From: a virus | DNA length: 64,000 nt | Virus record (IMG/VR): IMGVR_UViG_3300044911_000835 | Span: 1 to 64,000 of that record | Direction: 5' to 3' (one strand) | Shown: piece by piece, positions 1 through 64,000 of the stretch | How positions within the stretch are numbered: position 1 is the stretch's first letter | Layout: every line of letters starts with the position of its first letter | Translations under genes and position numbers: made by a program | Notes under the pieces: generated by a model | The model's input: only the letters and a program-made list of their open reading frames with translations | What the model was told of the DNA's origin: nothing | Databases searched by the model: none

Positions 1-36
1 ATACTTTACCTTGCGCCAACACCCACAAATCTCGGC

Positions 37-65
37 TTGTTTTTAAAGTTACATGGGCGTATAAT
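37..65 (+). promoter_or_regulatory. sigma70-type promoter
   Basis: TTGTTT-17 nt-TATAAT. Confidence 0.7.
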
Positions 66-77
66 TGTTATTCAAAT

Positions 78-302
78 TTGGAGAATCTTATGATAATTAA
101 ATTAGCACTACTAGCAGCACTTCTTAGTGAACCGGCAGTCGACCCCAAATCGTTAGATATGTTATATGAGCCATGTGCTAAAATGTATTCTGACTATATT
201 GAAGTTATGCGGGAGGATAGATTTAGGGGTAAACTAATGGGGGAGAATTTAAAGTATTTGTGTACTCCTATGAAACAACCAATGGGTAATGGAGAAATGT
301 AA
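78..302 (+). CDS. hypothetical protein, possible N-terminal signal peptide
   Basis: ORF behind promoter; hydrophobic N-terminus; true start may be ATG at 90 after GGAG. Confidence 0.6.
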   Translation: MENLMIIKLALLAALLSEPAVDPKSLDMLYEPCAKMYSDYIEVMREDRFRGKLMGENLKYLCTPMKQPMGNGEM

Positions 303-1042
303 TGAAGCATAGAGTTTTTAGTGATATTCACTTAGACCATAGCATGTGGTATCCTAAGCCAATGGCTTATGATGATGAAACTACACTAATTCTAGCCGGC
401 GATCTATGGACGGGCACTAGGCTAGTAGATACAATGAACTGGTTACATGAGTTAGCTGCGAAGTTTAAGTATGTAGTATTTGTACTAGGAAATCATGATT
501 ACTGGACTAATAGAAATGGTAATGCAGATTGGAGAGGTATTCCAAAAGCATTTGATGGATTTCTACCAGATAACGTTTTCTTACTAGAAAAAGAAGTTAT
601 TGAGCTTGATGGTGTAAAAATCGGTGGTGCTACCTTATGGACAGATATTGATGGGTATAACCCACTAGCAGTTTTAGATTGCAAGCGCTATACAAATGAT
701 TTTATGCATATGCCACAAATGACCCCACAATTGTGGATGCAGGAGTATAAAGATACAGTTGAGTGGATTAAAACTGTCGAAGTAGACATTCTTATCACAC
801 ACTATGTACCTAGTGCTCATTTCTGTCATCCTCGTTATCGTGGAATGATTGAATCGTGCATGTTTAACTCGAATACTATAGGTCAAATTAGCAAGTTACC
901 TAAAGTATGGATATTTGGCCATACTCACGATAACTACGATGAAACCCTAGCGAATACTAAGTTTATCTGTAATCCTAGAGGCTACAGCTATGAAAACTAT
1001 GATTTTAGAGAGGAAAGCTTATATGAATTTAACTTGTGCTGA
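302..1042 (+). CDS. calcineurin-like metallophosphoesterase
   Basis: SDIH, GDL, GNHD, THY, GHTH motifs. Confidence 0.9.
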   Translation: MKHRVFSDIHLDHSMWYPKPMAYDDETTLILAGDLWTGTRLVDTMNWLHELAAKFKYVVFVLGNHDYWTNRNGNADWRGIPKAFDGFLPDNVFLLEKEVIELDGVKIGGATLWTDIDGYNPLAVLDCKRYTNDFMHMPQMTPQLWMQEYKDTVEWIKTVEVDILITHYVPSAHFCHPRYRGMIESCMFNSNTIGQISKLPKVWIFGHTHDNYDETLANTKFICNPRGYSYENYDFREESLYEFNLC

Positions 1043-1457
1043 TTGTGATAATTTCGCGAAGTCTAGCAGATGTGCTGGATGCACAAATTATTCTTTATTT
1101 GTACCTTATAATGGTATAACCTATAAAAGGGATACAGAGGAGCCTCCGGCTACTCCAAGGGTATTAAGACCTACTGAAACTGGCAAAAAGTTTGATAGTG
1201 ATAAAGTTGACTGGACTTTGATGCCATGGAAGGAATTAGAGCAGGTTCTAGAAGTTCTAGAGTTTGGAGCTAAGAAGTATTCTAGAGATAACTGGAAGCA
1301 TATTGAACCTGCAAGGTATGAAAAGGCTGCAATGCGGCATCTTATCTCTTATGCTACTGGAGAAAAGATAGACCCTGAATCGGGTAAATCGCATCTAGCA
1401 CACTTAATGTGTAATGCTTTATTCCTAATGTGGAATGATAATGATAAGTCCATGTAA
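1023..1457 (+). CDS. DUF5664 / dATP-dGTP diphosphohydrolase-domain protein with N-terminal Cys cluster
   Basis: GKKFDSDK..W..MPW, FGAKKY..DNW, DPESG..HLAH motifs; start moved to ATG 1023. Confidence 0.75.
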   Translation: MNLTCADCDNFAKSSRCAGCTNYSLFVPYNGITYKRDTEEPPATPRVLRPTETGKKFDSDKVDWTLMPWKELEQVLEVLEFGAKKYSRDNWKHIEPARYEKAAMRHLISYATGEKIDPESGKSHLAHLMCNALFLMWNDNDKSM

Positions 1458-1629
1458 TAAAATTTGTAAAATTGATTCAATTTCTGGCATATGTATTGGT
1501 TGCCTACGATATAAGAAGGAGATTGAAACATGGTCAACTCTAACTGATGAACAAAGATGGTGGGTAATGGATGATATTGCCTTAGTTAGGTCTCACGTAT
1601 ATAAATTTGATCTTGCTAAACCTGCCTAA
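1435..1629 (+). CDS. DUF1289 family Cys-rich protein
   Basis: SPC..IC..D..GIC.GC.R...EI..W pattern. Confidence 0.8.
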   Translation: MIMISPCNKICKIDSISGICIGCLRYKKEIETWSTLTDEQRWWVMDDIALVRSHVYKFDLAKPA

Positions 1630-1641
1630 CTACTCTATAAT
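1613..1641 (+). promoter_or_regulatory. sigma70-type promoter cassette
   Basis: TTGCTA-17-TATAAT then ATTATTTCT...AAAGGAAACAAAATG. Confidence 0.75.
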
Positions 1642-1670
1642 ATTATTTCTTCAATCGAAAAGGAAACAAA

Positions 1671-1856
1671 ATGAACGCAAAGAAAGCTAAAGCCCTTCGT
1701 AAAATTGCTAAAAGTATGGTATCTTCAGCAGCTACACCCGTAATCAAATTTTTTGTAGAAAAGCAAGAAGATGGTTCTGTTAAAGATACTCTAGTGCCAA
1801 TGCCTATGAGTTGGCCTATTGGTACTTTCCGTCAACTCTATCAATCACTAAAATGA
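1671..1856 (+). CDS. small basic hypothetical protein
   Basis: MNAKKAKALRK start, strong RBS. Confidence 0.7.
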   Translation: MNAKKAKALRKIAKSMVSSAATPVIKFFVEKQEDGSVKDTLVPMPMSWPIGTFRQLYQSLK

Positions 1857-2047
1857 TCTACTCTAAAGACTTCCTGCTTCAAGCCTACGCTTATCGTTTC
1901 GCTGAGCTAGGTGATGAAACTTACAGCTTGCTATATGAGCAAGCCAATAACCATTATGATAAGGTAGGTAAGGATGTCTTTAGGGCACACGCCAGTCTAG
2001 ATGCTGACGCTTTGAGAGTCTTCAAAGAAGAGCTTAAAAAATATTAA
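1853..2047 (+). CDS. hypothetical phage protein
   Basis: ATG overlaps the upstream stop; MIYSKDFLL... Confidence 0.65.
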   Translation: MIYSKDFLLQAYAYRFAELGDETYSLLYEQANNHYDKVGKDVFRAHASLDADALRVFKEELKKY

Positions 2048-2048
2048 G

Positions 2049-2077
2049 TTGAATTTATTATCTCATGGTCGTATAAT
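2049..2077 (+). promoter_or_regulatory. sigma70-type promoter
   Basis: TTGAAT-17-TATAAT. Confidence 0.7.
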
Positions 2078-2086
2078 ATTAGTTCG

Positions 2087-2203
2087 ATGATTGATAATGA
2101 AGACGAAATATCAGAAGAAGATTTACTAGAGTTCTTTGATGAAGAAAACTTTGAAGAACCAGATTTAAGTGATTTCGTAATATACGAAATTCCAAATGAA
2201 TAA
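2087..2203 (+). CDS. very acidic 38-aa protein, probably leaderless (not in ORF track)
   Basis: MIDNEDEISEEDLLEFFDEENFEEPDLSDFVIYEIPNE*; ATG about 10 nt after the -10 box. Confidence 0.6.
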   Translation: MIDNEDEISEEDLLEFFDEENFEEPDLSDFVIYEIPNE

Positions 2204-2204
2204 T

Positions 2205-2279
2205 GCCTCCTTAGCTCAGCGGTAGAGCTACTCTTTTGTAAGGAGTGGGTCGTGCGTTCAAATCGTACAGGGGGCACCA
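2205..2279 (+). tRNA. tRNA-Thr(UGU)
   Basis: cloverleaf, ACTCT-TT TGT AA-GGAGT, CCA end. Confidence 0.93.
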
Positions 2280-2308
2280 TGAATTACCCATATCAACTAA
2301 GGTACTGT

Positions 2309-2752
2309 ATGCAACAAATTAATCGTAACCGATTAGCAAACTGTGAGAATGAGTTTCAAGGCTCTTTTATGAGAGTATTGGCTGTTTGTTCAGCAGGTTT
2401 GCTTCGAAGCCCTACTATTGCACGAGTATTAATTCGTGATTTTGATAATGTTAATCCTAGGCCCGTAGGCACTTCTAGTGAATACGCTCTAGTACCTTTA
2501 GATATGGTACATTTAAAGTGGGCGCATCTTATTATTTGTGCCAATGATGAAGTAATGCGTTTTGTTACCGCTGCTCTAGAAGAATGTAAGCTGGAACGTA
2601 AGGTAGTACACCTCAATATTCCAGATATGTATAACTTTGCAGACCCCGAATTGGAGCGAATCATTCGTGATGAGCTAAATAATATTCGGTTTACAAATGA
2701 AAATGATCCGCGTGACTTCTATGTAGATGTTACATTGAGTCCACATCAATAA
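2309..2752 (+). CDS. low-molecular-weight Cys phosphatase fold protein
   Basis: VLAVCSAGLLRS (CX5RS P-loop), WAHLII, IPD; start moved downstream of the tRNA. Confidence 0.8.
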   Translation: MQQINRNRLANCENEFQGSFMRVLAVCSAGLLRSPTIARVLIRDFDNVNPRPVGTSSEYALVPLDMVHLKWAHLIICANDEVMRFVTAALEECKLERKVVHLNIPDMYNFADPELERIIRDELNNIRFTNENDPRDFYVDVTLSPHQ

Positions 2753-2753
2753 T

Positions 2754-2828
2754 TCCATCTAACGCACCGGGCGTGCGGCCGGACTGTTAATCCGTGTGAG
2801 TTAGGTTCAAGTCCTAAAGATGGAGCCA
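2754..2828 (+). tRNA. tRNA-Asn(GUU)
   Basis: TCCATCT/AGATGGA acceptor, CT GTT AA loop, GCCA. Confidence 0.9.
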
Positions 2829-2841
2829 ACAAAATTCAGGC

Positions 2842-2892
2842 TTGATTGAACAGCTTAAACCCTGTAAAATATCTTTTCTGAAATCGAAAAAG
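2842..2892 (+). promoter_or_regulatory. promoter/RBS cassette
   Basis: TTGATT-17-TAAAAT; CTGTAAAATATCTTTTCTGAAATCGAAAAAG identical to copies at 3643 and 7798. Confidence 0.75.
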
Positions 2893-2899
2893 AACTTCC

Positions 2900-3142
2900 A
2901 TGAAATACTTTAAAATTCGCTCTGAATCAGATCATTGGTGTGGTTGCTGGAATGAGATATATGTTCCCGCTGAGCGCGAAGAAGACTTGGAACAGCTCAT
3001 TTCTTACAATGAAGAATATGTTCGTTATGAACTAATTGACACTCCTGATGAAGAAGATGAGGAGTGGTTTGAAGAATATGACTCAGTTTCTTCTGAAGTT
3101 GAAGAAGTAGACGAAGAAGAATACTTACGTAATAAAGAATAA
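2900..3142 (+). CDS. acidic hypothetical protein
   Basis: ORF behind cassette; E/D-rich C-terminal half. Confidence 0.7.
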   Translation: MKYFKIRSESDHWCGCWNEIYVPAEREEDLEQLISYNEEYVRYELIDTPDEEDEEWFEEYDSVSSEVEEVDEEEYLRNKE

Positions 3143-3143
3143 A

Positions 3144-3216
3144 GCGGGTAAGCTCATGGAGAGTCGCCGGCCTTCCAAGCCGTGTAGATGGGATTCGATC
3201 TCCCATACCCGCTCCA
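3144..3216 (+). tRNA. tRNA-Gly(UCC)
   Basis: GCGGGTA/TACCCGC, CT TCC AA loop, TCCA. Confidence 0.88.
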
Positions 3217-3288
3217 ATTATTGCTCCACGCGAAAGCCTGAGCGAATAAGCGTTCCCAGATCGAATAACTGGGTATAAGGAATCTAGT

Positions 3289-3477
3289 ATGGAATTTGAT
3301 GTAGCTCTAACTAAAAAAGCCATAGATTGGCTAGCAGTACTAACTGCCCTAGTCTTACTGGGGTATATGGGTATGAGTAGCTACGCTCTTATTCTTGATA
3401 AAATAGATTATGCTGCCTATGTCGGTGCCATTGGCCCCATCGTAGGGATGTTAGTAGGTTTCTGGATTAGAAAGTAG
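3289..3477 (+). CDS. small two-TM membrane protein
   Basis: two hydrophobic segments, AAGGA RBS. Confidence 0.65.
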   Translation: MEFDVALTKKAIDWLAVLTALVLLGYMGMSSYALILDKIDYAAYVGAIGPIVGMLVGFWIRK

Positions 3478-3478
3478 T

Positions 3479-3615
3479 TTTCTAAAGTTAGATGACCACA
3501 CCCTAACAGGGTAAGGATAACGCTCTGACCTTGCATACAATGACGACACTAGAACTAAATTGAACTTGTTGCAAGCATTGTTCAAGCTCTTGTTCTAGGC
3601 ATCTAACTTTAGAAA
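3479..3615 (+). ncRNA. orphan structured RNA cassette
   Basis: 16-bp terminal stem TTTCTAAAGTTAGATG/CATCTAACTTTAGAAA with internal hairpins; no ORF. Confidence 0.55.
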
Positions 3616-3622
3616 TTTGAAC

Positions 3623-3681
3623 TTGTTTTGATAGCTTAAACACTGTAAAATATCTTTTCTGAAATCGAAAAAGGAACTGAG
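3623..3681 (+). promoter_or_regulatory. promoter/RBS cassette
   Basis: TTGTTT-17-TAAAAT plus shared downstream block. Confidence 0.75.
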
Positions 3682-3756
3682 ATGCACGATCACAAATACT
3701 GGGAACTTGTTAATGCTGGTTTGCTGCGTGAAGCTGAACTCTGGGCCAATCGCTAA
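3682..3756 (+). CDS. 24-aa peptide (not in ORF track)
   Basis: MHDHKYWELVNAGLLREAELWANR* after AAGGAA RBS. Confidence 0.55.
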   Translation: MHDHKYWELVNAGLLREAELWANR

Positions 3757-3760
3757 TAAA

Positions 3761-3836
3761 TTCTGAATCATCTATAGTGGAACAAGACCGAGTCAGTTAA
3801 CGGCACGGAAGGTAGGTTCGAATCCTACTTCAGAAT
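3761..3836 (+). ncRNA. tRNA-like RNA with aberrant anticodon arm
   Basis: TTCTGAA/TTCAGAA acceptor, perfect T arm GTAGG TTCGAAT CCTAC, no CCA. Confidence 0.6.
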
Positions 3837-3843
3837 TTTGAAC

Positions 3844-3872
3844 TTGTTTGATGTTGTAAAACGCTGTATAAT
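3844..3872 (+). promoter_or_regulatory. sigma70-type promoter, nearest clear one upstream of the Y RNA/Rsr locus
   Basis: TTGTTT-17-TATAAT. Confidence 0.75.
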
Positions 3873-3903
3873 ATCTTTTCTAACTTGATGAAGGAAGAAC
3901 AAA

Positions 3904-4029
3904 ATGTTTGGCGAATTCACTGTTCCTGCTTACGCACACGATGCTGTTTGGTACGATATGGTTGATCGTGGCTATATTGAAGTTCCTACCGAGTTTGTTG
4001 ATAAAGAACTTGAAGTGTTTGACGAGTAA
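3904..4029 (+). CDS. acidic 41-aa protein (not in ORF track)
   Basis: MFGEFTVPAYAHDAVWYDMVDRGYIEVPTEFVDKELEVFDE*; AAGGAAG RBS. Confidence 0.65.
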   Translation: MFGEFTVPAYAHDAVWYDMVDRGYIEVPTEFVDKELEVFDE

Positions 4030-4086
4030 TTGTTTTACTGTTACACTTTTTGGTGACAAAGTGCGGATTGCTCACGAAACGAGCAT

Positions 4087-4276
4087 TATTTAGAAATGTC
4101 TACAGCATTAATAGTTGCGTACTATCCTCTGGGGCACTAACAGTATGGAAACACTGTTAGGCACAAGGTAGGCTAAATACTATTAATGTAGTGAAAGTGC
4201 GAGAATGAAGATGGTAAGTCGTTTCCTAATCCCGTGTACATCTAAAGGGCACGTTACTAGTAGATATTTCTAAATA
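4087..4276 (+). ncRNA. orphan multi-stem RNA cassette
   Basis: 17-bp terminal stem TATTTAGAAATGTCTAC/GTAGATATTTCTAAATA; nested stems. Confidence 0.6.
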
Positions 4277-4343
4277 GGTTGTTACCTTAATTGCTTCGGC
4301 ATCTTAAATTAACAATAATATCAGAACTGGTAAATCTGATAGC

Positions 4344-4455
4344 CTATCAACCCACTGAAGAGCTGATGAAAGTTCAGCGAAACAGTCGTATCACAGCTAA
4401 TCTTGATATAAAATAAAATAATCAGAAGATTGTAGCTATATGACTGTATGGATAG
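4344..4455 (+). ncRNA. type I hammerhead ribozyme
   Basis: CUGAAGA core 4355-4361; stem II GCUGA/UCAGC; GAAA 4379-4382; stem III CAGUCGUA/UAUGACUG; GUA cleavage triplet 4446-4448; stem I CCA/UGG plus CUAUC/GAUAG. Confidence 0.85.
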
Positions 4456-4639
4456 TGTTGCGATTATAACAGCTACTTCTTATATCATGCTAAAGAAGTG
4501 CTTAGTAGTTGAAATGAGCACAAATGTTGTAATCAGCCAACAGATCAAGTGTTGGTACTTTCAGTGAAGATTGTACTAGAGAAACTATAATTTCTTTAGA
4601 TTGCTGATCGCGTCTGTTATAGACTTTATCTCACTATCC
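4450..4639 (+). ncRNA. Y-RNA-like element Y0 (large multi-stem cargo)
   Basis: GGATAGTG/CACTATCC closing stem; TTGCG..TATAACAG-CTACTTC ... CTGTTATA-GACTTTATCTC scaffold shared with 5223, 5372, 5471. Confidence 0.75.
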
Positions 4640-4640
4640 T

Positions 4641-4801
4641 TTTTAAGTAAAGCACAGCTTAATAAACTAGCCTAGTTGATCACTAAGCGAATAGGTTTAA
4701 TTGCGTAACTGCCTAGGGAGTGGACTACCTTGGCAACACTTATACGAAGGAAATTGGTTGCTCCACGGCCTTTTCTAAAGTATAAGGGGCTTTACTTAAA
4801 A
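4641..4801 (+). ncRNA. orphan multi-stem RNA cassette
   Basis: 13-bp terminal stem TTTTAAGTAAAGC/GCTTTACTTAAAA; internal hairpins; possible GTGGA/TCCAC pseudoknot. Confidence 0.55.
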
Positions 4802-4802
4802 T

Positions 4803-4875
4803 TGCGGCTTCAGATAGTCTGACTACGGGCTCATAACCCATTAGGGAGGGAGAGCGTTACTCCCGGCCGCATCCA
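4803..4875 (+). tRNA. atypical tRNA-Met(CAU), initiator-like
   Basis: GGG-CT CAT AA-CCC anticodon arm, TCCA end; shrunken D arm and non-consensus T loop. Confidence 0.6.
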
Positions 4876-4908
4876 GATTTATTGTAGTACCACCACCGGA
4901 GACTTAAA

Positions 4909-5139
4909 TTGAAGTTTAAAACAAAACCTGTAGGTAAGTTTGTGTATGGCGTTGCAGCTTTTAACGGATTGGTCACCCAATATTGGGGTGATAGTTATAA
5001 AGATGCAGAGGATGCGTTTTACAAAAGCCATACAGCTACCCATCTTTATAAGATGGTAGGTTCAGTAAAAGAAGTAATTAAGGAAAATCAACGTCGTATG
5101 CGTCAACCAGGAGCAATTGCTCTAGCATTCGGCAAGTAA
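4909..5139 (+). CDS. hypothetical protein
   Basis: TTG start with GGAG RBS. Confidence 0.6.
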   Translation: MKFKTKPVGKFVYGVAAFNGLVTQYWGDSYKDAEDAFYKSHTATHLYKMVGSVKEVIKENQRRMRQPGAIALAFGK

Positions 5140-5146
5140 ACAATTT

Positions 5147-5220
5147 GGGGCTTTAGTTTAATGGGAGAACCACTGGTTTGCAACCAGTTAATAACAGTTC
5201 GATTCTGTTAAGCTCCACCA
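5147..5220 (+). tRNA. tRNA-Ala(UGC)
   Basis: GGGGCTT/AAGCTCC with G3-U70, TT TGC AA loop, ACCA. Confidence 0.93.
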
Positions 5221-5222
5221 AA

Positions 5223-5362
5223 TAATATGTTGCGTAGAAAAGACTTACTTCCACTTCTAATGGGGTTGTCACAGGTTCGAGTCCTGTATAAGGGACGGAG
5301 TCTCTTATTAGCTCAGTTGGTAGAGCACCTAAAATTCGTTTTTTCGACTTTTTCTCATATTA
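5223..5362 (+). ncRNA. yrlA: YrlA-type Y RNA (Y1) with permuted tRNA domain
   Basis: T arm (5271-5287) precedes a closed acceptor-like hairpin and the D arm TAGCTCAGTTGGTAGAGCA (5309-5327); lies upstream of a TROVE gene. Confidence 0.85.
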
Positions 5363-5371
5363 ACAAAATTC

Positions 5372-5461
5372 AGCAGTTGCGTATATAACAGTTACTTCCT
5401 CACCATCTAACGAGGGCCGCTTTGAGGGCGTCCCGTTTCTGTTATAGACTTTTTCTCTGCT
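5372..5461 (+). ncRNA. Y-RNA-like element Y2
   Basis: AGCAG TTGCGTA TATAACAG TTACTTC ... CTGTTATA GACTTTTTCT CTGCT. Confidence 0.75.
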
Positions 5462-5470
5462 TCCACTTAA

Positions 5471-5537
5471 TCCGCTGCGCTAATTCTAGTTACTTCATTT
5501 ATCGGAAATAAAACACTAGAATAACCTATTTCTCGGA
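5471..5537 (+). ncRNA. minimal Y-RNA-like element Y3 overlapping the Rsr RBS
   Basis: TCCG CTGCGCTA ATTCTAG TTACTTC ... CTAGAAT AACCTATTTCT CGGA. Confidence 0.65.
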
Positions 5538-5546
5538 GCTATACAA

Positions 5547-7067
5547 ATGTCAAAATTCAATCAAGCAAACACTTTAGCAAAAGCTTTTTCTGCTAATGGT
5601 AACCTTCAGTATGTTAAGCCTGAAAAAGAACAACTATATGAATTAGTTGTTAATACTCTTTACGGGCGTGATACCTTTTACGAAACCACTGATGCTAAAG
5701 CACAGCGACTTTCAGCTATAGTAGCTAAGCTCGTTGCGTCTAATGAATTCAACTTCCTAGCAAACTTGGCTGTGCACGCAAGGCATGAAATGAATGTGCG
5801 AAATATGCCAGTCATGCTAGTTGACCAGACTGTTAAAGCTTTGAAAGCTCAAGGTAAGAACTTTGCTGGAACTCGTACCCTTGTAAGCCAAGTTGTTGGT
5901 CGCGTTGACCAAATCACCGACTTACTAGCTTTACTAGGCGACAAGGCTAAAATGCCTATGGCGCTAAAGCGCGGGTTGAGTGATGCTTTTAACAAGTTTT
6001 CAGAGTACCAATTTGCCAAGTACAATCGTGCTGGTAAAGTTACTTTGAAAGACGCAATGCGTATCGTACATCCAGTTCCTAAGGATGTGGATATGTCTAT
6101 CCTTTTTGACAAGATCATGAAGGGTAACTTATCGACCCCCGATACGTGGGAAGTAGCACTATCTCGTGATGGTAACACCAAAGAAGTTTGGGAAGGCCTA
6201 ATCGACCGCAAGGTACTAGGGTATCAAGCTACTTTAAAGAATTTGCGTAACATGCTGAATGCTGGAGTTAGTGCAGACCATCAGCGTCAGGTTGCTAAGT
6301 ACATTGTTGACTTCGCCGCTTCTAGCAAATCACTACCATTTGAGTTTCTAGCTTCTATGGAAGCTATTAAGAGTCTTGGTAGTCAGATTCTCAACAATGC
6401 ACTTATTGAGGCTATGGATGCGTCCGTAGTTAACGTACCTTCACTAGGAAACAAAGTTCTAGTTCTACTAGATACTTCTGGTTCTATGGGATTTATGGAA
6501 GGGCGTGCAGTTAAGAACGCAAGCTTCTTGTCAGCAGTATTAGCAAGTGCTAGTAAGAACTGTGAGAAATTCACACTTATTAGTTTCGCTTCTAATGCTA
6601 GACGGCATACTATTAATACCTCAGAACGTGTATTTTCTACCTATGAAAAGCTTGTAAAAGCCAGTGGTGGTGGAAGTACAGATTTTCTTGCTGGATTAAT
6701 AGAGGCTACTAAGGACGGTGTGGAATATGATACAGTCATTGTCCTAACAGATAATGAAATGGATAGCTTTAAGCACTCCTACAATGTAGGTAACTTCCAG
6801 AAGCAGGCCACTAGAGTTATCATTGACTGTTCTGCGTCCGAAACTAGCATTGCTAGCCCCTATGCTGGGTGGCATCATCTTGCAGGTTGGTCACCTAATA
6901 TGTTCCGGTATCTTGATGCAGTTCGTGAAGGTACTTCGATGGTTGAGATGTTAAGTCAACCATTTTCTAGTATGCTAATGAAACGCGAACTAGCGTCTAG
7001 GCGCTGGTCTAGTAAAGAAGTACCTACTTCCAACGTACCGAAAGCTGGACTAACTCATAGCGATTAA
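5547..7067 (+). CDS. rsr: Ro60/Rsr-like TROVE-domain RNA-binding protein with C-terminal vWA domain
   Basis: AR.EMNVR, F..FSEYQFAKYNR, LKD.MR..HP.P, PDTWEV.LS, L.YQA.LKNLRN; vWA MIDAS DTSGSM, GGST, LTDNE. Confidence 0.93.
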   Translation: MSKFNQANTLAKAFSANGNLQYVKPEKEQLYELVVNTLYGRDTFYETTDAKAQRLSAIVAKLVASNEFNFLANLAVHARHEMNVRNMPVMLVDQTVKALKAQGKNFAGTRTLVSQVVGRVDQITDLLALLGDKAKMPMALKRGLSDAFNKFSEYQFAKYNRAGKVTLKDAMRIVHPVPKDVDMSILFDKIMKGNLSTPDTWEVALSRDGNTKEVWEGLIDRKVLGYQATLKNLRNMLNAGVSADHQRQVAKYIVDFAASSKSLPFEFLASMEAIKSLGSQILNNALIEAMDASVVNVPSLGNKVLVLLDTSGSMGFMEGRAVKNASFLSAVLASASKNCEKFTLISFASNARRHTINTSERVFSTYEKLVKASGGGSTDFLAGLIEATKDGVEYDTVIVLTDNEMDSFKHSYNVGNFQKQATRVIIDCSASETSIASPYAGWHHLAGWSPNMFRYLDAVREGTSMVEMLSQPFSSMLMKRELASRRWSSKEVPTSNVPKAGLTHSD

Positions 7068-7094
7068 TAAAAGGCCTTCGGGCCTTTTATTTTC
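7067..7094 (+). terminator. intrinsic terminator
   Basis: ATAAAAGGCC TTCG GGCCTTTTAT TTT. Confidence 0.85.
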
Positions 7095-7126
7095 TTCCTT
7101 TGCGCCAAACCCGCGAAATTCTTCAC

Positions 7127-7155
7127 TTGCTTAAAGTTGCTTAATACCGTATAAT
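7127..7155 (+). promoter_or_regulatory. sigma70-type promoter
   Basis: TTGCTT-17-TATAAT. Confidence 0.75.
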
Positions 7156-7184
7156 ATTATTTCTTTCTGAGAAAAGGAAACAAA

Positions 7185-7460
7185 ATGCAAATTCAATCAA
7201 CCATTACTATGGCTGACACTGTACTAGACTTTATGATGAACGATGAAAATATTATCGAATGGTTTGCTACAGATATGCTAACTGGTGAGTCGGATAGGGG
7301 TTTAGTAGATGCTGAGAATACAGACCTATTCTTTAAAGCAGTTTATATTGCACTATCTGGTGATGATACCTCTATCTCCACAGCAAAGTATGAAGAAATG
7401 GAACGCTTGCTAGGTTTTACAAATGAGAATTCACGGCATCCGGCTCGCTGGATTCCCTAA
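7185..7460 (+). CDS. hypothetical protein
   Basis: AAAGGAAACAAAATG start. Confidence 0.7.
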   Translation: MQIQSTITMADTVLDFMMNDENIIEWFATDMLTGESDRGLVDAENTDLFFKAVYIALSGDDTSISTAKYEEMERLLGFTNENSRHPARWIP

Positions 7461-7466
7461 CAATTT

Positions 7467-7543
7467 GGGCCTCAAGCTTAAGTGGTATAAGCGTCCGACT
7501 CATAATCGGTTGACACAGGGTTCGAGTCCCTGGGGGCCCACCA
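7467..7543 (+). tRNA. tRNA(CAU), probably Ile2 (lysidine type)
   Basis: GGGCC.. acceptor and CCGA-CT CAT AA-TCGG arm typical of Ile2; ACCA. Confidence 0.85.
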
Positions 7544-7549
7544 AATATT

Positions 7550-7625
7550 CCGCCGTTAGCTCAGTGGACAGAGCAGCAGGTTTCTACCCTGTAGGTCGGG
7601 AGTTCGACTCTCTCACGGCGGGCCA
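7550..7625 (+). tRNA. tRNA-Arg(UCU)
   Basis: CCGCCGT/ACGGCGG, TT TCT AC loop, GCCA. Confidence 0.92.
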
Positions 7626-7628
7626 TAT

Positions 7629-7689
7629 CTAGAAGTACTCGAATAGGTGAAAATCCTTGTAATTGAAATGTATTATAGAGTGCTTCTAG
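7629..7689 (+). ncRNA. small stem-closed spacer RNA
   Basis: CTAGAAGTACTC/GAGTGCTTCTAG. Confidence 0.4.
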
Positions 7690-7693
7690 CTAT

Positions 7694-7768
7694 GTCCTTG
7701 TAGTTCAATGGAAAGAATAAGGCACTCCTAAGGCTTTGATACAGGTTCGATTCCTGTCGAGGATACCA
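7694..7768 (+). tRNA. tRNA-Arg(CCU)
   Basis: cloverleaf, CT CCT AA loop, ACCA. Confidence 0.88.
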
Positions 7769-7777
7769 AATTTAAGC

Positions 7778-7837
7778 TTGAAAGAGTTGTAGAAACACTG
7801 TAAAATATCTTTTCTGAAATCGAAAAAGGAAACAAAA
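7778..7837 (+). promoter_or_regulatory. promoter/RBS cassette
   Basis: TTGAAA-17-TAAAAT plus shared block. Confidence 0.75.
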
Positions 7838-8089
7838 ATGAAAGTTTTTCTCGCACTTAGTGATAATGGTGATGGTTCCCAATCAATTAACTGGTTTAAA
7901 GATGTAACTATCGAACAGCTAGAGAAGCTAGAAGAAGATGACCCAGATACTTGGGGTAGTGGTGACGGTCTTCAGTATCAAGAACTAGACTTTCCAGATA
8001 ATTTTGATTTTGAAGCCCTTGGTGTACACTACTGGTCTACTTTGCCTACTGGTGATGAAGACGATGACGGGTTTGAAGAAGAGGAGTAA
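7838..8089 (+). CDS. acidic hypothetical protein
   Basis: D/E-rich; SDNGDGS motif. Confidence 0.7.
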   Translation: MKVFLALSDNGDGSQSINWFKDVTIEQLEKLEEDDPDTWGSGDGLQYQELDFPDNFDFEALGVHYWSTLPTGDEDDDGFEEEE

Positions 8090-8097
8090 GTAATAAG

Positions 8098-8171
8098 ACC
8101 ACGGTAGCTCAAAGGTAGAGCAAAGCCCTGATAAGGCTGAGACGAAGGATCGTTACCTTCTCGTGGTACCA
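8098..8171 (+). tRNA. tRNA-Ile(GAU)
   Basis: CT GAT AA loop, ACCA; variant T loop. Confidence 0.88.
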
Positions 8172-8183
8172 AGAATACTAAGT

Positions 8184-8258
8184 CTAGGCGTAGCTCAGCC
8201 AGGCCAGAGTCCTTGCTTTGGAAGCAAGTTGTCGTAGGTTCGAATCCTACCGCCTAGA
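8184..8258 (+). tRNA. tRNA-Pro(UGG), no encoded CCA
   Basis: CTTGC-TT TGG AA-GCAAG; acceptor extended by a 10-bp flanking stem. Confidence 0.88.
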
Positions 8259-8282
8259 CTTAGTATTTTGAAAGGAAATAAA

Positions 8283-8462
8283 ATGAATCGTCAAGCTATT
8301 ATTAAACTTCTTCAATCAAACCTATCAGATGAAGATGTTCTAGAAATTCTAGAAGATATTATCTGTAAAAAACAGAATAAGTACTTTAATACAGATATGT
8401 ATAGACCACTATACCAACCATGGATTACTCCAGCCTATAAAGTTGGAGAGACCAGTGTCTAA
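8283..8462 (+). CDS. hypothetical protein
   Basis: AAGGAAATAAAATG start. Confidence 0.6.
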   Translation: MNRQAIIKLLQSNLSDEDVLEILEDIICKKQNKYFNTDMYRPLYQPWITPAYKVGETSV

Positions 8463-8691
8463 AGGTTCTAAACAACGTCCTTGTCTAGTATCGGATTCGC
8501 AAATGCAATCAAATTGGGATAAAATCTTTAGTAAGTTTTACAAGGTTTATGTATGGCCCGATGGCAGCTGGATTGGTGAAGATGACCAGAAAGAGCTAGA
8601 AGAAGCAATGAATGAGTCAGATGACTTCTACATAGAGGAATTATCTGAAATTGAATATAATGACTTAGTTGAAGGAAGATTGATTCTATGA
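8455..8691 (+). CDS. hypothetical protein
   Basis: GTG start after GGAG; MSKGSKQRP N-terminus. Confidence 0.6.
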   Translation: MSKGSKQRPCLVSDSQMQSNWDKIFSKFYKVYVWPDGSWIGEDDQKELEEAMNESDDFYIEELSEIEYNDLVEGRLIL

Positions 8692-8882
8692 CTACGGATA
8701 CTTGGCATCCATGTTATAATGGAGCGCTTCCTAGTATTAATTCTTGTTGGATTCGCAAACTAGATAAGTACTGTTTGTCTATAATAGACAACAGTAGCCA
8801 TAAATATATACTACAATGTGGTGATGGTTCAAAAGTAGAAGTTACTAGAGACGACTTTATAAAGTCATTTTACCCTACATGA
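8688..8882 (+). CDS. hypothetical protein
   Basis: ATGA-coupled ORF. Confidence 0.55.
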   Translation: MTTDTWHPCYNGALPSINSCWIRKLDKYCLSIIDNSSHKYILQCGDGSKVEVTRDDFIKSFYPT

Positions 8883-8891
8883 GGAAAGATT

Positions 8892-9011
8892 ATGAGAAAT
8901 AAATTTGTTGTACATATGGTTGCACGAAAAAGTGGGCCTCATGGCAAAAGTAAAAAAGCTATGAGGCGTGCAGAGAAAGTCAAATTTAATGCGTCGGTAG
9001 CTCAATGGTAG
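8892..9011 (+). CDS. basic 39-aa peptide running into tRNA-Lys (not in ORF track)
   Basis: GAGGAAAG RBS; MRNKFVVHMVARKSGPHGKSKKAMRRAEK... Confidence 0.5.
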   Translation: MRNKFVVHMVARKSGPHGKSKKAMRRAEKVKFNASVAQW

Positions 9012-9066
9012 AAGCAAGGGACTTTTAATCCCGAGGTTGTGAGTTCAAGTCTCATCCGACGTACCA
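8991..9066 (+). tRNA. tRNA-Lys(UUU)
   Basis: GGGA-CT TTT AA-TCCC, ACCA. Confidence 0.92.
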
Positions 9067-9138
9067 TATTAAAGAACTCTAAATGTGAGACCCTTAACTT
9101 AGCCTGGTAGCTAAGCACTAGAGTTCTTTAATATGGTA
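9062..9138 (+). ncRNA. stem-closed RNA overlapping the tRNA-Lys 3' end
   Basis: 20-bp perfect inverted repeat TACCATATTAAAGAACTCTA/TAGAGTTCTTTAATATGGTA. Confidence 0.55.
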
Positions 9139-9249
9139 AAATCAATTAATTACATAGTAAAACATAAGTTTTACTTTATCTTTAGAAGTGTTGAAATGAT
9201 TACCTGTATATTTATTATATCAGGAGTTATTCGACATTGGTAGTATAAT

Positions 9250-9332
9250 GCGGGAGTGGTGGAACTGGTATACACAAGGGACTTAAAATCCCTCGCTTCG
9301 GCATGAGGGTTCGACTCCCTTCTCCCGTACCA
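9250..9332 (+). tRNA. tRNA-Leu(UAA)
   Basis: CT TAA AA loop, variable arm, ACCA. Confidence 0.93.
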
Positions 9333-9338
9333 AATAAT

Positions 9339-9412
9339 GAGAGCATGACCGATAGGCTAGGTGCTGGTCTGCAAAACCAGTTAGGTGAGTTCAATTCTCA
9401 CTGCTCTTTCCA
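9339..9412 (+). tRNA. tRNA-Cys(GCA)
   Basis: CTGGT-CT GCA AA-ACCAG, U73, CCA. Confidence 0.9.
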
Positions 9413-9422
9413 AGGATTAAAC

Positions 9423-9608
9423 ATGAAACAAGACCTGATTGAACGACTAGAGAAACGAGCAGAAATTCGAAGACAGATTTCTACTAGAAAATCTGTTCAG
9501 GAAGGGCAGCCCGATCGTATTGCCGATTTGTTAGAGGAAGCTGCGAAAGCACTCAGAGAGTGTGCTAAATACTCTGATGCGGTTCAGGCAGTAAGTAGGC
9601 TTATATAA
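9423..9608 (+). CDS. hypothetical phage protein
   Basis: start moved out of the tRNAs; RAEIRRQI..RKSVQEG.PDRIADLLEEAA. Confidence 0.7.
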   Translation: MKQDLIERLEKRAEIRRQISTRKSVQEGQPDRIADLLEEAAKALRECAKYSDAVQAVSRLI

Positions 9609-9612
9609 TAAT

Positions 9613-9698
9613 GGAAGGTTGGCGAAATGGTAGCCGCACGAGTTTGCTAAACTCGCGACCGAAAGGTCGTACAGGTTCAAGTCCTGTACCTTCCGCCA
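9613..9698 (+). tRNA. tRNA-Ser(GCU)
   Basis: TT GCT AA loop, long variable arm, GCCA. Confidence 0.93.
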
Positions 9699-9704
9699 TA
9701 CAAA

Positions 9705-9780
9705 GGAACTTTAGCTGATGTGGTCATAGCGGCGGTTTGAAGAACCGTTGAAGTAGGTTCGATTCCTACAGGTTCCACCA
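9705..9780 (+). tRNA. tRNA-Phe(GAA)
   Basis: GCGGT-TT GAA GA-ACCGT, ACCA. Confidence 0.9.
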
Positions 9781-9791
9781 AATTTTTAAGC

Positions 9792-9820
9792 TTGTTTCAT
9801 TTTGCTAAATCATCTATAAT
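9792..9820 (+). promoter_or_regulatory. sigma70-type promoter
   Basis: TTGTTT-17-TATAAT ATTATTTCT. Confidence 0.75.
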
Positions 9821-9846
9821 ATTATTTCTTATGGAGATTTAGCAAA

Positions 9847-10149
9847 ATGTGTAAGCAACACGTAGAAGCGACTATTTATAATAGCAAGGGTCACATTATT
9901 GCTAGGGCCAGGAATTCTTATACTAAGACGCATCCTCGTCAGGCGAAATTCGCTAAACTTGCGGACAATCCCCTGGCTATTTATCTTCATGCAGAAATTG
10001 CCGCGCTAGTAAAGTGTCGCCAGAAGCCACATAAAATTAGTATTGTGCGTTATATGAAAGATGGTACTACTGGTAATGCTGAGCCTTGCGGAATTTGTAA
10101 GTTGGCTATTAAAGAAGCTGGAATTAAATTTGTGGAGTATTCTGTATGA
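9847..10149 (+). CDS. zinc-dependent deaminase (CDA/dCMP deaminase fold)
   Basis: LHAE and EPCGIC motifs. Confidence 0.85.
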   Translation: MCKQHVEATIYNSKGHIIARARNSYTKTHPRQAKFAKLADNPLAIYLHAEIAALVKCRQKPHKISIVRYMKDGTTGNAEPCGICKLAIKEAGIKFVEYSV

Positions 10150-10358
10150 AAAAACTTTGGCTAGTTCGTGAACCTTGTACGGTCTTATTCGATGTAAAGC
10201 CAATTCACGAAGCTCTAGGAACAGAGAAAATGGATTCTAGTGTTGAGGTAGAATTAACTGACTATGAGTACTTTGAGTACGAAAGAGTAGTAATAGATTA
10301 CGAAAGGTGGCAAGCTCTATTAGCTTGCCTTATTGACCAAAATAATGGTAGCATTTAA
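10146..10358 (+). CDS. hypothetical protein
   Basis: ATGA-coupled ORF. Confidence 0.55.
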   Translation: MKKLWLVREPCTVLFDVKPIHEALGTEKMDSSVEVELTDYEYFEYERVVIDYERWQALLACLIDQNNGSI

Positions 10359-10632
10359 CAAATTAAATAAGCCCTCTGTACGTAAAGCCACTAGTAATGA
10401 GTACAAGCTAGCCCTTTCGTATAAAGGAGCACCTGGACTACCAGGTACTATAGCTGGACATATTTTAGCAGATAAATTGCTAACAGATAGACAGATAAAT
10501 GTGTTATTTTATGCTAAGAACAATGATATAGATGCTAGATGTAGAAGGTATTCTTATAGTCCAGGAGATGATTTTCATGAGTCCGATTACGAAATTGGGG
10601 CTTATGAACTTGTAGTAGATTGGGCCAAATAA
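10333..10632 (+). CDS. hypothetical protein
   Basis: ORF in operon; start may be ATG 10345. Confidence 0.55.
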   Translation: MTKIMVAFNKLNKPSVRKATSNEYKLALSYKGAPGLPGTIAGHILADKLLTDRQINVLFYAKNNDIDARCRRYSYSPGDDFHESDYEIGAYELVVDWAK

Positions 10633-10633
10633 A

Positions 10634-10722
10634 GGAAGATTGTCTAACCTGGGATGTTAGCCCTGTCTTGAAAACAGGTGGAGCCGAGAGGCCAAGAGTT
10701 CGATTCTGCTAGTCTTCCGCCA
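10634..10722 (+). tRNA. tRNA-Ser(UGA)
   Basis: CCTGT-CT TGA AA-ACAGG, variable arm, GCCA. Confidence 0.85.
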
Positions 10723-10744
10723 TCAAATTTAAATAGGAGAAATA

Positions 10745-10960
10745 ATGACTCAGAAATACCTTGATGCAATTAATTTTATAGCAAATGAAGCACCAGATGT
10801 AGAGCTAGGTGCTGGGGGAGTAATTAGATGGGCTGAGCCTATTTGTGAACTTCTAACCTTTATTTATGATAAAGACTATGATGAGGTTACAGAAGATCTA
10901 TACGAGGCTATTAAAGAGGCTCAAGATATAGATGACGAGGATGAAGAAGAAGATTTTTAA
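10745..10960 (+). CDS. acidic hypothetical protein
   Basis: AGGAG RBS; acidic tail. Confidence 0.7.
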   Translation: MTQKYLDAINFIANEAPDVELGAGGVIRWAEPICELLTFIYDKDYDEVTEDLYEAIKEAQDIDDEDEEEDF

Positions 10961-10962
10961 GC

Positions 10963-10991
10963 TTGTTTTTTGATGTTGGATAGCGTATAAT
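10963..10991 (+). promoter_or_regulatory. sigma70-type promoter
   Basis: TTGTTT-17-TATAAT. Confidence 0.7.
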
Positions 10992-11015
10992 GTTTCTTTC
11001 ACTGGAGATATTAAT

Positions 11016-11150
11016 ATGTTTATTTTAGATCAGATTCATGCGCGTGAGTTTTCAACCGAGTTCATTGAACTTATGGATAATGCTTATTTTGAGCTATTCA
11101 AGGATACGTTCAATGCGGATGCTTTGCTAACTCACTTCTACTTTACTTAA
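11016..11150 (+). CDS. 44-aa protein (not in ORF track)
   Basis: GGAG RBS; MFILDQIHAREFSTEFIELMDNAYFELFKDTFNADALLTHFYFT*. Confidence 0.6.
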   Translation: MFILDQIHAREFSTEFIELMDNAYFELFKDTFNADALLTHFYFT

Positions 11151-11162
11151 GGAGCACCTACT

Positions 11163-11489
11163 ATGACCGTTATTAATACTTTTTATGTAGTTAAAAGTAT
11201 GTCCCCTACAAGAGTAGTAGAATACTTAGCTACAGATTATAATTCCGGTGGTTATTTCTATTGGACAGGTGTATTTAATAATAGTACTAAGTTTACTGAT
11301 AAAGCTAAACTTCCTAACCTTAAAAATACTTCTTATTTAGCTACTAACTCTGATGTAGAGTATTTAGAAGTGACTACTAATATTATTAGTAAATTTACTT
11401 TTGAAGACTTAAAAGCAAAAGAACTTGCTGAGAAAATAGCATCTCTGGAAGCTGAGTTAAAAGAACTTCGAAATTCTGTACTTGTTTGA
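11163..11489 (+). CDS. hypothetical protein with C-terminal coiled coil
   Basis: AAGGAG RBS. Confidence 0.7.
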   Translation: MTVINTFYVVKSMSPTRVVEYLATDYNSGGYFYWTGVFNNSTKFTDKAKLPNLKNTSYLATNSDVEYLEVTTNIISKFTFEDLKAKELAEKIASLEAELKELRNSVLV

Positions 11490-11510
11490 AGATGTAAAAC
11501 GATTTATAAT
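11482..11510 (+). promoter_or_regulatory. sigma70-type promoter driving a non-coding region
   Basis: TTGTTT-17-TATAAT ATTATTTCT. Confidence 0.75.
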
Positions 11511-11516
11511 ATTATT

Positions 11517-11960
11517 TCTGAAATGGAAAAGACCTCACGATGTAGAGACCAGTGTGAGAATGTGAGCTTATAGTGGGTGATCTGGTACGCACACTATGTT
11601 TTTCAGAATAAAAAAGAGTGCCACACGATTCTAGTGAACTTGGAAATTTGCTAGAAAGTGCAAATTGGCGAAAAAATACTTGTGCATGTGTAGCGACATA
11701 AGTATTCTCAATTCAAGCGCACTAAGCAGCTATGCTGATGAAAATAGTACTGGTATGTAATACGAGTCCAAGCTCTGATTGCATTACTGGTGGCCGTTGA
11801 CTACCTATTTAATGAGTCAGCCCTTTAGCGACGTTTTGGGGTTATAAACTTCGCAGCCGCCCTGAGCTTAAGAAGGAAACTGTTCATCTAACAGGTATAA
11901 TTGATGACATAGAAGAAATGGGAAATCTAAAAACAGGTACAAGCCCTGGATTGATTAACG
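11517..11960 (+). ncRNA. large orphan structured RNA candidate (about 440 nt)
   Basis: own promoter, no ORF, nested stems (AATACTTGTG/CATAAGTATT, AAGCTC/GAGCTT, GGTGGC/GCCGCC). Confidence 0.55.
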
Positions 11961-11973
11961 TAGTATTCTGTGT

Positions 11974-12063
11974 GGAGCGTTTGATGCTATGGTGTGTGCA
12001 TCGGTGGACTGTAAATCCATCCCCTCTGGGTAAACATTCTTGGTTCAAATCCAAGACGCTCCA
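11974..12063 (+). tRNA. tRNA-Tyr(GUA), no encoded CCA
   Basis: GTGGA-CT GTA AA-TCCAT; acceptor extended by flanking stem. Confidence 0.87.
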
Positions 12064-12090
12064 CAGAGAATACTAAGAAAAGTAACTCTA

Positions 12091-12212
12091 CTATTTGTAA
12101 TAACCTCTATATTGGTCGGAGATCGAACTCTCCGGTGAAGGTGTGAGAGCCTTCAAATGGTCTTCTAAATAGAACCCAGCCAATTCCTCTCACTAGAGGT
12201 TATTACAAATAG
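12091..12212 (+). ncRNA. orphan multi-hairpin RNA cassette
   Basis: 19-bp perfect terminal stem; internal hairpins; GTGAGAG/CTCTCAC possible pseudoknot. Confidence 0.6.
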
Positions 12213-12295
12213 GGCGAGTGGTGGAATGGTATACACGCTGGTCTTAGAAACCAGTGCCGGAAGGATTGAGAGTTCGAGTCTCTCCTCGCCCACCA
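12212..12295 (+). tRNA. tRNA-Leu(UAG)
   Basis: CTGGT-CT TAG AA-ACCAG, ACCA. Confidence 0.93.
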
Positions 12296-12297
12296 AT

Positions 12298-12416
12298 TAT
12301 AAGTGCTTATATATTGAAGTGCACTTCGGATATATAATCTGAGCTAGGGAATCTTAGTACATGCGTGACTAGCCAACCAGACTTAGGGTGCTGGGTGAAG
12401 TAACTAAGAACTTATA
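12298..12416 (+). ncRNA. orphan stem-closed RNA cassette
   Basis: TATAAGTGCTTA/TAAGAACTTATA ends; internal hairpins. Confidence 0.45.
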
Positions 12417-12442
12417 TACCAATTGACTTAAAAGGAAATAAA

Positions 12443-12769
12443 ATGACTAAGTATCACCCTGATTCTTGGGTAATTCTAAAGATTACCAATGAAGGTGTTA
12501 CCTACTACAAAGTCTTAGCTGGTTGGTACGGTGGTTATACTAACGGAGATTCGTGGCAGATTAATTCCGGTATTACTAGTGTAGATAAAGTAGATGGTAT
12601 ATATGAGTTTTATGGATATTCTGGTTCTGTTTATTTCTGTAATGAGAAAACAGAACGATTAACAGGACTTACGGCTAGTATACTTGAATCATACCAGAAA
12701 GACATGGAAGGTATTGGTGCTTCTATGGAAGTTGTACCTGTTTCAGAAGTAATGTTTTATTTTCAGTAA
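12443..12769 (+). CDS. hypothetical phage protein
   Basis: PD.WV...YYKVLAGWYGGY..GDSWQINSGI...GYSGS.Y.C motif-rich ORF. Confidence 0.75.
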   Translation: MTKYHPDSWVILKITNEGVTYYKVLAGWYGGYTNGDSWQINSGITSVDKVDGIYEFYGYSGSVYFCNEKTERLTGLTASILESYQKDMEGIGASMEVVPVSEVMFYFQ

Positions 12770-12777
12770 AGATTAAA

Positions 12778-12852
12778 ACTCCGTTCGACTTCAGGTGAGG
12801 TCACCACCCTTTCAAGGTGGCTAGAGGGGATCGTTACCCCTACGGAGTACCA
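12778..12852 (+). tRNA. tRNA-Glu(UUC)
   Basis: CCACC-CT TTC AA-GGTGG, ACCA. Confidence 0.9.
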
Positions 12853-12860
12853 AATTCGTT

Positions 12861-13160
12861 ACTTAAGCCTAGTGCTTAAGTTGTAAGTCTAAATTGAAGA
12901 GGTTGAGACAGGGGTTCGATTCCCCTCACCTACAAAGACGATGTGGGTGTCTTGGGTTCGATCAGCGTTGGATATCTAGACTGAGAATCGGCAATGTAGA
13001 AGCCGTAATGTAAGTGCTCTGCAACAGCAGGTCAATTCCTTTGTTGTTAAAGCTTACGAAGAAACAAAGCATTTTAAATGCAAACGACGAAGTATACGCT
13101 ATCGCTGCCTAAGCTTTAGCTGAGGTTTTGAGACTGTTCCTTATTACCCAATACAGTCTC
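12861..13160 (+). ncRNA. ssrA: circularly permuted (two-piece type) tmRNA
   Basis: T arm and acceptor 3' strand (12910-12934) precede the acceptor 5' strand GTGGGTG (12943-12949, G3-U70); tag ORF 13080-13112 = ANDEVYAIAA*. Confidence 0.88.
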
Positions 13161-13267
13161 TATTAGTTAGTACTTTGTGACGAGTTAGTACACAATGAGT
13201 ACGTAGGCATACGTACTACTTGGATGTACTCGGTAGTCAGCGGCCGCAGCAAAGTATTAACTAATAG
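13160..13267 (+). ncRNA. orphan stem-closed RNA cassette
   Basis: CTATTAGTTAGTACTTTG/CAAAGTATTAACTAATAG; inner AGTACGT/ACGTACT. Confidence 0.55.
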
Positions 13268-13340
13268 TATACTAATGTAGCCCGCGACCTGTGCACAGGT
13301 GTAGGAACAGCGGTTGGCAGCTAAAACCAGTTAGTATACT
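13266..13340 (+). ncRNA. orphan stem-closed RNA cassette
   Basis: AGTATACTAA/TTAGTATACT; GC-rich inner stems. Confidence 0.45.
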
Positions 13341-13362
13341 TTCTAATTTTTACTAGGATAAC

Positions 13363-13827
13363 ATGAAAACACTTAATATAAAAGAAATAACAGAATACTT
13401 AGCTAATGAACCGTTAGAGTCTAATGTTTATATTGGTGTAGATTCTGAGCGTTATAAAGATAAAGGTAAGTGGTTTGCTGATTATACTGTTGCGGTAGTT
13501 ATTCACCGTAATGGTAACAATGGTTGTAAAGTATTCGGCGGAATTGATACTGCTCAAGATTTTGATAGCAAATCAAATAAACCTATGATGCGTATGATGA
13601 ATGAAGTTTATCGTGCATCAGAAACTTATCTAGCTCTAGCAGAACTTTTAGTAGATCGTCATGTTGAAATTCACTTAGATATTAATCCTAGCGAATTGCA
13701 TGGTTCTAACTGTGCTATGCAACAAGCTATTGGGTATATTAAAGGTGTATGTGGTCATACACCTAAACTTAAGCCGGAAGCATTTGCGGCGTCTTATGCT
13801 GCTGATAGATTGAAGGAATATATTTAA
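13363..13827 (+). CDS. YkuK (DUF458) family RNase H-like protein
   Basis: YIGVDS, RMMNEV, EIHLDIN, KPEAFAASYAAD. Confidence 0.88.
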   Translation: MKTLNIKEITEYLANEPLESNVYIGVDSERYKDKGKWFADYTVAVVIHRNGNNGCKVFGGIDTAQDFDSKSNKPMMRMMNEVYRASETYLALAELLVDRHVEIHLDINPSELHGSNCAMQQAIGYIKGVCGHTPKLKPEAFAASYAADRLKEYI

Positions 13828-13833
13828 ATTAAT

Positions 13834-13909
13834 TGCTCTATAGTGAAGTTGGTTATCACACCAGATTTTGAATCTGGTATCTTTGGTTCGAATCCAAATA
13901 GGGCTGCCA
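13834..13909 (+). tRNA. tRNA-Gln(UUG)
   Basis: CCAGA-TT TTG AA-TCTGG, GCCA. Confidence 0.9.
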
Positions 13910-13915
13910 AATAAT

Positions 13916-13989
13916 GTCTCACTAGTGTAATGGAAGCACGGCGATCTCCAAAATCGCAAGCCGAGGGTCGGTACCTTGGTGGGATGCCA
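13916..13989 (+). tRNA. tRNA-Trp(CCA)
   Basis: GCGAT-CT CCA AA-ATCGC, GCCA; variant T loop. Confidence 0.87.
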
Positions 13990-13998
13990 GTATTAATA

Positions 13999-14064
13999 AG
14001 GTGAAAAGGGTAGCTCCCCTGATAGTGCTCAATCCACTATCTAGCCTAAGAGTTCGATTGAGGA
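13999..14064 (+). promoter_or_regulatory. HNH leader RNA motif, copy 1
   Basis: three-way junction AGGT-GAAAA-GGG/CCC-CT-GATAGTG/CACTATC-TA-GCCT; loop CTCAATC pairs with GATTGAG at the RBS. Confidence 0.65.
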
Positions 14065-14071
14065 ATAAAAG

Positions 14072-14647
14072 GTGTATAGAGAAATAAAAGAAGAAGAATT
14101 GAAGTTAGATAAACAGAGAGGTTATTTATACTTCATTGATAAAGATCACCCTCTTAAAACTGGAAATGCCTCCTACGTTTTTCTACATAGGCACATGGCC
14201 TCTATAAAAGCAGGCTACTGGCTATCTAGTAAGGAGCATGTTCACCATATAGATGAGAATAAATTAAATAATTCTCCAGAAAATCTACACATATGTTCTG
14301 CTTCTGAACACGGTAAGTTACATAGTGCGCATTTATGTATAGAAAAACTCTGTAAACAGTGTGGAATACTTTTTAAGCAAAAAGAGTCTACACAACTATT
14401 TTGTTCTACTGAGTGTAGTAGCAAGTATAGAGTTTTACTAGATGGATTAACTAAGGAAGAATTAGAACACTTATTATGGACTACTAATTATTCTGAACTA
14501 GGAAAACAATTTAAATGTAGTGATAATGGTATAAGAAAGTGGGCGAAAAGACTTAAATGTACAGTACCTCCTGCATACTTCCATAGTAAGGGCTACTCTG
14601 TAGAAAAGAAATTATCAATGTATTTAGAAATTAAAGAAAAAGGATAA
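14072..14647 (+). CDS. HNH homing endonuclease
   Basis: YVFLHR, HVHHIDENKLNNSPENL; CxxC...FCSxxC zinc finger; C-terminal HTH. Confidence 0.9.
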   Translation: MYREIKEEELKLDKQRGYLYFIDKDHPLKTGNASYVFLHRHMASIKAGYWLSSKEHVHHIDENKLNNSPENLHICSASEHGKLHSAHLCIEKLCKQCGILFKQKESTQLFCSTECSSKYRVLLDGLTKEELEHLLWTTNYSELGKQFKCSDNGIRKWAKRLKCTVPPAYFHSKGYSVEKKLSMYLEIKEKG

Positions 14648-14651
14648 ACGA

Positions 14652-14918
14652 ATGACTAAAGCTGTATATTGTTCACAAATGGTAGATTATGAAGGTATTG
14701 TAGAGGAAGATATTGGCTTTTTTGTAGAGGGTAATCGTTTCGAGTTTAAAGTAGACGTATATGAAGATATGATTACTTTCCGAGACTGTTTAGGCCGTTT
14801 CGTACCAGTTGACATTACTCAAATTGATCAAGTTATTGATGCTTTAGTTACTGCTAGGTCTTTGATGCTAGTGCCTATGGCTCCAGATACTTATGTTGAA
14901 TCTGATTTGGGTTGCTGA
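14652..14918 (+). CDS. hypothetical protein
   Basis: AAGGA RBS. Confidence 0.65.
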   Translation: MTKAVYCSQMVDYEGIVEEDIGFFVEGNRFEFKVDVYEDMITFRDCLGRFVPVDITQIDQVIDALVTARSLMLVPMAPDTYVESDLGC

Positions 14919-15114
14919 ACAGTTAGAATCTGAACCACCCCAAATACTTGAAGAATTTCAAGGATTTGAGGTAATAGTAGAGCTTAATGACCCATCCCAG
15001 TATTTTTCTAAGTACCAAATTTGGGCAGAGATAGAAAAGCTGCTAAAGCAAGCCCCTATTAAAGATAGATTAAATACAGTAGAGTACGTGAAAAACAAGT
15101 TGAAGAATTTTTAA
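14893..15114 (+). CDS. hypothetical protein
   Basis: ORF in operon. Confidence 0.55.
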   Translation: MLNLIWVAEQLESEPPQILEEFQGFEVIVELNDPSQYFSKYQIWAEIEKLLKQAPIKDRLNTVEYVKNKLKNF

Positions 15115-15115
15115 C

Positions 15116-15144
15116 TTGTTTTTTTAGTTTAAAGCCTCTATAAT
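15116..15144 (+). promoter_or_regulatory. sigma70-type promoter
   Basis: TTGTTT-17-TATAAT. Confidence 0.75.
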
Positions 15145-15174
15145 ATTATTTCTGAGTTTGAAAAAGGATTTGAA

Positions 15175-15369
15175 ATGACTTTTTGGAAAGTTCCTGGTCA
15201 ACTATTAATTAATGTATTATGTGAGATAATTCAAGCAAAGTTACTAGGCTTTGAAAAGCTCGCAATTGAATTTAGGCCTGAATTAGAGAACCAGTTGTTT
15301 TCTAGGGGATTTAAAGTTTCTACTATTAAACTTCCTAATAATTATTACACTGTGGTGGATCTAAAATGA
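15175..15369 (+). CDS. hypothetical protein
   Basis: behind promoter and RBS. Confidence 0.6.
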   Translation: MTFWKVPGQLLINVLCEIIQAKLLGFEKLAIEFRPELENQLFSRGFKVSTIKLPNNYYTVVDLK

Positions 15370-15575
15370 AAGTAGGTACTTGGGTTCAGTTTGAGAATGA
15401 AAATAAACCTATAGGTTATATCATTGGTAAAAAAGAGCATAAGTATCAGCTTAGACCAACATCTAAAGAATTGATTAGAACTAACCTACATGAACTAGAG
15501 TTTGATGTAGATGGTTATGCTACTGAGTATGAACGCAAGAATAAGATCAATCGTATCATAGAATTTCAAGCTTGA
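15366..15575 (+). CDS. hypothetical protein
   Basis: coupled ORF. Confidence 0.6.
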   Translation: MKVGTWVQFENENKPIGYIIGKKEHKYQLRPTSKELIRTNLHELEFDVDGYATEYERKNKINRIIEFQA

Positions 15576-15600
15576 TACGCAGTTCAATATTCTGTATAAT
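15572..15600 (+). promoter_or_regulatory. sigma70-type promoter driving a 1-kb non-coding region
   Basis: TTGATA-17-TATAAT. Confidence 0.8.
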
Positions 15601-15618
15601 ATTGTTTATGAAATCGAG

Positions 15619-15788
15619 AAAGGTTTCATAAAGCACACTAGAAGGGTACTTAACCTACTAATCGACGGATTAGTAGCCTATGTGAGAGAACCCTTTAATA
15701 GGGTTAGGGTCACTATCAAACCGGCCGGCATGATACAAATAGGTGGTTAAACAGGTTCGATTCCTGTAGTGTGCTTTATGAGACTTTT
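15619..15788 (+). ncRNA. tRNA-like RNA with T arm and large internal domain
   Basis: about 20-bp terminal stem including GCACACT/AGTGTGC; T arm ACAGG TTCGATT CCTGT; TTAACC/GGTTAA helix. Confidence 0.65.
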
Positions 15789-15789
15789 G

Positions 15790-16425
15790 CGTACTGCTCT
15801 ATGATGCGGAGTACCAGTTGTCACAATAGACCGGAGGTTTAGCGTGCTCAAGGTAATATCCCAACATACATTAGTATTACTAATGATTACGTGAAAGTTT
15901 TATATAACGTCCAGGCTAGGACGCTAAACCAAGCGGACTGTTTATAGAGGTCGTCCGTAAACTACTATACATCATTTTATCCTGATGTTAAACGGATAGG
16001 GTACATAGGCGTTGGAAGCGAAATGTACCTAATAAGGTAAGGAAAGTAAACGGAGGATGGGAGCTAGTGAAACGTACTGGAACCTTATAGCAGATACCCC
16101 ACCGGCCTTAGAAATTGATAGTGAACTTAAGATAGCTATCGCCCTTTGTCAGAGTAGGTTAAAAACTGAAATCTTACTTAAATGAGGGCCAGTAAGTGAT
16201 AGTTATTTTGCCCATAACTGGAACCTGGCTTAGGTAGAATGTCGCAAATTCTACACTGTAGGAAGTTCGTAATGAAAGTTGTTAGTACCAAGAACTATAA
16301 ATATCGTTGAACTATCAGTCTTATAGTACTAGTAGACTTAAAACAACTAGGAAATTGGCTTCCCGAGTATGATAGTAAACTGCTCCGACCTTACTAGAAG
16401 TCGTTAAACTAGTACCCAGTATTCT
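15790..16425 (+). ncRNA. large orphan structured RNA candidate (about 630 nt)
   Basis: no ORF; dense stems e.g. GGTTTAGCGT/ACGCTAAACC, GGTACAT/ATGTACC, ATAAGGT/ACCTTAT, GTAGAAT/ATTCTAC, AGTTGTT/AACAACT. Confidence 0.65.
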
Positions 16426-16426
16426 A

Positions 16427-16508
16427 GAGTGCTGTGGTTAGGGCAGTTAGGTAACTAACAGGTTAAGACTCCGGTGTGCCCGGACGAGCTGCTCTAACCA
16501 CAACGCTC
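16427..16508 (+). ncRNA. orphan stem-closed RNA
   Basis: GAGTGCTGTGGTTAGGGCAGT/GCTGCTCTAACCACAACGCTC with two inner hairpins. Confidence 0.55.
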
Positions 16509-16609
16509 CCGTATATCAATTGGTATTGATGCTTTCTGATTCCACTATATGGATAATGTCTTTGACAAGTTAGTATCAATTCCACAACATTCTAATAAAA
16601 GGATTTAAT

Positions 16610-16807
16610 ATGCGTAAAAAACTATTAAGGTCTTGTGGATGTAGAACTTGTATGCGGGGCAGGCGTACCGCATATGGCCATGTAAGGTTACATCAAGCGG
16701 AAAAGCAGCTAAGACAACAATCTAGAATTAATATTGATAAAGCTATAAAAGGTAATGACCTAGATTTAATTGACATTATCGAAGTTTCTACGGATTACAC
16801 AGACTAA
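16610..16807 (+). CDS. small basic protein with CxCxxC
   Basis: AAGGA RBS. Confidence 0.65.
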   Translation: MRKKLLRSCGCRTCMRGRRTAYGHVRLHQAEKQLRQQSRINIDKAIKGNDLDLIDIIEVSTDYTD

Positions 16808-17415
16808 TGCAAATTATTTCACCTTTTAAAGATTACTATGATGTAGGTATGCAATATGGTTTCGACCCCAAATTGCAATGGATTAGGCGTACTTCTGACA
16901 TTGAGGAGTCTAGTCGCTGGCATCATTCTGAATCAATTATTCTACATTTTTGTGGTAAGACTTATAGAGGTATAGTTGTAAAGTCCGCTTCCTACTACAT
17001 TAATAGTATGGAAGTAATTTGGGATAATGAACACTACGATAAATATTGTACAGAAAATAAGGTAAAACCCTTAGAGATTAGTTGGCTAGATAAGTTTTGG
17101 ATAACTACTAAAGTTAGACCTAAATCCAAGATCATACAGTTAGGACTAATTGGTGAGTCTGACATTTTAAATGATAAATATAGTTCTCCGGTAATTTTAC
17201 AAACTAATAAAGGACTAGAGATTAATCCTTCCTTGAAGTTTATTCAGTTTTATAAAGTCTATGACCCAGTAACTACATATCAAAAAATTAGTGAATACTT
17301 TGGTAACAAGTTTTTTAATGAACCTAAAATGGTTCCAATTTCAGATAAAGATAGGATTAAACAACATGGATTTACTAAAGAAAGTTTCCGTATGGCTAAG
17401 TCCAGCAATAAATAG
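16807..17415 (+). CDS. hypothetical phage protein
   Basis: MQIISPFKDYYD start and HGF..ESFR end. Confidence 0.75.
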   Translation: MQIISPFKDYYDVGMQYGFDPKLQWIRRTSDIEESSRWHHSESIILHFCGKTYRGIVVKSASYYINSMEVIWDNEHYDKYCTENKVKPLEISWLDKFWITTKVRPKSKIIQLGLIGESDILNDKYSSPVILQTNKGLEINPSLKFIQFYKVYDPVTTYQKISEYFGNKFFNEPKMVPISDKDRIKQHGFTKESFRMAKSSNK

Positions 17416-17464
17416 CTTTCTAATTATGTACTGGTTTAGCCTAGAGTGGCTTAAAGATAAATTT

Positions 17465-17539
17465 GCTTCGTTAACTCAGCGGTAGAGTAACTCCTTTACA
17501 CGGAGAAGGTCGGCGGTTCAATCCCGTCACGAAGTACCA
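17465..17539 (+). tRNA. tRNA-Val(UAC)
   Basis: TT TAC AC loop, ACCA. Confidence 0.93.
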
Positions 17540-17556
17540 ACTAATTAAGGATTTGA

Positions 17557-17808
17557 ATGGAATTTGATATTGAGATTAAGAAAACTACCTATGATAGGGT
17601 TCGCTTAAATGACGAAGATATTAAGAAGGTAGTTTTACACTATATTAGTCGTAAGTATAATATCCGTAAAGATGATTGGGTTGCAGAAGGTGACCTTACA
17701 CGTGAGGTTGAATACCATGGATCTCACAGTTGGTTTGAGCAAGAAGTTATTAGAAAAGTAACTGATTTCGATGTTGCATTACTAACACTTCTTAGAGAAT
17801 TAAAATAA
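17557..17808 (+). CDS. hypothetical protein
   Basis: AAGGA RBS. Confidence 0.7.
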   Translation: MEFDIEIKKTTYDRVRLNDEDIKKVVLHYISRKYNIRKDDWVAEGDLTREVEYHGSHSWFEQEVIRKVTDFDVALLTLLRELK

Positions 17809-17812
17809 TATT

Positions 17813-17886
17813 GGCTCTATCGTATATAGGTATTACCTCGGATTGTCTATCCGAAGAACACAGTTCGAATCTGTGTAGAGTCGCCA
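17813..17886 (+). tRNA. tRNA-Asp(GUC)
   Basis: TCGGA-TT GTC TA-TCCGA, GCCA. Confidence 0.9.
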
Positions 17887-17894
17887 GGTTAAAT

Positions 17895-17970
17895 AGTAAC
17901 GAATGCAATTAGGTGAGCAGCTTGATTCATAATCAAGTGCTATTCGGTTCGAGGCCGAGCGTTACTACCA
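17895..17970 (+). tRNA. tRNA-Met(CAU), probably elongator
   Basis: CTTGA-TT CAT AA-TCAAG, ACCA. Confidence 0.78.
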
Positions 17971-17973
17971 AAT

Positions 17974-18035
17974 TAACTACTAGAGTTAAGCGCGTTAACT
18001 TAATAAGCAGCGGTCGGTAAGCTTTCTAGTAGTTA
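17974..18035 (+). ncRNA. small stem-closed RNA
   Basis: TAACTACTAGAG/TTCTAGTAGTTA. Confidence 0.4.
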
Positions 18036-18129
18036 CCACAAGTAGGCTTCACTTCCTTATCTGCTTCCAGCTGATTAGCTCGTACCTGGAAGTACGGGCG
18101 GGATAAGAGTAAGGAAGCCTACTTGTGGT
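18035..18129 (+). ncRNA. long irregular hairpin overlapping the tRNA-His 5' end
   Basis: 16-bp ACCACAAGTAGGCTTC/GAAGCCTACTTGTGGT; inner CTTATC/GATAAG and CTTCCAG/CTGGAAG. Confidence 0.55.
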
Positions 18130-18200
18130 CGTAACTTAACAGGCAAAGGCTCTGGCTGTGAACTAGAGAGATGCGGATTCGACTTCCGTCGATCACCCCA
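18124..18200 (+). tRNA. tRNA-His(GUG)
   Basis: GTGGTCG/CGATCAC, C73, CCA; -1 base is U. Confidence 0.87.
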
Positions 18201-18257
18201 ATAATTTTCGGTCAGCGCCGAACCAACCAAACTGTCAAGATTAAATAAAGTCACGCA

Positions 18258-18334
18258 CGGCCGTTAGTTTAACTGGAAAGAACCTATGCATACGAAGCAT
18301 AGAAATGTACGTTCGAATCGTACACGGTCGGCCA
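18258..18334 (+). tRNA. tRNA-Arg(ACG)
   Basis: TATGC-AT ACG AA-GCATA, GCCA. Confidence 0.87.
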
Positions 18335-18338
18335 ATTA

Positions 18339-18405
18339 AGGCGAAAAGAGTCATTCTCCTGTTCCTTCCTCGGAACTAGCCTAAGTTTTAGCCCTTGAGG
18401 AGGGG
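18339..18405 (+). promoter_or_regulatory. HNH leader RNA motif, copy 2
   Basis: AGGC-GAAAA-GAG/CTC-CT-GTTCC/GGAAC-TA-GCCT; loop TTCCTC pairs with RBS GAGGAG. Confidence 0.65.
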
Positions 18406-18411
18406 TGTATT

Positions 18412-19095
18412 ATGAATGAAGAAATAATAGAAGAAATATATAATAAATTAGTTGAACGATTTGGTATTGGTGACGTGTTTTTACCTAAGTATGGAAAAAG
18501 AAAATCAGACTTAACCTGGAAACAGTTCATTAAAGCTGCTTTAGAACTAAAGTTAGAGGAACTCACTATTTATTGTGGATTTACGTTTAGTAAAGGCCTA
18601 AGTAGAGCTTTAAAAGAAAAATATCCTGGTATTATACAAGATAAAAATGGAGAATACTGGTTTCTATACCTATCTAAGTTTCTTAGTAAGAAAAGATGCT
18701 CACAATGTCTAGAAGTATTAGAATATAAAGAATTTAACTATAATTCATCAACAAAAGATGGATTTAGTTCTACTTGTAGACATTGCGACAAAGAATACAG
18801 AGACCTAAATAAAGAGCATATATTAGCACATAGTAAACAATATTACAGTAAGCATAAAAAAGAAATTAGTGCTAATAAAGCTAAACGTAGGGCTACAAAA
18901 CTACAAGCAACCCCAAATTGGGCAAACCTGATAGCCATAAAAGAAATTTATCGAACTTGCCCTGAAGGTTATCATGTAGATCACATAGTTCCCTTACAAA
19001 ACGACTTAGTATGTGGGCTTCATTGTGAATTTAATCTTCAACATCTATCTGCTAGCGAAAATTTAAGTAAAGGAAATAGATTTGAAGTAGATTAA
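18412..19095 (+). CDS. HNH homing endonuclease
   Basis: CSQC...CRHC zinc finger; ATPNW; YHVDHIVPL...VCGLH...NLQ..ENLSKGN. Confidence 0.9.
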   Translation: MNEEIIEEIYNKLVERFGIGDVFLPKYGKRKSDLTWKQFIKAALELKLEELTIYCGFTFSKGLSRALKEKYPGIIQDKNGEYWFLYLSKFLSKKRCSQCLEVLEYKEFNYNSSTKDGFSSTCRHCDKEYRDLNKEHILAHSKQYYSKHKKEISANKAKRRATKLQATPNWANLIAIKEIYRTCPEGYHVDHIVPLQNDLVCGLHCEFNLQHLSASENLSKGNRFEVD

Positions 19096-19129
19096 GACCA
19101 AATTAAAGCAAGATTGAATAAATTCAATC

Positions 19130-19158
19130 TTGCTTTTTTGCGCTATGGCGGGTATAAT
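19130..19158 (+). promoter_or_regulatory. sigma70-type promoter
   Basis: TTGCTT-17-TATAAT ATTATTTCT. Confidence 0.75.
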
Positions 19159-19186
19159 ATTATTTCTGACTTGGAAAGGAATAAAA

Positions 19187-19372
19187 ATGAAACAAATTAA
19201 GGTAGATATTATTGAGAGCGAACGTGGTTGGGGCTCCAAGATTGAGGATACAAAAGTGTTCACTACGTTAGCTGAGGCCGAGAAATTCGTTAAGGAATTT
19301 AACGCGGATAATAATTTAGATTACGTACCAGATTGGTATATGTATGCTACTGAACCTTATATCGGCAATTGA
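19187..19372 (+). CDS. hypothetical phage protein
   Basis: start moved behind promoter; IESERGWG...FN...VPDWY. Confidence 0.75.
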   Translation: MKQIKVDIIESERGWGSKIEDTKVFTTLAEAEKFVKEFNADNNLDYVPDWYMYATEPYIGN

Positions 19373-19391
19373 ATATGTAATAGATACAGGT

Positions 19392-19478
19392 ATGTATTGG
19401 AGAGTACCTATGTTTTTATACGGTACATTTCTAATAGGTTATGGAACTTTCTACCTGTATAAACTAATAAGGATGTAA
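19392..19478 (+). CDS. possible 28-aa membrane peptide
   Basis: MYWRVPMFLYGTFLIGYGTFYLYKLIRM*; fills the gap. Confidence 0.35.
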   Translation: MYWRVPMFLYGTFLIGYGTFYLYKLIRM

Positions 19479-19480
19479 AT

Positions 19481-20071
19481 ATGGCAAGAGTTAACATGGC
19501 AAATAGTAAGAGCGTCTTCTTTACATCAGACACACACTTTGGCCACAAGAATATTATCAAATACTGTGATCGTCCATTTTCTTCTACAGAAGAAATGCAA
19601 GAAGCTATTGTAGCTAAGTGGAATGAAACAGTAAAGGATACCGATACGGTTTTCCATCTAGGAGACTTTAGTTTTCTAGACAAAGAAAAGACGCGTTGGA
19701 TTCTATCACGTCTTAATGGCAATATTGTCCTAGTTCGTGGAAATCACGATGCTAGCAAGCATGTAGAGCTATTCGGTGATGTATACGATATGGTTGAACT
19801 TCATGTGGAAGACAATGGTACGCAGCAAATCATTATACTATGTCACTACCCACTAGCAGTATGGGCTAGTTCTCACTATGGAACGTGGCACTTGCATGGT
19901 CATAGTCATGGTACTTATAAAGTTAAAACTGGTAAGATTGTTGATGCTGGCTGGGACGTTTGGGGTAAGCCCGTTTCATATCAGGAAGTTAAAGACTACA
20001 TGGCTAAGCGTTCTCTAAGTTCAGTAGATCATCATAGTATCTCTGAATATAGGAATAATGCTGGTAGCTAG
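19481..20071 (+). CDS. calcineurin-like metallophosphoesterase
   Basis: TSDTHFGH, HLGDF, GNHD, CHYP, HGHSH. Confidence 0.92.
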   Translation: MARVNMANSKSVFFTSDTHFGHKNIIKYCDRPFSSTEEMQEAIVAKWNETVKDTDTVFHLGDFSFLDKEKTRWILSRLNGNIVLVRGNHDASKHVELFGDVYDMVELHVEDNGTQQIIILCHYPLAVWASSHYGTWHLHGHSHGTYKVKTGKIVDAGWDVWGKPVSYQEVKDYMAKRSLSSVDHHSISEYRNNAGS

Positions 20072-20438
20072 TATGGTCGCCTGTCTAGCTCTAAATATTT
20101 ATCATGAAGCTAGAGGCGAAAATATTAAAGGAATGCAAGCAGTCGCTCTCGTTACTAGAAACAGAATGGCAGTTACTGGAGATAATGCATGTGAGGTAGT
20201 ACACAGTCCTAAGCAGTTTTCCTGGACGATATATAAGCCAAAGGCAACCGACCCCAAATCGTATAAATTGGCTGAAAAGATTGCAATTGATGTTCTAACC
20301 GGCAAAGTATCAGACTTTACAGGTGGAGCTACTTTCTATCATCATATAGATGTTAGGCCACACTGGGCCAAAAAGTTTATTTATAGAAAAACTATAGGTA
20401 AACATAGATTTTATTTTACACTAGAGAGACCTTTATGA
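20058..20438 (+). CDS. SleB-like cell wall hydrolase (Hydrolase_2)
   Basis: CLALNIYHEARGE, QFSW, GATFYH, IGKHRFY. Confidence 0.92.
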   Translation: MLVASMVACLALNIYHEARGENIKGMQAVALVTRNRMAVTGDNACEVVHSPKQFSWTIYKPKATDPKSYKLAEKIAIDVLTGKVSDFTGGATFYHHIDVRPHWAKKFIYRKTIGKHRFYFTLERPL

Positions 20439-20623
20439 TGCGTGGTGATGGCTGGGATAGATATATGGAAGAAGAACTGAGAAGATCTTGTATTGAACAA
20501 GCTTCTAGAAGAAATAAGCTACTTAGTGCGCTAAATCTACTAAAAATAAAGTATAAGTTACCGGATGCGTTTATAGTAGAATTACTTGCTAAATTTAATT
20601 TAACACTAAAGGATATTTCATGA
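20435..20623 (+). CDS. hypothetical protein
   Basis: coupled ORF. Confidence 0.55.
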   Translation: MMRGDGWDRYMEEELRRSCIEQASRRNKLLSALNLLKIKYKLPDAFIVELLAKFNLTLKDIS

Positions 20624-20814
20624 AAATAGCAGTTAGATTTAAAGATGGTTCAAAAAATTTACTAGATGACCACGTTGATGATGATAATTCAACTAATATG
20701 ACAGATATGGCATATAGAAAAGAATTTGCAGAATACGTTGAAAATATGTTACGCAAACCAGTAGCATCTATGCTATTTGAGGTCGTAACCGTAGCAGAAC
20801 CAGTTCTAGCGTAA
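20620..20814 (+). CDS. hypothetical protein
   Basis: coupled ORF. Confidence 0.6.
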   Translation: MKIAVRFKDGSKNLLDDHVDDDNSTNMTDMAYRKEFAEYVENMLRKPVASMLFEVVTVAEPVLA

Positions 20815-20824
20815 AATAATAGAC

Positions 20825-20853
20825 TTGAATGTCTTCACTATATGCCGTATAAT
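20825..20853 (+). promoter_or_regulatory. sigma70-type promoter for the replication block
   Basis: TTGAAT-17-TATAAT. Confidence 0.75.
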
Positions 20854-20881
20854 ATTATCTTACGGTTGAGAAAGGAAACAA

Positions 20882-21154
20882 ATGACATGGGTTGAGTGGT
20901 ATATAATTTTGTGCTTGTCTGGAGGTACTACTTCTGCTATAATATCATTTCTTCCAGCTTTAAGAGAATTGAAAAAGATAGAAAAAGAAAAGAATATAAC
21001 CCATACTTTTGTTGAAAGACCAATAACATCTTTTATTGTGTGGGCAGTTATGCATTCAGTAACCTTTCCTATTCTAGGAATATTTACTCTTTTCTCTGAA
21101 AAGAAGAATATCTCAGTAATTGAATCAGTCACTAAAAGGAAGTATAATGCTTGA
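20882..21154 (+). CDS. two-TM membrane protein
   Basis: hydrophobic segments; cassette RBS. Confidence 0.7.
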   Translation: MTWVEWYIILCLSGGTTSAIISFLPALRELKKIEKEKNITHTFVERPITSFIVWAVMHSVTFPILGIFTLFSEKKNISVIESVTKRKYNA

Positions 21155-21386
21155 GTTTTTCTATACAAAGGCAGATGGTTCTGTATCTGAACGAGTAGCT
21201 CTGGTACTGAATAAACCTAGTGATAGTTACCTTATGCTAGACTTATCTGATCTTGATAGTGATGAAATTGACTATTTAGAACAGCGGGTGGCTCAGTATC
21301 AATCTGAGCGAAAAGAATTGCTGGATAAGTATAAGTTTGGGCCTTATATGAAAACATTTAAGGAATCCGGTATATGTACCAAATAG
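21147..21386 (+). CDS. hypothetical protein
   Basis: F.YTKADGSVSER motif; start moved to ATG 21147. Confidence 0.7.
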   Translation: MLEFFYTKADGSVSERVALVLNKPSDSYLMLDLSDLDSDEIDYLEQRVAQYQSERKELLDKYKFGPYMKTFKESGICTK

Positions 21387-21616
21387 TAGGTAGAGAAAAT
21401 CTGGAAGCAGTAAATACTGTAGCAGATCGTGCAATGCAAATTATGCGAGATGAATCTGCTATAGCAGCACTAGAAGAAGACAAAGCAGTAGGTGTAAGAG
21501 CTGACCATTTAATGTCCTTGGCGACAGGTTATTTATTCTTATATCAAGCTGTACTAGACCACGGACTTTTGCCTAGTCAGAAGTCTGCTAAACATCAAAT
21601 TTTTAAAGTTCATTAA
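21374..21616 (+). CDS. hypothetical protein
   Basis: ORF in operon. Confidence 0.65.
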   Translation: MYQIVGRENLEAVNTVADRAMQIMRDESAIAALEEDKAVGVRADHLMSLATGYLFLYQAVLDHGLLPSQKSAKHQIFKVH

Positions 21617-21628
21617 GGAGTAACAAAT

Positions 21629-22012
21629 ATGGCATGGGATGACGACAAGAAAGCTAAAGTAATTAAGGCATATACTGATGCAAAGCCTACAGGTGCAAAC
21701 TCTATTGAGATTGTTAAGCAATTAGCAGAAGATTTTGGTGAAACACCAAATGGTGTTCGTATGATTCTTAGCAAAGCAGAAGTCTATGTTAAGAAAGAAG
21801 AAGTTGCAGGTACTAAGAAAGCTACAGCAACTAAAGAAGGTGCTACAGCTCGCGTATCAAAAGCTGATTCTCTATCTGCCCTAATCAAGGCAGTTGAAGA
21901 AGTTGGCTATACTGTTGATAACGATATTATCGACAAACTAACTGGTAAGCAGGCAATCTACTTTACCAATGTAATCAAAGCTGCTCTAACCACTACTGAA
22001 GACGGAGAGTAA
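21629..22012 (+). CDS. T5 D3-like DNA-binding protein
   Basis: NSIEIV..LAE..GETPNGVRMILSKA.VYVKK; T5 synteny. Confidence 0.7.
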   Translation: MAWDDDKKAKVIKAYTDAKPTGANSIEIVKQLAEDFGETPNGVRMILSKAEVYVKKEEVAGTKKATATKEGATARVSKADSLSALIKAVEEVGYTVDNDIIDKLTGKQAIYFTNVIKAALTTTEDGE

Positions 22013-22014
22013 TA

Positions 22015-22638
22015 ATGGCTGCTGCAAAGAAGTCAGTTAAAGTAAAAGATACGGAAGATTTATCCGATTCTAATATTGAGAAAGTAATTGCACTTCTTTC
22101 AGCAGAAAAGCCCTGTACTAAAAAAGAGGCTTGCAGTATTCTAAGAATCACTTACAATACTACTAGATTGCAGACTATTATTGACAACTTTCTAGAAAAG
22201 AAAGATAGAACTGCGAAGCTTAGGGCTGAGAAAGCACATAAACCTGCCACAGAAGCAGAGATTCAGTACTCTATTATGGAGTACCTGGGGGGTGCTACAG
22301 TTTCTGCAATTTCAGAGTCTCTTTATAGGTCAGCATCTTTTGTAGATAAAGTTCTAGAAAGATGTGGAGTACCACGTAGGGCTACAGGCTGGTCATACCA
22401 ACGTCCTCAACTAATCCCCGAAGAAGCGATTAGAACTTCTTTTGAGATTGGAGAGAAAGTATGGTCAGCGCGTTATGAGTCACTAGCAACGATTAAATCA
22501 GAAGTAACAAACCAACCACATCCTTCTAAAGTATATCGTGTATACCTAGAAGATGAGTCTTGGCAGCAATCAGCGTACCAACCAGCCGAGGAATTAGCTT
22601 CCTTGCAACACTTAACTAAATATGGAGTTTCAATTTAA
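22015..22638 (+). CDS. T5 D2-like DNA-binding protein
   Basis: TKKEAC.IL.I.YNTTRL, HTH ISESLYRS; synteny. Confidence 0.7.
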   Translation: MAAAKKSVKVKDTEDLSDSNIEKVIALLSAEKPCTKKEACSILRITYNTTRLQTIIDNFLEKKDRTAKLRAEKAHKPATEAEIQYSIMEYLGGATVSAISESLYRSASFVDKVLERCGVPRRATGWSYQRPQLIPEEAIRTSFEIGEKVWSARYESLATIKSEVTNQPHPSKVYRVYLEDESWQQSAYQPAEELASLQHLTKYGVSI

Positions 22639-22938
22639 ATGAACAAAAATGCTTTTCTTCACTCTATGAATGAAGGTGGGGACTGTTACATCAACTATAT
22701 TTCACCAGTCTCTAAGAAGCAGAAGTACCATGTTGGTACTACAAACTTTTCTGTAGCAATTTCACCCTATATTGCTAAGAAACTAGACGAGTATACCTGG
22801 CCTCGAATGAATGAGAATCAGGTACTAGTATTCTGTTATGATATGGATACATTCAAACCAGTAGATACTGCTTTGGTTATTAGTGTACTTCCGACTAATA
22901 AGGTAATTAGACAACCAGATGAGCAACAACGATTCTGA
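22639..22938 (+). CDS. hypothetical protein of the T5-like replication block
   Basis: KYHVGT..F..YI motif; synteny. Confidence 0.7.
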   Translation: MNKNAFLHSMNEGGDCYINYISPVSKKQKYHVGTTNFSVAISPYIAKKLDEYTWPRMNENQVLVFCYDMDTFKPVDTALVISVLPTNKVIRQPDEQQRF

Positions 22939-23179
22939 GGTTTTATTTACTCATACCCTAAAAGAAAATCTGGATGACTTCTCTCAGTGGAGATTAACAG
23001 TTACCGAATTTAGGGGTGAGCAATATCTAAATATACGAGAGTACTTTTTAGATTTTGATAGTGAGTGGCAGCCAACTAAGAAAGGTATTTCTCTTTTACT
23101 AGAAATGACTTTCACGGCTAACTTACTGGAAGGATTGAAACGCTTAGTTTCTGAAGGAGAACAAAAAGATGCGGAGTAA
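22919..23179 (+). CDS. PC4-like ssDNA-binding protein
   Basis: EFRGEQYLNIREYF...WQPTKKGISL. Confidence 0.85.
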   Translation: MSNNDSEVLFTHTLKENLDDFSQWRLTVTEFRGEQYLNIREYFLDFDSEWQPTKKGISLLLEMTFTANLLEGLKRLVSEGEQKDAE

Positions 23180-23282
23180 CCAGCTCTACCGAGATTTAGG
23201 CTTACATATAGCAGCTTTAGTCCTACTGTCCACTATTCTAGGTGCTAGTTTAATGTATGGATTAATGAGGATTTTTTCATGA
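23169..23282 (+). CDS. possible 37-aa membrane peptide
   Basis: MRSNQLYRDLGLHIAALVLLSTILGASLMYGLMRIFS*; ATGA overlap with ligase. Confidence 0.45.
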   Translation: MRSNQLYRDLGLHIAALVLLSTILGASLMYGLMRIFS

Positions 23283-24277
23283 AGTTTGAAACTGCGAAAG
23301 CCGAGTTAATTGATAGTTTACTTGTAAAGGCTTCAAAGGCTTATTACGACGGTGAACCAATTCTATCTGATGAACAGTTTGATTACTTAGCTGATTTAGT
23401 GGATTTCAAAGGTTTGGGTGCTAAGCCTACAGGTGAAGTAAAGAAACACTATAAAAGAATGTTCTCTTTACAAAAGCATTACGCAGGAGAAGGCAAAGTA
23501 CCTTTAGCTGATTATACTAATTTTAAGTATAAGTCACCTAAGCTAGATGGTGCTGCTATAGCTGCACTTTATATTGATAAACAGTTAGTACAAGTTTTAA
23601 CTCGTGGTGATGGTATTGAAGGTAGGGATATTACCGAAAAGTTTCTATTTAGTAGCAAACCAGTATTACCAAAGCAAATTGAACTAGATGGTATAGTACA
23701 AGTAACCGGAGAAATTACTACTTTATCAGATGTTGAAAATGCAAGAAATTATGCGTCTGGTGCTCTCAATCTAATAGATATAAATGAGTTTAATTCTAGA
23801 GACTTATATTTTACTGCGTATGGTCTATATCCAGAGACTCAGACTTATGAGCATGATTTAGAAGTTTTAAGGCTAAATAGTTTTAAAACAGTTGCAGATG
23901 AAGATTGGTGTGCTAAGTTCGATACCGACGGTATTGTAATACGGATTAATGATAACGAAGATTATAATAGTCTAGGGCATACTTCTAAGCATCCACGCGG
24001 AGCTTACGCTATTAAAGAACGTAAGTTTGGTGCAATTACTACTTTGCTAGATGTAGAGTGGCAGGTGGGTAAGTCTGGCAAAGTTACCCCAGTAGCTATT
24101 CTGGAACCGTGCAAGATTGGAGACTCTACAGTTGCTAGGGCTACTCTTAACAACATAGCTTTTATCGAGTCTCTAGGATTGGAGATAGGCTGTAAAGTTG
24201 AGGTACAAAAAATGGGTGATATTATTCCCGGCATTATTCGTAGGTTGCCTGAAAATGATATTGATTTTGTAGAGTAA
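23279..24277 (+). CDS. ligA: NAD-dependent DNA ligase, subunit A
   Basis: AYY.G.PILSDEQFD, PKLDG, TRGDG, DGIV, GKVTPVA, ATLNN, GDIIP. Confidence 0.93.
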   Translation: MKFETAKAELIDSLLVKASKAYYDGEPILSDEQFDYLADLVDFKGLGAKPTGEVKKHYKRMFSLQKHYAGEGKVPLADYTNFKYKSPKLDGAAIAALYIDKQLVQVLTRGDGIEGRDITEKFLFSSKPVLPKQIELDGIVQVTGEITTLSDVENARNYASGALNLIDINEFNSRDLYFTAYGLYPETQTYEHDLEVLRLNSFKTVADEDWCAKFDTDGIVIRINDNEDYNSLGHTSKHPRGAYAIKERKFGAITTLLDVEWQVGKSGKVTPVAILEPCKIGDSTVARATLNNIAFIESLGLEIGCKVEVQKMGDIIPGIIRRLPENDIDFVE

Positions 24278-24289
24278 CTACAGTATAAT
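24261..24289 (+). promoter_or_regulatory. promoter between the ligase halves
   Basis: TTGATT-17-TATAAT. Confidence 0.65.
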
Positions 24290-24314
24290 ATTTCCTTCTA
24301 CAGTTGAAAAGCAA

Positions 24315-25076
24315 ATGAAAATAACCCAACCAGAAAATTGTCCTGTTTGTAACTCCAAATTGATTCTAGTAAAAGATCAATTATTTTGTAGGAACAAAGA
24401 ATGCCCAGCGCAAACCGCGAAGAAATTAGAACACTTCTGCAAAACTGTAAAGATGAAAGGCTTTGGGCCAGTAGCACTAAGTAAACTTGATTTTGAATCA
24501 ATACTAGATATTTATACTTTTAGTGAGTCAACGTATAAGAATTTACTTGGAGATACTATTGGAGCAAAGCTATTCAAAGAAGTTAGGCTCAGTGAAAAGA
24601 ACACCGACTTAGAACAAGTTATCGCTGGTTTAAGCATCCCTTTAGTAGGCAATACTGCTGCTAGTAAACTATGTGAGTTTATTGACAGTGTAGATGATAT
24701 TAACAAGGAGACTTGTTCTATGGCTGGACTAGGTGAGAAAGTAACAAATAATCTGCTAGAGTATGTTAATTCAGAGGAATTTAGTAGATTACAAAAGCTT
24801 CTTAGGAAGTTTAAAGTAGGTAGTAATAAGAAAGTTGAAACATCATCATTAGGTATTACAGTATGTATTACTGGAAAACTTGATGATTACAAGAATAGAT
24901 CAGAAGCTGCTAAATATCTTAGTAGTTTAGGGTTTACGGTAGTCGATAGTGTAACTAAAGCTACCAACATTTTAATTAACGAAGAAGATAGAGAAAGTTC
25001 AAAGCTAACAAAAGCTATATCCCTAGGAATTAGGGTAACTACTATCAAAGACTTAGAAAAGGAAATAAATAAATGA
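24315..25076 (+). CDS. NAD-dependent DNA ligase, subunit B (Zn finger, HhH, BRCT)
   Basis: PENCPVC...C.N..C, GLSIPLVG, CITGKL...SVTK. Confidence 0.92.
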   Translation: MKITQPENCPVCNSKLILVKDQLFCRNKECPAQTAKKLEHFCKTVKMKGFGPVALSKLDFESILDIYTFSESTYKNLLGDTIGAKLFKEVRLSEKNTDLEQVIAGLSIPLVGNTAASKLCEFIDSVDDINKETCSMAGLGEKVTNNLLEYVNSEEFSRLQKLLRKFKVGSNKKVETSSLGITVCITGKLDDYKNRSEAAKYLSSLGFTVVDSVTKATNILINEEDRESSKLTKAISLGIRVTTIKDLEKEINK

Positions 25077-25810
25077 CAGTTCAAAAATGGACCGACGAAC
25101 GTACCGCTCAACTAACCGCACTTGCCGGTGTTGCTACTCCAGTTAGCACAGATACTGTAAAGACTGCTGCTGTAGAATTAGTTTGTAGTGAGCGCTCAGT
25201 AGCTGCTAAGCTACGTAAGATGGGTTACGAAGTTGCTTCAATGGCTAAATCTACTGCCCCCACATTCACAGAAGATGAAGCTACTGCTCTAGGTGCTTTT
25301 GTTGAAGCAAATAGTGGCAATATGACTTATGCTCAGATTGCTGAGGCTTTCCAAGGTGGCGAGTTTACTGCTAAGCAAGTTCAAGGTAAGATTCTATCAA
25401 TGGAACTTACTGCACACGTTAAGCCAACTGAAAAGGTTGAAGCAGTTCGTACATATACCGAATCAGAAGAAGTTACTTTTGTTAGTATGTGTGCAGAAGG
25501 TGCCTTCGTAGAAGACATTGCTACTGCTCTGAATAAGACTATTAATTCAGTCCGCGGAAAGGCTCTCAGCCTACTACGTAGCGGGGACATTGCAAAGATG
25601 CCTGCTCAGAAGGAATCTCATGCTAAGGCAGAAGCTGATGTTGTTGACACCCTAGGTGACCTAAGCAAACTAACAGTTGCTCAGATCGCTGAGAAGTCTG
25701 GAAAGACTGAACGCGGTATTAAGACATTGTTAACACGTCGTGGACTTGTTGCATCAGATTATGATGGAGCTGCAAAGAAAGCAAAGAATGCAGCTAAAAC
25801 AGCTGAGTAA
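25073..25810 (+). CDS. T5 D5-like DNA-binding protein
   Basis: repeated HTH units (RSVAAKLRKMG, SVRGKALSL, RGIKTLLTRRG); synteny. Confidence 0.85.
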   Translation: MTVQKWTDERTAQLTALAGVATPVSTDTVKTAAVELVCSERSVAAKLRKMGYEVASMAKSTAPTFTEDEATALGAFVEANSGNMTYAQIAEAFQGGEFTAKQVQGKILSMELTAHVKPTEKVEAVRTYTESEEVTFVSMCAEGAFVEDIATALNKTINSVRGKALSLLRSGDIAKMPAQKESHAKAEADVVDTLGDLSKLTVAQIAEKSGKTERGIKTLLTRRGLVASDYDGAAKKAKNAAKTAE

Positions 25811-25827
25811 TACCTAAATAGGTAATT

Positions 25828-25863
25828 AAGGCGGTTTAGGGATTCCTCTAAATCGCCTTTTTT
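25828..25863 (+). terminator. intrinsic terminator
   Basis: AAGGCGGTTTAG...CTAAATCGCCTT TTTT. Confidence 0.8.
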
Positions 25864-25876
25864 CATGGAGTAATAA

Positions 25877-26176
25877 ATGAAGGTAACAATAACTTATTAT
25901 GACAACGACTCTCTCACGATTGAAGAAGTTGTTGCCCGCGCCAAACACGCATACGGAGATTTTGTTGAAGTTTCCGTGCAACCAACAAGCAATAAGCCTT
26001 CAGATATGCTTTACTTTGCTTTGCAACAAATGTTAACTCACGAACAGCTATCAATATTTTTTGATGACAAGAATCAGTATCCTGCTAGACTAGGTAAGTT
26101 GCGTTCTGAAACATTAGCAGCAGTACAAAAGGAATTATCAGCAGTAATTAAGGATAATGAAATAAAGGTAACTTAG
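25877..26176 (+). CDS. hypothetical protein
   Basis: GGAG RBS. Confidence 0.7.
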   Translation: MKVTITYYDNDSLTIEEVVARAKHAYGDFVEVSVQPTSNKPSDMLYFALQQMLTHEQLSIFFDDKNQYPARLGKLRSETLAAVQKELSAVIKDNEIKVT

Positions 26177-26177
26177 A

Positions 26178-27602
26178 ATGGCAGACATTGGCGCAATAGT
26201 ACTACATAAAGTATTGGAGGGTAAAGATCTATCTGCATTTTCAAGACTGAAGTTAGCTTTTTTCGACTCTTCTTACACTAGCGTATATAGTGCTATTACG
26301 ACCCATTATGACAAGTATGGTGCTATACCTAATTTTGTTGAACTACTAACAACTGCTAGAAGTAGTGCATTAACGAACGCTTTAACAACACTTCAAAGTC
26401 TTGAAATTGAAGATGATATAGATATAGATGTAGCTGTAGATGCTTTAATTGATAGCTACACACAAAGTGAAGCACTAAAACTATTAGATAAATTTGTAGA
26501 TAATATCACCTTAATGGATAGTCAGGAGATTAAGGACTCTCTATCCGCAGCAGTAATGCATCTAGATGAGAAAACTCATACTAGTGAAAGCATTCTAAGT
26601 GCTAGTGATATTATGTTGTTTGCTTCAGTAGAAGATAATGAGCATTATAAGTTTCCTAGTGGCATTTCGAATACAATCGACGCTAAATTGGGGGGATTGT
26701 TTAGACAAGAAACTATCCTACTTGGTGGAAAACGTGGTGCTGGCAAATCTATTGTATGTGCTAACTTAGTAGAAGCACAGTATGCTATGGGTAATACTTC
26801 AGTATATTTTACCATTGAAATGACGGGTAGGGAAACATTCCAACGTATCATGGGTATTAATGCTGGAATATCTCATTCATTACTAAAACAAAATTCTCTG
26901 TCGGAATCAGAAATCTTAAAATTAGTAAAAGCCAGAGCAGCTATGTATCTAGATGCAGATGATCTAGTAGAGGAATTCATATTAAGTGGAGATAACTTAA
27001 AGTTCGAAAGTGATTTAGTTAGAACTAAGTTTCTAAAACCTGAGAATCAGATTATCATTATTGATGATAGAGAACTAAGTATTACTGCAATTGATTTACA
27101 TATTCAAAAGCTGAAAGCTAAGTTTGGTGATAGTCTTAAATTAGCTGTTATTGATTACTTGAACCAGATTACTGTACCTGGAATTCCAGGGGGCATGTAT
27201 GAATGGACTACCCAGATCTTTGTTAGTAAAAAACTGAAAGAGTTAGCTAGAAAGCACGATATATGTATTGTATCTCCTTATCAAATTGATGATAATGGTG
27301 GTACACGATTTGCTAAAGGTATTCTAGATTCGTGTGATATTGCGATGTTATTAGATGCTCATGATAAATCGGACAATACTATATCCTTCGATACTACTAA
27401 GATTCGCGGTGGTCCACCGTTAGCTTTTAGTAATGGTATTAACTGGGAGACTTTGAAAATTAATCCAGCAGAAACAGATAAACCTCAAAAGAAAGCAAAG
27501 AAAGAAAAGGAAGAGGAATCTTCCTATACTGGAAAAGAAGACGCAAATGATATTGATATTCCATTTGCTGGAGCCACTAAAATAGGTGTAAATAAATGGT
27601 AG
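26178..27602 (+). CDS. DnaB-like replicative helicase (T5 D6-like)
   Basis: GGKRGAGKS Walker A, FTIEM, IDYLNQ, PYQID. Confidence 0.92.
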   Translation: MADIGAIVLHKVLEGKDLSAFSRLKLAFFDSSYTSVYSAITTHYDKYGAIPNFVELLTTARSSALTNALTTLQSLEIEDDIDIDVAVDALIDSYTQSEALKLLDKFVDNITLMDSQEIKDSLSAAVMHLDEKTHTSESILSASDIMLFASVEDNEHYKFPSGISNTIDAKLGGLFRQETILLGGKRGAGKSIVCANLVEAQYAMGNTSVYFTIEMTGRETFQRIMGINAGISHSLLKQNSLSESEILKLVKARAAMYLDADDLVEEFILSGDNLKFESDLVRTKFLKPENQIIIIDDRELSITAIDLHIQKLKAKFGDSLKLAVIDYLNQITVPGIPGGMYEWTTQIFVSKKLKELARKHDICIVSPYQIDDNGGTRFAKGILDSCDIAMLLDAHDKSDNTISFDTTKIRGGPPLAFSNGINWETLKINPAETDKPQKKAKKEKEEESSYTGKEDANDIDIPFAGATKIGVNKW

Positions 27603-28459
27603 ATGAAGTAAGAAACTTACTCGATAATTTTGATATTAAGTATATCCCTAGTGGTAGGGATTACTTAATACATTGTTTAAATCCAGATCATCCAGACAGG
27701 AATCCCTCACTTAGAATTGATAAACTAAAAGGTATAGGCCAATGCTTATCCTGTGGCTATAAAGTAAACCTATTCAAGCATTTCGATGTATTCACAGACG
27801 GAAAATCAGCGCAAATTGCCTCCTTAAAGGAGAAAATTGCGAAATGTATGTCGGATAGTGTAGGATTAAAAATACCGAGTAAGGCAATTCCTTGGCGCGA
27901 AGATTATAGAAATATCAAGGCTAGTACATTTAGAGAGTTTGATGCTTTCACATATCACGAAGATTTTGGTAATCGCTTAGTATTCCCAATGTATGCTGCT
28001 AGTAATAAGATTGTAGCATTTAATGGTAGAGCGATGGGTAATGAAAGCCCTAAATATGATATTTATCCTTCTAAAGTAGAATTACCAATGTTTCCAGGTA
28101 GACCTAAGCCAGTAAATTCTACTTTAGTGCTAGTTGAGGGTATATTTGATTTTCTAAATCTCTACGATAAAGGATTAACTAATGCTGTTGCTCTTATGGG
28201 TGTTACAACTTTACACTCGAAGAAGGGTTTAAATAAAGACAAAGTAAATCTATTTAAAATGAGTGGCACTACAAGAATATTTCTCTGTTTAGATGCAGAT
28301 GACGCAGGTAGAAAAGCCACTGAAGAACTTAAACCACTACTAGAAGCTGAAGGTTTTTATGTTGGTATAATAGAATTAGAAGATGATAGTGATCCAGGCG
28401 AATTAAGTAAGTCTGATGTTGCTTGGGTCATCGACTATATAAATGGAAGGCAAACCTAG
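27596..28459 (+). CDS. DNA primase
   Basis: CLNPDH.D.NPS..C.SC zinc ribbon, VEGIFD, DADDAG TOPRIM, DPG. Confidence 0.92.
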   Translation: MVDEVRNLLDNFDIKYIPSGRDYLIHCLNPDHPDRNPSLRIDKLKGIGQCLSCGYKVNLFKHFDVFTDGKSAQIASLKEKIAKCMSDSVGLKIPSKAIPWREDYRNIKASTFREFDAFTYHEDFGNRLVFPMYAASNKIVAFNGRAMGNESPKYDIYPSKVELPMFPGRPKPVNSTLVLVEGIFDFLNLYDKGLTNAVALMGVTTLHSKKGLNKDKVNLFKMSGTTRIFLCLDADDAGRKATEELKPLLEAEGFYVGIIELEDDSDPGELSKSDVAWVIDYINGRQT

Positions 28460-28478
28460 CCTTAATAAAAGGAGTAGC

Positions 28479-30794
28479 ATGAGAATAGCAGTAGTTGAGA
28501 AATGTCCTAGTAATATACGTTTTAACCAATATTTTCAATTTGAGTTTGATCAGTATCAGTTATGTAGTGTAAAATTACCTAAAGTCCTAAAGAAAGATGT
28601 AGATATTGAAATTGATATATCTAAATATGACTACATAATTACAGTAGGTAGCGAAGCAGCAAAGTATTTTGCCAAGATTACTAGTGTTACTGATTTAGCA
28701 GGGCACTTAATAGATGGTAAATATATTCCAATTATTAATCCAATGATGATTACCTTCAAACCAGAAGGTAAACCAGCATTTGAGAAATCTATCGAGAGGC
28801 TACATAAAGTAGTTTCCGGAGAGAATTTAGTTAATAATACAGGTAGTTGGATAGGTATTACAGACTCTAAGGAGGCACTAGAATACCTAAGAAAGATTGA
28901 TGAGTGGGCTAGTGAAACTAAAGTAATAGCACTAGATACTGAAACTACAGCACTTTATCCGACTGACGGCTACGTCCTAGGGATAAGTATCTGCGCTAAG
29001 TTGGGTAATGCTGCTTATATATCTACAGAGTGTGTGAGCGAAGAAGTTGAAGCATTCTTCCAGTACTTATTTAATAAGTACACTGTAGTATTTCATAATG
29101 CTAAATTCGATATTAAGATGTTACGTTATCATTTTAATTTCAAATTCCCATCATACGAAGATACAATGGTACTGCATTACGTCCTAGATGAGACGCAAGG
29201 TAGCCACGGATTGAAGAGTCTAGCATTAAAATATACTGACTTTGGTGCATACGATGATGATCTAGACACATATAAGAAAGATTATTGTAGGTCACACGGA
29301 GTTCTGGAATCTGATTTTACTTATGATTTGATTCCTTTTGAAATTATGGTTCCTTATGCGGCTAAGGATACAGGTGTTACTCTAGTTCTATATAATAAGT
29401 TTAAACCTATTATTAATGCTAACCCCAAATTGTTAAATCTGTACAATAATCTTCTTATCCCAGCTTTAACAGCTTTGATTAAGATTGAGCTTGTAGGTGT
29501 TCCTTTCCATAGAGGGCGCTTAGAGTTTGCTAAAGCTACTATTGATAAGGCAATTAGGGACGCAGAGATACATCTGTATAATTTACCAGAAGTTAAGCAA
29601 TTTGAGAAAGATCAAGGTAAAGAGTTTAATCCAAATAGTGTTCTTCAACTAAGAAAGCTTCTATTTGATGTTTTACAGTTGGAACCGCTAGCTAAGAAAA
29701 CAGGAACTGGATTACAAAGTACAGACGCTGAAGTTCTAGAAAGTTTAGATGGTCAGCACGAAGTAGTAAATAGTATTGTTTCTATTAGAAAACTTGGTAA
29801 AATCAAAAATACTTATGTAGATAATCTACTTCGTAATTTAGATTCAGATGGTAGAGTCAGAACAGGTTTTAATTTAACTAGTACAACTTCCGGTAGACTA
29901 TCAAGTTCTGGGAAATTTAATGCTCAGCAGCTTCCACGGGATGAGAAGCGTGTTAAAGGTGCAATTAAAGGTTCTGGAAAGCACGAAGGTTGGAAGATAG
30001 TTTCTCAGGATTTGGCAACTGCTGAAATGTACTATGCTGCTGTCCTGTCTGGGGATAAGAAACTTCAGAGGGTTTTCCAAGATAAGGAAGATTTTCACAG
30101 CTCTATTGCTAAGCAAGTATTCTCACTACCTGGTGCTGTTTCTGATGTGAAAAAATTCTTCAAGGATAAGCGTCAAGCTGCTAAAGCTATCTCCTTCGGT
30201 ATTCTTTACGGTTCAGGTGCTCGCAAAGTATCAGATACTGTATCAAAAGATTCTGATACTTACTTCTCCTTAGATGATGCACAAGAGGCTATTGATTTAT
30301 ACTTCAATACCTTTTTTCAACTAAAGAAGTGGTTGAAGGGAACTGAGGAGCTAATTAAGCAGCAAGGTTTCTTGTATACCTCAGTTGGGCGTAAGCGCAG
30401 ACTTAAAAATGTATTTAGCCCAGATAAGGGTATTGCATCACATGAAATCAGAAGTGGTATTAATGCCGCAGTACAATCCCTAGCATCTGATATTAACCTA
30501 TTTGCTGTTATTGATATGATGGCAGCTATTAAGAAGCATAAGTTACGTGCAGAAATCTTTATGATGGTGCATGACTCAATCGTAGCTATTGTACACCCTG
30601 ACGACGTAGAAAAATACTGCGAACTATTGGCTGAATGTACTCAGAAGGATAGGGGCTTCTCTATTCCAGGTTGCCCAATCGGTATTGATCAAGAAGTTGG
30701 TGATGACTACTCATTTGAAGGTTGGGGTGATGAGTGGAGGGAGTGCTACGATGATTTTATCCAAAGTAGTATGGCCGGTCTACCAGCTAAGTAA
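28479..30794 (+). CDS. family A DNA polymerase (T5 type)
   Basis: DTET and HNAKFD exonuclease; TTSGRLSS; RQAAKAISFGILYG; MVHDS; start moved to ATG after GGAG. Confidence 0.95.
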   Translation: MRIAVVEKCPSNIRFNQYFQFEFDQYQLCSVKLPKVLKKDVDIEIDISKYDYIITVGSEAAKYFAKITSVTDLAGHLIDGKYIPIINPMMITFKPEGKPAFEKSIERLHKVVSGENLVNNTGSWIGITDSKEALEYLRKIDEWASETKVIALDTETTALYPTDGYVLGISICAKLGNAAYISTECVSEEVEAFFQYLFNKYTVVFHNAKFDIKMLRYHFNFKFPSYEDTMVLHYVLDETQGSHGLKSLALKYTDFGAYDDDLDTYKKDYCRSHGVLESDFTYDLIPFEIMVPYAAKDTGVTLVLYNKFKPIINANPKLLNLYNNLLIPALTALIKIELVGVPFHRGRLEFAKATIDKAIRDAEIHLYNLPEVKQFEKDQGKEFNPNSVLQLRKLLFDVLQLEPLAKKTGTGLQSTDAEVLESLDGQHEVVNSIVSIRKLGKIKNTYVDNLLRNLDSDGRVRTGFNLTSTTSGRLSSSGKFNAQQLPRDEKRVKGAIKGSGKHEGWKIVSQDLATAEMYYAAVLSGDKKLQRVFQDKEDFHSSIAKQVFSLPGAVSDVKKFFKDKRQAAKAISFGILYGSGARKVSDTVSKDSDTYFSLDDAQEAIDLYFNTFFQLKKWLKGTEELIKQQGFLYTSVGRKRRLKNVFSPDKGIASHEIRSGINAAVQSLASDINLFAVIDMMAAIKKHKLRAEIFMMVHDSIVAIVHPDDVEKYCELLAECTQKDRGFSIPGCPIGIDQEVGDDYSFEGWGDEWRECYDDFIQSSMAGLPAK

Positions 30795-31272
30795 GTATGT
30801 TGAGATCAAGGAGTATAATAATATGCTCCTTGGTCGTAACTCCGCAGAAGATGACTTTAAATTGATAGATGACAAATCAAGAGATTCACCTTCTCTTGGT
30901 TTGCGCCGGATCAAGTATGAATCAAGCCCAAGTATCGAAGGGTACAAATTATACAAGCTATCCACACCAATATATAAATACTCTAGTTTAATACTCTTAA
31001 CACACAAATCTAGTAGATTTATAGATTTCTCTGGTAAAGTATTTAACTATGTAAAGAGTATGCGTGTACAGCTTAAATACTATAGAATTACTAAGTATAC
31101 TCAGGTAGATCATGGTTACTTAGTACATTTATATGGTATACATTGCCCTTTTTATATAAACTATGAACCAGCCTTAGAGGTTAAGTATGCTGGCTTACTA
31201 CATGTAGGCCGGGGGTATGTTCTTTATTCACTAGAGGAGTCTAAATTAGCAGATACTAGGAGGTTAATATAA
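30751..31272 (+). CDS. hypothetical protein between pol and D10 (T5 synteny)
   Basis: WPVY, LGLRR, FIDFSG; start moved. Confidence 0.75.
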   Translation: MILSKVVWPVYQLSKYVEIKEYNNMLLGRNSAEDDFKLIDDKSRDSPSLGLRRIKYESSPSIEGYKLYKLSTPIYKYSSLILLTHKSSRFIDFSGKVFNYVKSMRVQLKYYRITKYTQVDHGYLVHLYGIHCPFYINYEPALEVKYAGLLHVGRGYVLYSLEESKLADTRRLI

Positions 31273-31356
31273 TGTATGAGTTATTAACGGCTGTGCTGTC
31301 AGTTCTAGTAAGTATGCTACTAGTTCTTTATATAGTAAATATTATAGGAGTAATTA

Positions 31357-32655
31357 GTGGCCCGAAAAGCGGTTTTAAGTGACAGAATCTATTTAGATAA
31401 TGTAACACCAGAAGAAATGGATATTCTAGAAGCGCAGACTACCTATGAAATTATAGCTAGAGCAGGTAATAATACTTTCAGAGAGATTATTAATAATTTC
31501 CGAAGAATAACCCCCACTATGTGTTCTGTACCTTCTGGTAGAATTGATTTAATTAATGTAGACTATGAAGTTATTGATAAAAGAGTTTTAAAGCCAGTAG
31601 AGTTTCCAGAGTTTAGAGGTAAGCTTAGAGAATCTCAACAGGAAGTATATGATGCAGTAGATGAGTCTTGTATGATTAATGCCTTTCCAAGTTGGGGAAA
31701 AACTTATTCTGCTTTAGCTATAGCAGCAAAACTAGGTCAAAAAACATTAGTTATTACACATACTACAGGACTTCGCGATCAGTGGATTTCTGAGATTGAG
31801 AAAGTATTTGGAATTGATGCAGGTATTATTGGTAGTGGTAAGTATAATACCAAACCAATGATTGTTGTTGGTAATGTTCAATCTATAGTTAAAGTAATTG
31901 ATCAAGTTCGTGATGATTTTGGCACTTTAATACTTGATGAAATGCATCACGTTAGTGCTGCTACATTCTCCAAGATTGTTGATAAGTCGAAAGCTCGTTA
32001 TAAGATAGGGCTTTCTGGTACTCTAATTCGTAAGGATAAGAAACATATTATATTCCAAGATTACTTTGGATTTAATATATTTAAACCAGAGAAAGAAAAC
32101 TCTTTAACTCCCCAAATTGTAATAGTTGATACTAATATAGTATTAAAGCCATCACAACATTGGAGTAACAGGGTAACTGACCTAGAGGTTTACAATGAAG
32201 AATACAGACATATGGTTGTAGACCTAGCTAATAACGCCGCTAGTAAGGGCTATAAAGTGCTAGTAGTTGGTTCTAGGGTTGAATTCTTAAAATGGGCTGC
32301 TGAACAAAGTAATAAAGCGATTAGTATTACTGGAGAAATGAAATCTACGGAAATGAGAGCACAAGCCTTAAAAAGCTTATCAACTCCAGAGGTAGATATA
32401 CTGTATGGTACTATGTCCATATTTTCAGAAGGAATTTCACAGAATGACTTGAGTTGTTTAATTCTAGCTACACCTATTAATAATGAGCCATTACTTACTC
32501 AGTTAATAGGGCGCATTATTAGGGAAGCCCCTGGTAAAAAGCAACCATTAGTACTAGATATACATTTAAAAGGTAATTCTACTAGAGCACAAGCCCAGAC
32601 TAGGATGGGACACTATATTAGACAAGGTTACCAGGTGAGAATATTAAAAAAGTAA
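31357..32655 (+). CDS. SF2 helicase (T5 D10-like)
   Basis: PSWGKT, DEMHH, GLSGT, QLIGRI.R. Confidence 0.92.
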   Translation: MARKAVLSDRIYLDNVTPEEMDILEAQTTYEIIARAGNNTFREIINNFRRITPTMCSVPSGRIDLINVDYEVIDKRVLKPVEFPEFRGKLRESQQEVYDAVDESCMINAFPSWGKTYSALAIAAKLGQKTLVITHTTGLRDQWISEIEKVFGIDAGIIGSGKYNTKPMIVVGNVQSIVKVIDQVRDDFGTLILDEMHHVSAATFSKIVDKSKARYKIGLSGTLIRKDKKHIIFQDYFGFNIFKPEKENSLTPQIVIVDTNIVLKPSQHWSNRVTDLEVYNEEYRHMVVDLANNAASKGYKVLVVGSRVEFLKWAAEQSNKAISITGEMKSTEMRAQALKSLSTPEVDILYGTMSIFSEGISQNDLSCLILATPINNEPLLTQLIGRIIREAPGKKQPLVLDIHLKGNSTRAQAQTRMGHYIRQGYQVRILKK

Positions 32656-32710
32656 AAGATTTTCTTTTTCAATTACAGTATAATATTATTTCTCAGTGAG
32701 AAATCAACCT

Positions 32711-33070
32711 ATGAAACCCATATTTTTTGACTGGGATAAAGTTATAAAGACTGCTAAGCATGACCACTATAAAATATTGGATATGTTTAAACAGTTTTCA
32801 AAAGAAGGTGTACCACCCAAGCTAGCTGGAAACAGCTTTATCTTAAATGTACAAGATTTGATGAATCAAGGAGGTTTCGATTCTGAAAAATTTGACTACA
32901 TTATCTTAGCTGCAATCAGAAACTATTTCGATTACGAGTATCAGAATGAAGTTGGCTTATGGCTTCCTTATTCACCTATTGATACAGTTAAAATCTCTAA
33001 AAATAGGCTATTGCAAATTTGCGACAACTACATACGATTTAAACACGAGGAAATACAAAATGGCACTTAA
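32711..33070 (+). CDS. hypothetical protein (T5 synteny)
   Basis: FFDW, GNSFILN, NRLL. Confidence 0.7.
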   Translation: MKPIFFDWDKVIKTAKHDHYKILDMFKQFSKEGVPPKLAGNSFILNVQDLMNQGGFDSEKFDYIILAAIRNYFDYEYQNEVGLWLPYSPIDTVKISKNRLLQICDNYIRFKHEEIQNGT

Positions 33071-33701
33071 ATTTGCTAATACTAAAGGCGCTGCAATTAA
33101 AGGCGCAGAAGCTTATACTTACAAAGATGGCGAGAATACTATCCGTATCTTTGGAGATGTTCTACCACGTTACCTTTATTGGATTAAAGGAAAGAATAAT
33201 AAAGATATTCCACTAGAGTGTTTATCTTTTGATCGTGAAAAAGAAAAATTCACTAATAAAGAGAAGGATTGGGTAAAGGAATTTTATCCAGAACTTAAGT
33301 GTGGCTGGGCTTACTGCGTTATGGGGTATTCTCTGACCGAGAAAAAACCAGTTGTTATTAACCTGAAGAAAAAACTATTTGAACAGATTCTTGGTGCTGC
33401 AGAAGACCTAGGTGATCCAACCGATCCAGATACTGGATGGGATATTGTATTCAAGCGTGCCAAAACTGGTGCTCAAGCCTTCAATGTAGAGTATACTCTT
33501 AGTGTACTACGCTGCAAAGCTCGTTCACTATCAGAAGAAGAACGTACTATGATTGCTGCAGCTAAGACTGTAGATGAATCTGTACCACGTTTAACTGCGG
33601 AAGATCAAAAGAACTTCCTTGATAGTTTGAAGTCTGAATCTGATTCAGCTAGTGAAGTTCCAGCTGAGGTTAAGGAAGAAGTCGACGATATTCCTATGTA
33701 A
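33060..33701 (+). CDS. single-stranded DNA-binding protein (T5 D11-like)
   Basis: PRY.YW, LKKKL, GDPTD..GWD, acidic C-terminus; start at ATG 33060. Confidence 0.88.
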   Translation: MALKFANTKGAAIKGAEAYTYKDGENTIRIFGDVLPRYLYWIKGKNNKDIPLECLSFDREKEKFTNKEKDWVKEFYPELKCGWAYCVMGYSLTEKKPVVINLKKKLFEQILGAAEDLGDPTDPDTGWDIVFKRAKTGAQAFNVEYTLSVLRCKARSLSEEERTMIAAAKTVDESVPRLTAEDQKNFLDSLKSESDSASEVPAEVKEEVDDIPM

Positions 33702-33708
33702 AAGAAAT

Positions 33709-33730
33709 AAAGGCTCCCTCGGGAGCTTTT
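33709..33730 (+). terminator. intrinsic terminator
   Basis: AAAGGCTCC CTCG GGAGCTTTT. Confidence 0.75.
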
Positions 33731-33746
33731 ATTGCCTGGAGAAACT

Positions 33747-33938
33747 ATGTTGGATAAGCATATAACTTTTACTTATGGGGAGCTAATTGAAGCATTCAAT
33801 GAGTGGAATAAAATATTAGAGCAAGATAAAGTACCAGAAAGGCCTACAGGTAATACCTGGGGTGAAATGTTTACTAATTATCTTATTACTTCTGTTAATA
33901 AGATAAGGGCCGAGAAGCTTACTAGCTATAGACAATGA
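33747..33938 (+). CDS. hypothetical protein
   Basis: GGAG RBS. Confidence 0.55.
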   Translation: MLDKHITFTYGELIEAFNEWNKILEQDKVPERPTGNTWGEMFTNYLITSVNKIRAEKLTSYRQ

Positions 33939-34885
33939 AAATCCTATTCACAGCCGATTGGCATATTAAACTTAATCAGAAAAACGTACCTATCGACTGG
34001 CAGGAGGCTAGGTATTTAGAATTAGTACAACAACTAAATAAGATTATTGTAGAACTAAAAATAGATCTTCTAGTAATCGGTGGAGATGTGTTTGATCGGG
34101 TTCCTACTATTGAAGAGCTTGAATTATACTTTGCTATGATGCAAGCCCTAAACCCCAGAATTGATATAATTATATATTCTGGAAATCATGAAGCTGTAAA
34201 GAAGCATACCACTTTCTTATCTAGACTAATACGGATAAGCTCAGTAATTAATTCTAGGGTTATCATACTAGATGACTACTATAGTATTGGAAATATGGAT
34301 TTTATTCCATACAATAGGCTGAAGGATAAATGGCCAAATTTTACTGGTAATATTTGTTTCACTCACGTTAGAGGTGAGATACCTCCTCACGTTAAGTCAG
34401 AAATTGACCTAGACTTATTTAATAGGTGGGAACTAGTACTAGCAGGTGATCTACACAGTCACAGTAACTGCCAACGTAATATTCTCTATCCTGGTTCTCC
34501 ACTAACCACAAGTTTTCATAGAAATGAAGTAGAGACTGGTGTAATAATTTTAGATTCTGAAACACTACATTGGGACTTCAAAGAACTCAATCTACCTCAG
34601 CTATTAAGAAAGACTGTCTCTAGTCCAGAAGAAATGATTCCTACAGATTTTCATCATACTATATATGAAATTGAGGGAGATGTTGGTGATCTAGCCAATA
34701 TTAAGAATTCTGAATTACTAGACAAGAAAATTGTTAAACGCGAACATAAGTCAAGACTCTCTCTGAATAATCTAAGTATAGAAGAGGAGCTTAGATTATA
34801 CTTAGACGAAGTGCTAGAAATCTCAAATATTGACGAGATATTGAAGGGGGCAAATGATTATATTAAAGACGCTAACATGGAGTAA
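33935..34885 (+). CDS. SbcD/Mre11-like nuclease (T5 D12-like)
   Basis: ADWH, GGDVFD, GNHE, GDLH, YPGSP. Confidence 0.92.
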   Translation: MKILFTADWHIKLNQKNVPIDWQEARYLELVQQLNKIIVELKIDLLVIGGDVFDRVPTIEELELYFAMMQALNPRIDIIIYSGNHEAVKKHTTFLSRLIRISSVINSRVIILDDYYSIGNMDFIPYNRLKDKWPNFTGNICFTHVRGEIPPHVKSEIDLDLFNRWELVLAGDLHSHSNCQRNILYPGSPLTTSFHRNEVETGVIILDSETLHWDFKELNLPQLLRKTVSSPEEMIPTDFHHTIYEIEGDVGDLANIKNSELLDKKIVKREHKSRLSLNNLSIEEELRLYLDEVLEISNIDEILKGANDYIKDANME

Positions 34886-36662
34886 CTTATTTTCTTATGG
34901 CGCCGGGAACACAATCTCTTTAGATGAAGAACCAATTACGCAGTTAGTTGGATTAAATGGACATGGTAAATCTAGTATTCCTCTTATACTAGAAGAAGTG
35001 CTATTTAATAAGAATTCTAAGGGAATTAAAAAGGGTGATGTAGTAAATAGACAACTGAATACTAGCAAGTATTCAGGAGTTTGTACATTCTCAATATTTG
35101 ATAAAAACTACCAAATGTCCATTGATAGGTCAGGTGCTACTCAAAAAGTTAAACTTATTGAAGATGGAACAGATATTTCTAGCCATACCGCTACTGCTAC
35201 TTTTTCGCAACTAGAAGAGTTATTCGGTGTAGATGCTAAGACATTTAGCCAATTGGTATATCAAAATTCGGGGTCGTCGTTACAATTTCTTACTGCAACC
35301 GATAGTAATAGAAAAAAATTTCTTATAGACTTATTATCTCTAGATAGGTATATAACTATCTTCGAGCGTGTAAAAGTAGCACATAAAGAACTAGCGGACA
35401 AACTATTGAAACTAGGGGCTAAGGAATCTACGGTACGCAGCTGGCTTGAGAGTGCAGGTAAGACAGTATTGAAAGAAATTCCGCTTGCAGAAGTACCTTC
35501 CTTAGATAGTACAAAAGCGACCCAATTGGGAACTTTAAAAGCACAGCTAGTGGAAATAAATGGTATAAATGCTAAGATTAGTGCGAATAATTTGTACAAA
35601 GAAAAAATTTCGTCTATTGATTCATCAGCGTTAGTAAGTACAAAAGCGACCATTTCTACAAAAGCACTAGAGCAGCAACGAGCAGAAGTTCAGCTAGAAC
35701 TAAAGCAATATGCTGCTACAGTAAAGAAGTATAGTGGACTACATTCCGGTGAATGTCCTACTTGTACACAACCAATTGATACTCACAAAATAAAGAGTAT
35801 TGTAGATGATGCGTTGGCACTATCAGAAATTAAAAAAGCTACCGAAAAGCGTATATTAGAAGAGATAGCCTTAGCAGAAGCCAATAATAAAGAAGTTTCT
35901 GCGCATCAAGCTTTGGTAAAAGAGTTTGAACAGTTATCTATATTAATTGACAGGTCTTTACCGCAATTAACTTTAGATAAAGAAGAACTCGACGCTAAAA
36001 TTGAAGAACTTGAGAACTATATAGACTCTATTAATTCTGCTATTACTAAAGTTACTAAGGCTAATAATACTGCGTCAGCTACTAATGCTAAAATCGCAGC
36101 GATTAGAGATCAATTAGATAGTTATACAAAAGAGTTAGATACTCTATCGAAAGAAACTATAGAACTAGAGAAAGCTTTTTCAATACTAGAAGTTCTTAAG
36201 AAAGCCTTTAGTACAACTGGACTAATTGCATACAAGATAGAAAACTCTGTAAAAGAATTAGAAGCTCTTACAAATGAGTACTTATCTGAACTTAGTGATG
36301 GAAGATTCGAGTTACTGTTTGTTCTAGAAAAAGATAAGCTTAATATAGTGATTGTGGATAATGGAAAAGAAATTGAAATTACAGCACTTTCTGCAGGTGA
36401 GTTGGCTAGAGTAACTACCAGTACTTTGCTTGCAATTAGAAAGTTAATGTCTAGTTTATCTAAGTCTCGTATCAATATTCTATTTCTTGATGAAGTCATT
36501 GATGTACTCGATACATACGGAAAAGAAAAGTTAATTGAAGTTCTTCTGAAAGAAGATGGACTTAATACATTTCTAATATCCCACTCCTACTCCCATCCTC
36601 TGGTTAAAAGGTTAGAAGTTATAAAAGAAGAAGGTATTTCAAGGTTGAATTATGGCAGTTGA
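34854..36662 (+). CDS. SbcC/Rad50-like ATPase (T5 D13-like)
   Basis: GLNGHGKSS, CPTC hook, LSAGE, FLDE. Confidence 0.93.
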   Translation: MIILKTLTWSNLFSYGAGNTISLDEEPITQLVGLNGHGKSSIPLILEEVLFNKNSKGIKKGDVVNRQLNTSKYSGVCTFSIFDKNYQMSIDRSGATQKVKLIEDGTDISSHTATATFSQLEELFGVDAKTFSQLVYQNSGSSLQFLTATDSNRKKFLIDLLSLDRYITIFERVKVAHKELADKLLKLGAKESTVRSWLESAGKTVLKEIPLAEVPSLDSTKATQLGTLKAQLVEINGINAKISANNLYKEKISSIDSSALVSTKATISTKALEQQRAEVQLELKQYAATVKKYSGLHSGECPTCTQPIDTHKIKSIVDDALALSEIKKATEKRILEEIALAEANNKEVSAHQALVKEFEQLSILIDRSLPQLTLDKEELDAKIEELENYIDSINSAITKVTKANNTASATNAKIAAIRDQLDSYTKELDTLSKETIELEKAFSILEVLKKAFSTTGLIAYKIENSVKELEALTNEYLSELSDGRFELLFVLEKDKLNIVIVDNGKEIEITALSAGELARVTTSTLLAIRKLMSSLSKSRINILFLDEVIDVLDTYGKEKLIEVLLKEDGLNTFLISHSYSHPLVKRLEVIKEEGISRLNYGS

Positions 36663-37110
36663 TAGTAGAGCAAAAGGCGCTAGAGCGGAAATGGTTGTTC
36701 GTGATGAAATGCGTAAGTTAACAGGACTACAGTGGGAAAGAATTCCCGCTTCTGGAGCACTTTCGGCAGTTCACCAACTTAAGGGTGATTTATACATACC
36801 GGGGGAGTATAATCATTACTGTGTAGAAGTCAAACATTACGCAGAGGATTCCTTATCATCTACTTACCTAACTGGTGTGAATCCGCAGCTTTCTCAATTT
36901 TGGGAACAAACAGTTAGAGAGTCTAGTCAGGTTAATAAGAAACCACTATTAATATATAAGTATGATAGATCAAAACTCTATGCTTGTATGAATGACTTAC
37001 TAGTAGATCAGAAAGATTATCCTCATCGCTATTTATATAGTTATGAGGGATTTTATATTACTAGACTAGAACAGTGGGTTAACTTCTGCGAACCGGAGTG
37101 GACCAAATGA
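36652..37110 (+). CDS. T5 D14-like nuclease (Holliday junction resolvase-like)
   Basis: SRAKGARAE, R.PASGA, KGD, EVK. Confidence 0.85.
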   Translation: MAVDSRAKGARAEMVVRDEMRKLTGLQWERIPASGALSAVHQLKGDLYIPGEYNHYCVEVKHYAEDSLSSTYLTGVNPQLSQFWEQTVRESSQVNKKPLLIYKYDRSKLYACMNDLLVDQKDYPHRYLYSYEGFYITRLEQWVNFCEPEWTK

Positions 37111-37280
37111 GTGAGGATATTAGAGAGTTATTTGAAAACTGCGAAATAACTAAAACCTTGGCTGGCACAGCAGAATGGCACGAAGATAAACAAAGATATA
37201 CAATATTTTCTTCTAAGCAGTTTGCTTGGGAGATTTTTAAAGAGGCTTACTACTTAGGAAGTATACATGGAAGAAATTGA
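37098..37280 (+). CDS. hypothetical protein
   Basis: ORF in operon. Confidence 0.5.
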   Translation: MDQMSEDIRELFENCEITKTLAGTAEWHEDKQRYTIFSSKQFAWEIFKEAYYLGSIHGRN

Positions 37281-38133
37281 CGAGTTAGAACAACTTAGTG
37301 TAAAACCTACTAAATCTTTTGCATCTATGGTTAAGAAAGATGAAGATATAGTTATGGTAGTAGATGCTCTGAACTTAGCTTTCCGTTATCTTCATAGTGG
37401 ACAATTAAACTTTGCTAATGATTATTTAAAGACAGTACAAAGTTTATCTCAGAGTTATAGTGCTGGTAGGGTAATTATAGCGTGTGATCAAGGTTCCTCT
37501 TCATTTAGAAAGAATATATACCCAGAGTATAAAGCTAATCGTAAAGAGAAGTATGAACTACAAACTCCTGAAGAGAAAGAGAAGTTTGATAGGTTCTTCA
37601 AAGATTTTGAAGATACACTTTTACTTCTAGCAGAGCATTATGAGGTACTACGCTATGAAAATGTTGAAGCGGATGATATTGCAGCTTATATTGTGGCTAC
37701 TCTTAATTATGAGCATATCTGGCTTATATCTTCTGACAAGGACTGGGACTTACTCATATCCCCTTCCGTTTCAAGGTTTAGTTATGTAACTAGAAAAGAA
37801 ATAACAGAAGATAATTGGCCCTATGATTGCTCAAAAGAAAACTACTTAGGACTAAAATGTTTACAAGGTGACTCTGGAGATAATATACTAGGAGTAGATG
37901 GCATAGGGCCAAAAAGAGCTATTACACTATTAGAACAATATGATGATATTTTTAGTATTATTGACCTTCTACCTTTACCTGGTAAACAAAAATTTATACA
38001 GAACCTCAATGCGTCTGGCTCGTTGCTAGAACTTAATTTAAAATTAATGGATTTACCTACATACTGCGAAGAAGCAATAGGTGAAGATAACATTCAAGAC
38101 ATTAAACGGAGATTAAAAATTGTTACTAATTGA
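37267..38133 (+). CDS. 5'-3' exonuclease / flap endonuclease (T5 D15-like)
   Basis: DALNLAFR, YKANR, EADD, SSDKD, GDSGDNI.GV.GIGPK. Confidence 0.94.
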   Translation: MEEIDELEQLSVKPTKSFASMVKKDEDIVMVVDALNLAFRYLHSGQLNFANDYLKTVQSLSQSYSAGRVIIACDQGSSSFRKNIYPEYKANRKEKYELQTPEEKEKFDRFFKDFEDTLLLLAEHYEVLRYENVEADDIAAYIVATLNYEHIWLISSDKDWDLLISPSVSRFSYVTRKEITEDNWPYDCSKENYLGLKCLQGDSGDNILGVDGIGPKRAITLLEQYDDIFSIIDLLPLPGKQKFIQNLNASGSLLELNLKLMDLPTYCEEAIGEDNIQDIKRRLKIVTN

Positions 38134-38548
38134 ATACAATACAGATGATGTTGATCTAACACCTTGTAGAGCTCATGAATCAGATGCTGGTGCAGACTTA
38201 CGTGCTGCCGAAGATTATATTATTAGACCACATACTGCTGAGTTAGTTGATACAGGAATTCGTGTAGCTATACCCCCGGGGTATTTTGGAATGGTAGTGA
38301 GTAGGTCTGGCCATGGAAAGCATCGTATTTCCTTAGCCAATCGTGTTGGAATTATCGATTCTGATTACCGAGGTAATATTATGGTCAGATTAGAAAATCT
38401 TGGTGACGCTGACTTCGTTATTAAACGTCTTGATCGTGTAGCTCAGTTAGTACTTATTCCTTGCTTACTTCCAGACTTTGTACTATCGGATGACTTAGAT
38501 GAGACTGCCCGTGGAACGGGCGGATTTGGAAGTACTGGAGTTAATTAA
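38120..38548 (+). CDS. dut: trimeric dUTPase
   Basis: DAGADL, RSG, GIIDSDYRG, AQL, RGTGGFGSTG. Confidence 0.95.
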   Translation: MLLIEYNTDDVDLTPCRAHESDAGADLRAAEDYIIRPHTAELVDTGIRVAIPPGYFGMVVSRSGHGKHRISLANRVGIIDSDYRGNIMVRLENLGDADFVIKRLDRVAQLVLIPCLLPDFVLSDDLDETARGTGGFGSTGVN

Positions 38549-40515
38549 TGTATAAGGCATCAACTAGAGCAGCGGTAATTACACGTAGAACATATAATAG
38601 ACCATTAAATGAGCTTGGTACTATCTTTGAAACTTGGAAACTAACAGTAGCTAGAGTTATTGACCATCAGCAATGGCTATGGGAAAGAGCTAAAGGTTCT
38701 GAGTTAAATGATGCGGAGTTTGCAGAGTTATATGAGCTAGAAGAGCTTATGCTAGACCGTAAGGTTTCAATGAGTGGTAGAACCTTATGGTTAGGTGGTA
38801 CTGATATTTCTAAATATAGAGAAGCTAGTCAGTTTAACTGTTCTTATACAAATATTGAAACTGTATACGATATAGTAGATAGTTTATGGCTACTATTACA
38901 AGGTTGTGGTCTTGGAGTACGTCCAATTGTAGGAACTCTAAATGGTTTTGTTAATCCTATAGATGATATTCGTATTATTCCTAGTACTAGAACTGCTAAA
39001 GGTGGTCTTGAGTACAATGAGGAGTTCTGGGATGCTGAGACTAGAGTTTGGCGTATTAAAATTGGAGATTCAGCCGAAGCCTGGGCTAAATCTATTGGTA
39101 AACTAATTGCAGGTAAGTATCCAGCAAAAACTTTAGTATTAGACTTTTCCGAGCTACGACCAGCAGGTGAACGGTTAAAGGGTTATGGGTGGATTAGCTC
39201 CGGTTATTACGCTATTGCTAAGGCTTATAAAGCTATAGCTAAAATCCTATCTTCTAAAGCAGACTCACTATTATCCAGAATAGATATTATGGATATTATT
39301 ACTTGGTTAGGAACTATTCTTAGTAGTCGTAGAAGTGCTGAAATTGTTATATTCGAGTATAATCAACCTGAATGGGAAGAATTTGCTGTAGCTAAAAAAG
39401 ATTGGTGGCTACATGATAATGCACATAGAACACAGTCTAATAATTCTCTACTATTTAAAGAGAAACCTACCCTTAAAGAACTTCGTAAAATTTTCCAAAT
39501 TATGGAAGAAGCCGGGGGTTCTGAGCCTGGGTTTATTAATGGTGAAGAAGCCTTGCGTCGAGCTCCATGGTTTCAAGGATGTAATCCTTGTGTAGAAATT
39601 CTACTTGGGTCTAAGTCCTTTTGTAATCTTACAGAAATCGACATTGGTAAGTTTAAGAAAGATGCCTCCGGTCTACATAGGGCAGCCTACTTAGCTGCAA
39701 GGGCTAATTATAGACAAACCTGTGTTAATCTTAAAGATGGTATTCTACAAGAATCTTGGCACCTTAATAATGCCTTCCTAAGATTATGTGGAGTTGGCCT
39801 AACTGGTATTGCTAAGCGTCCTGATATGAAGGCTTATGATTACCAATATTTACAGCGTACCGCTACTTCCGCTGCTATTGGTATGGCTGATGAACTTAAG
39901 CTTCCACATCCGAAGAACGTCACTACTGTAAAACCGAGTGGTACACTAAGTAAAATTATGGACACAACAGAAGGTGCCCATATGCCTTTAGGTAAGTACA
40001 TTTTTAATAATGTACAGTTTAGTAAGTTTGATCCTGTAGTAGAAAAACTACGCGATGCAAACTATAATGTTATTAATCATCCAACTGACGACTCAGGAGT
40101 TCTAGTAACATTTCCAGTTCGCTGGGATGATGTTCCCTTCCATAAAGTAAATGGAAAGGAAGTAAACCTAGAAAGTGCTATTGATCAGTTAGAGCGCTAT
40201 AAGCTACTACAGAAAAACTGGACCCAGCAGAATACTTCTGTAACTATTAGTTATGATCCTAGTGAAGTTGATGGTATTGTACAGTGGTTATTTGATAATT
40301 GGGATATTTATGTAGGAGTTAGTTTCCTATATAGAACTGATCCTACTAAAACTGCAAAAGACTTAGGCTATTTATATTTACCACAAGAAGTAGTAACAGA
40401 AGATGACTATAATAGATATGTAGCTACGCTACTAGAAGTAGACCTTGAGTCTGCTAATTCCTTTGATGAACTTCGTGATGAAGGATGTGCTACAGGTGCT
40501 TGCCCAATTAGGTAA
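38548..40515 (+). CDS. nrdJ: class II (cobalamin-dependent, monomeric type) ribonucleotide reductase
   Basis: RTYNR, GRTLW, FNC, RRSAE, NPCVE, FCNL, TVKPSGT, C-terminal CATGACPIR. Confidence 0.92.
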   Translation: MYKASTRAAVITRRTYNRPLNELGTIFETWKLTVARVIDHQQWLWERAKGSELNDAEFAELYELEELMLDRKVSMSGRTLWLGGTDISKYREASQFNCSYTNIETVYDIVDSLWLLLQGCGLGVRPIVGTLNGFVNPIDDIRIIPSTRTAKGGLEYNEEFWDAETRVWRIKIGDSAEAWAKSIGKLIAGKYPAKTLVLDFSELRPAGERLKGYGWISSGYYAIAKAYKAIAKILSSKADSLLSRIDIMDIITWLGTILSSRRSAEIVIFEYNQPEWEEFAVAKKDWWLHDNAHRTQSNNSLLFKEKPTLKELRKIFQIMEEAGGSEPGFINGEEALRRAPWFQGCNPCVEILLGSKSFCNLTEIDIGKFKKDASGLHRAAYLAARANYRQTCVNLKDGILQESWHLNNAFLRLCGVGLTGIAKRPDMKAYDYQYLQRTATSAAIGMADELKLPHPKNVTTVKPSGTLSKIMDTTEGAHMPLGKYIFNNVQFSKFDPVVEKLRDANYNVINHPTDDSGVLVTFPVRWDDVPFHKVNGKEVNLESAIDQLERYKLLQKNWTQQNTSVTISYDPSEVDGIVQWLFDNWDIYVGVSFLYRTDPTKTAKDLGYLYLPQEVVTEDDYNRYVATLLEVDLESANSFDELRDEGCATGACPIR

Positions 40516-40745
40516 TGGATAAGTTACTTGAAGAACTAAAACCTTTACAGCTAAGGCCTAAACCTTTATACTGTACTGGTAGTAGTAATTGCTGGTGTTT
40601 TAGGTTAGAAACCAGACTACCAAGTCATGCAGACTATGATATATGTATGACACCAAAAGAGTTGTTAGAGATGTATAGTCCTGAACTAACTTCTAACGAT
40701 ATTAACTATTTAAAAAGTATTGAGTCTAAGGAGTGTATATGGTAG
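40515..40745 (+). CDS. small Cys-rich CWC-type protein
   Basis: CTGSSNCWC...C. Confidence 0.65.
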   Translation: MDKLLEELKPLQLRPKPLYCTGSSNCWCFRLETRLPSHADYDICMTPKELLEMYSPELTSNDINYLKSIESKECIW

Positions 40746-40921
40746 AATTTAAGTTTAGTATTGGTGATGAAGTATACCATGGTCGTACAGGTATTGGTGG
40801 ATATGTAATTGGTCTATATCAGAATAGAACAGGTGCACTAGTATCAGAAATTGAGTACGTTACAGAGAATGGTAGTGTACAAATAATGTGGTGGCCAGAA
40901 GCTGAACTAGAATTAATGTAA
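40733..40921 (+). CDS. hypothetical protein
   Basis: FKFSIGDEV SH3-like start. Confidence 0.6.
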   Translation: MYMVEFKFSIGDEVYHGRTGIGGYVIGLYQNRTGALVSEIEYVTENGSVQIMWWPEAELELM

Positions 40922-40957
40922 GTACAAAACCGATTGTAGTACAAAACCGACCCAAAT

Positions 40958-40994
40958 AAAAAGCCCTAACAGAGTAATCTGTTAGGGCTTTTTT
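40958..40994. terminator. bidirectional terminator between convergent blocks
   Basis: AAAAAGCCCTAACAGA GTAA TCTGTTAGGGCTTTTT. Confidence 0.9.
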
Positions 40995-41446
40995 CATGCT
41001 ACAAGACCTATTTTATAAATAGTCTTTCCATTCTCTTTTACTGCTGTTAGTACTTGTTGTTTACTACCATATGATATGTGAACCCATCCAGACTCTACAT
41101 CCCCAGGAGTATAGAACTCTAGTATAAGCTGTTTAAATTTTAGATTTTGTTCACACCATTTAGCTAACATATAGTTAGATAGATTAGGAACCTCAATATC
41201 TGCGGCTAAACCTAGTACATGATCAGATGTTTTTGAACCACCAATGGCTACATTTAACTGAGGACTCCTATACCCACTATTAATTATAACTGCGCCAAAC
41301 TGATCTCTAATAGGTTGCAGAATTTTAGATGTTAGTAACATTAAATTATTAACTACAAGACTAGAAGGTGTATTATCAATACCTTTCCTAGATGCGTAGT
41401 CGCTTTTTGTAAGTTCCTTCAATGTAAAGTTTTTACTTAATTGCAT
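40994..41446 (-). CDS. endolysin, peptidase M15A type
   Basis: LSKNFTL.EL, INSGYR, S.H..G.AAD, WVHIS. Confidence 0.9.
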   Translation of the reverse strand: MQLSKNFTLKELTKSDYASRKGIDNTPSSLVVNNLMLLTSKILQPIRDQFGAVIINSGYRSPQLNVAIGGSKTSDHVLGLAADIEVPNLSNYMLAKWCEQNLKFKQLILEFYTPGDVESGWVHISYGSKQQVLTAVKENGKTIYKIGLVA

Positions 41447-41690
41447 TAAACTCCCTCAAATAATTTTTATAAGAGTTTGATAAACCCTCATGCTTACCAG
41501 AACATTCCTCAAAAGCCTTTTTATCCTTTGCTTTCTGTGCTAGTACATCTTCCCAACTAGTAAACGGGCTTTCTAATACGGATTGAATACATGAAGAAGT
41601 TAGGTATGAATCGAAACTAGGTGGTTTAGGTACTGGAGCACAGCATCCTGCTAACAAGACACTACTGAATATCAGACTTTTTAGTAACAT
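41433..41690 (-). CDS. o-spanin (lipoprotein)
   Basis: LLAGC lipobox, Pro-rich linker, C..KH. Confidence 0.8.
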   Translation of the reverse strand: MLLKSLIFSSVLLAGCCAPVPKPPSFDSYLTSSCIQSVLESPFTSWEDVLAQKAKDKKAFEECSGKHEGLSNSYKNYLREFNAIK

Positions 41691-42015
41691 TATCTATTTC
41701 ACTCCATATTTTTGAAAAGTCTTCTGAAGGTACACAAGGTACATTAGTAAGAGGTTTCTGTTTAACTCTACCTAGTATAGTACCCAGTCTAGCATCTAGC
41801 TCTAGCATACTAGACTGGTTCCTACGTGCTTCTTCCTGTGAAAATTCTCTAACTTTATCGAGCTTACCTTGAATTAGCTCAAATTGTTGTAGTCTTTCAA
41901 GTTCAACTTTATCGGCCTTATAACTATAACCACTAGAAAATCCTAGTACTAAAGCGATCAATATTCCAGCTATTATCTGAAAGTATTTATTTTTCAGTAT
42001 TGCTATTAGTTCCAT
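41662..42015 (-). CDS. i-spanin
   Basis: N-terminal TM, coiled coil, C-terminal Cys. Confidence 0.8.
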   Translation of the reverse strand: MELIAILKNKYFQIIAGILIALVLGFSSGYSYKADKVELERLQQFELIQGKLDKVREFSQEEARRNQSSMLELDARLGTILGRVKQKPLTNVPCVPSEDFSKIWSEIDNVTKKSDIQ

Positions 42016-42241
42016 ACTTGGCTCCTAGGAATTTATTGGCGAATTTATTACCTGTTACAAGTCCCATATAAGCTAGAGTATACCAAGCTAAACCTTCTAG
42101 ATTTACTACAGGTGCTAAAGATGCTTTATAGGAGGCGTATAGAAATACGGCTGTAGCAGCCGTATTTGCTATATTAAACCAAACTCTAGAACTGGATAAT
42201 TTACCTCCAGGCTCCTCTTGTACTAATTCTTCTAATTTCAT
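41987..42241 (-). CDS. probable holin
   Basis: two TM segments, G.LSSSR motif, heads the lysis cassette. Confidence 0.7.
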   Translation of the reverse strand: MKLEELVQEEPGGKLSSSRVWFNIANTAATAVFLYASYKASLAPVVNLEGLAWYTLAYMGLVTGNKFANKFLGAKYGTNSNTEK

Positions 42242-42645
42242 GGTTCAGGCTCTGGTTCAGGCTCTGGTTCAGGCTCTGGTTCAGGCTCTGGTTCAGGCTC
42301 TGGTTCAGGCTCTGGTTCAGGCTCTGGTTCAGGCTCTGGCGTGTCTCGTATTGTCGCGTAGTGGAAGTACGCAGAAAAAAGTAGCCCATAGATATCCCCC
42401 ATCGTCACTGATGTACCAGTTGGAAGCAGCGTGACTGGATCGTATATCTCGATAACTTCTGCTGGATCATATTGAGCCGTCATCGGCGCATCGGGTTGGT
42501 CTCTCAGCGTCAAGTCACCAACTGATGTAATGCGCTCTTCCGTGAATGTCACGCTAGGCAAAGAATTCAACGGATTGTGTATCTCGACTAAACGACAACG
42601 TTGATAACTTTCGCCGGTTAGGGATGTTTGTTTGTAATTTGACAT
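42238..42645 (-). CDS. tail-fibre-associated protein with (EP)n tail
   Basis: last gene of fibre module; Glu-Pro repeat C-terminus. Confidence 0.75.
   Translation of the reverse strand: MSNYKQTSLTGESYQRCRLVEIHNPLNSLPSVTFTEERITSVGDLTLRDQPDAPMTAQYDPAEVIEIYDPVTLLPTGTSVTMGDIYGLLFSAYFHYATIRDTPEPEPEPEPEPEPEPEPEPEPEPEPEPEPEPEP
42241..42339. repeat. perfect 12-bp tandem repeat x8
   Basis: (TGGTTCAGGCTC)8. Confidence 0.95.
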
Positions 42646-42686
42646 TTTAATCTCTCTCTAATAATTACACTATCAACTGCGGTTGA

Positions 42687-43358
42687 TTATTTTATCAAAG
42701 CATACGTTCTAGGGAGGCAACCCAAAGGTGCATACGTGTATACATTGTTAATAAAAATATTACTATTTGTTAAAGAAAACCTAATATTTGTTAGTGATGT
42801 GTACGTCGCGCTAATTGTAAGCATGGCAGACAGCGGAGGCTGGCGTTGAAGCGGCGCTAGGATAGCAGGCTCTAGTGAAGATGCCGACACGTACAAAAGC
42901 CCACCATCTCTCGCCATGCCGCTTACCGAAACATCACTAACCCAGTTAGAGTTTGTCGGGTGCGTTGCAAACAAAATACCAATAGAGTTAATATTGGGAG
43001 GGGGATTGTTACTTGACAGCATGATGTTACCAGTCTCATCATATGCATTAAATCCATAGCCGCTATCTTGTTGCGATGGCGCATTTATGGCGTAAACTAC
43101 CCAATCCATTGGATAGTTTGTTGAACGATACAGAAAACCTAACGAACTTTCGCCTCTAACACTAATAGGACTGGCATTCAGTGCGCTAGGTCGAACAAAT
43201 AACATTGGGTTGCTTATAGAAGAGGGGTATAGTATTTGTGATCCAGTTGAATTCGCCGCAGTCGCTGGCGCAGTACCAGAGGCCATCTTCACAAGTCCTA
43301 GCGAATTAACAAACACATCATTTAAATTGTCTCCAATAACACTAAACCCGTATGTCAT
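42687..43358 (-). CDS. tail tip accessory protein
   Basis: MTYG and YG..AYD..G repeats typical of genes after fibre genes. Confidence 0.65.
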   Translation of the reverse strand: MTYGFSVIGDNLNDVFVNSLGLVKMASGTAPATAANSTGSQILYPSSISNPMLFVRPSALNASPISVRGESSLGFLYRSTNYPMDWVVYAINAPSQQDSGYGFNAYDETGNIMLSSNNPPPNINSIGILFATHPTNSNWVSDVSVSGMARDGGLLYVSASSLEPAILAPLQRQPPLSAMLTISATYTSLTNIRFSLTNSNIFINNVYTYAPLGCLPRTYALIK

Positions 43359-43651
43359 GCTTTTCTAAACCCTACAACATAATGAGTAGATGGAAGCCCC
43401 GCTAAGGAGCTTGTTCTGTTGACAGTTACGAGTTGACCAGCCCTAGTTAAAACAACACCAAACAGAAGTGGACCATTATCACTAATCAATAAATAATCAG
43501 TATCTAGCAATCCGGGAATTGTCACAGACTTTGAACCGAACTCATTTGAATTAAAACTAAACGTATACATCCCAATCATACAGAACGAAATATCATCAGT
43601 TGAGTACGAAAGAGAGCCACCACTATTGTATATTTGAATGCCATGACTCAT
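43355..43651 (-). CDS. tail tip accessory protein
   Basis: MSHGIQIYNSGG start. Confidence 0.65.
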   Translation of the reverse strand: MSHGIQIYNSGGSLSYSTDDISFCMIGMYTFSFNSNEFGSKSVTIPGLLDTDYLLISDNGPLLFGVVLTRAGQLVTVNRTSSLAGLPSTHYVVGFRKA

Positions 43652-46188
43652 GATACTGCCGCCGCCAAATTACCAATCTTTACGCGCAGCGTACCTGAAC
43701 TATCGAAAACGGCAATTACATCATCCTGAATAACCAAACGCGCATTGTTTACAGCAGACCTTAATCTGAACTGACCAGTACCCACAATATCCAAGCCATA
43801 CTTTCCAGCAGTCCCTGTATAACCAAGATAAAAACCCTCTGTTGAATTGCCCCATGTTTTTCCACTTGATTTGATTGCGCCGCCGCCTGACAGCGTAATG
43901 CCACCGCCTGTAATTGTGGTTCCGGTAGTCAAGGTGGCGTTGGTGCTATCCCAGCTAGAATTATTGATAAGTTGAGAAGTCTGAGTGATGTTATTTGCGG
44001 TAGTGACCCATGATCCTGCTATCTTCTGATAGAACAACGTAGTATCCGTAGCAAAATAAGTATCCCCGTTTGCTCCGGTAGGTCTGGCAGACAACAAACC
44101 ACTTGTCATTACATTGGCTGTAGCCCCTGCAGCAGCAGTACTCTTTTCCAAACGTACAATTGTTACCTTATCAACGTATGCTCCACTGACCGTACACGTC
44201 ACCAATGCAGATTTAGCCACTCCAAACTGCAATGCGGTTACTACTTGAGTAGCCGCACCTGAATTGGTAGGCACACTTCCAACAGGAAAACCACTGAATG
44301 ACCATACATAAGACGGGCTTGTTATACCACTCACTACTGCGGTAAAAGTAATATCAGGATTAATTTGTGGAGTAGGAACTAAATTCTTAGCATCCAGTGT
44401 TCCATCTGTTGCTGTAAATGCAGCTTGAATATTAGGAGTAACTACCACAGATGGACCTTGCGCTCCCGCCGCTCCCGCCACCGCGTCAATATAAGGAGTG
44501 CTCCACGTACCACCTGCATTGGTCGTAGAGCCAGCAACCACATTGAAAACAAACTCTGAAGCGTAAGTTGGCGTGGTGCTGGTGGGTGGCTGAGTGATTG
44601 ACCAATTGGTAGGAGCAGTAAGCACTGCCGTAGCGGCATTGAAATTACCACCCGTAGGCGCTGTTGCCGAACCAATCTGTCGGTAAACAGTGGCAGCGTA
44701 GACCACATTACCACTACTGCCAGAGGCACCATTCTGAGCAACCACTACAGGATCGGTGAAGGAGGTAAGCGAAAGCTGCGTAGCTGGCGTAGATGTGCTT
44801 GCTATCGCCGTCGTCATATAGACGGCTGAAGGATGCGCTGGCGTTGCTGGCCTAGTTAAAGACCATCCCGCTGTACCTCCAGTTTGTAAACCAAGCGTTG
44901 TGGTAGAAATTGTATATAAACAACTGGTTGGCTTGGTAGGAACACTGCCACCAGCCCAATAGAGTTCTACTCGCTCTTGTGTAGCACCATTTACGCCAAG
45001 TACACCCGCTTTAGATTTCGCTATAGAAAATACAGAAACAAGACTAACTCCACCCTTACTAGCGGTAAAAGTAACGGTGCCGGTATCAACACCAGTTAAA
45101 GCGGTTACAGTTTGTGTTCTGCTGGTAGTAGCCTCTGAACAGGTAACGCCTGCTGACTTAACTACTGAGTATGTCCATCCGTTAGTAGAATCATCCACCA
45201 CACCATAGAACACACTCATAGTGGTGCTACAGCCAGCAAAGTTACCCCCAGTTCCATCATTCAAAGTAGGAACTACGTGTACTTCGTTACTTAGCATAGC
45301 TACATAAGGCGATAAGCCTATAGCGCCATATAACGTCCAATAAGTATTGAAACTTGTTGGCATTGTGGGTGGCAGAATAGAACCACTAGAGGTATGAGCC
45401 AGTATGCAAGACCAGCTAGATCCATTATGTAAAACAATGTCCCCAATTACATAATCTGTAGCGGTAAGCCAATCCCCTTTAAAGACGTTTCTAGTCGCGC
45501 CCGCTACCGCTGTACTTTTCTCCAGACGCATCAGCGTAATTGAAGCTGTCATTTCGCCACACAATGCGGTAATGACTACTTGTTTCGCACTGCCAAAATC
45601 AGCTAGGTCGAAGTACATTGTGTCACCTCTACCGACTCCAGGCGCACCAAAAATGTAGTTCAACATAACCAGTTTGCCGTCGTCGGTCTTTGGAATAACA
45701 CCATTTGACGGCACAAATATGACTGGATCATTTACGCCTTGACGAACCACCGTAACCGCAATCGTTTGGCTTACAGGTGTGGCAATACCATCTTCGTAAG
45801 TAAATCCTTGACCACTAGAGATAAGACTAATAGAAGGGCCAGCAGCACCTTCGCGTGCCTTAGCAACAGAGAACCTGGTGGTTATATTGGGCTGTCCCAC
45901 CTTGCTTGCAGTGATATCCACATAGCCCACATCAGCGCTGATAGCTGTGACCGTGTAGGTGCTACCAGCAAGGTTGCCACTCAGATTCGTAGGGATTGCA
46001 GAGAACGTCCAGTTCAGAGTGTCGTCCACATTACCTTGATAGACACTCATGGTGGAAGCACAACCCACGAAACTGCTGACCACACCAAAGTTGTCAGAAG
46101 GTAGAAGGTGACTCTCACTAGATAGACGAGCATTTAGCCCGTCCATCAAGTCAGTGATAGTTATATGACCTGTTGATACTATAGGCAT
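43648..46188 (-). CDS. tail fibre / receptor-binding protein
   Basis: Ig-like repeats (LS.E.H), CBM-like W...Y..GD.V...W.C, C-terminal VFD..GTLRVKIGNL. Confidence 0.8.
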   Translation of the reverse strand: MPIVSTGHITITDLMDGLNARLSSESHLLPSDNFGVVSSFVGCASTMSVYQGNVDDTLNWTFSAIPTNLSGNLAGSTYTVTAISADVGYVDITASKVGQPNITTRFSVAKAREGAAGPSISLISSGQGFTYEDGIATPVSQTIAVTVVRQGVNDPVIFVPSNGVIPKTDDGKLVMLNYIFGAPGVGRGDTMYFDLADFGSAKQVVITALCGEMTASITLMRLEKSTAVAGATRNVFKGDWLTATDYVIGDIVLHNGSSWSCILAHTSSGSILPPTMPTSFNTYWTLYGAIGLSPYVAMLSNEVHVVPTLNDGTGGNFAGCSTTMSVFYGVVDDSTNGWTYSVVKSAGVTCSEATTSRTQTVTALTGVDTGTVTFTASKGGVSLVSVFSIAKSKAGVLGVNGATQERVELYWAGGSVPTKPTSCLYTISTTTLGLQTGGTAGWSLTRPATPAHPSAVYMTTAIASTSTPATQLSLTSFTDPVVVAQNGASGSSGNVVYAATVYRQIGSATAPTGGNFNAATAVLTAPTNWSITQPPTSTTPTYASEFVFNVVAGSTTNAGGTWSTPYIDAVAGAAGAQGPSVVVTPNIQAAFTATDGTLDAKNLVPTPQINPDITFTAVVSGITSPSYVWSFSGFPVGSVPTNSGAATQVVTALQFGVAKSALVTCTVSGAYVDKVTIVRLEKSTAAAGATANVMTSGLLSARPTGANGDTYFATDTTLFYQKIAGSWVTTANNITQTSQLINNSSWDSTNATLTTGTTITGGGITLSGGGAIKSSGKTWGNSTEGFYLGYTGTAGKYGLDIVGTGQFRLRSAVNNARLVIQDDVIAVFDSSGTLRVKIGNLAAAVS

Positions 46189-46189
46189 G

Positions 46190-47341
46190 TTAAGCCGCCG
46201 TGAAACTGGTGTTCAACATGAACGCCGTCTGTGCCACGCCACCGTTGACATACACCGCACGGTAATAACGTGTCATGATCGGAACTGACAAATACACGCA
46301 GGCAATTGCAGCAACAGCGGTATCTGCCGTTGCTCTACGCCAAGTGATATTGTCGTTTGAGCATTCAATACGTAAGGTTCCCGCTTGATCAGCGACAGCA
46401 GAAGCGTTGAACTTTGAGTAACGGTGAACACCGCCTGCGGCGACACCAATATCTCTAGCCGTACCCGTAACCGTTGCACTGATGGCCTGTGCCACTACAC
46501 TATCGTTCCAGAATTGGTTATCCATACTATTAGCATACACAGTGGGCATCGAAACCACAGCGGCTGCAATGGCTTGACCCGCTACACTTTGCCCACGACC
46601 CGCAGTAATTTCAGCAGTCAGTTCTTGGTAGTCTTGTATTGCCACAAATTGCAATGAAGCTGTAGTGGTAGTTGCTGGTGCGGTTGCACCATTTAGCCAA
46701 CGCACTCTGATTTTGTATGTTCCATTCGGATCAGGGATTTGCTGATGGCGACGATAACTATTTGCGCGCCCAGTGGTAGCGTCCAGTGTGCCACCATGAA
46801 ACCAACACTCATCGGCAAAAGGCTCAAGCTCATACAAGCCGGCTGATGCAGTGGTTGGAACGGTAGATGCAGCACTGTCTAAAGGCGTCAACGCGCTGTT
46901 CTGAACCCGATACTTGGCTTGAGTTGCCGTAGTGCCGTCAAACACCCAAGCGCAAGTATGCTGCCCATCTGGCACGCCTGTAGTTGAATTGACCGAGATT
47001 GCTTCGACAATAAAACTCTGATTAATGATTCTCTGGCTCAGTACGGCATTGAACGAAACCCTGAATGGAATCTGAAAAGTTTCTTTGGTTGTGATCGACG
47101 TGTCGGAGTTGATCGTCGTACCACTGGCGATAACAATATTGCCTGCACTGAATGTGATCGAACCACCAGCGCCGATTGAGTTATCCCACTTTGCACTATC
47201 AAGACTTGGACCTGGAAAACTGTCTCTGAATTTTTTCTCGATAGAACCAACAACTTGATAAGGTGTATGAACGCCAGCCAGCTCGACCGTTTTCATGGTC
47301 AGCAAACTACCAGCAGCGTCACGAACTAAAATATTAGGCAT
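46190..47341 (-). CDS. beta-rich virion protein, lectin-like
   Basis: FRDSF.G..LD..KW motif, T/A/G-rich. Confidence 0.65.
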   Translation of the reverse strand: MPNILVRDAAGSLLTMKTVELAGVHTPYQVVGSIEKKFRDSFPGPSLDSAKWDNSIGAGGSITFSAGNIVIASGTTINSDTSITTKETFQIPFRVSFNAVLSQRIINQSFIVEAISVNSTTGVPDGQHTCAWVFDGTTATQAKYRVQNSALTPLDSAASTVPTTASAGLYELEPFADECWFHGGTLDATTGRANSYRRHQQIPDPNGTYKIRVRWLNGATAPATTTTASLQFVAIQDYQELTAEITAGRGQSVAGQAIAAAVVSMPTVYANSMDNQFWNDSVVAQAISATVTGTARDIGVAAGGVHRYSKFNASAVADQAGTLRIECSNDNITWRRATADTAVAAIACVYLSVPIMTRYYRAVYVNGGVAQTAFMLNTSFTAA

Positions 47342-47404
47342 ATTACTTTTCCTTTACTGTCACCGACGTTTCAAACATCGGTGACAAGAATGACTTGCGT
47401 CGGT

Positions 47405-48877
47405 TTATGGGCGATTAGCTTCGCAGATGATGCGACCTTTAACGTCGATTTCGTCGCCAGTAACTAAAAGGGAGGCTCCTGTTTTTGTGGCCGAACAACC
47501 ATAAAGCCTACCGAGGCTAAAATCGTTAGTAACTGCCGGCGCTGGGAAGTTTGTGAAGTTAAGCCAAGTATTTGTGACCGGCGTTCTGATAGCTACAGTG
47601 CCGGCAGTGCTATTCGCCGCTACCTCGTAGTAGTAAGCATCGCCGTTTGGCTTCACGCACTTGATGATGTTGCCCGCAACAAACAGGTCAACGGTAATTT
47701 CAGGACATGAGAACGTAGCGGTCGTGCCGGTTGTATTGGTATCAATTTCAGCACCACCCGCCAGCGCAATCTTTGCCGTATCAATAAACGCAGCCCGCTT
47801 ACCGTCCTTATCCCAAAACTGATAAGTGAAAGTCCAGCCGGCTGTATTGGTCTGACGTATCGAGCCATAAAAGACTTCTGGGGTGATAGTCGTGTTTCCC
47901 TTGCCGTTCTGCAACTTATCACCCGTTGATGAATTGAGGCGAACCTCGTAAGGGTCGGACACATCGTAAACGGTGAAAGAATTGCTATATATCTTTCCGT
48001 CGTTATCGGTAATATCAACACGAATAACGCCCATATCAACAATGGCGGCCGGCGAGATTACCAAGGTATTAAACGCGTTGCCAGCTGTGCCAACTGGGAT
48101 ATTCTGATTCATATCCCCAGCAACTCCCAAGTGAATCGCTCCAGCCGCAGCCGTCCGCATTCCGTACTTCGTCGCCACACCACTAAGCGTAGAATTGATC
48201 TGATTGCCTGTCGCCGCCTCATACCAGCGATAGGTCACGTTGGTCGTATCAATGCCGCCCGGCCGCAACAGATCGGCAGTAATGGCGGCATAGGTGATTT
48301 TCTGAGCACCAGTACCTGAGTCAACGCCAACCTCAATCAGGTCGTTTCCGCGAGTGTTGATATAGACAGCGTTCGTTCCGGTCTTTACCGTACTCAGCGT
48401 AATCTGTGCAATGGTGTGTGAAACCAAGCCTGTACTAGGGTCGGTATAGTCACCTTCGAAAAATACGCTGAATTGGGCAACAGAAGCTTTAAGATTTCCC
48501 TTGATGCGGATATAAGACTGCGTGCCGTCATTTACTATAGTGAACGGCGTCGTGACATCGACATCTGAGTCATTGACAAAAGAAGTGCTGGTAGTCCCAT
48601 TCGCAAGTGCAGTCCCGCCAACAGTCAGGCAGAACTTCCTGTTAGAAAGAATGGGCGTAACGTCTTGATTGCCTGTTGGCGTTCCAACATATACCCGCCC
48701 ACGCAACTCAATACCCGTACTTGTATTTGCCGTAAACCAACTTGGCGTATAGCTTAGGCTTGATTCGTCCTTTGTATAGACCTGCTGCGTGCCAGGATTC
48801 GACGTGAGATAAGACGTAATCGGACGGGCATCGTTGGTATCGACAATCGTAATTTGACCAGTTGAAACGATAGGCAT
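47405..48877 (-). CDS. minor tail / fibre protein with Ig-like domains
   Basis: MPIVSTGQITIVD start, DVSDPYEV..SSTGD. Confidence 0.75.
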   Translation of the reverse strand: MPIVSTGQITIVDTNDARPITSYLTSNPGTQQVYTKDESSLSYTPSWFTANTSTGIELRGRVYVGTPTGNQDVTPILSNRKFCLTVGGTALANGTTSTSFVNDSDVDVTTPFTIVNDGTQSYIRIKGNLKASVAQFSVFFEGDYTDPSTGLVSHTIAQITLSTVKTGTNAVYINTRGNDLIEVGVDSGTGAQKITYAAITADLLRPGGIDTTNVTYRWYEAATGNQINSTLSGVATKYGMRTAAAGAIHLGVAGDMNQNIPVGTAGNAFNTLVISPAAIVDMGVIRVDITDNDGKIYSNSFTVYDVSDPYEVRLNSSTGDKLQNGKGNTTITPEVFYGSIRQTNTAGWTFTYQFWDKDGKRAAFIDTAKIALAGGAEIDTNTTGTTATFSCPEITVDLFVAGNIIKCVKPNGDAYYYEVAANSTAGTVAIRTPVTNTWLNFTNFPAPAVTNDFSLGRLYGCSATKTGASLLVTGDEIDVKGRIICEANRP

Positions 48878-48894
48878 AATTTATTTCCTTTTAA

Positions 48895-51800
48895 TTAACT
48901 TGAAATTTCACAATGAAAGGTTGCGCGTGAATGCACGTCATCAACACTTACTAGAATTTGTTTATAACCAGCCCCGTATAGCGCATTCCAACTTGCGTCA
49001 TCATAAGGCGCTCCTTGCGGAATGATCGAGGTTCGTGTCCATTTGAATTTCGACGGGGTGATTTCATCAGTAACCTCAACACCATTTCGGAACACTCGGG
49101 CCTTTAATGTTGTCTGCTGACCTCCCCCTACTCGGAAAATAATGCCGTTGGAACTTTCTATGATTACATCGTAATCAATACCATCTTCACCTTTGACTGC
49201 TGCCAATACCCAATTTGCATTTGAGGTTACTGGATAAACAGGTGGCTCGATTGAGTTGGTTGCTACTATGCACGACCAGCCATAACCCTGATGGATTACG
49301 CTATCACCAACTACATAAGATATACCAGATGACCATACTCCTCTATACACATTTCTTGTAGCGTCTGCTGGAGGCCCACTTTGTACGTATGAGTAAGGAA
49401 CGATAGAGCCCATGCCAACAGTTATTTGGCCACTAATAGTAGCATTAGTAAAGTAAGCATTACCTGCTTTATCAATACCCCAACCAGCGGTACCTTGAGT
49501 AGTTATTACATCATTGACAATATTACCATCAAAATTAGATGAAGTAATATAATTACCAATCTTAGCGTTAGTAATAGCTGCATCTACTATCTTAGCGTTA
49601 GTAATAGAGGCATCTACTATCTGAGCACTATTAATAGTAGCATTTAGAATTGTAGCTCCATCAATATAAACACCTGGATATACTGTCGTTTGATCAACTG
49701 ATGTACCTAAAGCAAATACTGAAATAGGTACTCTACTAGCTACTTGCCAGGTTACATTATTATCAAATACTAAATTACCTAGTACTTTTCCAGCTAAACT
49801 AATATTAGTACTAGAGTGACTGGTTCCTGCTCCTTTACAAACTAGCATTAGATGTTTATAGGCTAAGTCAGATACTCTAACACATTTACCAACAGCGTAA
49901 GTGGTATTCCTAGCAATTAAATCTAAAGAACTATCTGGAGTAGTAACAGCGAATTCATTTGCAGACACAATAAATCTGGAAGTCGTGGCGTCATTATACA
50001 ACCCATAACCAGCTACTTTACCCCCAGAATCTATTTTTACAGAATAGGTTCCAATTAGTCCATCTGTTACGCCATCTATACCAAATACAGCTTCATCTAC
50101 ACTATCTAATGTTTCATTTAGATCTGCGTGTAACTCTGAGGATGTAATACTACCTGCTATTAATCCTAATACTTCAGGGGTACCAATCCTAGTAGTTACC
50201 TTTAGACCTTTATCTTCACTAAAGGGGTAATAAATCGATGTATTACCTCTAGTATCCTTGACTCTTAACCAGTAATAAACTGTTTGTTCAGAACCTAGTT
50301 CAGTATGTGTATACGTTGATGTAGGATAAGCTAAGCTAATAAGTTTTGTAGCAGAGGTTCTATTATTGGTAGAAGCAGACCATATTTCAGTCTCTAAAGT
50401 ACCAACCTTAGTTTCCTGAAATTCCCACCCCAAACTATTTTGGTTTAACTCTCCACTACTTCTAACGTCTACTACAGGTAAGGGTGCTGTAATATGAATG
50501 TCTAGTATAGTAGGATTAGTATAATCTCCACTGTTAAATACAGCTATAATCCAATAAGTATAAGTACCTACAGTATTCTCGGTAATAGCTTGACTTCTAC
50601 TTGTAATACCACTATATACTACAGAACTAGTTTCATAACTAGCACCTTTACTAATAGTATACGTTACTAGCTCAATACTTGGGTAGGCATCCCATTCTAA
50701 CAATAAGTCTGTAGGCCTTAGAGTACTTCTAAAGTTGGCTACCATCGAACTACCAACAGCTTCAGGAGTATGATCAATAGTAAACCCGTAAGCAGTAGTA
50801 CTAGGGCCTGCTTTACCAATTATATTAAATGGAGTTATTTTTATAGCATATTCTTCATTAGCAGATAAGTCATAAAATGTATAATTAAGCTCAGCCTTCT
50901 TAGTATACACTTCTACCCAGTTACCTGAATTACGCTTAATTTCTAATGTGTAGCTAGATGCGTATAATGCTGCTGAAAAGCCCACGGTTAGACTAGTTCT
51001 GAGAATGTCAGAACTATCACGGTAGGTTCCACTTGAGGATACTATACTTTCGAGGCTAACTGCTTCAGGTAGAGCAGATAAAGTGGAGTAAGTCCTTTCT
51101 TCTAATTGGATATTATTTTCAATGAATGCAAACTTATCAGGGTTATGCAGCATTGCGGATATTTCATAAACTCCAATACTATCAGATTCTTTTAATGAAA
51201 CTACTCTATATAGTTTTTCATTTAAACTAGTACTATAAATAGACCAAGTAGCTCCAACTAATAAGTTAGTTGGAACTCCAGATAGAGTTAAAGTTTCATA
51301 ACTACCGGGAATATTGGTAATAGTAAATGTTTGAGTATAATACGAAGGATTAGTACCAATCTGATCGGAGGCAGTAATTTCATCGGTTGGAGAATAGTTG
51401 GGGTTATGAGTGCTTAGTCTAACAGAATAGGTCTGTCCTGTCGCTAGTGTTACTTCCCTATCTAGAGATATAGTATTAGTAAGGGACGAAACTATTCTAC
51501 CACTATATTCTACACCTACTAAAGCTTCATCAAATACTTTTATAATAGTACCTGGTGTGCAATATACAGAATCTAGTCCTGCGGAAAAACTAACAATATT
51601 AGATTCTACCCTTTCAGTATATAGTAGCCAGTTTCCTGCACGAACAGCCTGACCTCTAGAAGTACATCCAAAAGCAATTATCTCAGAAGGATTATAACCA
51701 TAGCGCTCTATTCCTAATCTATCTTCTACATACTCAATCTTTTGTTGGTATAAAGCTTGAGGATCATTCCAGGTAACCAATGCAGCAGTATGTACAACTT

Positions 51801-53052
51801 TCTTTGAAGCACCCGAATACGTAAATGTACCTCCTACTACATTACTATTAGTAAATTGTAGAGTAGGCGTACTACTAGAAGAGTCTTGTTCAGTATGTAA
51901 AGTGCCATTAGTCCAGTAAATCATTCCACGGAAGGCACTGGCAATGTCATATAGGAGTTTAATAGCTTCTTGACGTTCTTGAATATAAGTATTTAGAGTA
52001 AAACGAGGTTCGAGTATATCTGTACCTTCAGTAGTCTTGAACCCTGTAGGTACTGACTGGTCACAATACTGTGCAATAGTATATAATGACCACTTATCTA
52101 CTAAGTCTTCTGATATATATTCACCAAGTCCGTAGCGCTCATTAGTAATAAGGTCGTAGTAACACCATGCAGGATTGTTAGTCCAAGCATAGTCAAACGT
52201 ACCATCCCAAATACCAGTATATTCTCTAGTTTCTGGATTATAATTACTAGGAATTTTTACTTTTAGTAACTTTACGTGATAGCCGCGTTTAGGTATAGAG
52301 TTAAACTGAGAGGAAGCCATTCTCATAGCACATAGTGCTGAGTTGGGATACCTCATCTTAGTATTTGATACCTTAGTAAAGCTAGAAAACTTTAATGTAT
52401 TCTGGAGCTTTAATGTCGTAGAATCCTTAGTAAGTTTTGTTACTTTAATGGCGAAGAATTCATTTGCCATCCCAGGGGTACGTGGCAACTCAATAAGATA
52501 ACTAAGTTGATAATTAGATGTAGTTTTTCCAATAACTGTTCTCTTTACAGCACTAATTGGAGAATTACCTAGACCATTCTTAATTATATCGATGTTAAAT
52601 TGTACTTCTGAACCATTAGTATCACCATTATCTGCGTAGTGCACTAAGGCGGGAATATCTATAGTTACTCTTACAAAGTCTACATTTTCCTCGGCGGAAG
52701 TTACAACAGTTTCCGTTACTGGGGAAGAAAACTTTACTTCTCTTCCAACAGGAATTTCAGCCTGAGGGACTTCAAAACCTGGAATATACTCCTGATCTTG
52801 AGTACCTGTTCTAAAATAGTACTGGAAGCCACTTTCTTCATAGTTAAAGGTACCATCAGAATTTTGGATAGGGGTATCATTAATGTAGATAGATTTTATA
52901 CCGTCTACTAAACCAACTATCTCACCTTCACACAATAGATCAACTACTTCCGCAAAGGATTGAGATTTAAGAGTATCTGGGCTCTCTACTGGAGTATGAC
53001 TACCTCCTCCTTTACCTCCTCCACCACTACCAATAATTAAATTTGTATTCAT
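48895..53052 (-). CDS. central tail fibre / tip attachment protein (lambda J-like)
   Basis: DLLCEGEI.G, YPNSAL, WTNNPAWC, GCTSRGQA.R.G.W, FN3 domains, YSVKI..G..AG.GL, I.NAKI repeats. Confidence 0.93.
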   Translation of the reverse strand: MNTNLIIGSGGGGKGGGSHTPVESPDTLKSQSFAEVVDLLCEGEIVGLVDGIKSIYINDTPIQNSDGTFNYEESGFQYYFRTGTQDQEYIPGFEVPQAEIPVGREVKFSSPVTETVVTSAEENVDFVRVTIDIPALVHYADNGDTNGSEVQFNIDIIKNGLGNSPISAVKRTVIGKTTSNYQLSYLIELPRTPGMANEFFAIKVTKLTKDSTTLKLQNTLKFSSFTKVSNTKMRYPNSALCAMRMASSQFNSIPKRGYHVKLLKVKIPSNYNPETREYTGIWDGTFDYAWTNNPAWCYYDLITNERYGLGEYISEDLVDKWSLYTIAQYCDQSVPTGFKTTEGTDILEPRFTLNTYIQERQEAIKLLYDIASAFRGMIYWTNGTLHTEQDSSSSTPTLQFTNSNVVGGTFTYSGASKKVVHTAALVTWNDPQALYQQKIEYVEDRLGIERYGYNPSEIIAFGCTSRGQAVRAGNWLLYTERVESNIVSFSAGLDSVYCTPGTIIKVFDEALVGVEYSGRIVSSLTNTISLDREVTLATGQTYSVRLSTHNPNYSPTDEITASDQIGTNPSYYTQTFTITNIPGSYETLTLSGVPTNLLVGATWSIYSTSLNEKLYRVVSLKESDSIGVYEISAMLHNPDKFAFIENNIQLEERTYSTLSALPEAVSLESIVSSSGTYRDSSDILRTSLTVGFSAALYASSYTLEIKRNSGNWVEVYTKKAELNYTFYDLSANEEYAIKITPFNIIGKAGPSTTAYGFTIDHTPEAVGSSMVANFRSTLRPTDLLLEWDAYPSIELVTYTISKGASYETSSVVYSGITSRSQAITENTVGTYTYWIIAVFNSGDYTNPTILDIHITAPLPVVDVRSSGELNQNSLGWEFQETKVGTLETEIWSASTNNRTSATKLISLAYPTSTYTHTELGSEQTVYYWLRVKDTRGNTSIYYPFSEDKGLKVTTRIGTPEVLGLIAGSITSSELHADLNETLDSVDEAVFGIDGVTDGLIGTYSVKIDSGGKVAGYGLYNDATTSRFIVSANEFAVTTPDSSLDLIARNTTYAVGKCVRVSDLAYKHLMLVCKGAGTSHSSTNISLAGKVLGNLVFDNNVTWQVASRVPISVFALGTSVDQTTVYPGVYIDGATILNATINSAQIVDASITNAKIVDAAITNAKIGNYITSSNFDGNIVNDVITTQGTAGWGIDKAGNAYFTNATISGQITVGMGSIVPYSYVQSGPPADATRNVYRGVWSSGISYVVGDSVIHQGYGWSCIVATNSIEPPVYPVTSNANWVLAAVKGEDGIDYDVIIESSNGIIFRVGGGQQTTLKARVFRNGVEVTDEITPSKFKWTRTSIIPQGAPYDDASWNALYGAGYKQILVSVDDVHSRATFHCEISS

Positions 53053-54032
53053 TAGGAACCCCAGCCTTCTGGTATAACATCTGAACCTGTTGCGCTACCA
53101 TAAGTAGCATTAAAACCTTTATTAATCCTACCAATAGCGAATTGCACTCGTGGTGATTTAAACCTACCTGTATATTCACTATAGGTGTACACTCTTGTGC
53201 TAGTAGACTCGGGATACTCTACATAGTTTCCAAACTCATCGAAATCATAGTACGCTGGGACTAATGTAACTTGATTCCAAGTATACTCACCTAAATTTGT
53301 ATTATATTTTATGTTCAGACTATTACTCTGATAAGTAGTACCAGAAATAAGTGTCCAGCCAACAGTACCAGAGGCTGGAAAGCTCCACTCGTATTTTTTA
53401 GTTCCCGCCCCACTATCTACACTAAATGTAGCGCTTACAATAGCGGAACCAATAATAAGCTCCCCATAACCAATTGGTACTGGTAGCCCTTGTGCTACAG
53501 TATTTACAGCACCGCTAAAATAAGTATTTGGAGTATTTTCTGTAGATTTTTGGGCTTTAGGCTTTGGTGGAGCAAATAGAACAGCAGAAATACCTGCCAT
53601 TACTAAACCTACACCAATTTGACCAAGAGAGGCAGCCACACTAGCAGATATGGCTCCAGTACTTCCTAGCCAGAAAGAGCCTGCAGTGGTGCCCGCGAAA
53701 GTAGAGGACCCGAGAACTGCACCTGATGCAGCACCTGCTGTCATATAGATTAGGAAAGCCCCCGCAATTATCATACCTAGTTTACCAGAACCAGCAACTA
53801 CAGGTATTAGATGAATATCTTTATTACCGATTGGTTCCTCAAGAGTATCTTCTTCACGAAGAATATCTCCAACCTTAATATGAAAGCCAGGTTTATGCTC
53901 TAGCATATAATTGGCAAAATTAGGGAAGTTAGCTGATAGTGCACGTATAGTTTCACGAATAGACTTAACTTCAAGGCCTATCTTATCCGTGAATAGCTCT
54001 GCTAGATCACCATATAGGTATACTGTTCTCAT
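53052..54032 (-). CDS. tail assembly protein (lambda I-like) with C-terminal extension
   Basis: V.LYG.L, PVVAG, FSG.VNT..QG.PVP.GYG. Confidence 0.88.
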   Translation of the reverse strand: MRTVYLYGDLAELFTDKIGLEVKSIRETIRALSANFPNFANYMLEHKPGFHIKVGDILREEDTLEEPIGNKDIHLIPVVAGSGKLGMIIAGAFLIYMTAGAASGAVLGSSTFAGTTAGSFWLGSTGAISASVAASLGQIGVGLVMAGISAVLFAPPKPKAQKSTENTPNTYFSGAVNTVAQGLPVPIGYGELIIGSAIVSATFSVDSGAGTKKYEWSFPASGTVGWTLISGTTYQSNSLNIKYNTNLGEYTWNQVTLVPAYYDFDEFGNYVEYPESTSTRVYTYSEYTGRFKSPRVQFAIGRINKGFNATYGSATGSDVIPEGWGS

Positions 54033-54742
54033 TTTAACTCTCTATGCCTATATAAGGCCACTGTACATTTATTCCAGTAGCCTCCATATATTTCTTGTGA
54101 AGAAATTCTATTGGCTGTATGGTGTAAAAATGTACCATTATCATACATTATACCTGAATGGTTAGGTATTTTAGTTCGACCAGCTTTAAATAATAATACA
54201 TCATACTTATTTAGTGTTTTATCTACTACTTTTTCAAAGCCGTTATCATCTGCATACTTTTCAAATAAATTTTCTTCATATTTGAACCAGTCCTGCTCTG
54301 TAACTTTTGGCCTACCAACTTTAATACCTTTCTCTTCTAGTAGTACATCTCCTACTAAGCCCCAGCAGTCTAGGGTACCGAAATAATAGGGTCTACCTAG
54401 AAAGGGGAATTTATAATCAGTAGGTGCATTTATACTACTAGTTTTGTCAACTAATGAATATATAAACCAAGGTACTTTACTCTTATTACATCCATAGATA
54501 TCTGCTGGCGTAGGCTTAGAGGATCCAGTTAAATGACTATGACAAATAAACTGTATAGCACCCTGTTTAGAAGCCTTTAAATATTCTATAGGATCAATTA
54601 TAAAAGTATCCTTATCAATTGCTATATTAGTGCAAGGTATAAAAGAATTATTTACAATTACTCCACAGGCTTCTTTTAGTATATTAGCTTCAGCGTACTC
54701 TATAAAATTAGCTAAATAATCCTGCACCTGGAAAGGCTCCAT
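54029..54742 (-). CDS. tail tip protein (lambda K-like, JAB + NlpC/P60)
   Basis: EACG, HSH...P..D, DCWGLV, NH.GI, LHH. Confidence 0.9.
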   Translation of the reverse strand: MEPFQVQDYLANFIEYAEANILKEACGVIVNNSFIPCTNIAIDKDTFIIDPIEYLKASKQGAIQFICHSHLTGSSKPTPADIYGCNKSKVPWFIYSLVDKTSSINAPTDYKFPFLGRPYYFGTLDCWGLVGDVLLEEKGIKVGRPKVTEQDWFKYEENLFEKYADDNGFEKVVDKTLNKYDVLLFKAGRTKIPNHSGIMYDNGTFLHHTANRISSQEIYGGYWNKCTVALYRHRELK

Positions 54743-55415
54743 AATTTAATACTGAACTTGCGCCAAATCTTAGTTTGCAGTCTGATAGTTTCTTACCACA
54801 AACGTCTAATAGGGGGTCTGTTGTTGGTGTACCTACACTAGTAAACATTCTGTTCTCGTGTGCTGAAGGTAGATAGTTACAATTAGCGTCTTTATACCTC
54901 CACTGACAAATATTTTGAATAATTAGTCTACGAGGTAATTTAACGGAACTAACATCAAGAGCAGATACTAAGTCATAAACTACAGTAGTATTAGTTTCTA
55001 CTACCTTACGATCAATAAAGTACACTTCTTTAGGAAACTGAGCCTCAGGGTCAGCTTCTAGGTTACCTTCTTCAAAGTTTACTGCATCTATGTATTTTAA
55101 CATAGTGCGAATTCGAGTAACTTTTAATCCTAATAAGTCTTGATATAATCTATTATACTCACTTATCAATCCACCTAAGTTAGCTATTGTTAGTTTAGGG
55201 GTTGCTAGTTGACCAGCACCATCCCACTCAAAACCTTTCATCTCAAATGGGTAGGCAATATAGGTTTCAGAATCAAAAACTAAACTATTACCCAACTCAT
55301 TAGTGTCCGAGAAAAAGTTTAACACCTCAGAACCTCCTACGGTAGACAAGTCCGCACTAAATAAATCTATAATCTTACTAGGAGAGGATTTTCTTAATTC
55401 TGTTAATATACTCAT
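54708..55415 (-). CDS. minor tail protein (lambda L-like)
   Basis: LPRR, CQW.Y...C.Y, D.CGK..DC..RF, GAFPG. Confidence 0.92.
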   Translation of the reverse strand: MSILTELRKSSPSKIIDLFSADLSTVGGSEVLNFFSDTNELGNSLVFDSETYIAYPFEMKGFEWDGAGQLATPKLTIANLGGLISEYNRLYQDLLGLKVTRIRTMLKYIDAVNFEEGNLEADPEAQFPKEVYFIDRKVVETNTTVVYDLVSALDVSSVKLPRRLIIQNICQWRYKDANCNYLPSAHENRMFTSVGTPTTDPLLDVCGKKLSDCKLRFGASSVLNYGAFPGAGLFS

Positions 55416-55756
55416 GTTAAATCGTAAACCCTTTTGAATGTAGCATTTATACTTCTACTTATATGAGAAGGGTACTCTGTAGACCAGTCTTCACAAATAA
55501 CTTTGAAAAATTCAGCTTCACCTGGTGGCTTAAATAAAAAGTATTCAATACCACCTTTAGAAGCTAAAAAATCAAGTATATTATTTGCAGTAGATAGTGG
55601 TTGGTTAGTAAATTGTAGATCCCAAGAATCGTCTAAGTTATTTATTCCATAGGCAACTCTTTGAGAGTACCCACTACCAAACTTAACAGTATTGACAGTG
55701 GGCTTACTAGTTCTGGAGAACCCCCTAGAGGGTACGTAGGTAAAGATATCAGCCAT
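55412..55756 (-). CDS. distal tail protein (lambda M-like)
   Basis: FG.GYSQR...GIN, FL..GG..F.F.PP. Confidence 0.9.
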   Translation of the reverse strand: MADIFTYVPSRGFSRTSKPTVNTVKFGSGYSQRVAYGINNLDDSWDLQFTNQPLSTANNILDFLASKGGIEYFLFKPPGEAEFFKVICEDWSTEYPSHISRSINATFKRVYDLT

Positions 55757-58700
55757 GTAACATTCCTCTAGGTTTCATCTGTTTCATAAGTTCTTCTTGG
55801 ATAGTAGCTTTAATTGAAACGCTTAAAGCTTTACTTAGGTTAGTAGCTTGATCAGCAGAAATAGATGTATCTACACTACCACTATTAGTTACTGTTACTG
55901 TAATATTAGTATCCCCAAAAGTAGCTCCACCACTACCTCCTTTTAGGGTAACAGGAATGCTACGATTATCTGGTAGTGGTACATATGCTTCATTTTTACT
56001 ACCTTCCCCAAATAGTGCCATCTGTGGTGATGTAGCTATACCACCTCTAGCATATTTATGGAGGGGCATGTCACCTAATGGACCTACAATACCACCTTTC
56101 GCTTTTGCAAAAATACTAGTTAATCCACCAGTTATACCACCACTAATAACACTAGTTGCTACTCCCATTAGTATTCCACCGAGAGCCCCTTTAGCACTAC
56201 CTCCAGTAGCAAGTGCACCAACTAAAGCACCTACTGCTCCATGCATAACAGTAGTAGCCATGTTAAACTTATCAGCAGCTACGTCTATTTTTGTTCCACC
56301 CTTTTCAATATTAGTAGTAGCTGTCTTACTCAGAATAGGTGTACTACTATCTTGCATAGCTGGTGGTTGTATAACATCTGGTACTGGTATACTACTTGGG
56401 TTAATCTTTTGTGCTATCTCGTTAAGAAGTCTATTAGTTTCTTTAGCGGAAGATGCTGTAGAACTAACTGCCTGTACTAAAGGATCGTAAGTTCCAGCTG
56501 ATGCGCTAGTAGCGCCAATACTAGATACACCATCTAGTTGCCTAGACATAATAGATGCACTAGTTGGATATGGATATGGGGATGTTCTAACTCCAGTATC
56601 ATTAGCTTTATTAGCTTTCTCCCAATCAAGGTTATACTGTTTATCCAAATCTATGCCTTGTTGAGCTATAGGATCTATCTTACCTGGTACTAATGCCTGT
56701 AGTAAAGCCCTCATATCCTGTTGAATTAACTTTAGTTGATCAAGAGAACTATTAGCAGTAATCTGTAGTGCACTAGCCGCTTTTTCTTGGTTAGTACGAG
56801 TATCATACCCAAAATTTGCTGCTAGTAACTTGATTCCACTCTTCATAGCATTTTTAAATGCGTCTGAGGCCATATCCCTAAACATGTCGCTTAAAGTATT
56901 TCTGACCATATCACTAAAAGCTTTGAAAGTTAATTTTGTCTCATCCATTTTCTGTATCATAGTAGTAAAACTATCTACTATTATATCTGCAGAATCTACA
57001 ATTCCAGTAGCCAGTTGAGACATAACAGACTTAGATTTACCTGTAGTTTCCTCTATTCTATCCATGGCTATAGTTATAGCCTCTTGTAGTCCTTCAGTAC
57101 CAAAAATATCTGAAGCTCTACCAGACTGCTCTCTTATTTTTAAGCTGAGCTCAGTTTCCTTTTTAAATAGATCAGTTAATTTTTGATGAGTATCTAATTT
57201 AAAAGCTAAGTGTTGCTGTTGTAAGTCTACTATCTTCTGTTCTGCTTCTCTATCTCCAACTTTAGATTTTTCAATAGCTATTTGAGCTTCAAGTATTCTC
57301 TCTTGTATTGAATATTGTTCTAGTAGTGTTTGAGTACTTACTGTATTAAACTCAGCAATTTTACTATAGTTAGTAGATACACTAAGTAAATAATCAGAGT
57401 AGGAAGAGGCTAGGTCTACTTGTTCACTTAAATTATCAGAAAGTTTTTCAGTTATTTCTAGGTTAGTTTTTCTAATTCTTAAATTTTCTTCGTCTTGTAT
57501 AACCTTGGGTAGGTCACGTAGTGGTTCACCTTTTTTGAAAGCTTCATCCCTAGCCCTAGCTTTACCAACTACAGCTTCTCCTATAGATACATTAGTAGGA
57601 TCTTTTATTAATTGTTCTACAAGAGTATTATACTCCCCTATCTTTATTGCTAAATCTTTCTCATATTGTAATATATCAGCTTTTGCTTTAATAAGATTAA
57701 TTTCACTATCTACTCTAGCAGATAAGTAAGATGAATCTAGTAATGCAATACTTTGTGATTTTTTCTCTAGATTATTGAGCTCTTCGAATAGTTTATCTTC
57801 TTCAGGTTTAAATTTCTTATCAGCTTCAGCATCAGTTTCCTTAAATTCTGCTCTAGCCTCGGATTCTCTAGCTTTGCCTAGGGAGGCTCTGATTGAGTCT
57901 ATTTTTAGAGTTGCAATTACACTAGCAGCCCCTAAGGACTCTAAACTATTAACTAAGGATAGAATTTGAGATGCTATAGACCCATCAAGTTCTTTTACTG
58001 ATAAAGCTTGGATAGCTTGATCTTTTACAGATCCTGTACCTAGAGGACTAGGATTATTGCTTTTGCTATTCTTAAATAGTTCTTTTGAGGCTAAAGATAG
58101 AGCAGTTCTTAATTGTTGCTCTGTATTTGATTTTTGAGCATCTATAGCTGCTGCATTAGTTTTTTCTGCTTTTATTTGAATATTTGCTATTTTTTCTTCA
58201 GTTTTACGTGCTTCTCTAATAGCTCTAGCTTCTCCTTCTTTTGAAAAACTACCATAAAATTGAGTTTCTTTAAGCTTAGCGGATAGACTAGTTTGTGCCA
58301 AGGATGCGCGTCCGGCTGCAGTAGCTAAGTCTGCTAAACTTTTTGAAGCTTTTAATGAATATCCGATATAGTCCTGTTGTACTTTTTCAATTCCACCGTA
58401 TGAGCCTAGTAGTGAACTAGTACCTTGACTAAGAGATTTTGCTCTATCATCCTCTGCTTTTTTCTGAAGATCTTTATCAGACCCAGCCAATTCCATAGCT
58501 GTTTTATAGTTATTATTTACATCTTCTTGTAATCTATTTAGCCTAGTACGTAATAATTCTAGATCCGCTGGTAGACTTATACCAGACATTTCTTCAAATT
58601 GATCTGTAATGCCAGATAAAAATTCTTGAATATTAGCACCAGATTTAGTAAGATCAGTTTTATCTAGAAGTTTGATAGCTTGGGCGCTAGAAGAACTAAA

Positions 58701-61136
58701 AGCATTTAGAGCTTTTAGTTCTTTTGACTGATTAGTAATGGAAATAATATAGTCACTAGAAATATCGTTAAGTTCTTTTAGATTTTTTGACATTCCGGAA
58801 GCTGTATCCGCGTACTCCTTTGCCTCTTTCTTCAATTTGGGGTCGTTTAGAGCACTGAATACTTTTCTTACTACATCTTCTGTATCTCCAAATCCTATGG
58901 CATTAGCTCTTCTAAAAGCTGCTGTAGCCGTGGTACTAGCACCCTCAATATTAGTTGTGAAAGTATCTTTATTAGCAGAAGCAAATTTTTTATCTGTAGC
59001 CATCCTCCTATCAAATTCTTCCATGATAGGATCCATAGCAATTTTACCGCCACTACCACCATACCCTAAAGTTAGTAAATTAGTTGCATCATCAAAAAAC
59101 TTTGTTAGAGGTCCAGAATTAGTTTTAAAATCATTATATTTCTTCATTGCTTCAGCTACTGCATCTAAAGATTCTGCAAAGCTCATAGCGGATGAAGCAT
59201 TTAAGTCAAATATAGTATGGAAGTCTCCAGCTACTTTTAAATCTTCACTAATTTTTTTACTTAGATCAAGCTTACTATTTAAGGAATCCATACTTTTTGC
59301 TAGTTCAGCTGCATGGTTTGAAGTCAACCCAATACTATCAGTAAGTTTACCTAATAAAGGTAGTATAACAACGAATAACATCATCCATACGCTAAAAGCA
59401 CCAACTAGTTTACCAACACCAATAGTTAGTATGCCCATAGTACCTTGAATATACTGCATACCCCTACCTAATGAAGTAGTAGAGGCTGCTGCTCCCTCTA
59501 TATTTGTCCTTAGTTCTTTAAATCCCTGTACCATTCCTAAATTACTAGCTGTATCATAGGCTCCGGTTAGTCTATTTCTAGCTAAAACAGCCTCCCTATA
59601 CGCTGCACTAGTTCTTATAGCATTTTGTACTGAAGCACTATGTCTTTCTAAATCTGCTATTCTTTGTAGATGCCCTAAGTTTACTTGAGAAGTAGTAGTA
59701 ATAGCAGCAACAGTAGACTGCATATTATTAGCTACTTGTAGCCTACGCTCATCATTAGTAAGAATAGCCTTACTAAAGGTAGCTTGTGTAGCATAAGCAC
59801 CTGTAGTACCTACACCTTGTTGTAGTGTTTTAGCTATTTTTAAGTCGGTTTTTGCTACTTTATCTCTTAAGTCCTGTAATACTCTAGGTATACTATTTAG
59901 CGCTGCATCTCTAGCAGCTTCTCCTGCGGCAGCGGTTGTTGCCCAAGTAAGTGATTTAATACTTTGTATTAACTGTTTACCGGCTGCACTATTTTTAATA
60001 TCTTTTGGTAGACTAGCCTCTAGAACAGTTCGTTGTGTAACCATTGCAGCTTTAGCAGCATCAGTTTGAGCTCTAGATAAATCTCTAATAGCTTGCTTAC
60101 GCTCTTCTATTATTTCTAAGTGCCTAGTTAATCCCCTCTGGTTAGCTTCTGCTTCTGCTGCCCAGGCAGCCCTAAGTTGACCTACTGCTGGTATTAAACC
60201 TTTAATTAAGAGTGATACTAGTGCTATCATACCTAATAGTAAAGTATTAGGACTCTGGGATAATAAGTTTATAAACGGGCCTAGTACAGTATTAATAGTA
60301 CCAAGTACTTCTGTGGACAAATCTTTTATAGAAGATAGTAGTTTAGAAAAGGGATTTGCGGCTTGATCTGCTAATTCTTTATATTTGCTAATGCCTTGAG
60401 TAGTTACAGCATTAACGAAAGCCTGCCTACGTTCATAGTCTGTTAGTACTGATACAGTTTTATCTAGAGTTTTTGCGTAAGCTTTATTAGCGTCGTTTAC
60501 TTTAACCATTAAGCCTAATTCATCTAGTAGTTCTGGCTCAATCTTAATGGTACCACGGAATACGCGTTGTAGTGCATCGGTCATATCACGGCCTAGGGCT
60601 ATAGAGGCGCCTTTAGCTACAGTAGTTAGTTCTTTTATTTGTGTAGTAGTTAGTCCTGCGGAGCTGGCTAAAGAAGCGGAAGCTAGGGCATCAGCCATAG
60701 ATATTGCTCCGTCAGTCAGACCCTTCATATCTTTTGCTAGATTATTTATACTTACACCTACCTTAGTAGATAAAATAGTGGCCGCTTTTTCCATATTAGA
60801 AAAATCGGCCGCTTTTGATAGTGCATTAAAGGCTGCACCTACCGCATAAACATTGGCAGCAAATGTAGCATATAACTGTACTATTCCGCCCATACCTTGA
60901 GCTTGACGTGCAAAATCTCTAGTATCTCCTCTGCCACCAGCTCCACTAGCACCTCTATTTAATCCTGGGTTACCTGGAGTACCTGCTCCTCCTGCTCCTC
61001 CTGCTCCTCCTGTGGCATTAATTCTACGTGGTCGTGCGGCCCTGTCTAAATTAGCATTTAGTTGCTGTACTTGAGCTAGTATGTCAGCTAAATGTGGTGC
61101 ATTTACTGTAACTGAAACTGTTCTACTATTAGCCAT
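55749..61136 (-). CDS. tape measure protein
   Basis: 1795 aa helical; T5 pb2-like N-region (YATFAANV, EPELLDELG); C-terminal YARGG..GE..EA.VPL. Confidence 0.93.
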   Translation of the reverse strand: MANSRTVSVTVNAPHLADILAQVQQLNANLDRAARPRRINATGGAGGAGGAGTPGNPGLNRGASGAGGRGDTRDFARQAQGMGGIVQLYATFAANVYAVGAAFNALSKAADFSNMEKAATILSTKVGVSINNLAKDMKGLTDGAISMADALASASLASSAGLTTTQIKELTTVAKGASIALGRDMTDALQRVFRGTIKIEPELLDELGLMVKVNDANKAYAKTLDKTVSVLTDYERRQAFVNAVTTQGISKYKELADQAANPFSKLLSSIKDLSTEVLGTINTVLGPFINLLSQSPNTLLLGMIALVSLLIKGLIPAVGQLRAAWAAEAEANQRGLTRHLEIIEERKQAIRDLSRAQTDAAKAAMVTQRTVLEASLPKDIKNSAAGKQLIQSIKSLTWATTAAAGEAARDAALNSIPRVLQDLRDKVAKTDLKIAKTLQQGVGTTGAYATQATFSKAILTNDERRLQVANNMQSTVAAITTTSQVNLGHLQRIADLERHSASVQNAIRTSAAYREAVLARNRLTGAYDTASNLGMVQGFKELRTNIEGAAASTTSLGRGMQYIQGTMGILTIGVGKLVGAFSVWMMLFVVILPLLGKLTDSIGLTSNHAAELAKSMDSLNSKLDLSKKISEDLKVAGDFHTIFDLNASSAMSFAESLDAVAEAMKKYNDFKTNSGPLTKFFDDATNLLTLGYGGSGGKIAMDPIMEEFDRRMATDKKFASANKDTFTTNIEGASTTATAAFRRANAIGFGDTEDVVRKVFSALNDPKLKKEAKEYADTASGMSKNLKELNDISSDYIISITNQSKELKALNAFSSSSAQAIKLLDKTDLTKSGANIQEFLSGITDQFEEMSGISLPADLELLRTRLNRLQEDVNNNYKTAMELAGSDKDLQKKAEDDRAKSLSQGTSSLLGSYGGIEKVQQDYIGYSLKASKSLADLATAAGRASLAQTSLSAKLKETQFYGSFSKEGEARAIREARKTEEKIANIQIKAEKTNAAAIDAQKSNTEQQLRTALSLASKELFKNSKSNNPSPLGTGSVKDQAIQALSVKELDGSIASQILSLVNSLESLGAASVIATLKIDSIRASLGKARESEARAEFKETDAEADKKFKPEEDKLFEELNNLEKKSQSIALLDSSYLSARVDSEINLIKAKADILQYEKDLAIKIGEYNTLVEQLIKDPTNVSIGEAVVGKARARDEAFKKGEPLRDLPKVIQDEENLRIRKTNLEITEKLSDNLSEQVDLASSYSDYLLSVSTNYSKIAEFNTVSTQTLLEQYSIQERILEAQIAIEKSKVGDREAEQKIVDLQQQHLAFKLDTHQKLTDLFKKETELSLKIREQSGRASDIFGTEGLQEAITIAMDRIEETTGKSKSVMSQLATGIVDSADIIVDSFTTMIQKMDETKLTFKAFSDMVRNTLSDMFRDMASDAFKNAMKSGIKLLAANFGYDTRTNQEKAASALQITANSSLDQLKLIQQDMRALLQALVPGKIDPIAQQGIDLDKQYNLDWEKANKANDTGVRTSPYPYPTSASIMSRQLDGVSSIGATSASAGTYDPLVQAVSSTASSAKETNRLLNEIAQKINPSSIPVPDVIQPPAMQDSSTPILSKTATTNIEKGGTKIDVAADKFNMATTVMHGAVGALVGALATGGSAKGALGGILMGVATSVISGGITGGLTSIFAKAKGGIVGPLGDMPLHKYARGGIATSPQMALFGEGSKNEAYVPLPDNRSIPVTLKGGSGGATFGDTNITVTVTNSGSVDTSISADQATNLSKALSVSIKATIQEELMKQMKPRGMLHG

Positions 61137-61145
61137 ACACTACCC

Positions 61146-61442
61146 TCATTTCTTTTTCTTACTATTTATTTGTTCAGTTTCCTGACGATCAAATAGAGTA
61201 ACTATCTTTAATACAGATACTCTATCCTGCACTCCAAACAGTTCGAATAGATTTGATATGCTGTCAATAGCTTTTCCAAAATAGTGTCCACTGAAGGAAT
61301 CGTACCTATCAGGTAAATAGCAATAAATTGTCCAAGCCTCTTGAGCTTCGTCAGGTAGGTCTCCTAACTCTATAGGGATTTCATCATCTATAGGTTCTGA
61401 GCCTAACTGCTCACACATATCAAAGTACATATCCCTAGACAT
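61146..61442 (-). CDS. tail assembly chaperone, C-terminal part (reached by -1 frameshift)
   Basis: Y..MCEQLG.EP; frame open back to the slippery site. Confidence 0.8.
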   Translation of the reverse strand: MSRDMYFDMCEQLGSEPIDDEIPIELGDLPDEAQEAWTIYCYLPDRYDSFSGHYFGKAIDSISNLFELFGVQDRVSVLKIVTLFDRQETEQINSKKKK

Positions 61443-61483
61443 ATTAGCATGCCTATTTTGGGAGAAATTCTTTATTTTATCTA

Positions 61484-61906
61484 CTAACTCTTCGAACTGA
61501 ACTTCTGAAAATTTGATAGATCACTCGTAACATCAGAGATAAAGTTATCAAACTCAACTGAATTCTTCATAAGTACTAGGGCGTTTTCATCAGAGAACTC
61601 TAGTTCTTCATTTAAATCTTTAATACTAGATAAATCTACTAGCATTAGGTCTTGCAAATACTCGTACTTGAGACCAGTCCACCCTTTAATAACTGATGAT
61701 ACATAGCTCTTAGTAAATAGTTCGTCATTTAATTCTTCAATAGGTTGACGAGTTTTTCTATCAAATTTTGTAGTAACGCAAGCTTTGCGTAACTTAATTA
61801 GCTCTTCTCGTGAAAGGAAGGCAACTTTAACTTTAAAACCAATCTTGTCCTGAAAATCAACCTCAACAACTTTGGATGGGGTTAATAGTGATTGTAGTGA
61901 AACCAT
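61484..61906 (-). CDS. tail assembly chaperone
   Basis: LSRE, IKGWTGL, NA..LM.NS; position between MTP and TMP. Confidence 0.85.
   Translation of the reverse strand: MVSLQSLLTPSKVVEVDFQDKIGFKVKVAFLSREELIKLRKACVTTKFDRKTRQPIEELNDELFTKSYVSSVIKGWTGLKYEYLQDLMLVDLSSIKDLNEELEFSDENALVLMKNSVEFDNFISDVTSDLSNFQKFSSKS
61508..61514 (-). other. -1 ribosomal frameshift site
   Basis: A AAT TTT heptamer; the -1 frame joins ORF 61146-61442 with no stop. Confidence 0.75.
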
Positions 61907-61924
61907 TAAATTATTTCTCCAAAT

Positions 61925-61945
61925 AGGAGGGCATAAAGCCCTCCT
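61925..61945 (-). terminator. hairpin after major tail gene (attenuator or stabiliser)
   Basis: AGGAGGGC/GCCCTCCT; weak U tract on the - strand. Confidence 0.5.
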
Positions 61946-61951
61946 CTTTTA

Positions 61952-63322
61952 TTATACTACGCCGTAGTAAGAAACTACTAGGTTATTTGTTTTCTCGATA
62001 TCATAACTACCTGGATCAGCTCCAACTCCAAGTGTAGAGTACCCTTGGGCAGAGAAGTTAATCGTTGTAGAAACAACGTCCTGAATATCTACAGTAGGAA
62101 CCTGTAGCTGACAAGCTTCCATAAGTAAATCTACTCTAGTAGAATTAGAGGCTCCCCCTACCTCAATTTGAAGTTTGAACTTAGTTTCAGAAGTAGTAGC
62201 TAAGTTAGATAAAATATCTGTTAGTAGCTTAGCGGATTCATTTGTGCCAGTTTTAAGGTACGCATTTAGGCTACCAGTAATAGATCGAGTACCCGTAAAA
62301 TAACCAATTGAAGTATTAACCGCACCCATATTCTCAGGTGTTAAGTACTCAATATTATTATTAATAGTTAAGTTACCTCCGGTAATAGGTACAGAGTATG
62401 TTGTATTGCCTGTACCAGTACCACCTAAATTAGCTACTAGGGTAGTTGTACTTAGCTTATTAGTAATATAATTGTCAGCAGTAGTTGGGAATATAGTAGC
62501 GTTACCTACAGCCCAGGCCTGTAAAGTTGCGGGGGAAGTAAGTGTAGTACCAAAGCCACTCCAGGCAATCATAGAGATACCCTGTAAGTCAAAGCTAAGC
62601 TCTGCTTGATTTATGGCACAATTAGCAATTTTATACACTGTACTATCTACTTTAAAGATAAGAGTAAACTTCTGTAGTTCATTCTTATTAGATCCGAGGG
62701 TAGTACTAACTGCTTTACCTGATTCTTCGTGCCACTGTCCAGCGAATACTGAACTTGAGGTAACTGTAGCAGAACCTGTAGGGGCTATAGTAACACCTAA
62801 GTCTACTTTAATATCATTACCAGTTTTATCAACTACTCTAAAATAACCATTACCTGTTGAGCTTCCTGACATAACTGTAGTGCCAGTAATTCTTACCATG
62901 TCACCTAGGTCCACTGTATTGGCTGCTTTAGTTAGGGTCATACAGTATGAACCATTAAATAAAGCTACTGCTCCGCCTGTCCATCCAGTTGTACCTGTAG
63001 CATCAATAGCTTTACTACCCATAATAGCATTCCAAAAGAATTTTTCTGGTGCAGTAACTACAGCTGCTGGTTTATATGGTCTAATATAGGTACTTAAACT
63101 CCATTCTACTGGATTTAGTTTACTATTGAATGCGCGTTCACCACGAACAGGTGCTGTACCTGCTTCAGATAAAGTAATTGTTTGCTGCTCTGTGTTCTGA
63201 CTAAATGTATAACCATCTAGTACCTGTAGTTCAAAAGTATTAGCTGCTGTGTAGTTAGCTAGCACATCGTCTGTATTAGTACTAAAGAAAACCTTTGTAT
63301 TTCTACTTAAATTTACTGCCAT
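61952..63322 (-). CDS. major tail tube protein (T5 pb6-like)
   Basis: LSRNTKVF, VLDGYTFSQ, RGERAFN..LNPVEW, GTRSITGSL..YL. Confidence 0.9.
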   Translation of the reverse strand: MAVNLSRNTKVFFSTNTDDVLANYTAANTFELQVLDGYTFSQNTEQQTITLSEAGTAPVRGERAFNSKLNPVEWSLSTYIRPYKPAAVVTAPEKFFWNAIMGSKAIDATGTTGWTGGAVALFNGSYCMTLTKAANTVDLGDMVRITGTTVMSGSSTGNGYFRVVDKTGNDIKVDLGVTIAPTGSATVTSSSVFAGQWHEESGKAVSTTLGSNKNELQKFTLIFKVDSTVYKIANCAINQAELSFDLQGISMIAWSGFGTTLTSPATLQAWAVGNATIFPTTADNYITNKLSTTTLVANLGGTGTGNTTYSVPITGGNLTINNNIEYLTPENMGAVNTSIGYFTGTRSITGSLNAYLKTGTNESAKLLTDILSNLATTSETKFKLQIEVGGASNSTRVDLLMEACQLQVPTVDIQDVVSTTINFSAQGYSTLGVGADPGSYDIEKTNNLVVSYYGVV

Positions 63323-63376
63323 AAAAATTCTCCTATATATGAATTAATAACTTAGTCAGTATTTACTAGCATTGTA

Positions 63377-63808
63377 TTAAATTTCATATCTTATTGATAA
63401 ATTCATTTCACCAACACCATATGGTGCTAGTAATCCTTCATCTGTGGTTATTGAAGTGATAAGAATCTCTGTTGTACCCTTGTCAACCTCATATTCTAGC
63501 AGTTCATTATCTGTGATAATCTGCTCTACATCTTGTAGAAGATCCTCTAATTTACTAGTAGGGTCTTCTGAATTTACATATAACTTTAGTGATATATTAA
63601 GAAAACCCCATTTAAATCCTCCGGGGTGATATTCTCTGGTTTCACTACCAGGAACTATACATACTGTTGGAAAGTCCGACACCTCGTCCCAGAAGACAAG
63701 CTTAGTAAGTACATTGTTTGGAAATATAGTACTTTTAAACGGAGAAGCCCCGTTTATAGTTTTAATCTTTTCAGCCAGTTTTTTAGCTATAGAGCTTCTT
63801 GCACTCAT
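63377..63808 (-). CDS. tail terminator protein
   Basis: FWDEV.DFP, ETREY, SITTDEGLL.PYG.GE. Confidence 0.88.
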   Translation of the reverse strand: MSARSSIAKKLAEKIKTINGASPFKSTIFPNNVLTKLVFWDEVSDFPTVCIVPGSETREYHPGGFKWGFLNISLKLYVNSEDPTSKLEDLLQDVEQIITDNELLEYEVDKGTTEILITSITTDEGLLAPYGVGEMNLSIRYEI

Positions 63809-63837
63809 AATTCCTCTCTTTTTATATTAACCCACAC

Positions 63838-63866
63838 ATTATATAATAGTAGAAAAATAATTTCAA
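63838..63866 (-). promoter_or_regulatory. late promoter
   Basis: TTGAAA-17-TATAAT on the - strand. Confidence 0.7.
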
Positions 63867-63880
63867 CTATATTTTCCAGT

Positions 63881-64000
63881 TTATACTATTATCGTTCTCA
63901 TCCTAGACTTAGTTAGTTGTGCTGCTATTTCTCTTACTGAACGATCAATAAGTGCTGAAGGGCTTCTATCAATATTACCTTGGTTACCTCCAGGTTCAAA
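63881..64000 (-). CDS. tail completion protein, C-terminal fragment (runs off window)
   Basis: FEPGGNQGNIDRSPSALIDRSVREIAAQLTKSRMRTIIV*; T5 synteny. Confidence 0.65.
   Translation of the reverse strand, partial: FEPGGNQGNIDRSPSALIDRSVREIAAQLTKSRMRTIIV

What the first reader, a model, noticed from the sequence alone, without database searches (positions are those of the whole stretch)
4344..4455. Hammerhead ribozyme placed to cut at the 5' end of the largest Y-like RNA
Seen: full hammerhead core (CUGAAGA, stem II GCUGA/UCAGC, GAAA, 8-bp stem III with long extension, GUA triplet). Cleavage after A4448 releases an RNA starting UGGAUAGUG, one nt before the closing stem of Y0. The 3' strand of hammerhead stem I is also the 5' strand of the Y0 closing helix, so the two folds are mutually exclusive. 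Established: hammerheads leave 5'-OH and 2',3'-cyclic phosphate ends, the ends used by RtcB, and Rsr loci are often linked to rtcB. Inference: ribozyme-based maturation of a Y RNA with a 5'-OH end, possibly allowing ligation or circularisation. I do not know of a described hammerhead-Y RNA-Ro60 coupling, but could not search for one.
Basis: partly seen in the sequence, partly recalled or inferred. Interest (0 to 1): 0.9.

Follow-up and report, generated by a model that had tools for sequence, protein, structure and literature searches.

The report
Hammerhead ribozyme cuts out phage Y RNA
An uncultured lake phage carries a complete self-cutting hammerhead RNA placed so that its cut falls one base before a Ro60-type Y RNA, which suggests a way of making a Y RNA's 5' end that I did not find described and gives this phage ribozyme a readable job.

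Summary
Observation confirmed. Window 4352-4451 holds the only hammerhead in the 77-kb virus record. It has the full type I core, G10.1-C11.1, A15.1-U16.1, a GUA site cut after A4448, and stems I/II/III of 3/5/10 bp. Shuffles give 0.005 such hits per window.

It belongs to a conserved phage cassette (4274-4448): a covarying 5' three-way domain plus a hammerhead with a ~60-nt stem III. I found this cassette in about 16 other viral contigs.

The RNA that begins at U4449 (Y0, 4450-4639) is a real Y-RNA module. It shares the scaffold (outer stem, YUGCG, inner stem, YUACUUC, then ACUUUWUCU and outer stem) with three elements just before the Ro60 gene. One of those matches Rfam YrlA (E 4.5e-6). The signature recurs upstream of Ro60 in dozens of independent loci.

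Most likely the hammerhead cuts during transcription and releases Y0 with a 5'-OH end. The Y0 terminal helix then forms.

The RtcB/circularisation idea is not supported: there is no RtcB and no second ribozyme.

The coupling was found only here, among 62 Y scaffolds in 46 Ro60 sources. The nearest relatives could not be fetched, and cleavage is untested. RNA contigs give only a weak hint.

Earlier work in this scan reported phage Y-RNA modules and phage hammerheads on other DNA, but never the two coupled.

The parts
4019..4047 (+). Sigma-70-like promoter candidate (TTGACG-17-TACACT, TG-extended) that could start the non-coding transcript
   Evidence: Consensus scan only. There were fewer hits than in shuffles, so this is a weak lead.
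4274..4347 (+). Conserved 5' accessory domain of the cassette: P1 4274-4279/4342-4347, stem A 4280-4284/4310-4314 enclosing hairpin B (UUCG loop), and hairpin C 4319-4325/4335-4341
   Evidence: MFE fold. The same layout occurs in 12 related viral loci, with compensatory changes in P1, hairpin B and hairpin C; 17 of 32 alifold pairs change on both sides.
4352..4451 (+). Type I hammerhead ribozyme: stem I 4352-4354/4449-4451, core CUGAAGA 4355-4361, stem II 4362-4366/4374-4378, GAA 4379-4381, stem III 4382-4391/4438-4447 with a ~46-nt extension, GUA 4446-4448
   Evidence: It is the single descriptor hit, with 0.005 expected. Every core position matches 22 other instances.
4448..4449 (+). Predicted self-cleavage site (after A17 = A4448). 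The products are a leader ending in a 2',3'-cyclic phosphate and Y0 with a 5'-OH on U4449.
   Evidence: The position follows from the hammerhead numbering. The end chemistry is established hammerhead chemistry. RNA contigs break across 4365-4461 or 4212-4486 in 3 of 4 RNA runs (weak).
4450..4639 (+). Y0, a Ro60-type Y RNA module: outer stem 4450-4457/4632-4639, loop UUGCG 4458-4462, inner stem 4464-4472/4614-4622, box CUACUUC 4473-4479, ~135-nt cargo of unknown kind, 3' internal loop ACUUUAUCU 4623-4631
   Evidence: Signature scan: 4 hits against 0.15 expected. Comparative model. Fold z -3.0.
4640..4644 (+). U5 run directly after the Y0 outer stem, a possible 3'-end signal
   Evidence: Sequence. 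However, RNA contigs read through it (4462-4825 and 4487-4807), so the 3' end is unsettled.
5147..5220 (+). tRNA-Ala(UGC). Its CCA ends 2 nt before the outer stem of Y1, so it acts as a second, non-ribozyme 5'-end definer.
5223..5362 (+). Y1, a YrlA-type Y RNA with T and D arms and the same scaffold as Y0
   Evidence: Rfam RF02553 covers 5238-5347 over the full model, 35.1 bits, E 4.5e-6, below the gathering score of 69. Scaffold.
5372..5537 (+). Y2 (5372-5461) and Y3 (5471-5537), short-cargo Y modules. The Y2 scaffold is nearly identical to that of Y0.
5547..7067 (+). Ro60/Rsr orthologue (506 aa, TROVE + vWA)
   Evidence: Pfam PF05731 1.4e-29 and PF25045 1.5e-7. 344 homologues.

Best explanation
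Positions 4274-4448 are a leader-plus-hammerhead processing cassette placed directly in front of Y0, the first and largest of four Y RNA modules that serve the phage's Ro60 protein.

The proposed steps are as follows.
1. As the polymerase passes about position 4452, the hammerhead forms: a 3-bp stem I, stem II, and a long stem III, probably buttressed by the conserved 5' domain and loop II.
2. The hammerhead cuts its own chain after A4448.
3. The short stem I lets go. The leader keeps the 2',3'-cyclic phosphate, and Y0 starts at U4449 with a 5'-OH.
4. When the 3' strand at 4632-4639 is made about 180 nt later, GGAUAGUG pairs with CACUAUCC. This closes the outer stem / YUGCG loop / inner stem scaffold that Ro60 is expected to bind.

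The ribozyme does for Y0 what tRNA-Ala processing does for Y1: it makes a precise 5' end 1-2 nt before the terminal helix.

Shown: the motif, its family and covariation, the Y scaffold, the geometry, and the order of folding in silico.
Inferred: cleavage in vivo, Ro60 binding, and any benefit of the 5'-OH end (for example escape from 5'-monophosphate-dependent decay).
For: 1. Complete hammerhead, unique in the record and far above chance.

2. Family evidence. In 23 instances anchored on the core, C3-A9, G12-A14, G10.1-C11.1 and A15.1-U16.1 are invariant. Stem III positions 3-8 and stem I position 1 show AU/UA/CG/GC/GU swaps. A second long-stem-III copy in L091 has a different stem II (GGCU/AGCC) and a 6-bp stem I.

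3. The 5' domain covaries across 13 sequences.

4. Y0 carries the YUGCG-N10-YUACUUC signature, which has 4 hits in the window (all at Y0-Y3, + strand) against 0.15 expected. The four copies have paired but different outer and inner stems and a conserved 3' loop. Y1 matches YrlA. The signature lies just upstream of Ro60 in dozens of independent loci. The full scaffold is found in 5 loci outside the window and in 0 shuffled controls.

5. The cut falls 1 nt before the Y0 outer stem. The tRNA-Ala CCA ends 2 nt before the Y1 outer stem. For a cassette dropped at random into about 900 nt of non-coding DNA, landing within +/-2 nt of a Y boundary has roughly a 0.5% chance (my estimate).

6. Folding order. 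The hammerhead-active pairing is the MFE at transcript end 4452, and Y0 closure is the MFE at 4646.

7. Genome-level link to Ro60. TROVE is present in 5 of 10 cassette-bearing viral contigs, including 2 of 2 that are at least 91% complete. It is on the same strand, 19-23 kb away. It is absent from all 5 contigs with ordinary short hammerheads. Those Ro60s are only about 29% identical to the window's clade.

8. In all relatives the cassette lies inside a 1.2-1.4 kb non-coding tract, so it always releases a non-coding RNA.
Against: - No experiment shows cleavage.
- Rfam hammerhead models do not score the site, although they are weak on controls too.
- The family stem I is only 3 bp, which would be poor without tertiary support.
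- The hammerhead-to-Y arrangement is seen once. It is the only case among 62 Y scaffolds in 46 Ro60 sources, and there are no genuine cases in the viral or prokaryote genome pattern scans. Conservation of the coupling is therefore unproven.
- The closest Ro60 relatives (56-83% identity) could not be fetched.
- In the relatives, the cassette's payload has no Y signature and no sequence similarity to Y0. Their canonical Y scaffold sits beside Ro60, about 20 kb away.
- One RNA run has a contig bridging the cut site (4087-4658).
- RNA contigs run through the proposed Y0 3' end.
- Y0 lacks the literal GNCGAA/CGAA motif of described Y RNAs.
Confidence: 0.66

Rival explanations
1. Generic transcript chopping. 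The cassette is a portable phage processing or insulator element that segments a long structured transcript, as clustered prophage hammerheads do. It may instead exist to give the upstream leader RNA a defined 2',3'-cyclic-phosphate 3' end. On this view its position next to Y0 is incidental to Ro60 biology.
For: The cassette precedes unrelated payloads in relatives and in L091. It lies about 20 kb from Ro60 there, while a separate Y scaffold sits beside Ro60. The coupling is unique to this window. Phage hammerheads that cut polycistronic RNAs are well known (PMC3088659). The leader domain is itself conserved, so it may be the product that matters.
Against: The cut lies exactly 1 nt before the Y0 terminal helix, and stem I shares bases with it. 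A parallel arrangement exists at Y1 with tRNA-Ala. Cassette-bearing genomes are strongly enriched for Ro60 (5 of 10, against 0 of 5 controls).
Confidence: 0.2
2. Inactive or purely structural hammerhead-like junction. The motif folds but does not cleave in vivo, for example because the Y0 helix or the P1 pairing of CCUAU outcompetes the 3-bp stem I. Y0 ends would then be made by host nucleases.
For: Stem I is only 3 bp. In the full-length RNA the MFE lacks stem I. CCUAU 4343-4347 can pair with the upstream AUAGG (P1). A bridging RNA contig exists in X16. There is no Rfam hit.
Against: All 13 core or core-adjacent positions are intact, and they are held invariant across diverged relatives whose helices covary. 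That pattern is expected only under selection for catalysis. The active fold is the MFE while the site is being transcribed. RNA contigs break over the hammerhead in 3 of 4 RNA runs.
Confidence: 0.08
3. RtcB-coupled ligation or circularisation. The 5'-OH of Y0 is joined by RtcB to a cyclic-phosphate end, giving a circular or re-ligated Y RNA.
For: The hammerhead end chemistry matches RtcB substrates. The Salmonella rsr-yrlBA-rtcBA operon links Ro60, Y RNAs and RtcB (PMC7790460).
Against: There is no RtcB in this record or in five related phage genomes. Only one ribozyme is present, and no twister, pistol, hatchet or HDV-like match appears near the Y0 3' end, so Y0 would lack the 3'-phosphate end that RtcB needs. 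No back-joined contig was seen (table 5). An earlier follow-up in this scan on another phage also found RtcB not tied to hammerheads (e1-3417229).
Confidence: 0.04

Closest known systems
Type I hammerhead ribozymes of phages and prophages (Perreault et al. 2011, PMC3088659; Rfam RF00163, and RAGATH-1-hammerhead RF03152 with an extra 5' hairpin)
   Same: Identical catalytic core, type I topology, a GUH cleavage site, and the conserved loop II (UGNAAKU) and AACCCN 5' arm shared with short phage hammerheads. An extra 5' hairpin is reminiscent of RAGATH-1.
   Different: Stem III is about 60 nt instead of a short hairpin, stem I is only 3-4 bp, and a covarying ~75-nt three-way 5' domain is attached. 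The element sits inside non-coding RNA rather than between ORFs. It is not detected by any Rfam hammerhead model.
Bacterial and phage Y RNAs with Ro60/Rsr (YrlA/YrlB, Rfam RF02553; Chen et al. 2014, PMC4201824; phage phiLo Yrl1/Yrl2, PMC12135203)
   Same: Encoded next to Ro60. The architecture is terminal 5'-3' stem, internal loop, second stem. Several modules are processed from one precursor, one of them a tRNA mimic (Y1).
   Different: Y0 has no tRNA-like domain and no literal GNCGAA/CGAA motif; it has YUGCG and YUACUUC instead. It carries an unknown 135-nt cargo. No described Y RNA has a self-cleaving ribozyme defining its 5' end.
HDV-like theta ribozymes beside phage tRNAs (Kienbeck et al. 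2024, PMC10879173)
   Same: A small self-cleaving ribozyme encoded directly beside a phage structured non-coding RNA, proposed to mature it (abstract only).
   Different: A different ribozyme class, a different client (tRNA), and no Ro60 context. I did not read that paper beyond its abstract.
Salmonella rsr-yrlBA-rtcBA RNA repair operon (PMC7790460)
   Same: Ro60 plus Y RNAs in a system concerned with 5'-OH and 2',3'-cyclic-phosphate RNA ends.
   Different: No RtcB or RtcA is found here. The ends here would be made by a ribozyme, not by damage.

Membership tests
Hammerhead ribozyme (type I) | Conserved core C3 U4 G5 A6 N7 G8 A9 and G12 A13 A14 | tested here: met
   CUGAAGA at 4355-4361 and GAA at 4379-4381.
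Hammerhead ribozyme (type I) | A15.1-U16.1 pair, G10.1-C11.1 pair, and a non-G nucleotide (H17) at the cleavage site | tested here: met
   A4382-U4447, G4362-C4378 and A4448. These are invariant in 23 instances.
Hammerhead ribozyme (type I) | Three helices around the core, with stems II and III closed and stem I open | tested here: met
   Descriptor hit with stems of 3/5/10 bp, 0.005 expected by chance. The MFE reproduces the junction.
Hammerhead ribozyme (type I) | Helices supported by compensatory changes in relatives | tested here: met
   Stem III positions 3-8 and stem I position 1 covary. Stem II differs in L091, L007a and L020a/d.
Hammerhead ribozyme (type I) | Match to curated covariance models (Rfam CL00010, RF03152) | tested here: inconclusive
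   No hit at E<=10. Classic short controls reach only E 0.004-5 or nothing. The long stem III insert is the likely reason.
Hammerhead ribozyme (type I) | Site-specific Mg2+-dependent self-cleavage giving 5'-OH and 2',3'-cyclic phosphate ends | not testable with these tools
   Only a weak hint is available: RNA contigs break over the element in 3 of 4 RNA runs.
Y RNA (Ro60 ligand; YrlA/YrlB kind) | Encoded adjacent to a Ro60/TROVE gene | tested here: met
   Y0 ends 907 nt upstream of the Ro60 start, on the same strand. Y1-Y3 lie in between.
Y RNA (Ro60 ligand; YrlA/YrlB kind) | Terminal 5'-3' stem, internal loop or bulge, and a second stem | tested here: met
   An outer stem of 8 bp, the UUGCG/ACUUUAUCU loop, and an inner stem of 9 bp. 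The same plan, with different paired sequences, holds in Y1-Y3 and in 5 other Ro60 loci.
Y RNA (Ro60 ligand; YrlA/YrlB kind) | Conserved 5'-strand motif GNCGAAN0-1G / CGAA | tested here: not met
   Y0 has UUGCG and CUACUUC instead. In the Rfam alignment of Y1, the YUACUUC box takes the place of the model's CGAAUGCUU. This is a clade variant, not the literal motif.
YrlA (RF02553) | tRNA-like T and D arms with an acceptor-like hairpin | tested here: not met
   There is no RF02553 or tRNA hit in 4449-4644 at E<=10. Only Y1 has them. Y0 is therefore a Y RNA module but not a YrlA.
Y RNA (Ro60 ligand; YrlA/YrlB kind) | Physical binding to Ro60 | not testable with these tools
   Needs EMSA or co-immunoprecipitation.
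RtcB-linked RNA repair/ligation system | RtcB encoded in the locus or genome | tested here: not met
   PF01139 is absent from G000 and from 5 related phage records. The control genomes score.
RtcB-linked RNA repair/ligation system | Both a 5'-OH and a 3'-phosphate or cyclic phosphate on the ends to be joined (a second cleavage at the Y0 3' end) | tested here: not met
   There is a single hammerhead in 77 kb and no other ribozyme family near 4640.

The most novel reading that the evidence does not exclude
The leader-plus-hammerhead cassette is a dedicated generator of 5'-OH ends for Ro60 client RNAs throughout a deep clade of Ro60-encoding phages. On this reading, the 0.5-0.75 kb structured RNA that the cassette releases in the relatives would itself be a giant, uncatalogued Ro60-bound RNA. 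That RNA begins AGGACGAA, so it carries the Y-RNA CGAA motif at its very 5' end, which can pair with the 3' U-rich end. The window's Y0 would be the compact version of the same design.
Probability: 0.2. Interest if true: 0.85.

Novelty: new variant of a known kind. Interest (0 to 1): 0.63.

Why it matters
Most bacterial and phage hammerheads have no known job, and how bacterial and phage Y RNAs get their ends is poorly understood. In this locus the geometry gives a direct, testable function: a ribozyme sets the 5' end of a Ro60 partner RNA and leaves it with a 5'-OH.

The work also defines a previously uncatalogued hammerhead variant, which Rfam does not detect. It has a ~60-nt stem III, a 3-bp stem I and a covarying 5' accessory domain. 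It is enriched in Ro60-encoding phages, hinting at a wider link between self-cleaving RNAs and Ro60 RNA surveillance during infection.

If confirmed, the cassette would also be a compact natural tool for making exact 5' ends on structured RNAs.

Tried and rejected
- Rfam cmscan, at gathering thresholds and at E<=10, on the window and on related loci. It gave no hammerhead and no Y0 hit. Controls showed the hammerhead models are insensitive for this group.
- blastn of 4000-5200 against GenBank phages: no match.
- The search for related loci with the Ro60 protein, with P0003, or with the alignment reached only relatives at 48% identity or less.
- Pattern scans for hammerhead followed by a Y scaffold in viral contigs (long and short stem III) and in genome contigs. 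All hits failed the helix descriptor or lacked Ro60.
- Sequence or profile similarity between the window's flanks or Y0 and the relatives' large RNA: none.
- A 5'-3' closing helix in the relatives' released RNA. Complementary segments exist, but most are 8-10 bp with G-U pairs and U-rich, and are not above chance except in L005 and L014. I left this as a lead.
- RNAalifold proposed pairing U2.1-C3-U4-G5 with the cleavage-site region. I rejected this because the window's own sequence breaks it, while the hammerhead stem I register covaries.
- My 'Y0 outer stem enforced' energy used a mis-set constraint (one base off) and is disregarded.
- Metatranscriptome contigs. Parts without cover and differences in depth are not evidence. 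Only the coincidence of breaks over the hammerhead in two studies is kept, as a weak hint.
- The strict 3'-partner rule for Y scaffolds recovered only 9 of 63 signatures. It is too strict to serve as a census.

Full report
**Setting**

The window is bases 1-64000 of a 77-kb IMG/VR virus record, about 73% complete. Near-identical DNA occurs in many lake-water metagenomes. The window carries 23 tRNA genes and a permuted tmRNA. An ORF at 5547-7067 is a Ro60/Rsr orthologue, with TROVE at 1.4e-29 and the Ro60 vWA domain. The stretch 4030-4908 has no convincing ORF.

**The hammerhead is real**

Reading the sequence gives a complete type I hammerhead:
- Core: CUGAAGA at 4355-4361.
- Stem II: GCUGA/UCAGC, closing the loop UGAAAGU.
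- GAA at 4379-4381.
- The A15.1-U16.1 pair (4382-4447), which opens a 10-bp stem III with a long imperfect extension.
- Cleavage site: GUA, cut after A4448.
- Stem I: ACC/UGG (4352-4354 with 4449-4451).

RNAfold finds the three-way junction unaided. A descriptor scan that I wrote finds exactly this one site in the window, against 0.005 hits per shuffled window (0.08 with all three topologies). It finds none in the remaining 13 kb of the record.

Rfam 15 reports no hammerhead, even at E<=10. The same models see classic short hammerheads from related phage contigs only at E 0.004-5, or not at all. That negative is therefore uninformative. The ~60-nt stem III is the likely reason.

**It belongs to a conserved cassette**

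A DNA pattern built on the core and stem II found 21 viral contigs. Five carry ordinary short hammerheads. Sixteen carry a hammerhead with the same loop II, a 3-4 bp stem I and a 62-64-nt stem III. In these it is preceded by a structured domain (P1, a stem enclosing hairpin B, hairpin C, then GCC..AACCCN) that the window shares at 4274-4354.

I anchored all 23 instances on the core. The catalytic positions and the 10.1-11.1 and 15.1-16.1 pairs are invariant. Stem III positions 3-8 and stem I position 1 show many compensatory swaps.

RNAalifold on 13 cassettes supports P1 and hairpins B and C, with 17 of 32 pairs changed on both sides. It also proposed a shifted pairing over the cleavage site. 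I reject that pairing because the window's sequence breaks it, while the true stem I register covaries.

A further copy in metagenome contig L091 has a different stem II (GGCU/AGCC), a 6-bp stem I and a 65-nt stem III. It sits in a tRNA-rich non-coding tract 3.5 kb from a Ro60 gene that is 48% identical to the window's.

**What the cut releases**

I tested this claim.
- The signature YUGCG-N10-YUACUUC occurs four times in the window, at 4458, 5230, 5377 and 5475. All are on the + strand, and 0.15 hits are expected.
- Each copy has an outer stem (8, 7, 5 and 4 bp) and an inner stem (8-9 bp). These differ in sequence but still pair.
- Each copy has a conserved 3' internal loop, (G)ACUUUWUCU.
- Y1 (5238-5347) aligns over the full length of Rfam YrlA at E 4.5e-6. 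This is below the gathering score, but the T and D arms are clear.
- The signature lies just upstream of Ro60, on its strand, in dozens of independent viral and metagenomic Ro60 loci.
- The complete scaffold is recovered in five loci outside the window and in none of the shuffled controls.

Y0 (4450-4639) is therefore a Y-RNA module by paralogy and context. It is not a YrlA, because it has no tRNA-like arms. It also lacks the literal GNCGAA/CGAA motif of described Y RNAs (PMC4201824, PMC12135203). Earlier follow-ups in this scan identified the same kind of module as the Ro60-binding stem of phage Y RNAs on other genomes.

**Geometry and folding**

Cleavage leaves U4449 one nt ahead of the Y0 outer stem. 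In the same way, the CCA of tRNA-Ala ends 2 nt ahead of the Y1 outer stem. G4450 and G4451 are shared between the 3-bp stem I and the Y0 helix. In the extended register (CCUAUC/GAUAGG) six to seven bases are shared.

In growing-transcript folds, the hammerhead stem I is the MFE pairing when the chain ends at 4452. Y0 closure takes over only when 4632-4639 exists. A conformer with an active hammerhead plus 6 bp of the Y0 helix costs 6.7 kcal/mol over the MFE. This fits co-transcriptional cleavage, followed by release from a deliberately short stem I and then closure of the Y RNA.

**Link to Ro60 beyond this window**

TROVE genes are present in 5 of 10 cassette-bearing viral contigs. This includes both contigs that are at least 91% complete. 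In each case the gene is on the same strand, 19-23 kb from the hammerhead. TROVE is absent from all 5 contigs with short hammerheads. Those Ro60s are only about 29% identical to the window's clade.

In these relatives, however, the canonical Y signature sits beside Ro60 (L081, L082 and L085). The cassette instead precedes a 0.5-0.75 kb structured RNA, inside a 1.2-1.4 kb non-coding tract that ends at convergent genes. That RNA has no Y signature and no detectable similarity to the window's flanks. It does begin AGGACGAA, which contains the CGAA motif. The cassette thus behaves as a portable 5'-processing module. Whether all its payloads are Ro60 clients remains open, and this is the novel case.

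**How unique is the coupling**

With a loose descriptor, the window's Y0 is the only one of 62 Y scaffolds in 46 Ro60-bearing sources that has a hammerhead within 60 nt upstream. Pattern scans of IMG/VR (long and short stem III) and of 185,000 prokaryote genomes returned only chance matches, without proper helices or Ro60.

**Expression**

Four metatranscriptome runs from two studies hold the locus. Only assembled contigs were available.
- X15: pieces cover 3900-4364, 4462-4825 and 4860 onward.
- X17 and X18: pieces cover 3900-4211 (or 4203), 4487-4807 (or 4799) and about 4880 onward.
- X16: one contig bridges 4087-4658.

The breaks over the hammerhead in three runs are compatible with an RNA end near 4449. 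This is a weak hint only. The contigs also run through the U5 tract at 4640-4644, so the Y0 3' end is not settled.

**RtcB and circles**

RtcB (PF01139) is absent from this record and from five cassette-bearing phage records. The control genomes score. There is a single ribozyme in the record. The cyclic phosphate therefore stays on the leader, and Y0 would have no 3'-phosphate end for RtcB to use. No back-joined contig was seen. I rate this extension at about 4%.

**Literature**

Full-text searches found no paper that links hammerheads with Y RNAs or Ro60. The nearest precedents are:
- phage and prophage hammerheads that cut polycistronic RNAs (PMC3088659);
- HDV-like theta ribozymes beside phage tRNAs (PMC10879173);
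- Y RNAs processed from a common precursor next to Rsr (PMC4201824).

**Verdict**

It is not supported in its RtcB/circularisation extension.

This is a new variant of known kinds: a hammerhead variant with an accessory domain, used here to mature a Y RNA. My confidence that the hammerhead is genuine is about 0.95. My confidence that it defines the Y0 5' end in vivo is about 0.66.

Noticed in passing
window 4803-4875: A tRNA-like element that ARAGORN and Rfam do not call. It has a 7-bp acceptor-type stem (UGCGGCU/GGCCGCA) followed by UCCA, a T-arm-like hairpin (GGGAG..CUCCC with an atypical loop), and a possible anticodon-type loop CUCAUAA. The fold is -27.7 kcal/mol, z -2.3. RNA contigs of three runs break here.
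   Followed up: partly
L002, L003, L005, L008-L012, L014-L019, L021, L022 (about -500 to +750 around each hammerhead): An uncatalogued large phage non-coding RNA locus of 1.2-1.4 kb, with no Rfam match. It comprises a conserved leader, the hammerhead, then a 0.5-0.75 kb structured RNA that starts AGGACGAA. It contains repeated small hairpins of the form GACCCUAAGC..GUCGUAAAA and ends at a U-rich terminator before convergent genes.
   Followed up: partly
L081:2418, L082:2417, L085:2415(-): In the cassette-bearing phages that have Ro60, a canonical Y signature (UUGCG-N10-UUACUUC) lies about 150 nt beyond the TROVE ORF. These phages therefore carry an ordinary Y RNA beside Ro60 as well as the distant hammerhead RNA.
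   Followed up: partly
window 5139-5348: One metatranscriptome contig (X16, depth 7) joins 5139 to 5348 and skips 208 nt, which is exactly tRNA-Ala plus most of Y1. This may be a strain variant lacking that pair, or a processed form.
   Followed up: no
window 12880-13112: Circularly permuted (two-piece) tmRNA, Rfam RF04321, 78 bits, inside the phage tRNA array. L087, a Ro60 relative, also has a tmRNA call.
   Followed up: no
window 4087-4270: Another stem-closed structured RNA just upstream of the cassette, with a long terminal helix (CUACAGCAUUAAUAGU with ACUAUUAAUGUAGUG). It is covered by RNA contigs in all four RNA runs. Its kind is unknown.
   Followed up: no
L020 5958-9162 (- strand): Six tandem short type I hammerheads, each just upstream of a small ORF with a strong ribosome-binding site. 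This is the classic clustered prophage arrangement, and Rfam sees it only weakly.
   Followed up: no
This is a possible feedback operator.
   Followed up: no

What the first reader, a model, noticed from the sequence alone, without database searches (positions are those of the whole stretch)
5471..5549. Minimal Y element buries the Rsr Shine-Dalgarno: candidate autoregulatory operator
Seen: the 3' strand of the Y3 closing stem (CGGA, 5534-5537) overlaps the GGAG (5535-5538) 8 nt before the ATG at 5547, and Y3 has almost no cargo. Inference: free Rsr binds Y3 on its own mRNA and blocks translation, matching protein supply to Y RNA abundance in the way ribosomal proteins use rRNA-mimic operators.
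Basis: partly seen in the sequence, partly recalled or inferred. Interest (0 to 1): 0.75.

Follow-up and report, generated by a model that had tools for sequence, protein, structure and literature searches.

The report
Smallest Y RNA overlaps Ro60 ribosome site
In this lake-water phage the last and smallest of four Y RNA genes ends inside the ribosome-binding site of the Ro60 (Rsr) gene; that layout could let Ro60 limit its own synthesis, but the RNA is an ordinary small Y RNA and feedback is neither shown nor conserved in relatives.

Summary
UCCG (5471-5474) can pair with CGGA (5534-5537), which overlaps the GGAG Shine-Dalgarno (SD, 5535-5538) lying 8 nt before the ATG at 5547 of a TROVE+vWA Ro60/Rsr gene. 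The element (5471-5537) is real. It is the fourth copy of a two-helix Y-RNA scaffold found only here in the 77-kb contig. A covariance model built solely from other phages' modules detects it (42 bits, E 2.9e-10).

"Buries" is too strong. The 4-bp stem adds about -1.4 kcal/mol, and the rsr start region is among the easier to open in this phage.

"Almost no cargo" is not special. Its loop matches a small-Y class found at any position in the Y arrays of other Rsr loci in the sample.

Among 52 Rsr loci with upstream modules, only this one has the closing stem on the SD. In the rest of that table the gap to the start codon is 20 nt or more (16 nt in one locus scanned later).

Best reading: an ordinary small Y RNA gene in a tightly packed tRNA-Y-rsr operon (9-nt spacers), with the SD written into its free-to-vary stem. 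Rsr-dependent translational feedback remains possible (about 0.27) and untested.

This scan has raised the same idea on at least 8 other genomes. None has been tested at the bench.

The parts
4450..4639 (+). Y unit A: 8-bp outer stem GGAUAGUG/CACUAUCC, GUUGCG, inner helix UAUAACAG/CUGUUAUA, CUACUUC, and a 134-nt cargo of unknown type
   Evidence: 44.5 bits with R2; its own MFE reproduces both helices
5147..5220 (+). tRNA-Ala(UGC), 2 nt upstream of Y unit B
5223..5362 (+). Y unit B: YrlA-like, with T-arm and D-arm cargo; outer stem UAAUAUG/CAUAUUA, inner helix GAAAAGAC/GUUUUUUC
   Evidence: Rfam YrlA 35.1 bits, E 3.6e-05, below the gathering score of 69
5372..5461 (+). Y unit C: 40-nt cargo, outer stem AGCAG/CUGCU, inner helix UAUAACAG/CUGUUAUA
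   Evidence: 54.5 bits with R2
5471..5537 (+). Y unit D (the finding): a 67-nt mini-Y. Outer stem UCCG 5471-5474 / CGGA 5534-5537. 5' loop CUGCG 5475-5479. Inner helix AUUCUAG 5483-5489 / CUAGAAU 5516-5522. UUACUUC 5490-5496. Loop 5497-5515. 3' tail AACCUAUUUCUC 5523-5534
   Evidence: 42 bits, E 2.9e-10, with a model built from other loci only
5535..5538 (+). Shine-Dalgarno GGAG of rsr; its first three bases are the last three of the outer stem of unit D
   Evidence: spacing of 8 nt to the ATG
5547..7067 (+). rsr: Ro60 orthologue, 506 aa, TROVE + vWA
7066..7091 (+). Terminator-like hairpin plus U tract directly after rsr; the RNA-derived contig of run X17 stops near here

Best explanation
Unit D (5471-5537) is the fourth and smallest gene of a Y RNA array that is transcribed with tRNA-Ala and rsr. 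It is a roughly 67-nt hairpin-type Y RNA, comparable to YrlB/Yrn2, and carries the same stem / internal loop / stem scaffold as units A-C.

How it most likely works:
- Rsr is expected to bind the scaffold. This is inferred from family knowledge and not shown here.
- The operon is packed with 9-nt spacers (B-C, C-D, D-ATG). The sequence of the closing stem is free to vary as long as it pairs.
- The rsr SD has therefore been written into the 3' strand of D's 4-bp closing stem.
- That stem is too weak to hide the SD by itself.
- The overlap follows from compaction. Any feedback is a by-product of the layout, not a dedicated, conserved operator. A precursor molecule whose D is clamped by Rsr or cut out cannot initiate at this SD.
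For: Family membership:
- Four copies with identical spacing and covarying helices lie only upstream of rsr.
- A model trained on 40 modules from other loci finds D at E 2.9e-10 and nothing else outside the four units.
- Covariation of both helices: 93.8% of cells paired against 62% in shuffles, about 45% when slid, on 9 sequences. On 40 sequences the figures are 94.8% against 59%.

D looks like a free small Y RNA:
- D's loop (UUACUUCAUUUAUC-GGAAAUAAAACA) fits the consensus of a mini-Y class. That class occurs far from the RBS in other loci: L093 at 447 nt, L002 at 408 nt, L079 at 570 nt.
- The mini form is not enriched at the last position.

Compaction:
- The spacers 5363-5371, 5462-5470 and 5538-5546 are each 9 nt (read).

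The overlap is not a conserved feature:
- Only the window has an SD overlap among 52 loci. In the others the gap is 20 nt or more, and 23 of 52 end within 54 nt of the ATG. In extra loci scanned later the gaps are 16 (L102), 21 (L104) and 23 nt (L105).

The stem is weak:
- Closure is worth -1.4 kcal/mol and the start region is easy to open.

Transcription:
- RNA-derived contigs run uninterrupted from about 4806/4891 through units B-D and rsr. By arithmetic from the record lengths they reach about 7063-7200 (X10, X17). This is compatible with one transcription unit.

Literature (PMC4201824):
- Y RNAs are encoded upstream of rsr.
- They are processed from polycistronic precursors, some of which include a tRNA.
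- Each studied species has a small hairpin-type Y RNA.
- M. smegmatis YrlB, which lies between YrlA and rsr, is a free Rsr-bound RNA.
Against: - The window has the tightest juxtaposition of all loci examined (8-9 nt, against 16 nt or more). It is an outlier that compaction alone need not produce.
- No read-level RNA ends are available, so release of D as a free RNA in this phage is not shown.
- D's 5' loop (UGCGCUA) departs most from the GNCGAAN0-1G / UGCG(A/U)AG motif. It also lacks the usual G:C pair at the base of the inner helix. This could mean weaker Rsr binding, as expected of an operator, or simple drift.
- Close relatives (Rsr 83% and 67% identical) could not be examined.
Confidence: 0.52

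Rival explanations
1. Dedicated autogenous operator. D acts in cis on the rsr mRNA. When Rsr exceeds its free Y RNA partners it binds the scaffold of D. That locks the weak 4-bp stem containing the SD and sterically blocks the 30S subunit. D may also be released as a Y RNA.
For: - D has the full scaffold shared with units A-C.
- The conserved 3' tail ends at -13 and the stem covers -13 to -10 relative to the ATG.
- The stem is too weak to act without a protein. That is what a protein-dependent switch needs.
- D has the most degenerate loop motif, which fits an operator of lower affinity than the primary ligands.
- The last Y module ends within 54 nt of the start codon in 23 of 52 loci.
- Two of the closest accessible relatives carry helix-less motif remnants right at the SD (L093 GUUGCGAAAAUAUUAACUC, L002 GCUGCUCAAUCUC).
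- The same idea arose independently on at least 8 other genomes of this scan. These are leads only, not support.
Against: - No overlap of a closing stem with the SD was seen in any other locus examined.
- The mini form is not preferentially RBS-proximal.
- The canonical motif is only weakly enriched in leaders outside modules: 5 of 91 against 1.9 expected, with 27 of 500 shuffles as high. CGAA is not enriched.
- The rsr start region is not unusually structured.
- The held literature shows no Ro60 autoregulation.
- There are no binding or expression data.
Confidence: 0.27
2. Processing-coupled trade-off without Rsr binding in cis. Each precursor is either cut in the 9-nt spacer after D, or is translated. 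Cutting yields mature D and an rsr message without an SD. The ratio is set by RNases, not by Rsr.
For: - The SD lies inside D and the spacers are a regular 9 nt.
- Y RNAs are cut from polycistronic precursors (PMC4201824).
- RNA contigs span Y units and rsr.
Against: - Contigs cannot show ends.
- No cleavage motif is shared by the three spacers (ACAAAAUUC, UCCACUUAA, GCUAUACAA).
- Rsr is known to stabilise Y RNAs, so independence from Rsr is unlikely.
Confidence: 0.12
3. rsr has its own promoter inside D (TTCATT-N17-TAGAAT, with the -10 element at 5517-5522). Its mRNA would start near 5529 and never contain the 5' strand of the stem. The overlap would then have no consequence for translation.
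For: TAGAAT is a good -10-like hexamer in the 3' arm of the inner helix (read).
Against: - The promoter scan reports nothing between 4420 and 5996.
- The -35 match is 3 of 6.
- RNA contigs are continuous across D.
- The host's promoter type is unknown.
Confidence: 0.06

Closest known systems
Bacterial and phage Y RNAs bound by Rsr/Ro60: S. Typhimurium and M. smegmatis YrlA/YrlB, D. radiodurans Yrn1/Yrn2, Thermus phage phiLo Yrl1/Yrl2 (PMC4201824, PMC12135203)
   Same: - Encoded next to rsr on the same strand, in arrays of 2-5, together with tRNAs.
- 5' and 3' ends form a stem interrupted by a conserved internal loop carrying a CG(A/U)A-type motif on the 5' strand.
- One copy per locus is a tRNA mimic (unit B here) and another is a small hairpin (unit D here).
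- Known cases are processed from a common precursor upstream of rsr.
   Different: - D's loop reads UGCGCUA and does not match GNCGAAN0-1G.
- Its closing stem is only 4 bp and contains the rsr SD.
- This tight overlap was seen in none of the other Rsr loci examined here.
Autogenous translational operators that mimic the protein's RNA ligand: E. coli thrS operator (tRNA-Thr anticodon-arm mimic), ribosomal-protein operators (S8, S15, L1, L20), MS2 coat protein-replicase hairpin, T4 RegA/gp32 (own knowledge)
   Same: A copy of the protein's natural RNA ligand sits on or beside the ribosome-binding site of the protein's own gene, so excess protein could compete with the 30S subunit.
   Different: - Here the 'mimic' is a complete member of the ligand family and probably a product in its own right.
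- Neither binding nor repression has been measured.
- The arrangement is not conserved in relatives, whereas classical operators are.
M. smegmatis YrlA-YrlB-rsr precursor (PMC4201824)
   Same: The order is a large tRNA-like Y, then a small Y, then rsr, on one transcript.
   Different: The distance of YrlB to the rsr SD was not examined here. YrlB is experimentally a free Rsr-bound RNA, while D's fate is unknown.

Membership tests
Rsr-associated Y RNA (bacterial/phage) | Encoded within a few kb of the Ro60/Rsr gene on the same strand | tested here: met
   D ends 9 nt before the rsr ATG. All four copies are on the + strand. All 149 model hits in 100 other loci are on the rsr strand.
Rsr-associated Y RNA (bacterial/phage) | 5' and 3' ends pair into a stem interrupted by a conserved internal loop (stem-loop-stem scaffold) | tested here: met
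   Outer stem 4 bp plus inner helix 7 bp in D, at the same register as units A-C. The MFE of the isolated unit gives this fold. Covariation in 9 and 40 homologous modules. The second alignment is fitted to the model.
Rsr-associated Y RNA (bacterial/phage) | GNCGAAN0-1G motif near the 5' end (PMC4201824) | tested here: inconclusive
   There is no exact match. D has CUGCGCUAA; units A-C have UGCGAUU, UGCGUAG and UGCGUAU. The position-homologous motif in relatives is UGCGAAG/UGCGUAG. UGCG is invariant, and the two bases after it are degenerate in this phage.
Rsr-associated Y RNA (bacterial/phage) | Detected by a covariance model of homologous modules that excludes the window | tested here: met
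   R2: 42.0 bits, E 2.9e-10, full length 1-70. The training hits had been selected with R1, which did include units C and D.
Rsr-associated Y RNA (bacterial/phage) | Bound by Rsr and dependent on Rsr for accumulation | not testable with these tools
   Needs immunoprecipitation or EMSA and Northern blots.
YrlA subfamily (Rfam RF02553) | tRNA-like domain (T arm, D arm) as cargo | tested here: not met
   There is no YrlA hit on D even at E <= 10. Only unit B matches (35.1 bits, below the gathering score of 69). D is of the small hairpin type.
Autogenous translational operator by ligand mimicry | Ligand-like RNA element overlapping or abutting the RBS of the protein's own gene | tested here: met
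   CGGA 5534-5537 overlaps GGAG 5535-5538.
Autogenous translational operator by ligand mimicry | Arrangement conserved in homologous loci | tested here: not met
   None of the 51 other loci in the gap table has the closing stem on the SD. Their gaps are 20 nt or more, and 16 nt (L102) among loci scanned later. Close relatives (>60% identity) could not be fetched.
Autogenous translational operator by ligand mimicry | Protein binds the element and represses translation | not testable with these tools
   Needs toeprinting or reporter assays.

The most novel reading that the evidence does not exclude
Ro60/Rsr controls its own synthesis by binding a Y RNA that is still part of its mRNA. The last Y RNA of the array doubles as a translational operator, because its closing stem is the Shine-Dalgarno sequence. 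Y-RNP assembly and Rsr translation then compete on each precursor molecule. This would be the first autoregulatory circuit described for the Ro60 family.
Probability: 0.27. Interest if true: 0.7.

Novelty: new member of a known kind. Interest (0 to 1): 0.42.

Why it matters
How cells or phages match Ro60 levels to their Y RNAs is not known; the held literature reports only mutual stabilisation. A Y RNA whose closing stem is the ribosome-binding site of rsr offers a simple, directly testable way to couple the two. This locus has the cleanest such overlap among about 55 Rsr loci examined.

If the overlap is mere compaction, the locus still has value. It documents a four-member modular Y array in an uncultured lake phage. 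It also documents a widespread mini-Y class with a conserved UUACUUC...GAAA(C/A) loop, which the Rfam YrlA model missed at unit D.

Tried and rejected
The contigs of the close Rsr homologues P0002 (83%), P0003 (67%), P0004 and P0006 could not be fetched.
- The search for related loci with the window protein, P0002, P0003 and alignment A1 gave only relatives of 39% identity or less in IMG/VR and JGI metagenomes.
- megablast against GenBank phages found no match.
- A pattern scan of IMG/VR for a mini-Y tail fused to GGAG gave 114 stretches. Only one (L134) precedes an Rsr gene, and there the module ends 22 nt before the ATG.
- Scan notes for look-alike stretches in other genomes: none.
- Read laying gave contigs only, so no RNA ends, strand or level could be read. 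Parts without cover in the small RNA runs (for example 5256-5484 in X18) are not evidence.
- No sequence variant falls in 5291-5602 in any laid run, so there is no natural covariation test of the UCC/GGA pairs.
- Sigma-70-type reading of the repeated 5' motif (TTGCGx as -35): rejected. The spacing to any -10 is wrong and the helices covary.
- Enrichment of CGAA or GNCGAAN0-1G in rsr leaders is weak or absent.
- Preference of mini-Y for the last array position is not significant.
- Rfam reports no hammerhead in 4000-7600 even at E <= 10. This bears on a neighbouring first-reader note, not on this finding.

Full report
**Context.** The window is the first 64 kb of a 77-kb IMG/VR virus contig, estimated 73% complete. 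DNA and RNA runs that hold it come from lake water and freshwater. It is rich in small RNA genes: 23 tRNAs in the first 20 kb and a permuted tmRNA. ORF 5547-7067 (+) is a Ro60/Rsr orthologue. Pfam gives TROVE at 1.4e-29 and the Ro60 vWA domain at 1.5e-07. The best solved relative is the Thermus phage phiLo Ro60 (9KOP/9L5Y, E 4e-24), with Xenopus Ro60 at E 3.7e-4. A terminator-like hairpin follows at 7066-7091.

**Observation.** All coordinates in the finding are right.
- UCCG lies at 5471-5474 and CGGA at 5534-5537.
- GGAG lies at 5535-5538 and ATG at 5547, with an 8-nt spacer between them.
- The start codon is supported by the N-terminus MSKFNQ, which matches the M-x-K/R-x-N start of homologues.

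**What the element is.** A repeat search and direct reading show four units: 4450-4639 (A), 5223-5362 (B), 5372-5461 (C) and 5471-5537 (D). All share one plan:
- an outer stem;
- GYUGCG;
- a 10-nt 5' arm;
- YUACUUC;
- the cargo;
- a 3' arm;
- an 11-nt pyrimidine-rich tail ending in CUC;
- the outer stem's 3' strand.

The 5' motif GYTGCG-N10-YTACTTC occurs four times in the whole 77-kb contig, only here and only on the rsr strand. Looser matches elsewhere are at shuffle level. Spacing within the conserved halves is identical in all four.
- Outer stems: GGAUAGUG/CACUAUCC, UAAUAUG/CAUAUUA, AGCAG/CUGCU and UCCG/CGGA.
- Inner helices: UAUAACAG/CUGUUAUA (A and C), GAAAAGAC/GUUUUUUC (B) and AUUCUAG/CUAGAAU (D).

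The differences between copies are therefore compensatory. Each isolated unit folds into exactly this two-helix shape as its minimum-energy structure.

Unit B has a T arm and D arm and gives a sub-threshold Rfam YrlA hit (35 bits, E 3.6e-5, gathering score 69).

**The scaffold in other Rsr loci.** The same scaffold appears upstream of distant Rsr homologues of 22-39% identity. A covariance model of nine short modules (R1) gave 149 hits in 100 Rsr loci, every one on the rsr strand. In the window it gave only the four units at significant E-values.

A second model, R2, was built from 40 modules of other loci only. It again finds just these four, with D at 42 bits and E 2.9e-10.

Pair counts support both helices:
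- On 9 sequences, 93.8% of cells are paired, against 62% in shuffles and about 45% when slid.
- On 40 sequences, 94.8% are paired against 59% in shuffles. This alignment is fitted to the model, and my first module picks required some pairing, so the figures lean upwards.

In relatives the 5' loop reads UGCGAAG or UGCGUAG. This overlaps the GNCGAAN0-1G motif that Chen et al. 2014 (PMC4201824) proposed as the Rsr contact. In this phage it has drifted to UGCG + AU/UA/UA/CU.

I conclude that the units are Y RNA genes and that D is a true member.

**Is the 'minimal cargo' special? No.** Hits of 76 nt or less form a large class with a conserved loop: UUACUUC, a few nt, (U)UAAUGAAA(C/A), a few A-rich nt, then the 3' arm.
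- D's loop UUACUUCAUUUAUCGGAAAUAAAACA fits this consensus.
- Members sit hundreds of nt from rsr in L093, L002, L079 and L114, and downstream of rsr in other phages.
- In arrays that abut rsr, the mini form is last in 14 of 25. It makes up 20 of 49 at other positions (Fisher p 0.23).
- Chen et al. state that every studied species has such a small hairpin-type Y RNA (Yrn2, the YrlBs). They also state that M. smegmatis YrlB, located between YrlA and rsr, is a free Rsr-bound RNA cut from a common precursor.

**Does it bury the SD? Not by RNA structure.**
- Closing the 4-bp outer stem of D is worth about -1.4 kcal/mol. The values for A, B and C are -9.0, -2.6 and -4.9.
- Folding 5471-5549 is no better than shuffles (z -1.1).
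- Freeing -16 to +3 of rsr costs 3.6 kcal/mol. That is the 23rd percentile of 35 SD-bearing genes of this phage (median 5.0).
- Any masking would therefore need a protein.

I predicted rsr start codons in the fetched loci and measured the distance from the end of the last upstream module to the start codon.
- The window has 8 nt and is the only case where the closing stem reaches the SD.
- In that table the next values are 20-22 nt (L079, L006, L012, L098).
- Extra loci scanned with R2 give 16 (L102), 21 (L104) and 23 nt (L105).
- 23 of 52 loci have the last module within 54 nt.
- Extending the outer stems does not bring them onto the SD anywhere else.
- A collection-wide pattern search for a mini-Y tail fused to GGAG found no further case before an Rsr gene.

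Proximity of the last Y module to the RBS is therefore common, but overlap is unique to this locus in the accessible sample.

**Packing.** tRNA-Ala ends 2 nt before unit B. The spacers B-C, C-D and D-ATG are each exactly 9 nt (5363-5371, 5462-5470, 5538-5546). With a 9-nt spacer there is no room for a separate SD at the usual distance. The only sequence-free part of a Y module is its closing stem. Writing GGA(G) into that stem, with UCC opposite, costs nothing. This is the simplest account of the overlap.

**Transcripts.** Only assembled contigs could be laid.
- In two RNA studies, contigs run without break from about 4806 (X10) or 4891 (X17) through units B-D and rsr. By arithmetic from the record lengths they reach about 7200 and 7063.
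- This is compatible with one tRNA-Y-rsr transcription unit. It does not show ends or processing.
- No variant occurs between 5291 and 5602 in any run, while the rsr segment 5603-5750 differs at about 30 sites in X17. Natural covariation cannot test the UCC/GGA pairs.

**Mechanism.**
- Shown: D is a Y-scaffold RNA whose closing stem contains the SD, and the stem is weak.
- Established for the family: Rsr binds the scaffold of Y RNAs, mainly the 5' strand motif, and stabilises them. Y RNAs are cut out of polycistronic precursors (PMC4201824, PMC12135203).
- Inferred: D is made as a small Y RNA. On any precursor where Rsr has clamped D, or where D has been excised, the SD is unavailable.

Some negative coupling between Y-RNP formation and Rsr synthesis therefore follows from the layout. 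The open question is whether this is a selected control circuit or a side effect of compaction. I put 0.52 on ordinary Y gene plus compaction and 0.27 on a real Rsr-responsive operator. The remainder goes to RNase-set partitioning or an internal promoter.

**Weak hints for the operator view.**
- L093 and L002 are two of the nearest accessible relatives. Both carry helix-less remnants of the two conserved strands right at the SD.
- L064 has an 8-bp hairpin that sequesters the SD.
- The canonical motif is slightly over-represented in leaders outside modules: 5 of 91 against 1.9 expected, with 27 of 500 shuffles as high.

**Earlier notes of this scan.** The same idea has been raised on at least 8 other genomes. 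One note describes the RBS lying in the closing stem of the last of five Y RNAs in another phage. None has been tested at the bench, and I treat them as leads only. I found no report of Ro60 autoregulation in the held literature.

**Verdict.** The element is a new member of a known kind, a small Y RNA in a phage Y array. The autoregulation reading is plausible, cheap to test and currently unsupported by conservation.

Noticed in passing
window 4487-4807: Three metatranscriptome runs from two studies each hold a separate contig of about 320 nt. It starts exactly at 4487 and ends at 4790-4807, at higher depth than its neighbours. In X10 an Illumina adapter follows 4790, which points to a real fragment end. 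It covers the cargo and 3' half of Y unit A plus the next clamped RNA, but not the first 37 nt of unit A. A DNA run reads through both ends.
   Followed up: partly
window 4641-4801: A perfect 13-bp inverted repeat (UUUUAAGUAAAGC / GCUUUACUUAAAA) encloses 135 nt directly after Y unit A. This is a clamped structured RNA of unknown kind, with no Rfam match.
   Followed up: no
window 5252-5290 (Y unit B): Natural variants in runs X17 and X11 change C5257>G together with G5262>C. This is a compensatory pair in the small hairpin ACUUC-UAAU-GGGGU. The variants 5252 C>G, 5267 U>G and 5290 A>G accompany it.
   Followed up: partly
window 4344-4455: A neighbouring first-reader note proposes a hammerhead ribozyme here. 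Rfam reports no hammerhead for 4000-7600 even at E <= 10, and the RNA contigs do not begin at the proposed cut.
   Followed up: partly
L093:2829-2880 and L002:2958-3003: In two of the nearest accessible Rsr loci, the two conserved strands of the Y scaffold occur back to back without the inner helix, right at the SD. L093 has GUUGCGAAAAUAUUAACUC inside a 7-bp stem UCUAAUC/GAUUAGA. L002 has GCUGCUCAAUCUC between UUAAG and CUUAA. Significance was not established.
   Followed up: partly
L064:996-1025: The rsr SD AGGAGG is sequestered in a perfect 8-bp hairpin GGCCUCCU...AGGAGGCC, 50 nt after the last Y module.
   Followed up: no
L121-L125 (GenBank phages): Model R2 finds Y-scaffold modules in named phages. 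Five lie upstream of the Rsr gene of Xanthomonas phage MET23-P3 and four upstream of that of Brevundimonas phage Gurke. In Microcystis phage Mvi-JY20 and crAss-like phage cr106_1 they lie downstream of rsr. In Arthrobacter phage Atuin they lie on both sides, among tRNAs. None is annotated in the stretches fetched.
   Followed up: partly
window 4488-4568: A 26-codon ORF (ATG at 4488) begins 1 nt after the shared start of the RNA contigs, inside the cargo of Y unit A. This is probably coincidence.
   Followed up: no

Follow-up and report, generated by a model that had tools for sequence, protein, structure and literature searches.

A circularly permuted, betaproteobacterial-like tmRNA gene in the tRNA cluster of a T5-like freshwater phage

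tmRNA is the RNA that frees stalled ribosomes. The phage DNA considered here raises the question of whether such an RNA is encoded in it in circularly permuted form and, if so, whether the phage uses it to rescue ribosomes, turns it against the trans-translation of its host, or does not use it at all. The window, i.e. the whole stretch of 64,000 nucleotides that was analysed, is the first part of a 77-kb IMG/VR record with an estimated completeness of 73%. The original prediction, made from the letters alone, had read positions 12861-13160 as a permuted tmRNA of a T5-like phage with a very short linker and a non-canonical acceptor end.

The permuted gene and its parts

A circularly permuted tmRNA gene spans window positions 12853-13171 on the plus strand, inside the tRNA cluster. 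More specifically, cmscan against Rfam 15 finds RF04321 (tmRNA_permuted) at 12880-13112 (+) over its full model (1-213), with 78 bits against a gathering score of 47 (E 3e-13 over the whole window) and with 29 of the 31 model pairs canonical, and this is the single non-tRNA family of Rfam 15 above threshold in the window. With permissive settings, RF01850 (beta_tmRNA) also matches over its full length within 12700-13450, at 12849-13169, and is the best of the tRNA/tmRNA clan (E 1e-19 for that 751-nt stretch), so that the alphaproteobacterial and cyanobacterial models score lower; at 66.2 bits it lies under the gathering score of 84, and the gene is therefore a divergent relative of the beta subtype and not a typical member. 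The reading as a permuted tmRNA is thus upheld by both models, and so is the resemblance to the betaproteobacterial lineage, in that RF01850 is the best subtype although below its cut-off. Every sequence element named in the original prediction was found in its place, and the match of the whole set is far beyond chance; the proposed extent was right in its core, but the conserved block is slightly longer, from 12853 to 13171. The programs suggested for checking the gene disagree, since cmscan gives RF04321 over its cut-off, whereas ARAGORN (version 1.2.41 included) does not call the gene at 12853-13171.

The order of the gene is permuted, with the T arm and the 3′ acceptor strand lying upstream of the 5′ acceptor strand, the D-loop analogue and the tag frame (all parts are on the plus strand). 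The tmRNA starts right behind the encoded CCA of a tRNA-Glu(UUC) called by ARAGORN (12778-12852). The 5′ leader of the acceptor piece follows (12853-12881), in which free folding predicts an 8-bp hairpin, ACUUAAGC/GCUUAAGU (12861-12868/12874-12881), and the AUUC at 12854-12857 could, as we infer, pair with GAAU at 12985-12988. The Rfam alignment and the pair list then place the 5′ strands of helix 2, followed by a conserved GAC, at 12882-12909, with the pairings AGUCUA/UAGACU (12886-12891/12977-12982) and GUUGA/UCAGC (12902-12906/12962-12966); 13 of the 15 model pairs of this helix are canonical in the RF04321 alignment. The T arm, AGGGG-UUCGAUU-CCCCU with 5 bp (12910-12926, from sequence and Rfam alignment), leads into the 3′ acceptor strand CACCUAC (12927-12933) and the discriminator A73 (12934). 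The intervening linker AAGACGAU, of 8 nt (12935-12942), is followed by the 5′ acceptor strand GUGGGUG (12943-12949), and the pair list gives an acceptor stem of 7 bp with G3.U70 and U2-A71. Beyond it lie the D-loop analogue UCUUGGGUUCGA (12950-12961 in the Rfam alignment), the part of a tmRNA that SmpB usually contacts, and the 3′ strands of helix 2 (12962-12988, from Rfam alignment and pair list).

The pseudoknot-1 region begins with a hairpin placed by the Rfam models, CGGC-AAUGUAGAA-GCCG (12989-13005), and is followed by a lineage-specific insert of 59 nt (13008-13066) that is closed by GUAAG (13010-13014) and CUUAC (13053-13057). The resume-codon context (13067-13079), ending UUUUAAAU, fits the Rfam consensus UAAAUGC. 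The tag frame (13080-13112) runs from GCA to GCC and reads ANDEVYAIAA (13080-13109) before the stop UAA (13110-13112). In the post-tag pseudoknot region (13113-13160), placed by the RF01850 match and by folding, a stem GAGACUGU/ACAGUCUC (13130-13137/13153-13160) encloses the loop UCCUUAUUACCCAAU, the CCUU of which can pair with GAGG at 13122-13125, and the hairpin fits the RF01850 pattern (loop CCUUGuuACcaAA, with GAGG/GGGG before it). Both hairpins flanking the tag are present, and the loop-to-flank pairings GAGG/CCUU and AAUGU/GCAUU, drawn by eye, may turn them into pseudoknots. The conserved block ends with a 3′ tail (13161-13171), after which a terminator hairpin is absent; the RF01850 alignment shows a deletion where the beta model has its terminator hairpin, and a consensus scan for an own promoter gives nothing above shuffled sequences. 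When the two pieces are folded with the linker removed and CCA added, the fold constrained to the tmRNA pairs reaches −89.4 against −91.2 kcal/mol unconstrained, i.e. within 2 kcal/mol; the unconstrained fold (z = −2.1) recovers the T arm, the acceptor stem and the hairpins, but not helix 2.

Compared with the betaproteobacterial two-piece tmRNA (RF01850; Sharkady and Williams 2004, as cited in PMC9004378 and PMC3978253), the gene shares the gene order, the tRNA-like domain, helix 2, the UAAAUGC resume context, a ten-residue ANDE....AA tag, the post-tag loop CCUU.UUACC.AA and a short intervening segment. It differs from that type in having U2-A71 and not G2-C71, no CCA, no promoter or terminator hairpin of its own, an outermost helix that fits the model poorly and the extra 59-nt insert, and in being AT-rich and phage-encoded. 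The cyanobacterial type (RF01851) is similar in its intervening segment of 4-7 nt and, among the matches listed, in its CCA that is not encoded, but it has a different tag family (ANNIVSFSR...) and a different layout of helix 2 and pseudoknots, and the gene in the window is nearer to the beta model.

The phage, its close relative and the conservation of the gene

The DNA polymerase of the phage is about 45% identical to that of cultured Demerecviridae (Markadamsvirinae, Tequintavirus, Shenzhenvirus, Novosibvirus), the window holds a split NAD-dependent ligase, a primase, a DnaB-like helicase, SbcC and ribonucleotide reductase as replication genes, and the tail genes are those of a siphovirus (a major tail protein of the T5-type family, a tail terminator and a J-like central fibre). 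Because of this polymerase identity and these T5-type replication and tail genes, the label T5-like, as originally proposed, seems fair at a large distance, as a statement on gene content rather than on family rank; the island of 23 tRNA genes found by ARAGORN from 2.2 to 18.3 kb of the window speaks for it as well. In the five nearest cultured Demerecviridae neither the permuted nor the standard tmRNA model reaches its cut-off, and no permuted tmRNA was found in four contigs related through the neighbouring RNaseH-like gene (L003-L006, about 52% identity), which are incomplete. In the phage genome collection, BLAST of the region gave no match and megablast of 10 kb gave a tRNA match only. Four T5-like contigs (L028, L067, L068, L021) were dropped as relatives, since their pattern match is an ordinary tRNA-Ala.

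The same tRNA island holds a sub-threshold match to YrlA, a Y RNA-like element, at 5238-5347 (35 bits against a cut-off of 69), with a Ro60/TROVE-vWA gene directly downstream of it (5547-7067). A weak second match to tmRNA_permuted at 5193-5280 consists of the 3′ half of a tRNA-Ala and the start of the YrlA-like element. Between the tmRNA and the RNaseH-like gene, positions 13173-13345 contain stem-closed elements, which are 39% identical in the relative described below and shorter there.

A close relative, L299, is a syntenic 5.2-kb metagenome contig whose main flanking blocks are 84.6-86.5% identical to the window and which carries the same tmRNA gene behind the same tRNA-Glu. Within the gene, the leader with its hairpin is identical in 29 of 29 positions, as are the T arm (17/17), the 3′ acceptor strand with A73 (8/8), the linker (8/8), the 5′ acceptor strand (7/7), the D-loop analogue (12/12), the first hairpin of pseudoknot 1 and the resume context (13/13), while helix 2 agrees in 27 of 28 positions of its 5′ strands and in 25 of 28 of its 3′ strands, the post-tag region in 47 of 48, and the tag with its stop at 79%. 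The insert 13008-13066 is merely 45% identical and the DNA beyond 13172 only 39%. Over 12853-13007 there are 4 differences in 155 positions (binomial p 3e-7 at 15% divergence): U12903C turns a U.G into a C-G pair and C12981U a G-C into a G.U pair, so that both helix-2 pairs are kept, and two further changes fall in the internal loop 12975-12976. The tag of the relative, ANDDMYVMAA, has the same frame and length as ANDEVYAIAA, with the AND start, the central Tyr and the AA end constant in both, and its base changes (7 of 30) are not significantly above background (p = 0.15). Because the structural parts are conserved, the helix changes keep their pairs and the tag stays in frame, the gene is, as judged from these comparisons, under strong purifying selection and maintained.

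Relatives further away point to the same structures. Around the conserved loop CCUUAUUACCCAAU of the post-tag hairpin they have more than 10 different, fully complementary stems, and the stem of the T arm covaries (AGGGG/CCCCU, GAGGG/CCCUC, GGCGG/CCGCC, UCGGG/CCCGA and others). These stems were tabulated by script; a MAFFT alignment of 16 relatives mis-registered stems and was left out of the pair counts.

Beta-like permuted tmRNAs that combine ANDxx(Y/F)AxAA tags with this post-tag pseudoknot occur on many AT-rich viral contigs, among them those of a related family of uncultured phages (loci L040, L008, L049, L116, L101, L102, L112, L062 and L359-L383). Most members of that family have the first hairpin CGGC-AAUGUAGAA-GCCG, and they resemble the window in resume context and tags, in the post-tag pseudoknot (in many) and in contig GC. 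They differ in their spacers, which are 26-141 nt long and closed by a stem against 8 nt in the window, in their CCA, encoded in 16 of 17 genes and not in the window, and in an acceptor stem with invariant G1-C72, G2-C71 and G3.U70 (17 genes), against U2-A71 in the window. The first hairpin is near-identical in most of 25 other viral contigs, and at the site of the insert relatives have another hairpin (GGAUUGGGG-NNNN-CCCGGUC) or nothing. The tmRNA of the window gives the impression of a family member that has become compacted. A gene for a SleB-type endolysin lies nearby in all eight contigs screened (L008, L101, L037, L112, L043, L102, L094, L040). The spacers of L040, L008, L101 and L049 start after the CCA with (A/G)AAG(U/C)(A/G)U... 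and end with the complement, then UGAU, so that the spacer is a stem-closed cassette; the AAG...GAU linker of the window may, speculatively, be a remnant of such a lost cassette.

Several further observations concern the diversity of these genes. Thirteen phage permuted tmRNAs (L359, L362-L364, L366, L369, L371, L372, L376, L379, L380, L382 and L383) form a sub-family that has the T loop GGCAGUG and not the universal UUCGAnU, with the acceptor stem GGGCCUG/CAGGUCC (CGGGUCC in L359); all of them except L379 are missed by ARAGORN. In the permuted tmRNAs of L047 and L110 the intervening segments start with ATG and appear to contain small ORFs. A low-depth DNA contig from the same lake (run X1, record 5) has the first hairpin in common with the window (12984-13007) and differs by 1 mismatch in 60 nt from its resume and tag region (13067-13126), its tag being nearer to that of the window than the tag of L299 is; its D-loop analogue is canonical, and a hairpin of 27 nt takes the place of the 59-nt insert of the window. 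From this patchwork, co-occurring tmRNAs (of other phages or of the host) seem to swap modules.

The exact T-arm/acceptor pattern was found in no other viral contig and the exact tag pattern in none of the metagenome contigs. A tag scan of bacterial genomes matched nothing but bacteria with ANDExYAIAA tags, mainly Gammaproteobacteria (e.g. Rheinheimera, Alishewanella, Photorhabdus); in the three tag-sharing genomes checked, the permuted model gives sub-threshold matches only, so that neither lineage nor host can be read from the tag. No match to RF01850 over its cut-off was found in a sample of 151 genomes of the class Gammaproteobacteria, with no more than 10 candidates scored per genome, a depth at which this negative carries no information.

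The acceptor end and the linker

G2-C71 contributes to recognition by AlaRS in E. coli, and the original prediction was accurate in noting that G3.U70 and A73 are kept, that pair 2-71 is U-A and that no CCA is encoded. After A73 the next three bases are AAG; 21 of the 23 phage tRNAs encode their CCA, and the tmRNA does not. The sole exceptions among the tRNAs are tRNA-Pro and tRNA-Tyr (8184-8259 and 11974-12064). U2-A71 is restricted to the window and L299 among about 140 permuted tmRNAs examined or listed, a set made up of 28 viral contigs, 97 metagenome junctions among the matches listed and the 17 genes of the related phage family; the scan patterns would have let U2-A71 through. All the permuted tmRNAs used for comparison (about 140, among the matches listed) have G1-C72, G2-C71 and G3.U70, with positions 4-7 covarying freely.

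The linker appears less unusual when set against genes of the same layout. A scan of metagenome contigs for a T arm, a 3′ acceptor strand, 0-12 nt and a 5′ acceptor strand gave at least 120 matches, and 98 of the 120 listed have a tmRNA-type D-loop analogue. Among these 98 listed, the linker measures 7 nt in 65, 5 nt in 16, 6 nt in 13, 4 nt in 3 and 8 nt in one, which is L299. In 68 of the 98 listed short-linker genes the acceptor strand ends precisely in an encoded CCA, which indicates that even loops as tight as these get cut in the cell; the other 30 listed junctions with linkers of 4-8 nt have no CCA. GC-rich, bacterial-looking genes among the matches listed (tags ANDERFALAA, ANDEQFAIAA etc.) have a linker of CCA plus 3-4 nt, and those with cyanobacterial tags (ANNIVAFSR...) a linker of 4-7 nt without CCA. 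The 8-nt linker, which had been regarded as exceptional, is thus within the norm, 4-8 nt being usual in beta- and cyanobacterial-type genes (98 among the matches listed). The acceptor end is non-canonical in its U2-A71 pair, rare among the approximately 140 listed; a missing CCA is not special among short-linker genes (30 of the 98 listed). What is unusual in the gene is the U2-A71 pair, the absence of an encoded CCA in a phage of which most tRNAs, and a related family of which most tmRNAs, encode theirs, the lack of an own promoter and terminator, and the 59-nt insert.

The linker supplies a U at position −1 of the predicted RNase P site, and U at −1 is a favourable context for RNase P. The tandem tRNAs of the island lie 6-8 nt apart. 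Since tRNA-Pro and tRNA-Tyr have no CCA, the phage already requires the host route of tRNA processing, and these tRNAs must undergo the same host CCA addition as would the tmRNA. In permuted tRNA genes the acceptor-loop spacers measure 1-74 nt, and opening by RNase P and tRNase Z with CCA addition afterwards has been proposed (PMC3978253).

Function and its alternatives

From sequence and comparison, the gene probably encodes a functional two-piece tmRNA of betaproteobacterial type, which would rescue ribosomes via host factors. It would be co-transcribed with the neighbouring tRNAs, and the acceptor piece would gain its 5′ end when tRNA-Glu is released. RNase P would cut before G12943, the 8-nt trailer would be trimmed to A12934, and the CCA-adding enzyme of the host would supply the CCA, while the acceptor stem and helix 2 would hold the two pieces together. 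The RNA could then be charged by host AlaRS through G3.U70 and A73 and be delivered by host SmpB and EF-Tu to ribosomes stalled on broken mRNAs, where translation would resume at GCA 13080, add ANDEVYAIAA and stop at UAA 13110, so that the ribosome would be freed and the peptide marked for host proteases. The statement that the window contains no smpB is borne out and extends to the rest of the 77-kb record (73% complete), in which no gene for a CCA-adding enzyme was found either. These absences count against a working rescue RNA, as do the U2-A71 pair in place of G2-C71, the CCA that is not encoded and the RF01850 score under its cut-off. Contigs from RNA libraries cross the uncut linker (X5 at 12077-13338, X17 at 12258-13180) and may stem from either precursor RNA or DNA, assembled contigs of this kind showing neither ends, strand nor processing. 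For the same reason no weight was given to the gaps in X18 or to the contigs that end near 12874 and 13180.

It may be asked whether the gene belongs to the phage at all, and whether it is still used. tmRNA genes are common integration sites, and some contigs of the viral collection carry GC-rich, bacterial-looking permuted tmRNAs (e.g. L079), as would be expected if a host gene stood at a prophage edge or in a chimeric assembly. The gene, however, lies mid-record, between phage tRNAs and phage genes, its AT-rich composition matches the phage, the backbone is Demerecviridae-like and the matched Demerecviridae are all free phage genomes. The exact stretch is intact in 16 lake-water DNA runs (and is present in freshwater RNA libraries of two studies). 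The arrangement is moreover repeated in the independent relative L299, and this synteny refutes a host gene or chimera for practical purposes, leaving it scarcely credible. That a tmRNA was captured from the host or another phage and is now a decaying relic would agree with the RF01850 score below the curated cut-off, the miss by ARAGORN, the lineage-specific insert and the CCA that is not encoded. Such decay is nevertheless very improbable, given structural parts that mostly agree with L299 at 96-100%, compared with about 85% for the flanking genes and 39% just downstream, helix substitutions that preserve pairs, and a tag frame that is intact in both phages.

A decoy or inhibitor of host trans-translation deserves more attention, namely an RNA that stays uncut or poorly charged and soaks up SmpB or stalled ribosomes. 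A precedent exists in mycobacteriophage DS6A, whose RNA, consisting of the tRNA-like domain only, is reported to inhibit tmRNA in E. coli (PMC4131195, PMC11915505); it likewise derives from tmRNA, is carried by a phage and could disturb trans-translation in the host, but it has no tag reading frame, whereas the window encodes a complete, conserved mRNA-like domain. Three deviations (U2-A71, no CCA, a tight 8-nt loop) cluster at the acceptor end, in this lineage only (the window and L299) among about 140 listed relatives, and the uncut linker is present in the RNA-library contigs. On the other side, L299 retains the complete mRNA-like half in highly conserved form, with resume context, in-frame tag ending in AA, stop and post-tag pseudoknot, which speaks against a pure SmpB sponge, since such an RNA could do without this half; G3.U70 and A73 are both still present, short linkers without CCA are normal in cyanobacterial-type two-piece genes, and the U at −1 favours cleavage. 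On balance a decoy of the DS6A kind is unlikely. We would also put little weight on a deliberately weakened acceptor end, by which the RNA might serve the phage as a dominant brake on trans-translation in the host, or else rescue ribosomes slowly and in a way tuned to the phage.

For a functional rescue RNA, the benefit to the phage is likely to be that ribosomes are kept available while host and phage mRNAs get cut during infection, and this fits the company of the 23 tRNAs and the Ro60/Y-RNA-like module. The presence of a permuted tmRNA in a phage, which might have passed for a novelty, has been published before: 53 unique two-piece tmRNAs were found in 18,146 phage genomes, mostly of aquatic phages, with the OM43 phage Melnitz and pelagimyophages among the carriers (PMC9004378), and the tmRNA database holds 79 phage tmRNAs (PMC11915505). 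The published two-piece tmRNAs are likewise permuted, occur in lytic aquatic phages and rely on host SmpB, with a proposed role in keeping the hijacked translation machinery running. They are mostly of alphaproteobacterial type, from marine T4-like myophages, with a promoter of their own and sometimes a glutamine riboswitch, whereas the gene described here is of beta type and forms part of a tRNA operon in a T5-like siphophage from fresh water.

The known range of phage two-piece tmRNAs is hereby extended to a freshwater T5-like lineage, with a tmRNA fully integrated in a tRNA operon, and the general picture of phage tmRNAs is unchanged. A blind spot of annotation is exposed as well, since ARAGORN misses such permuted phage genes, including that of L299 and many members of the related family. 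The rare U2-A71 pair, finally, offers a natural test of the weight of the 2-71 pair in the charging of tmRNA.
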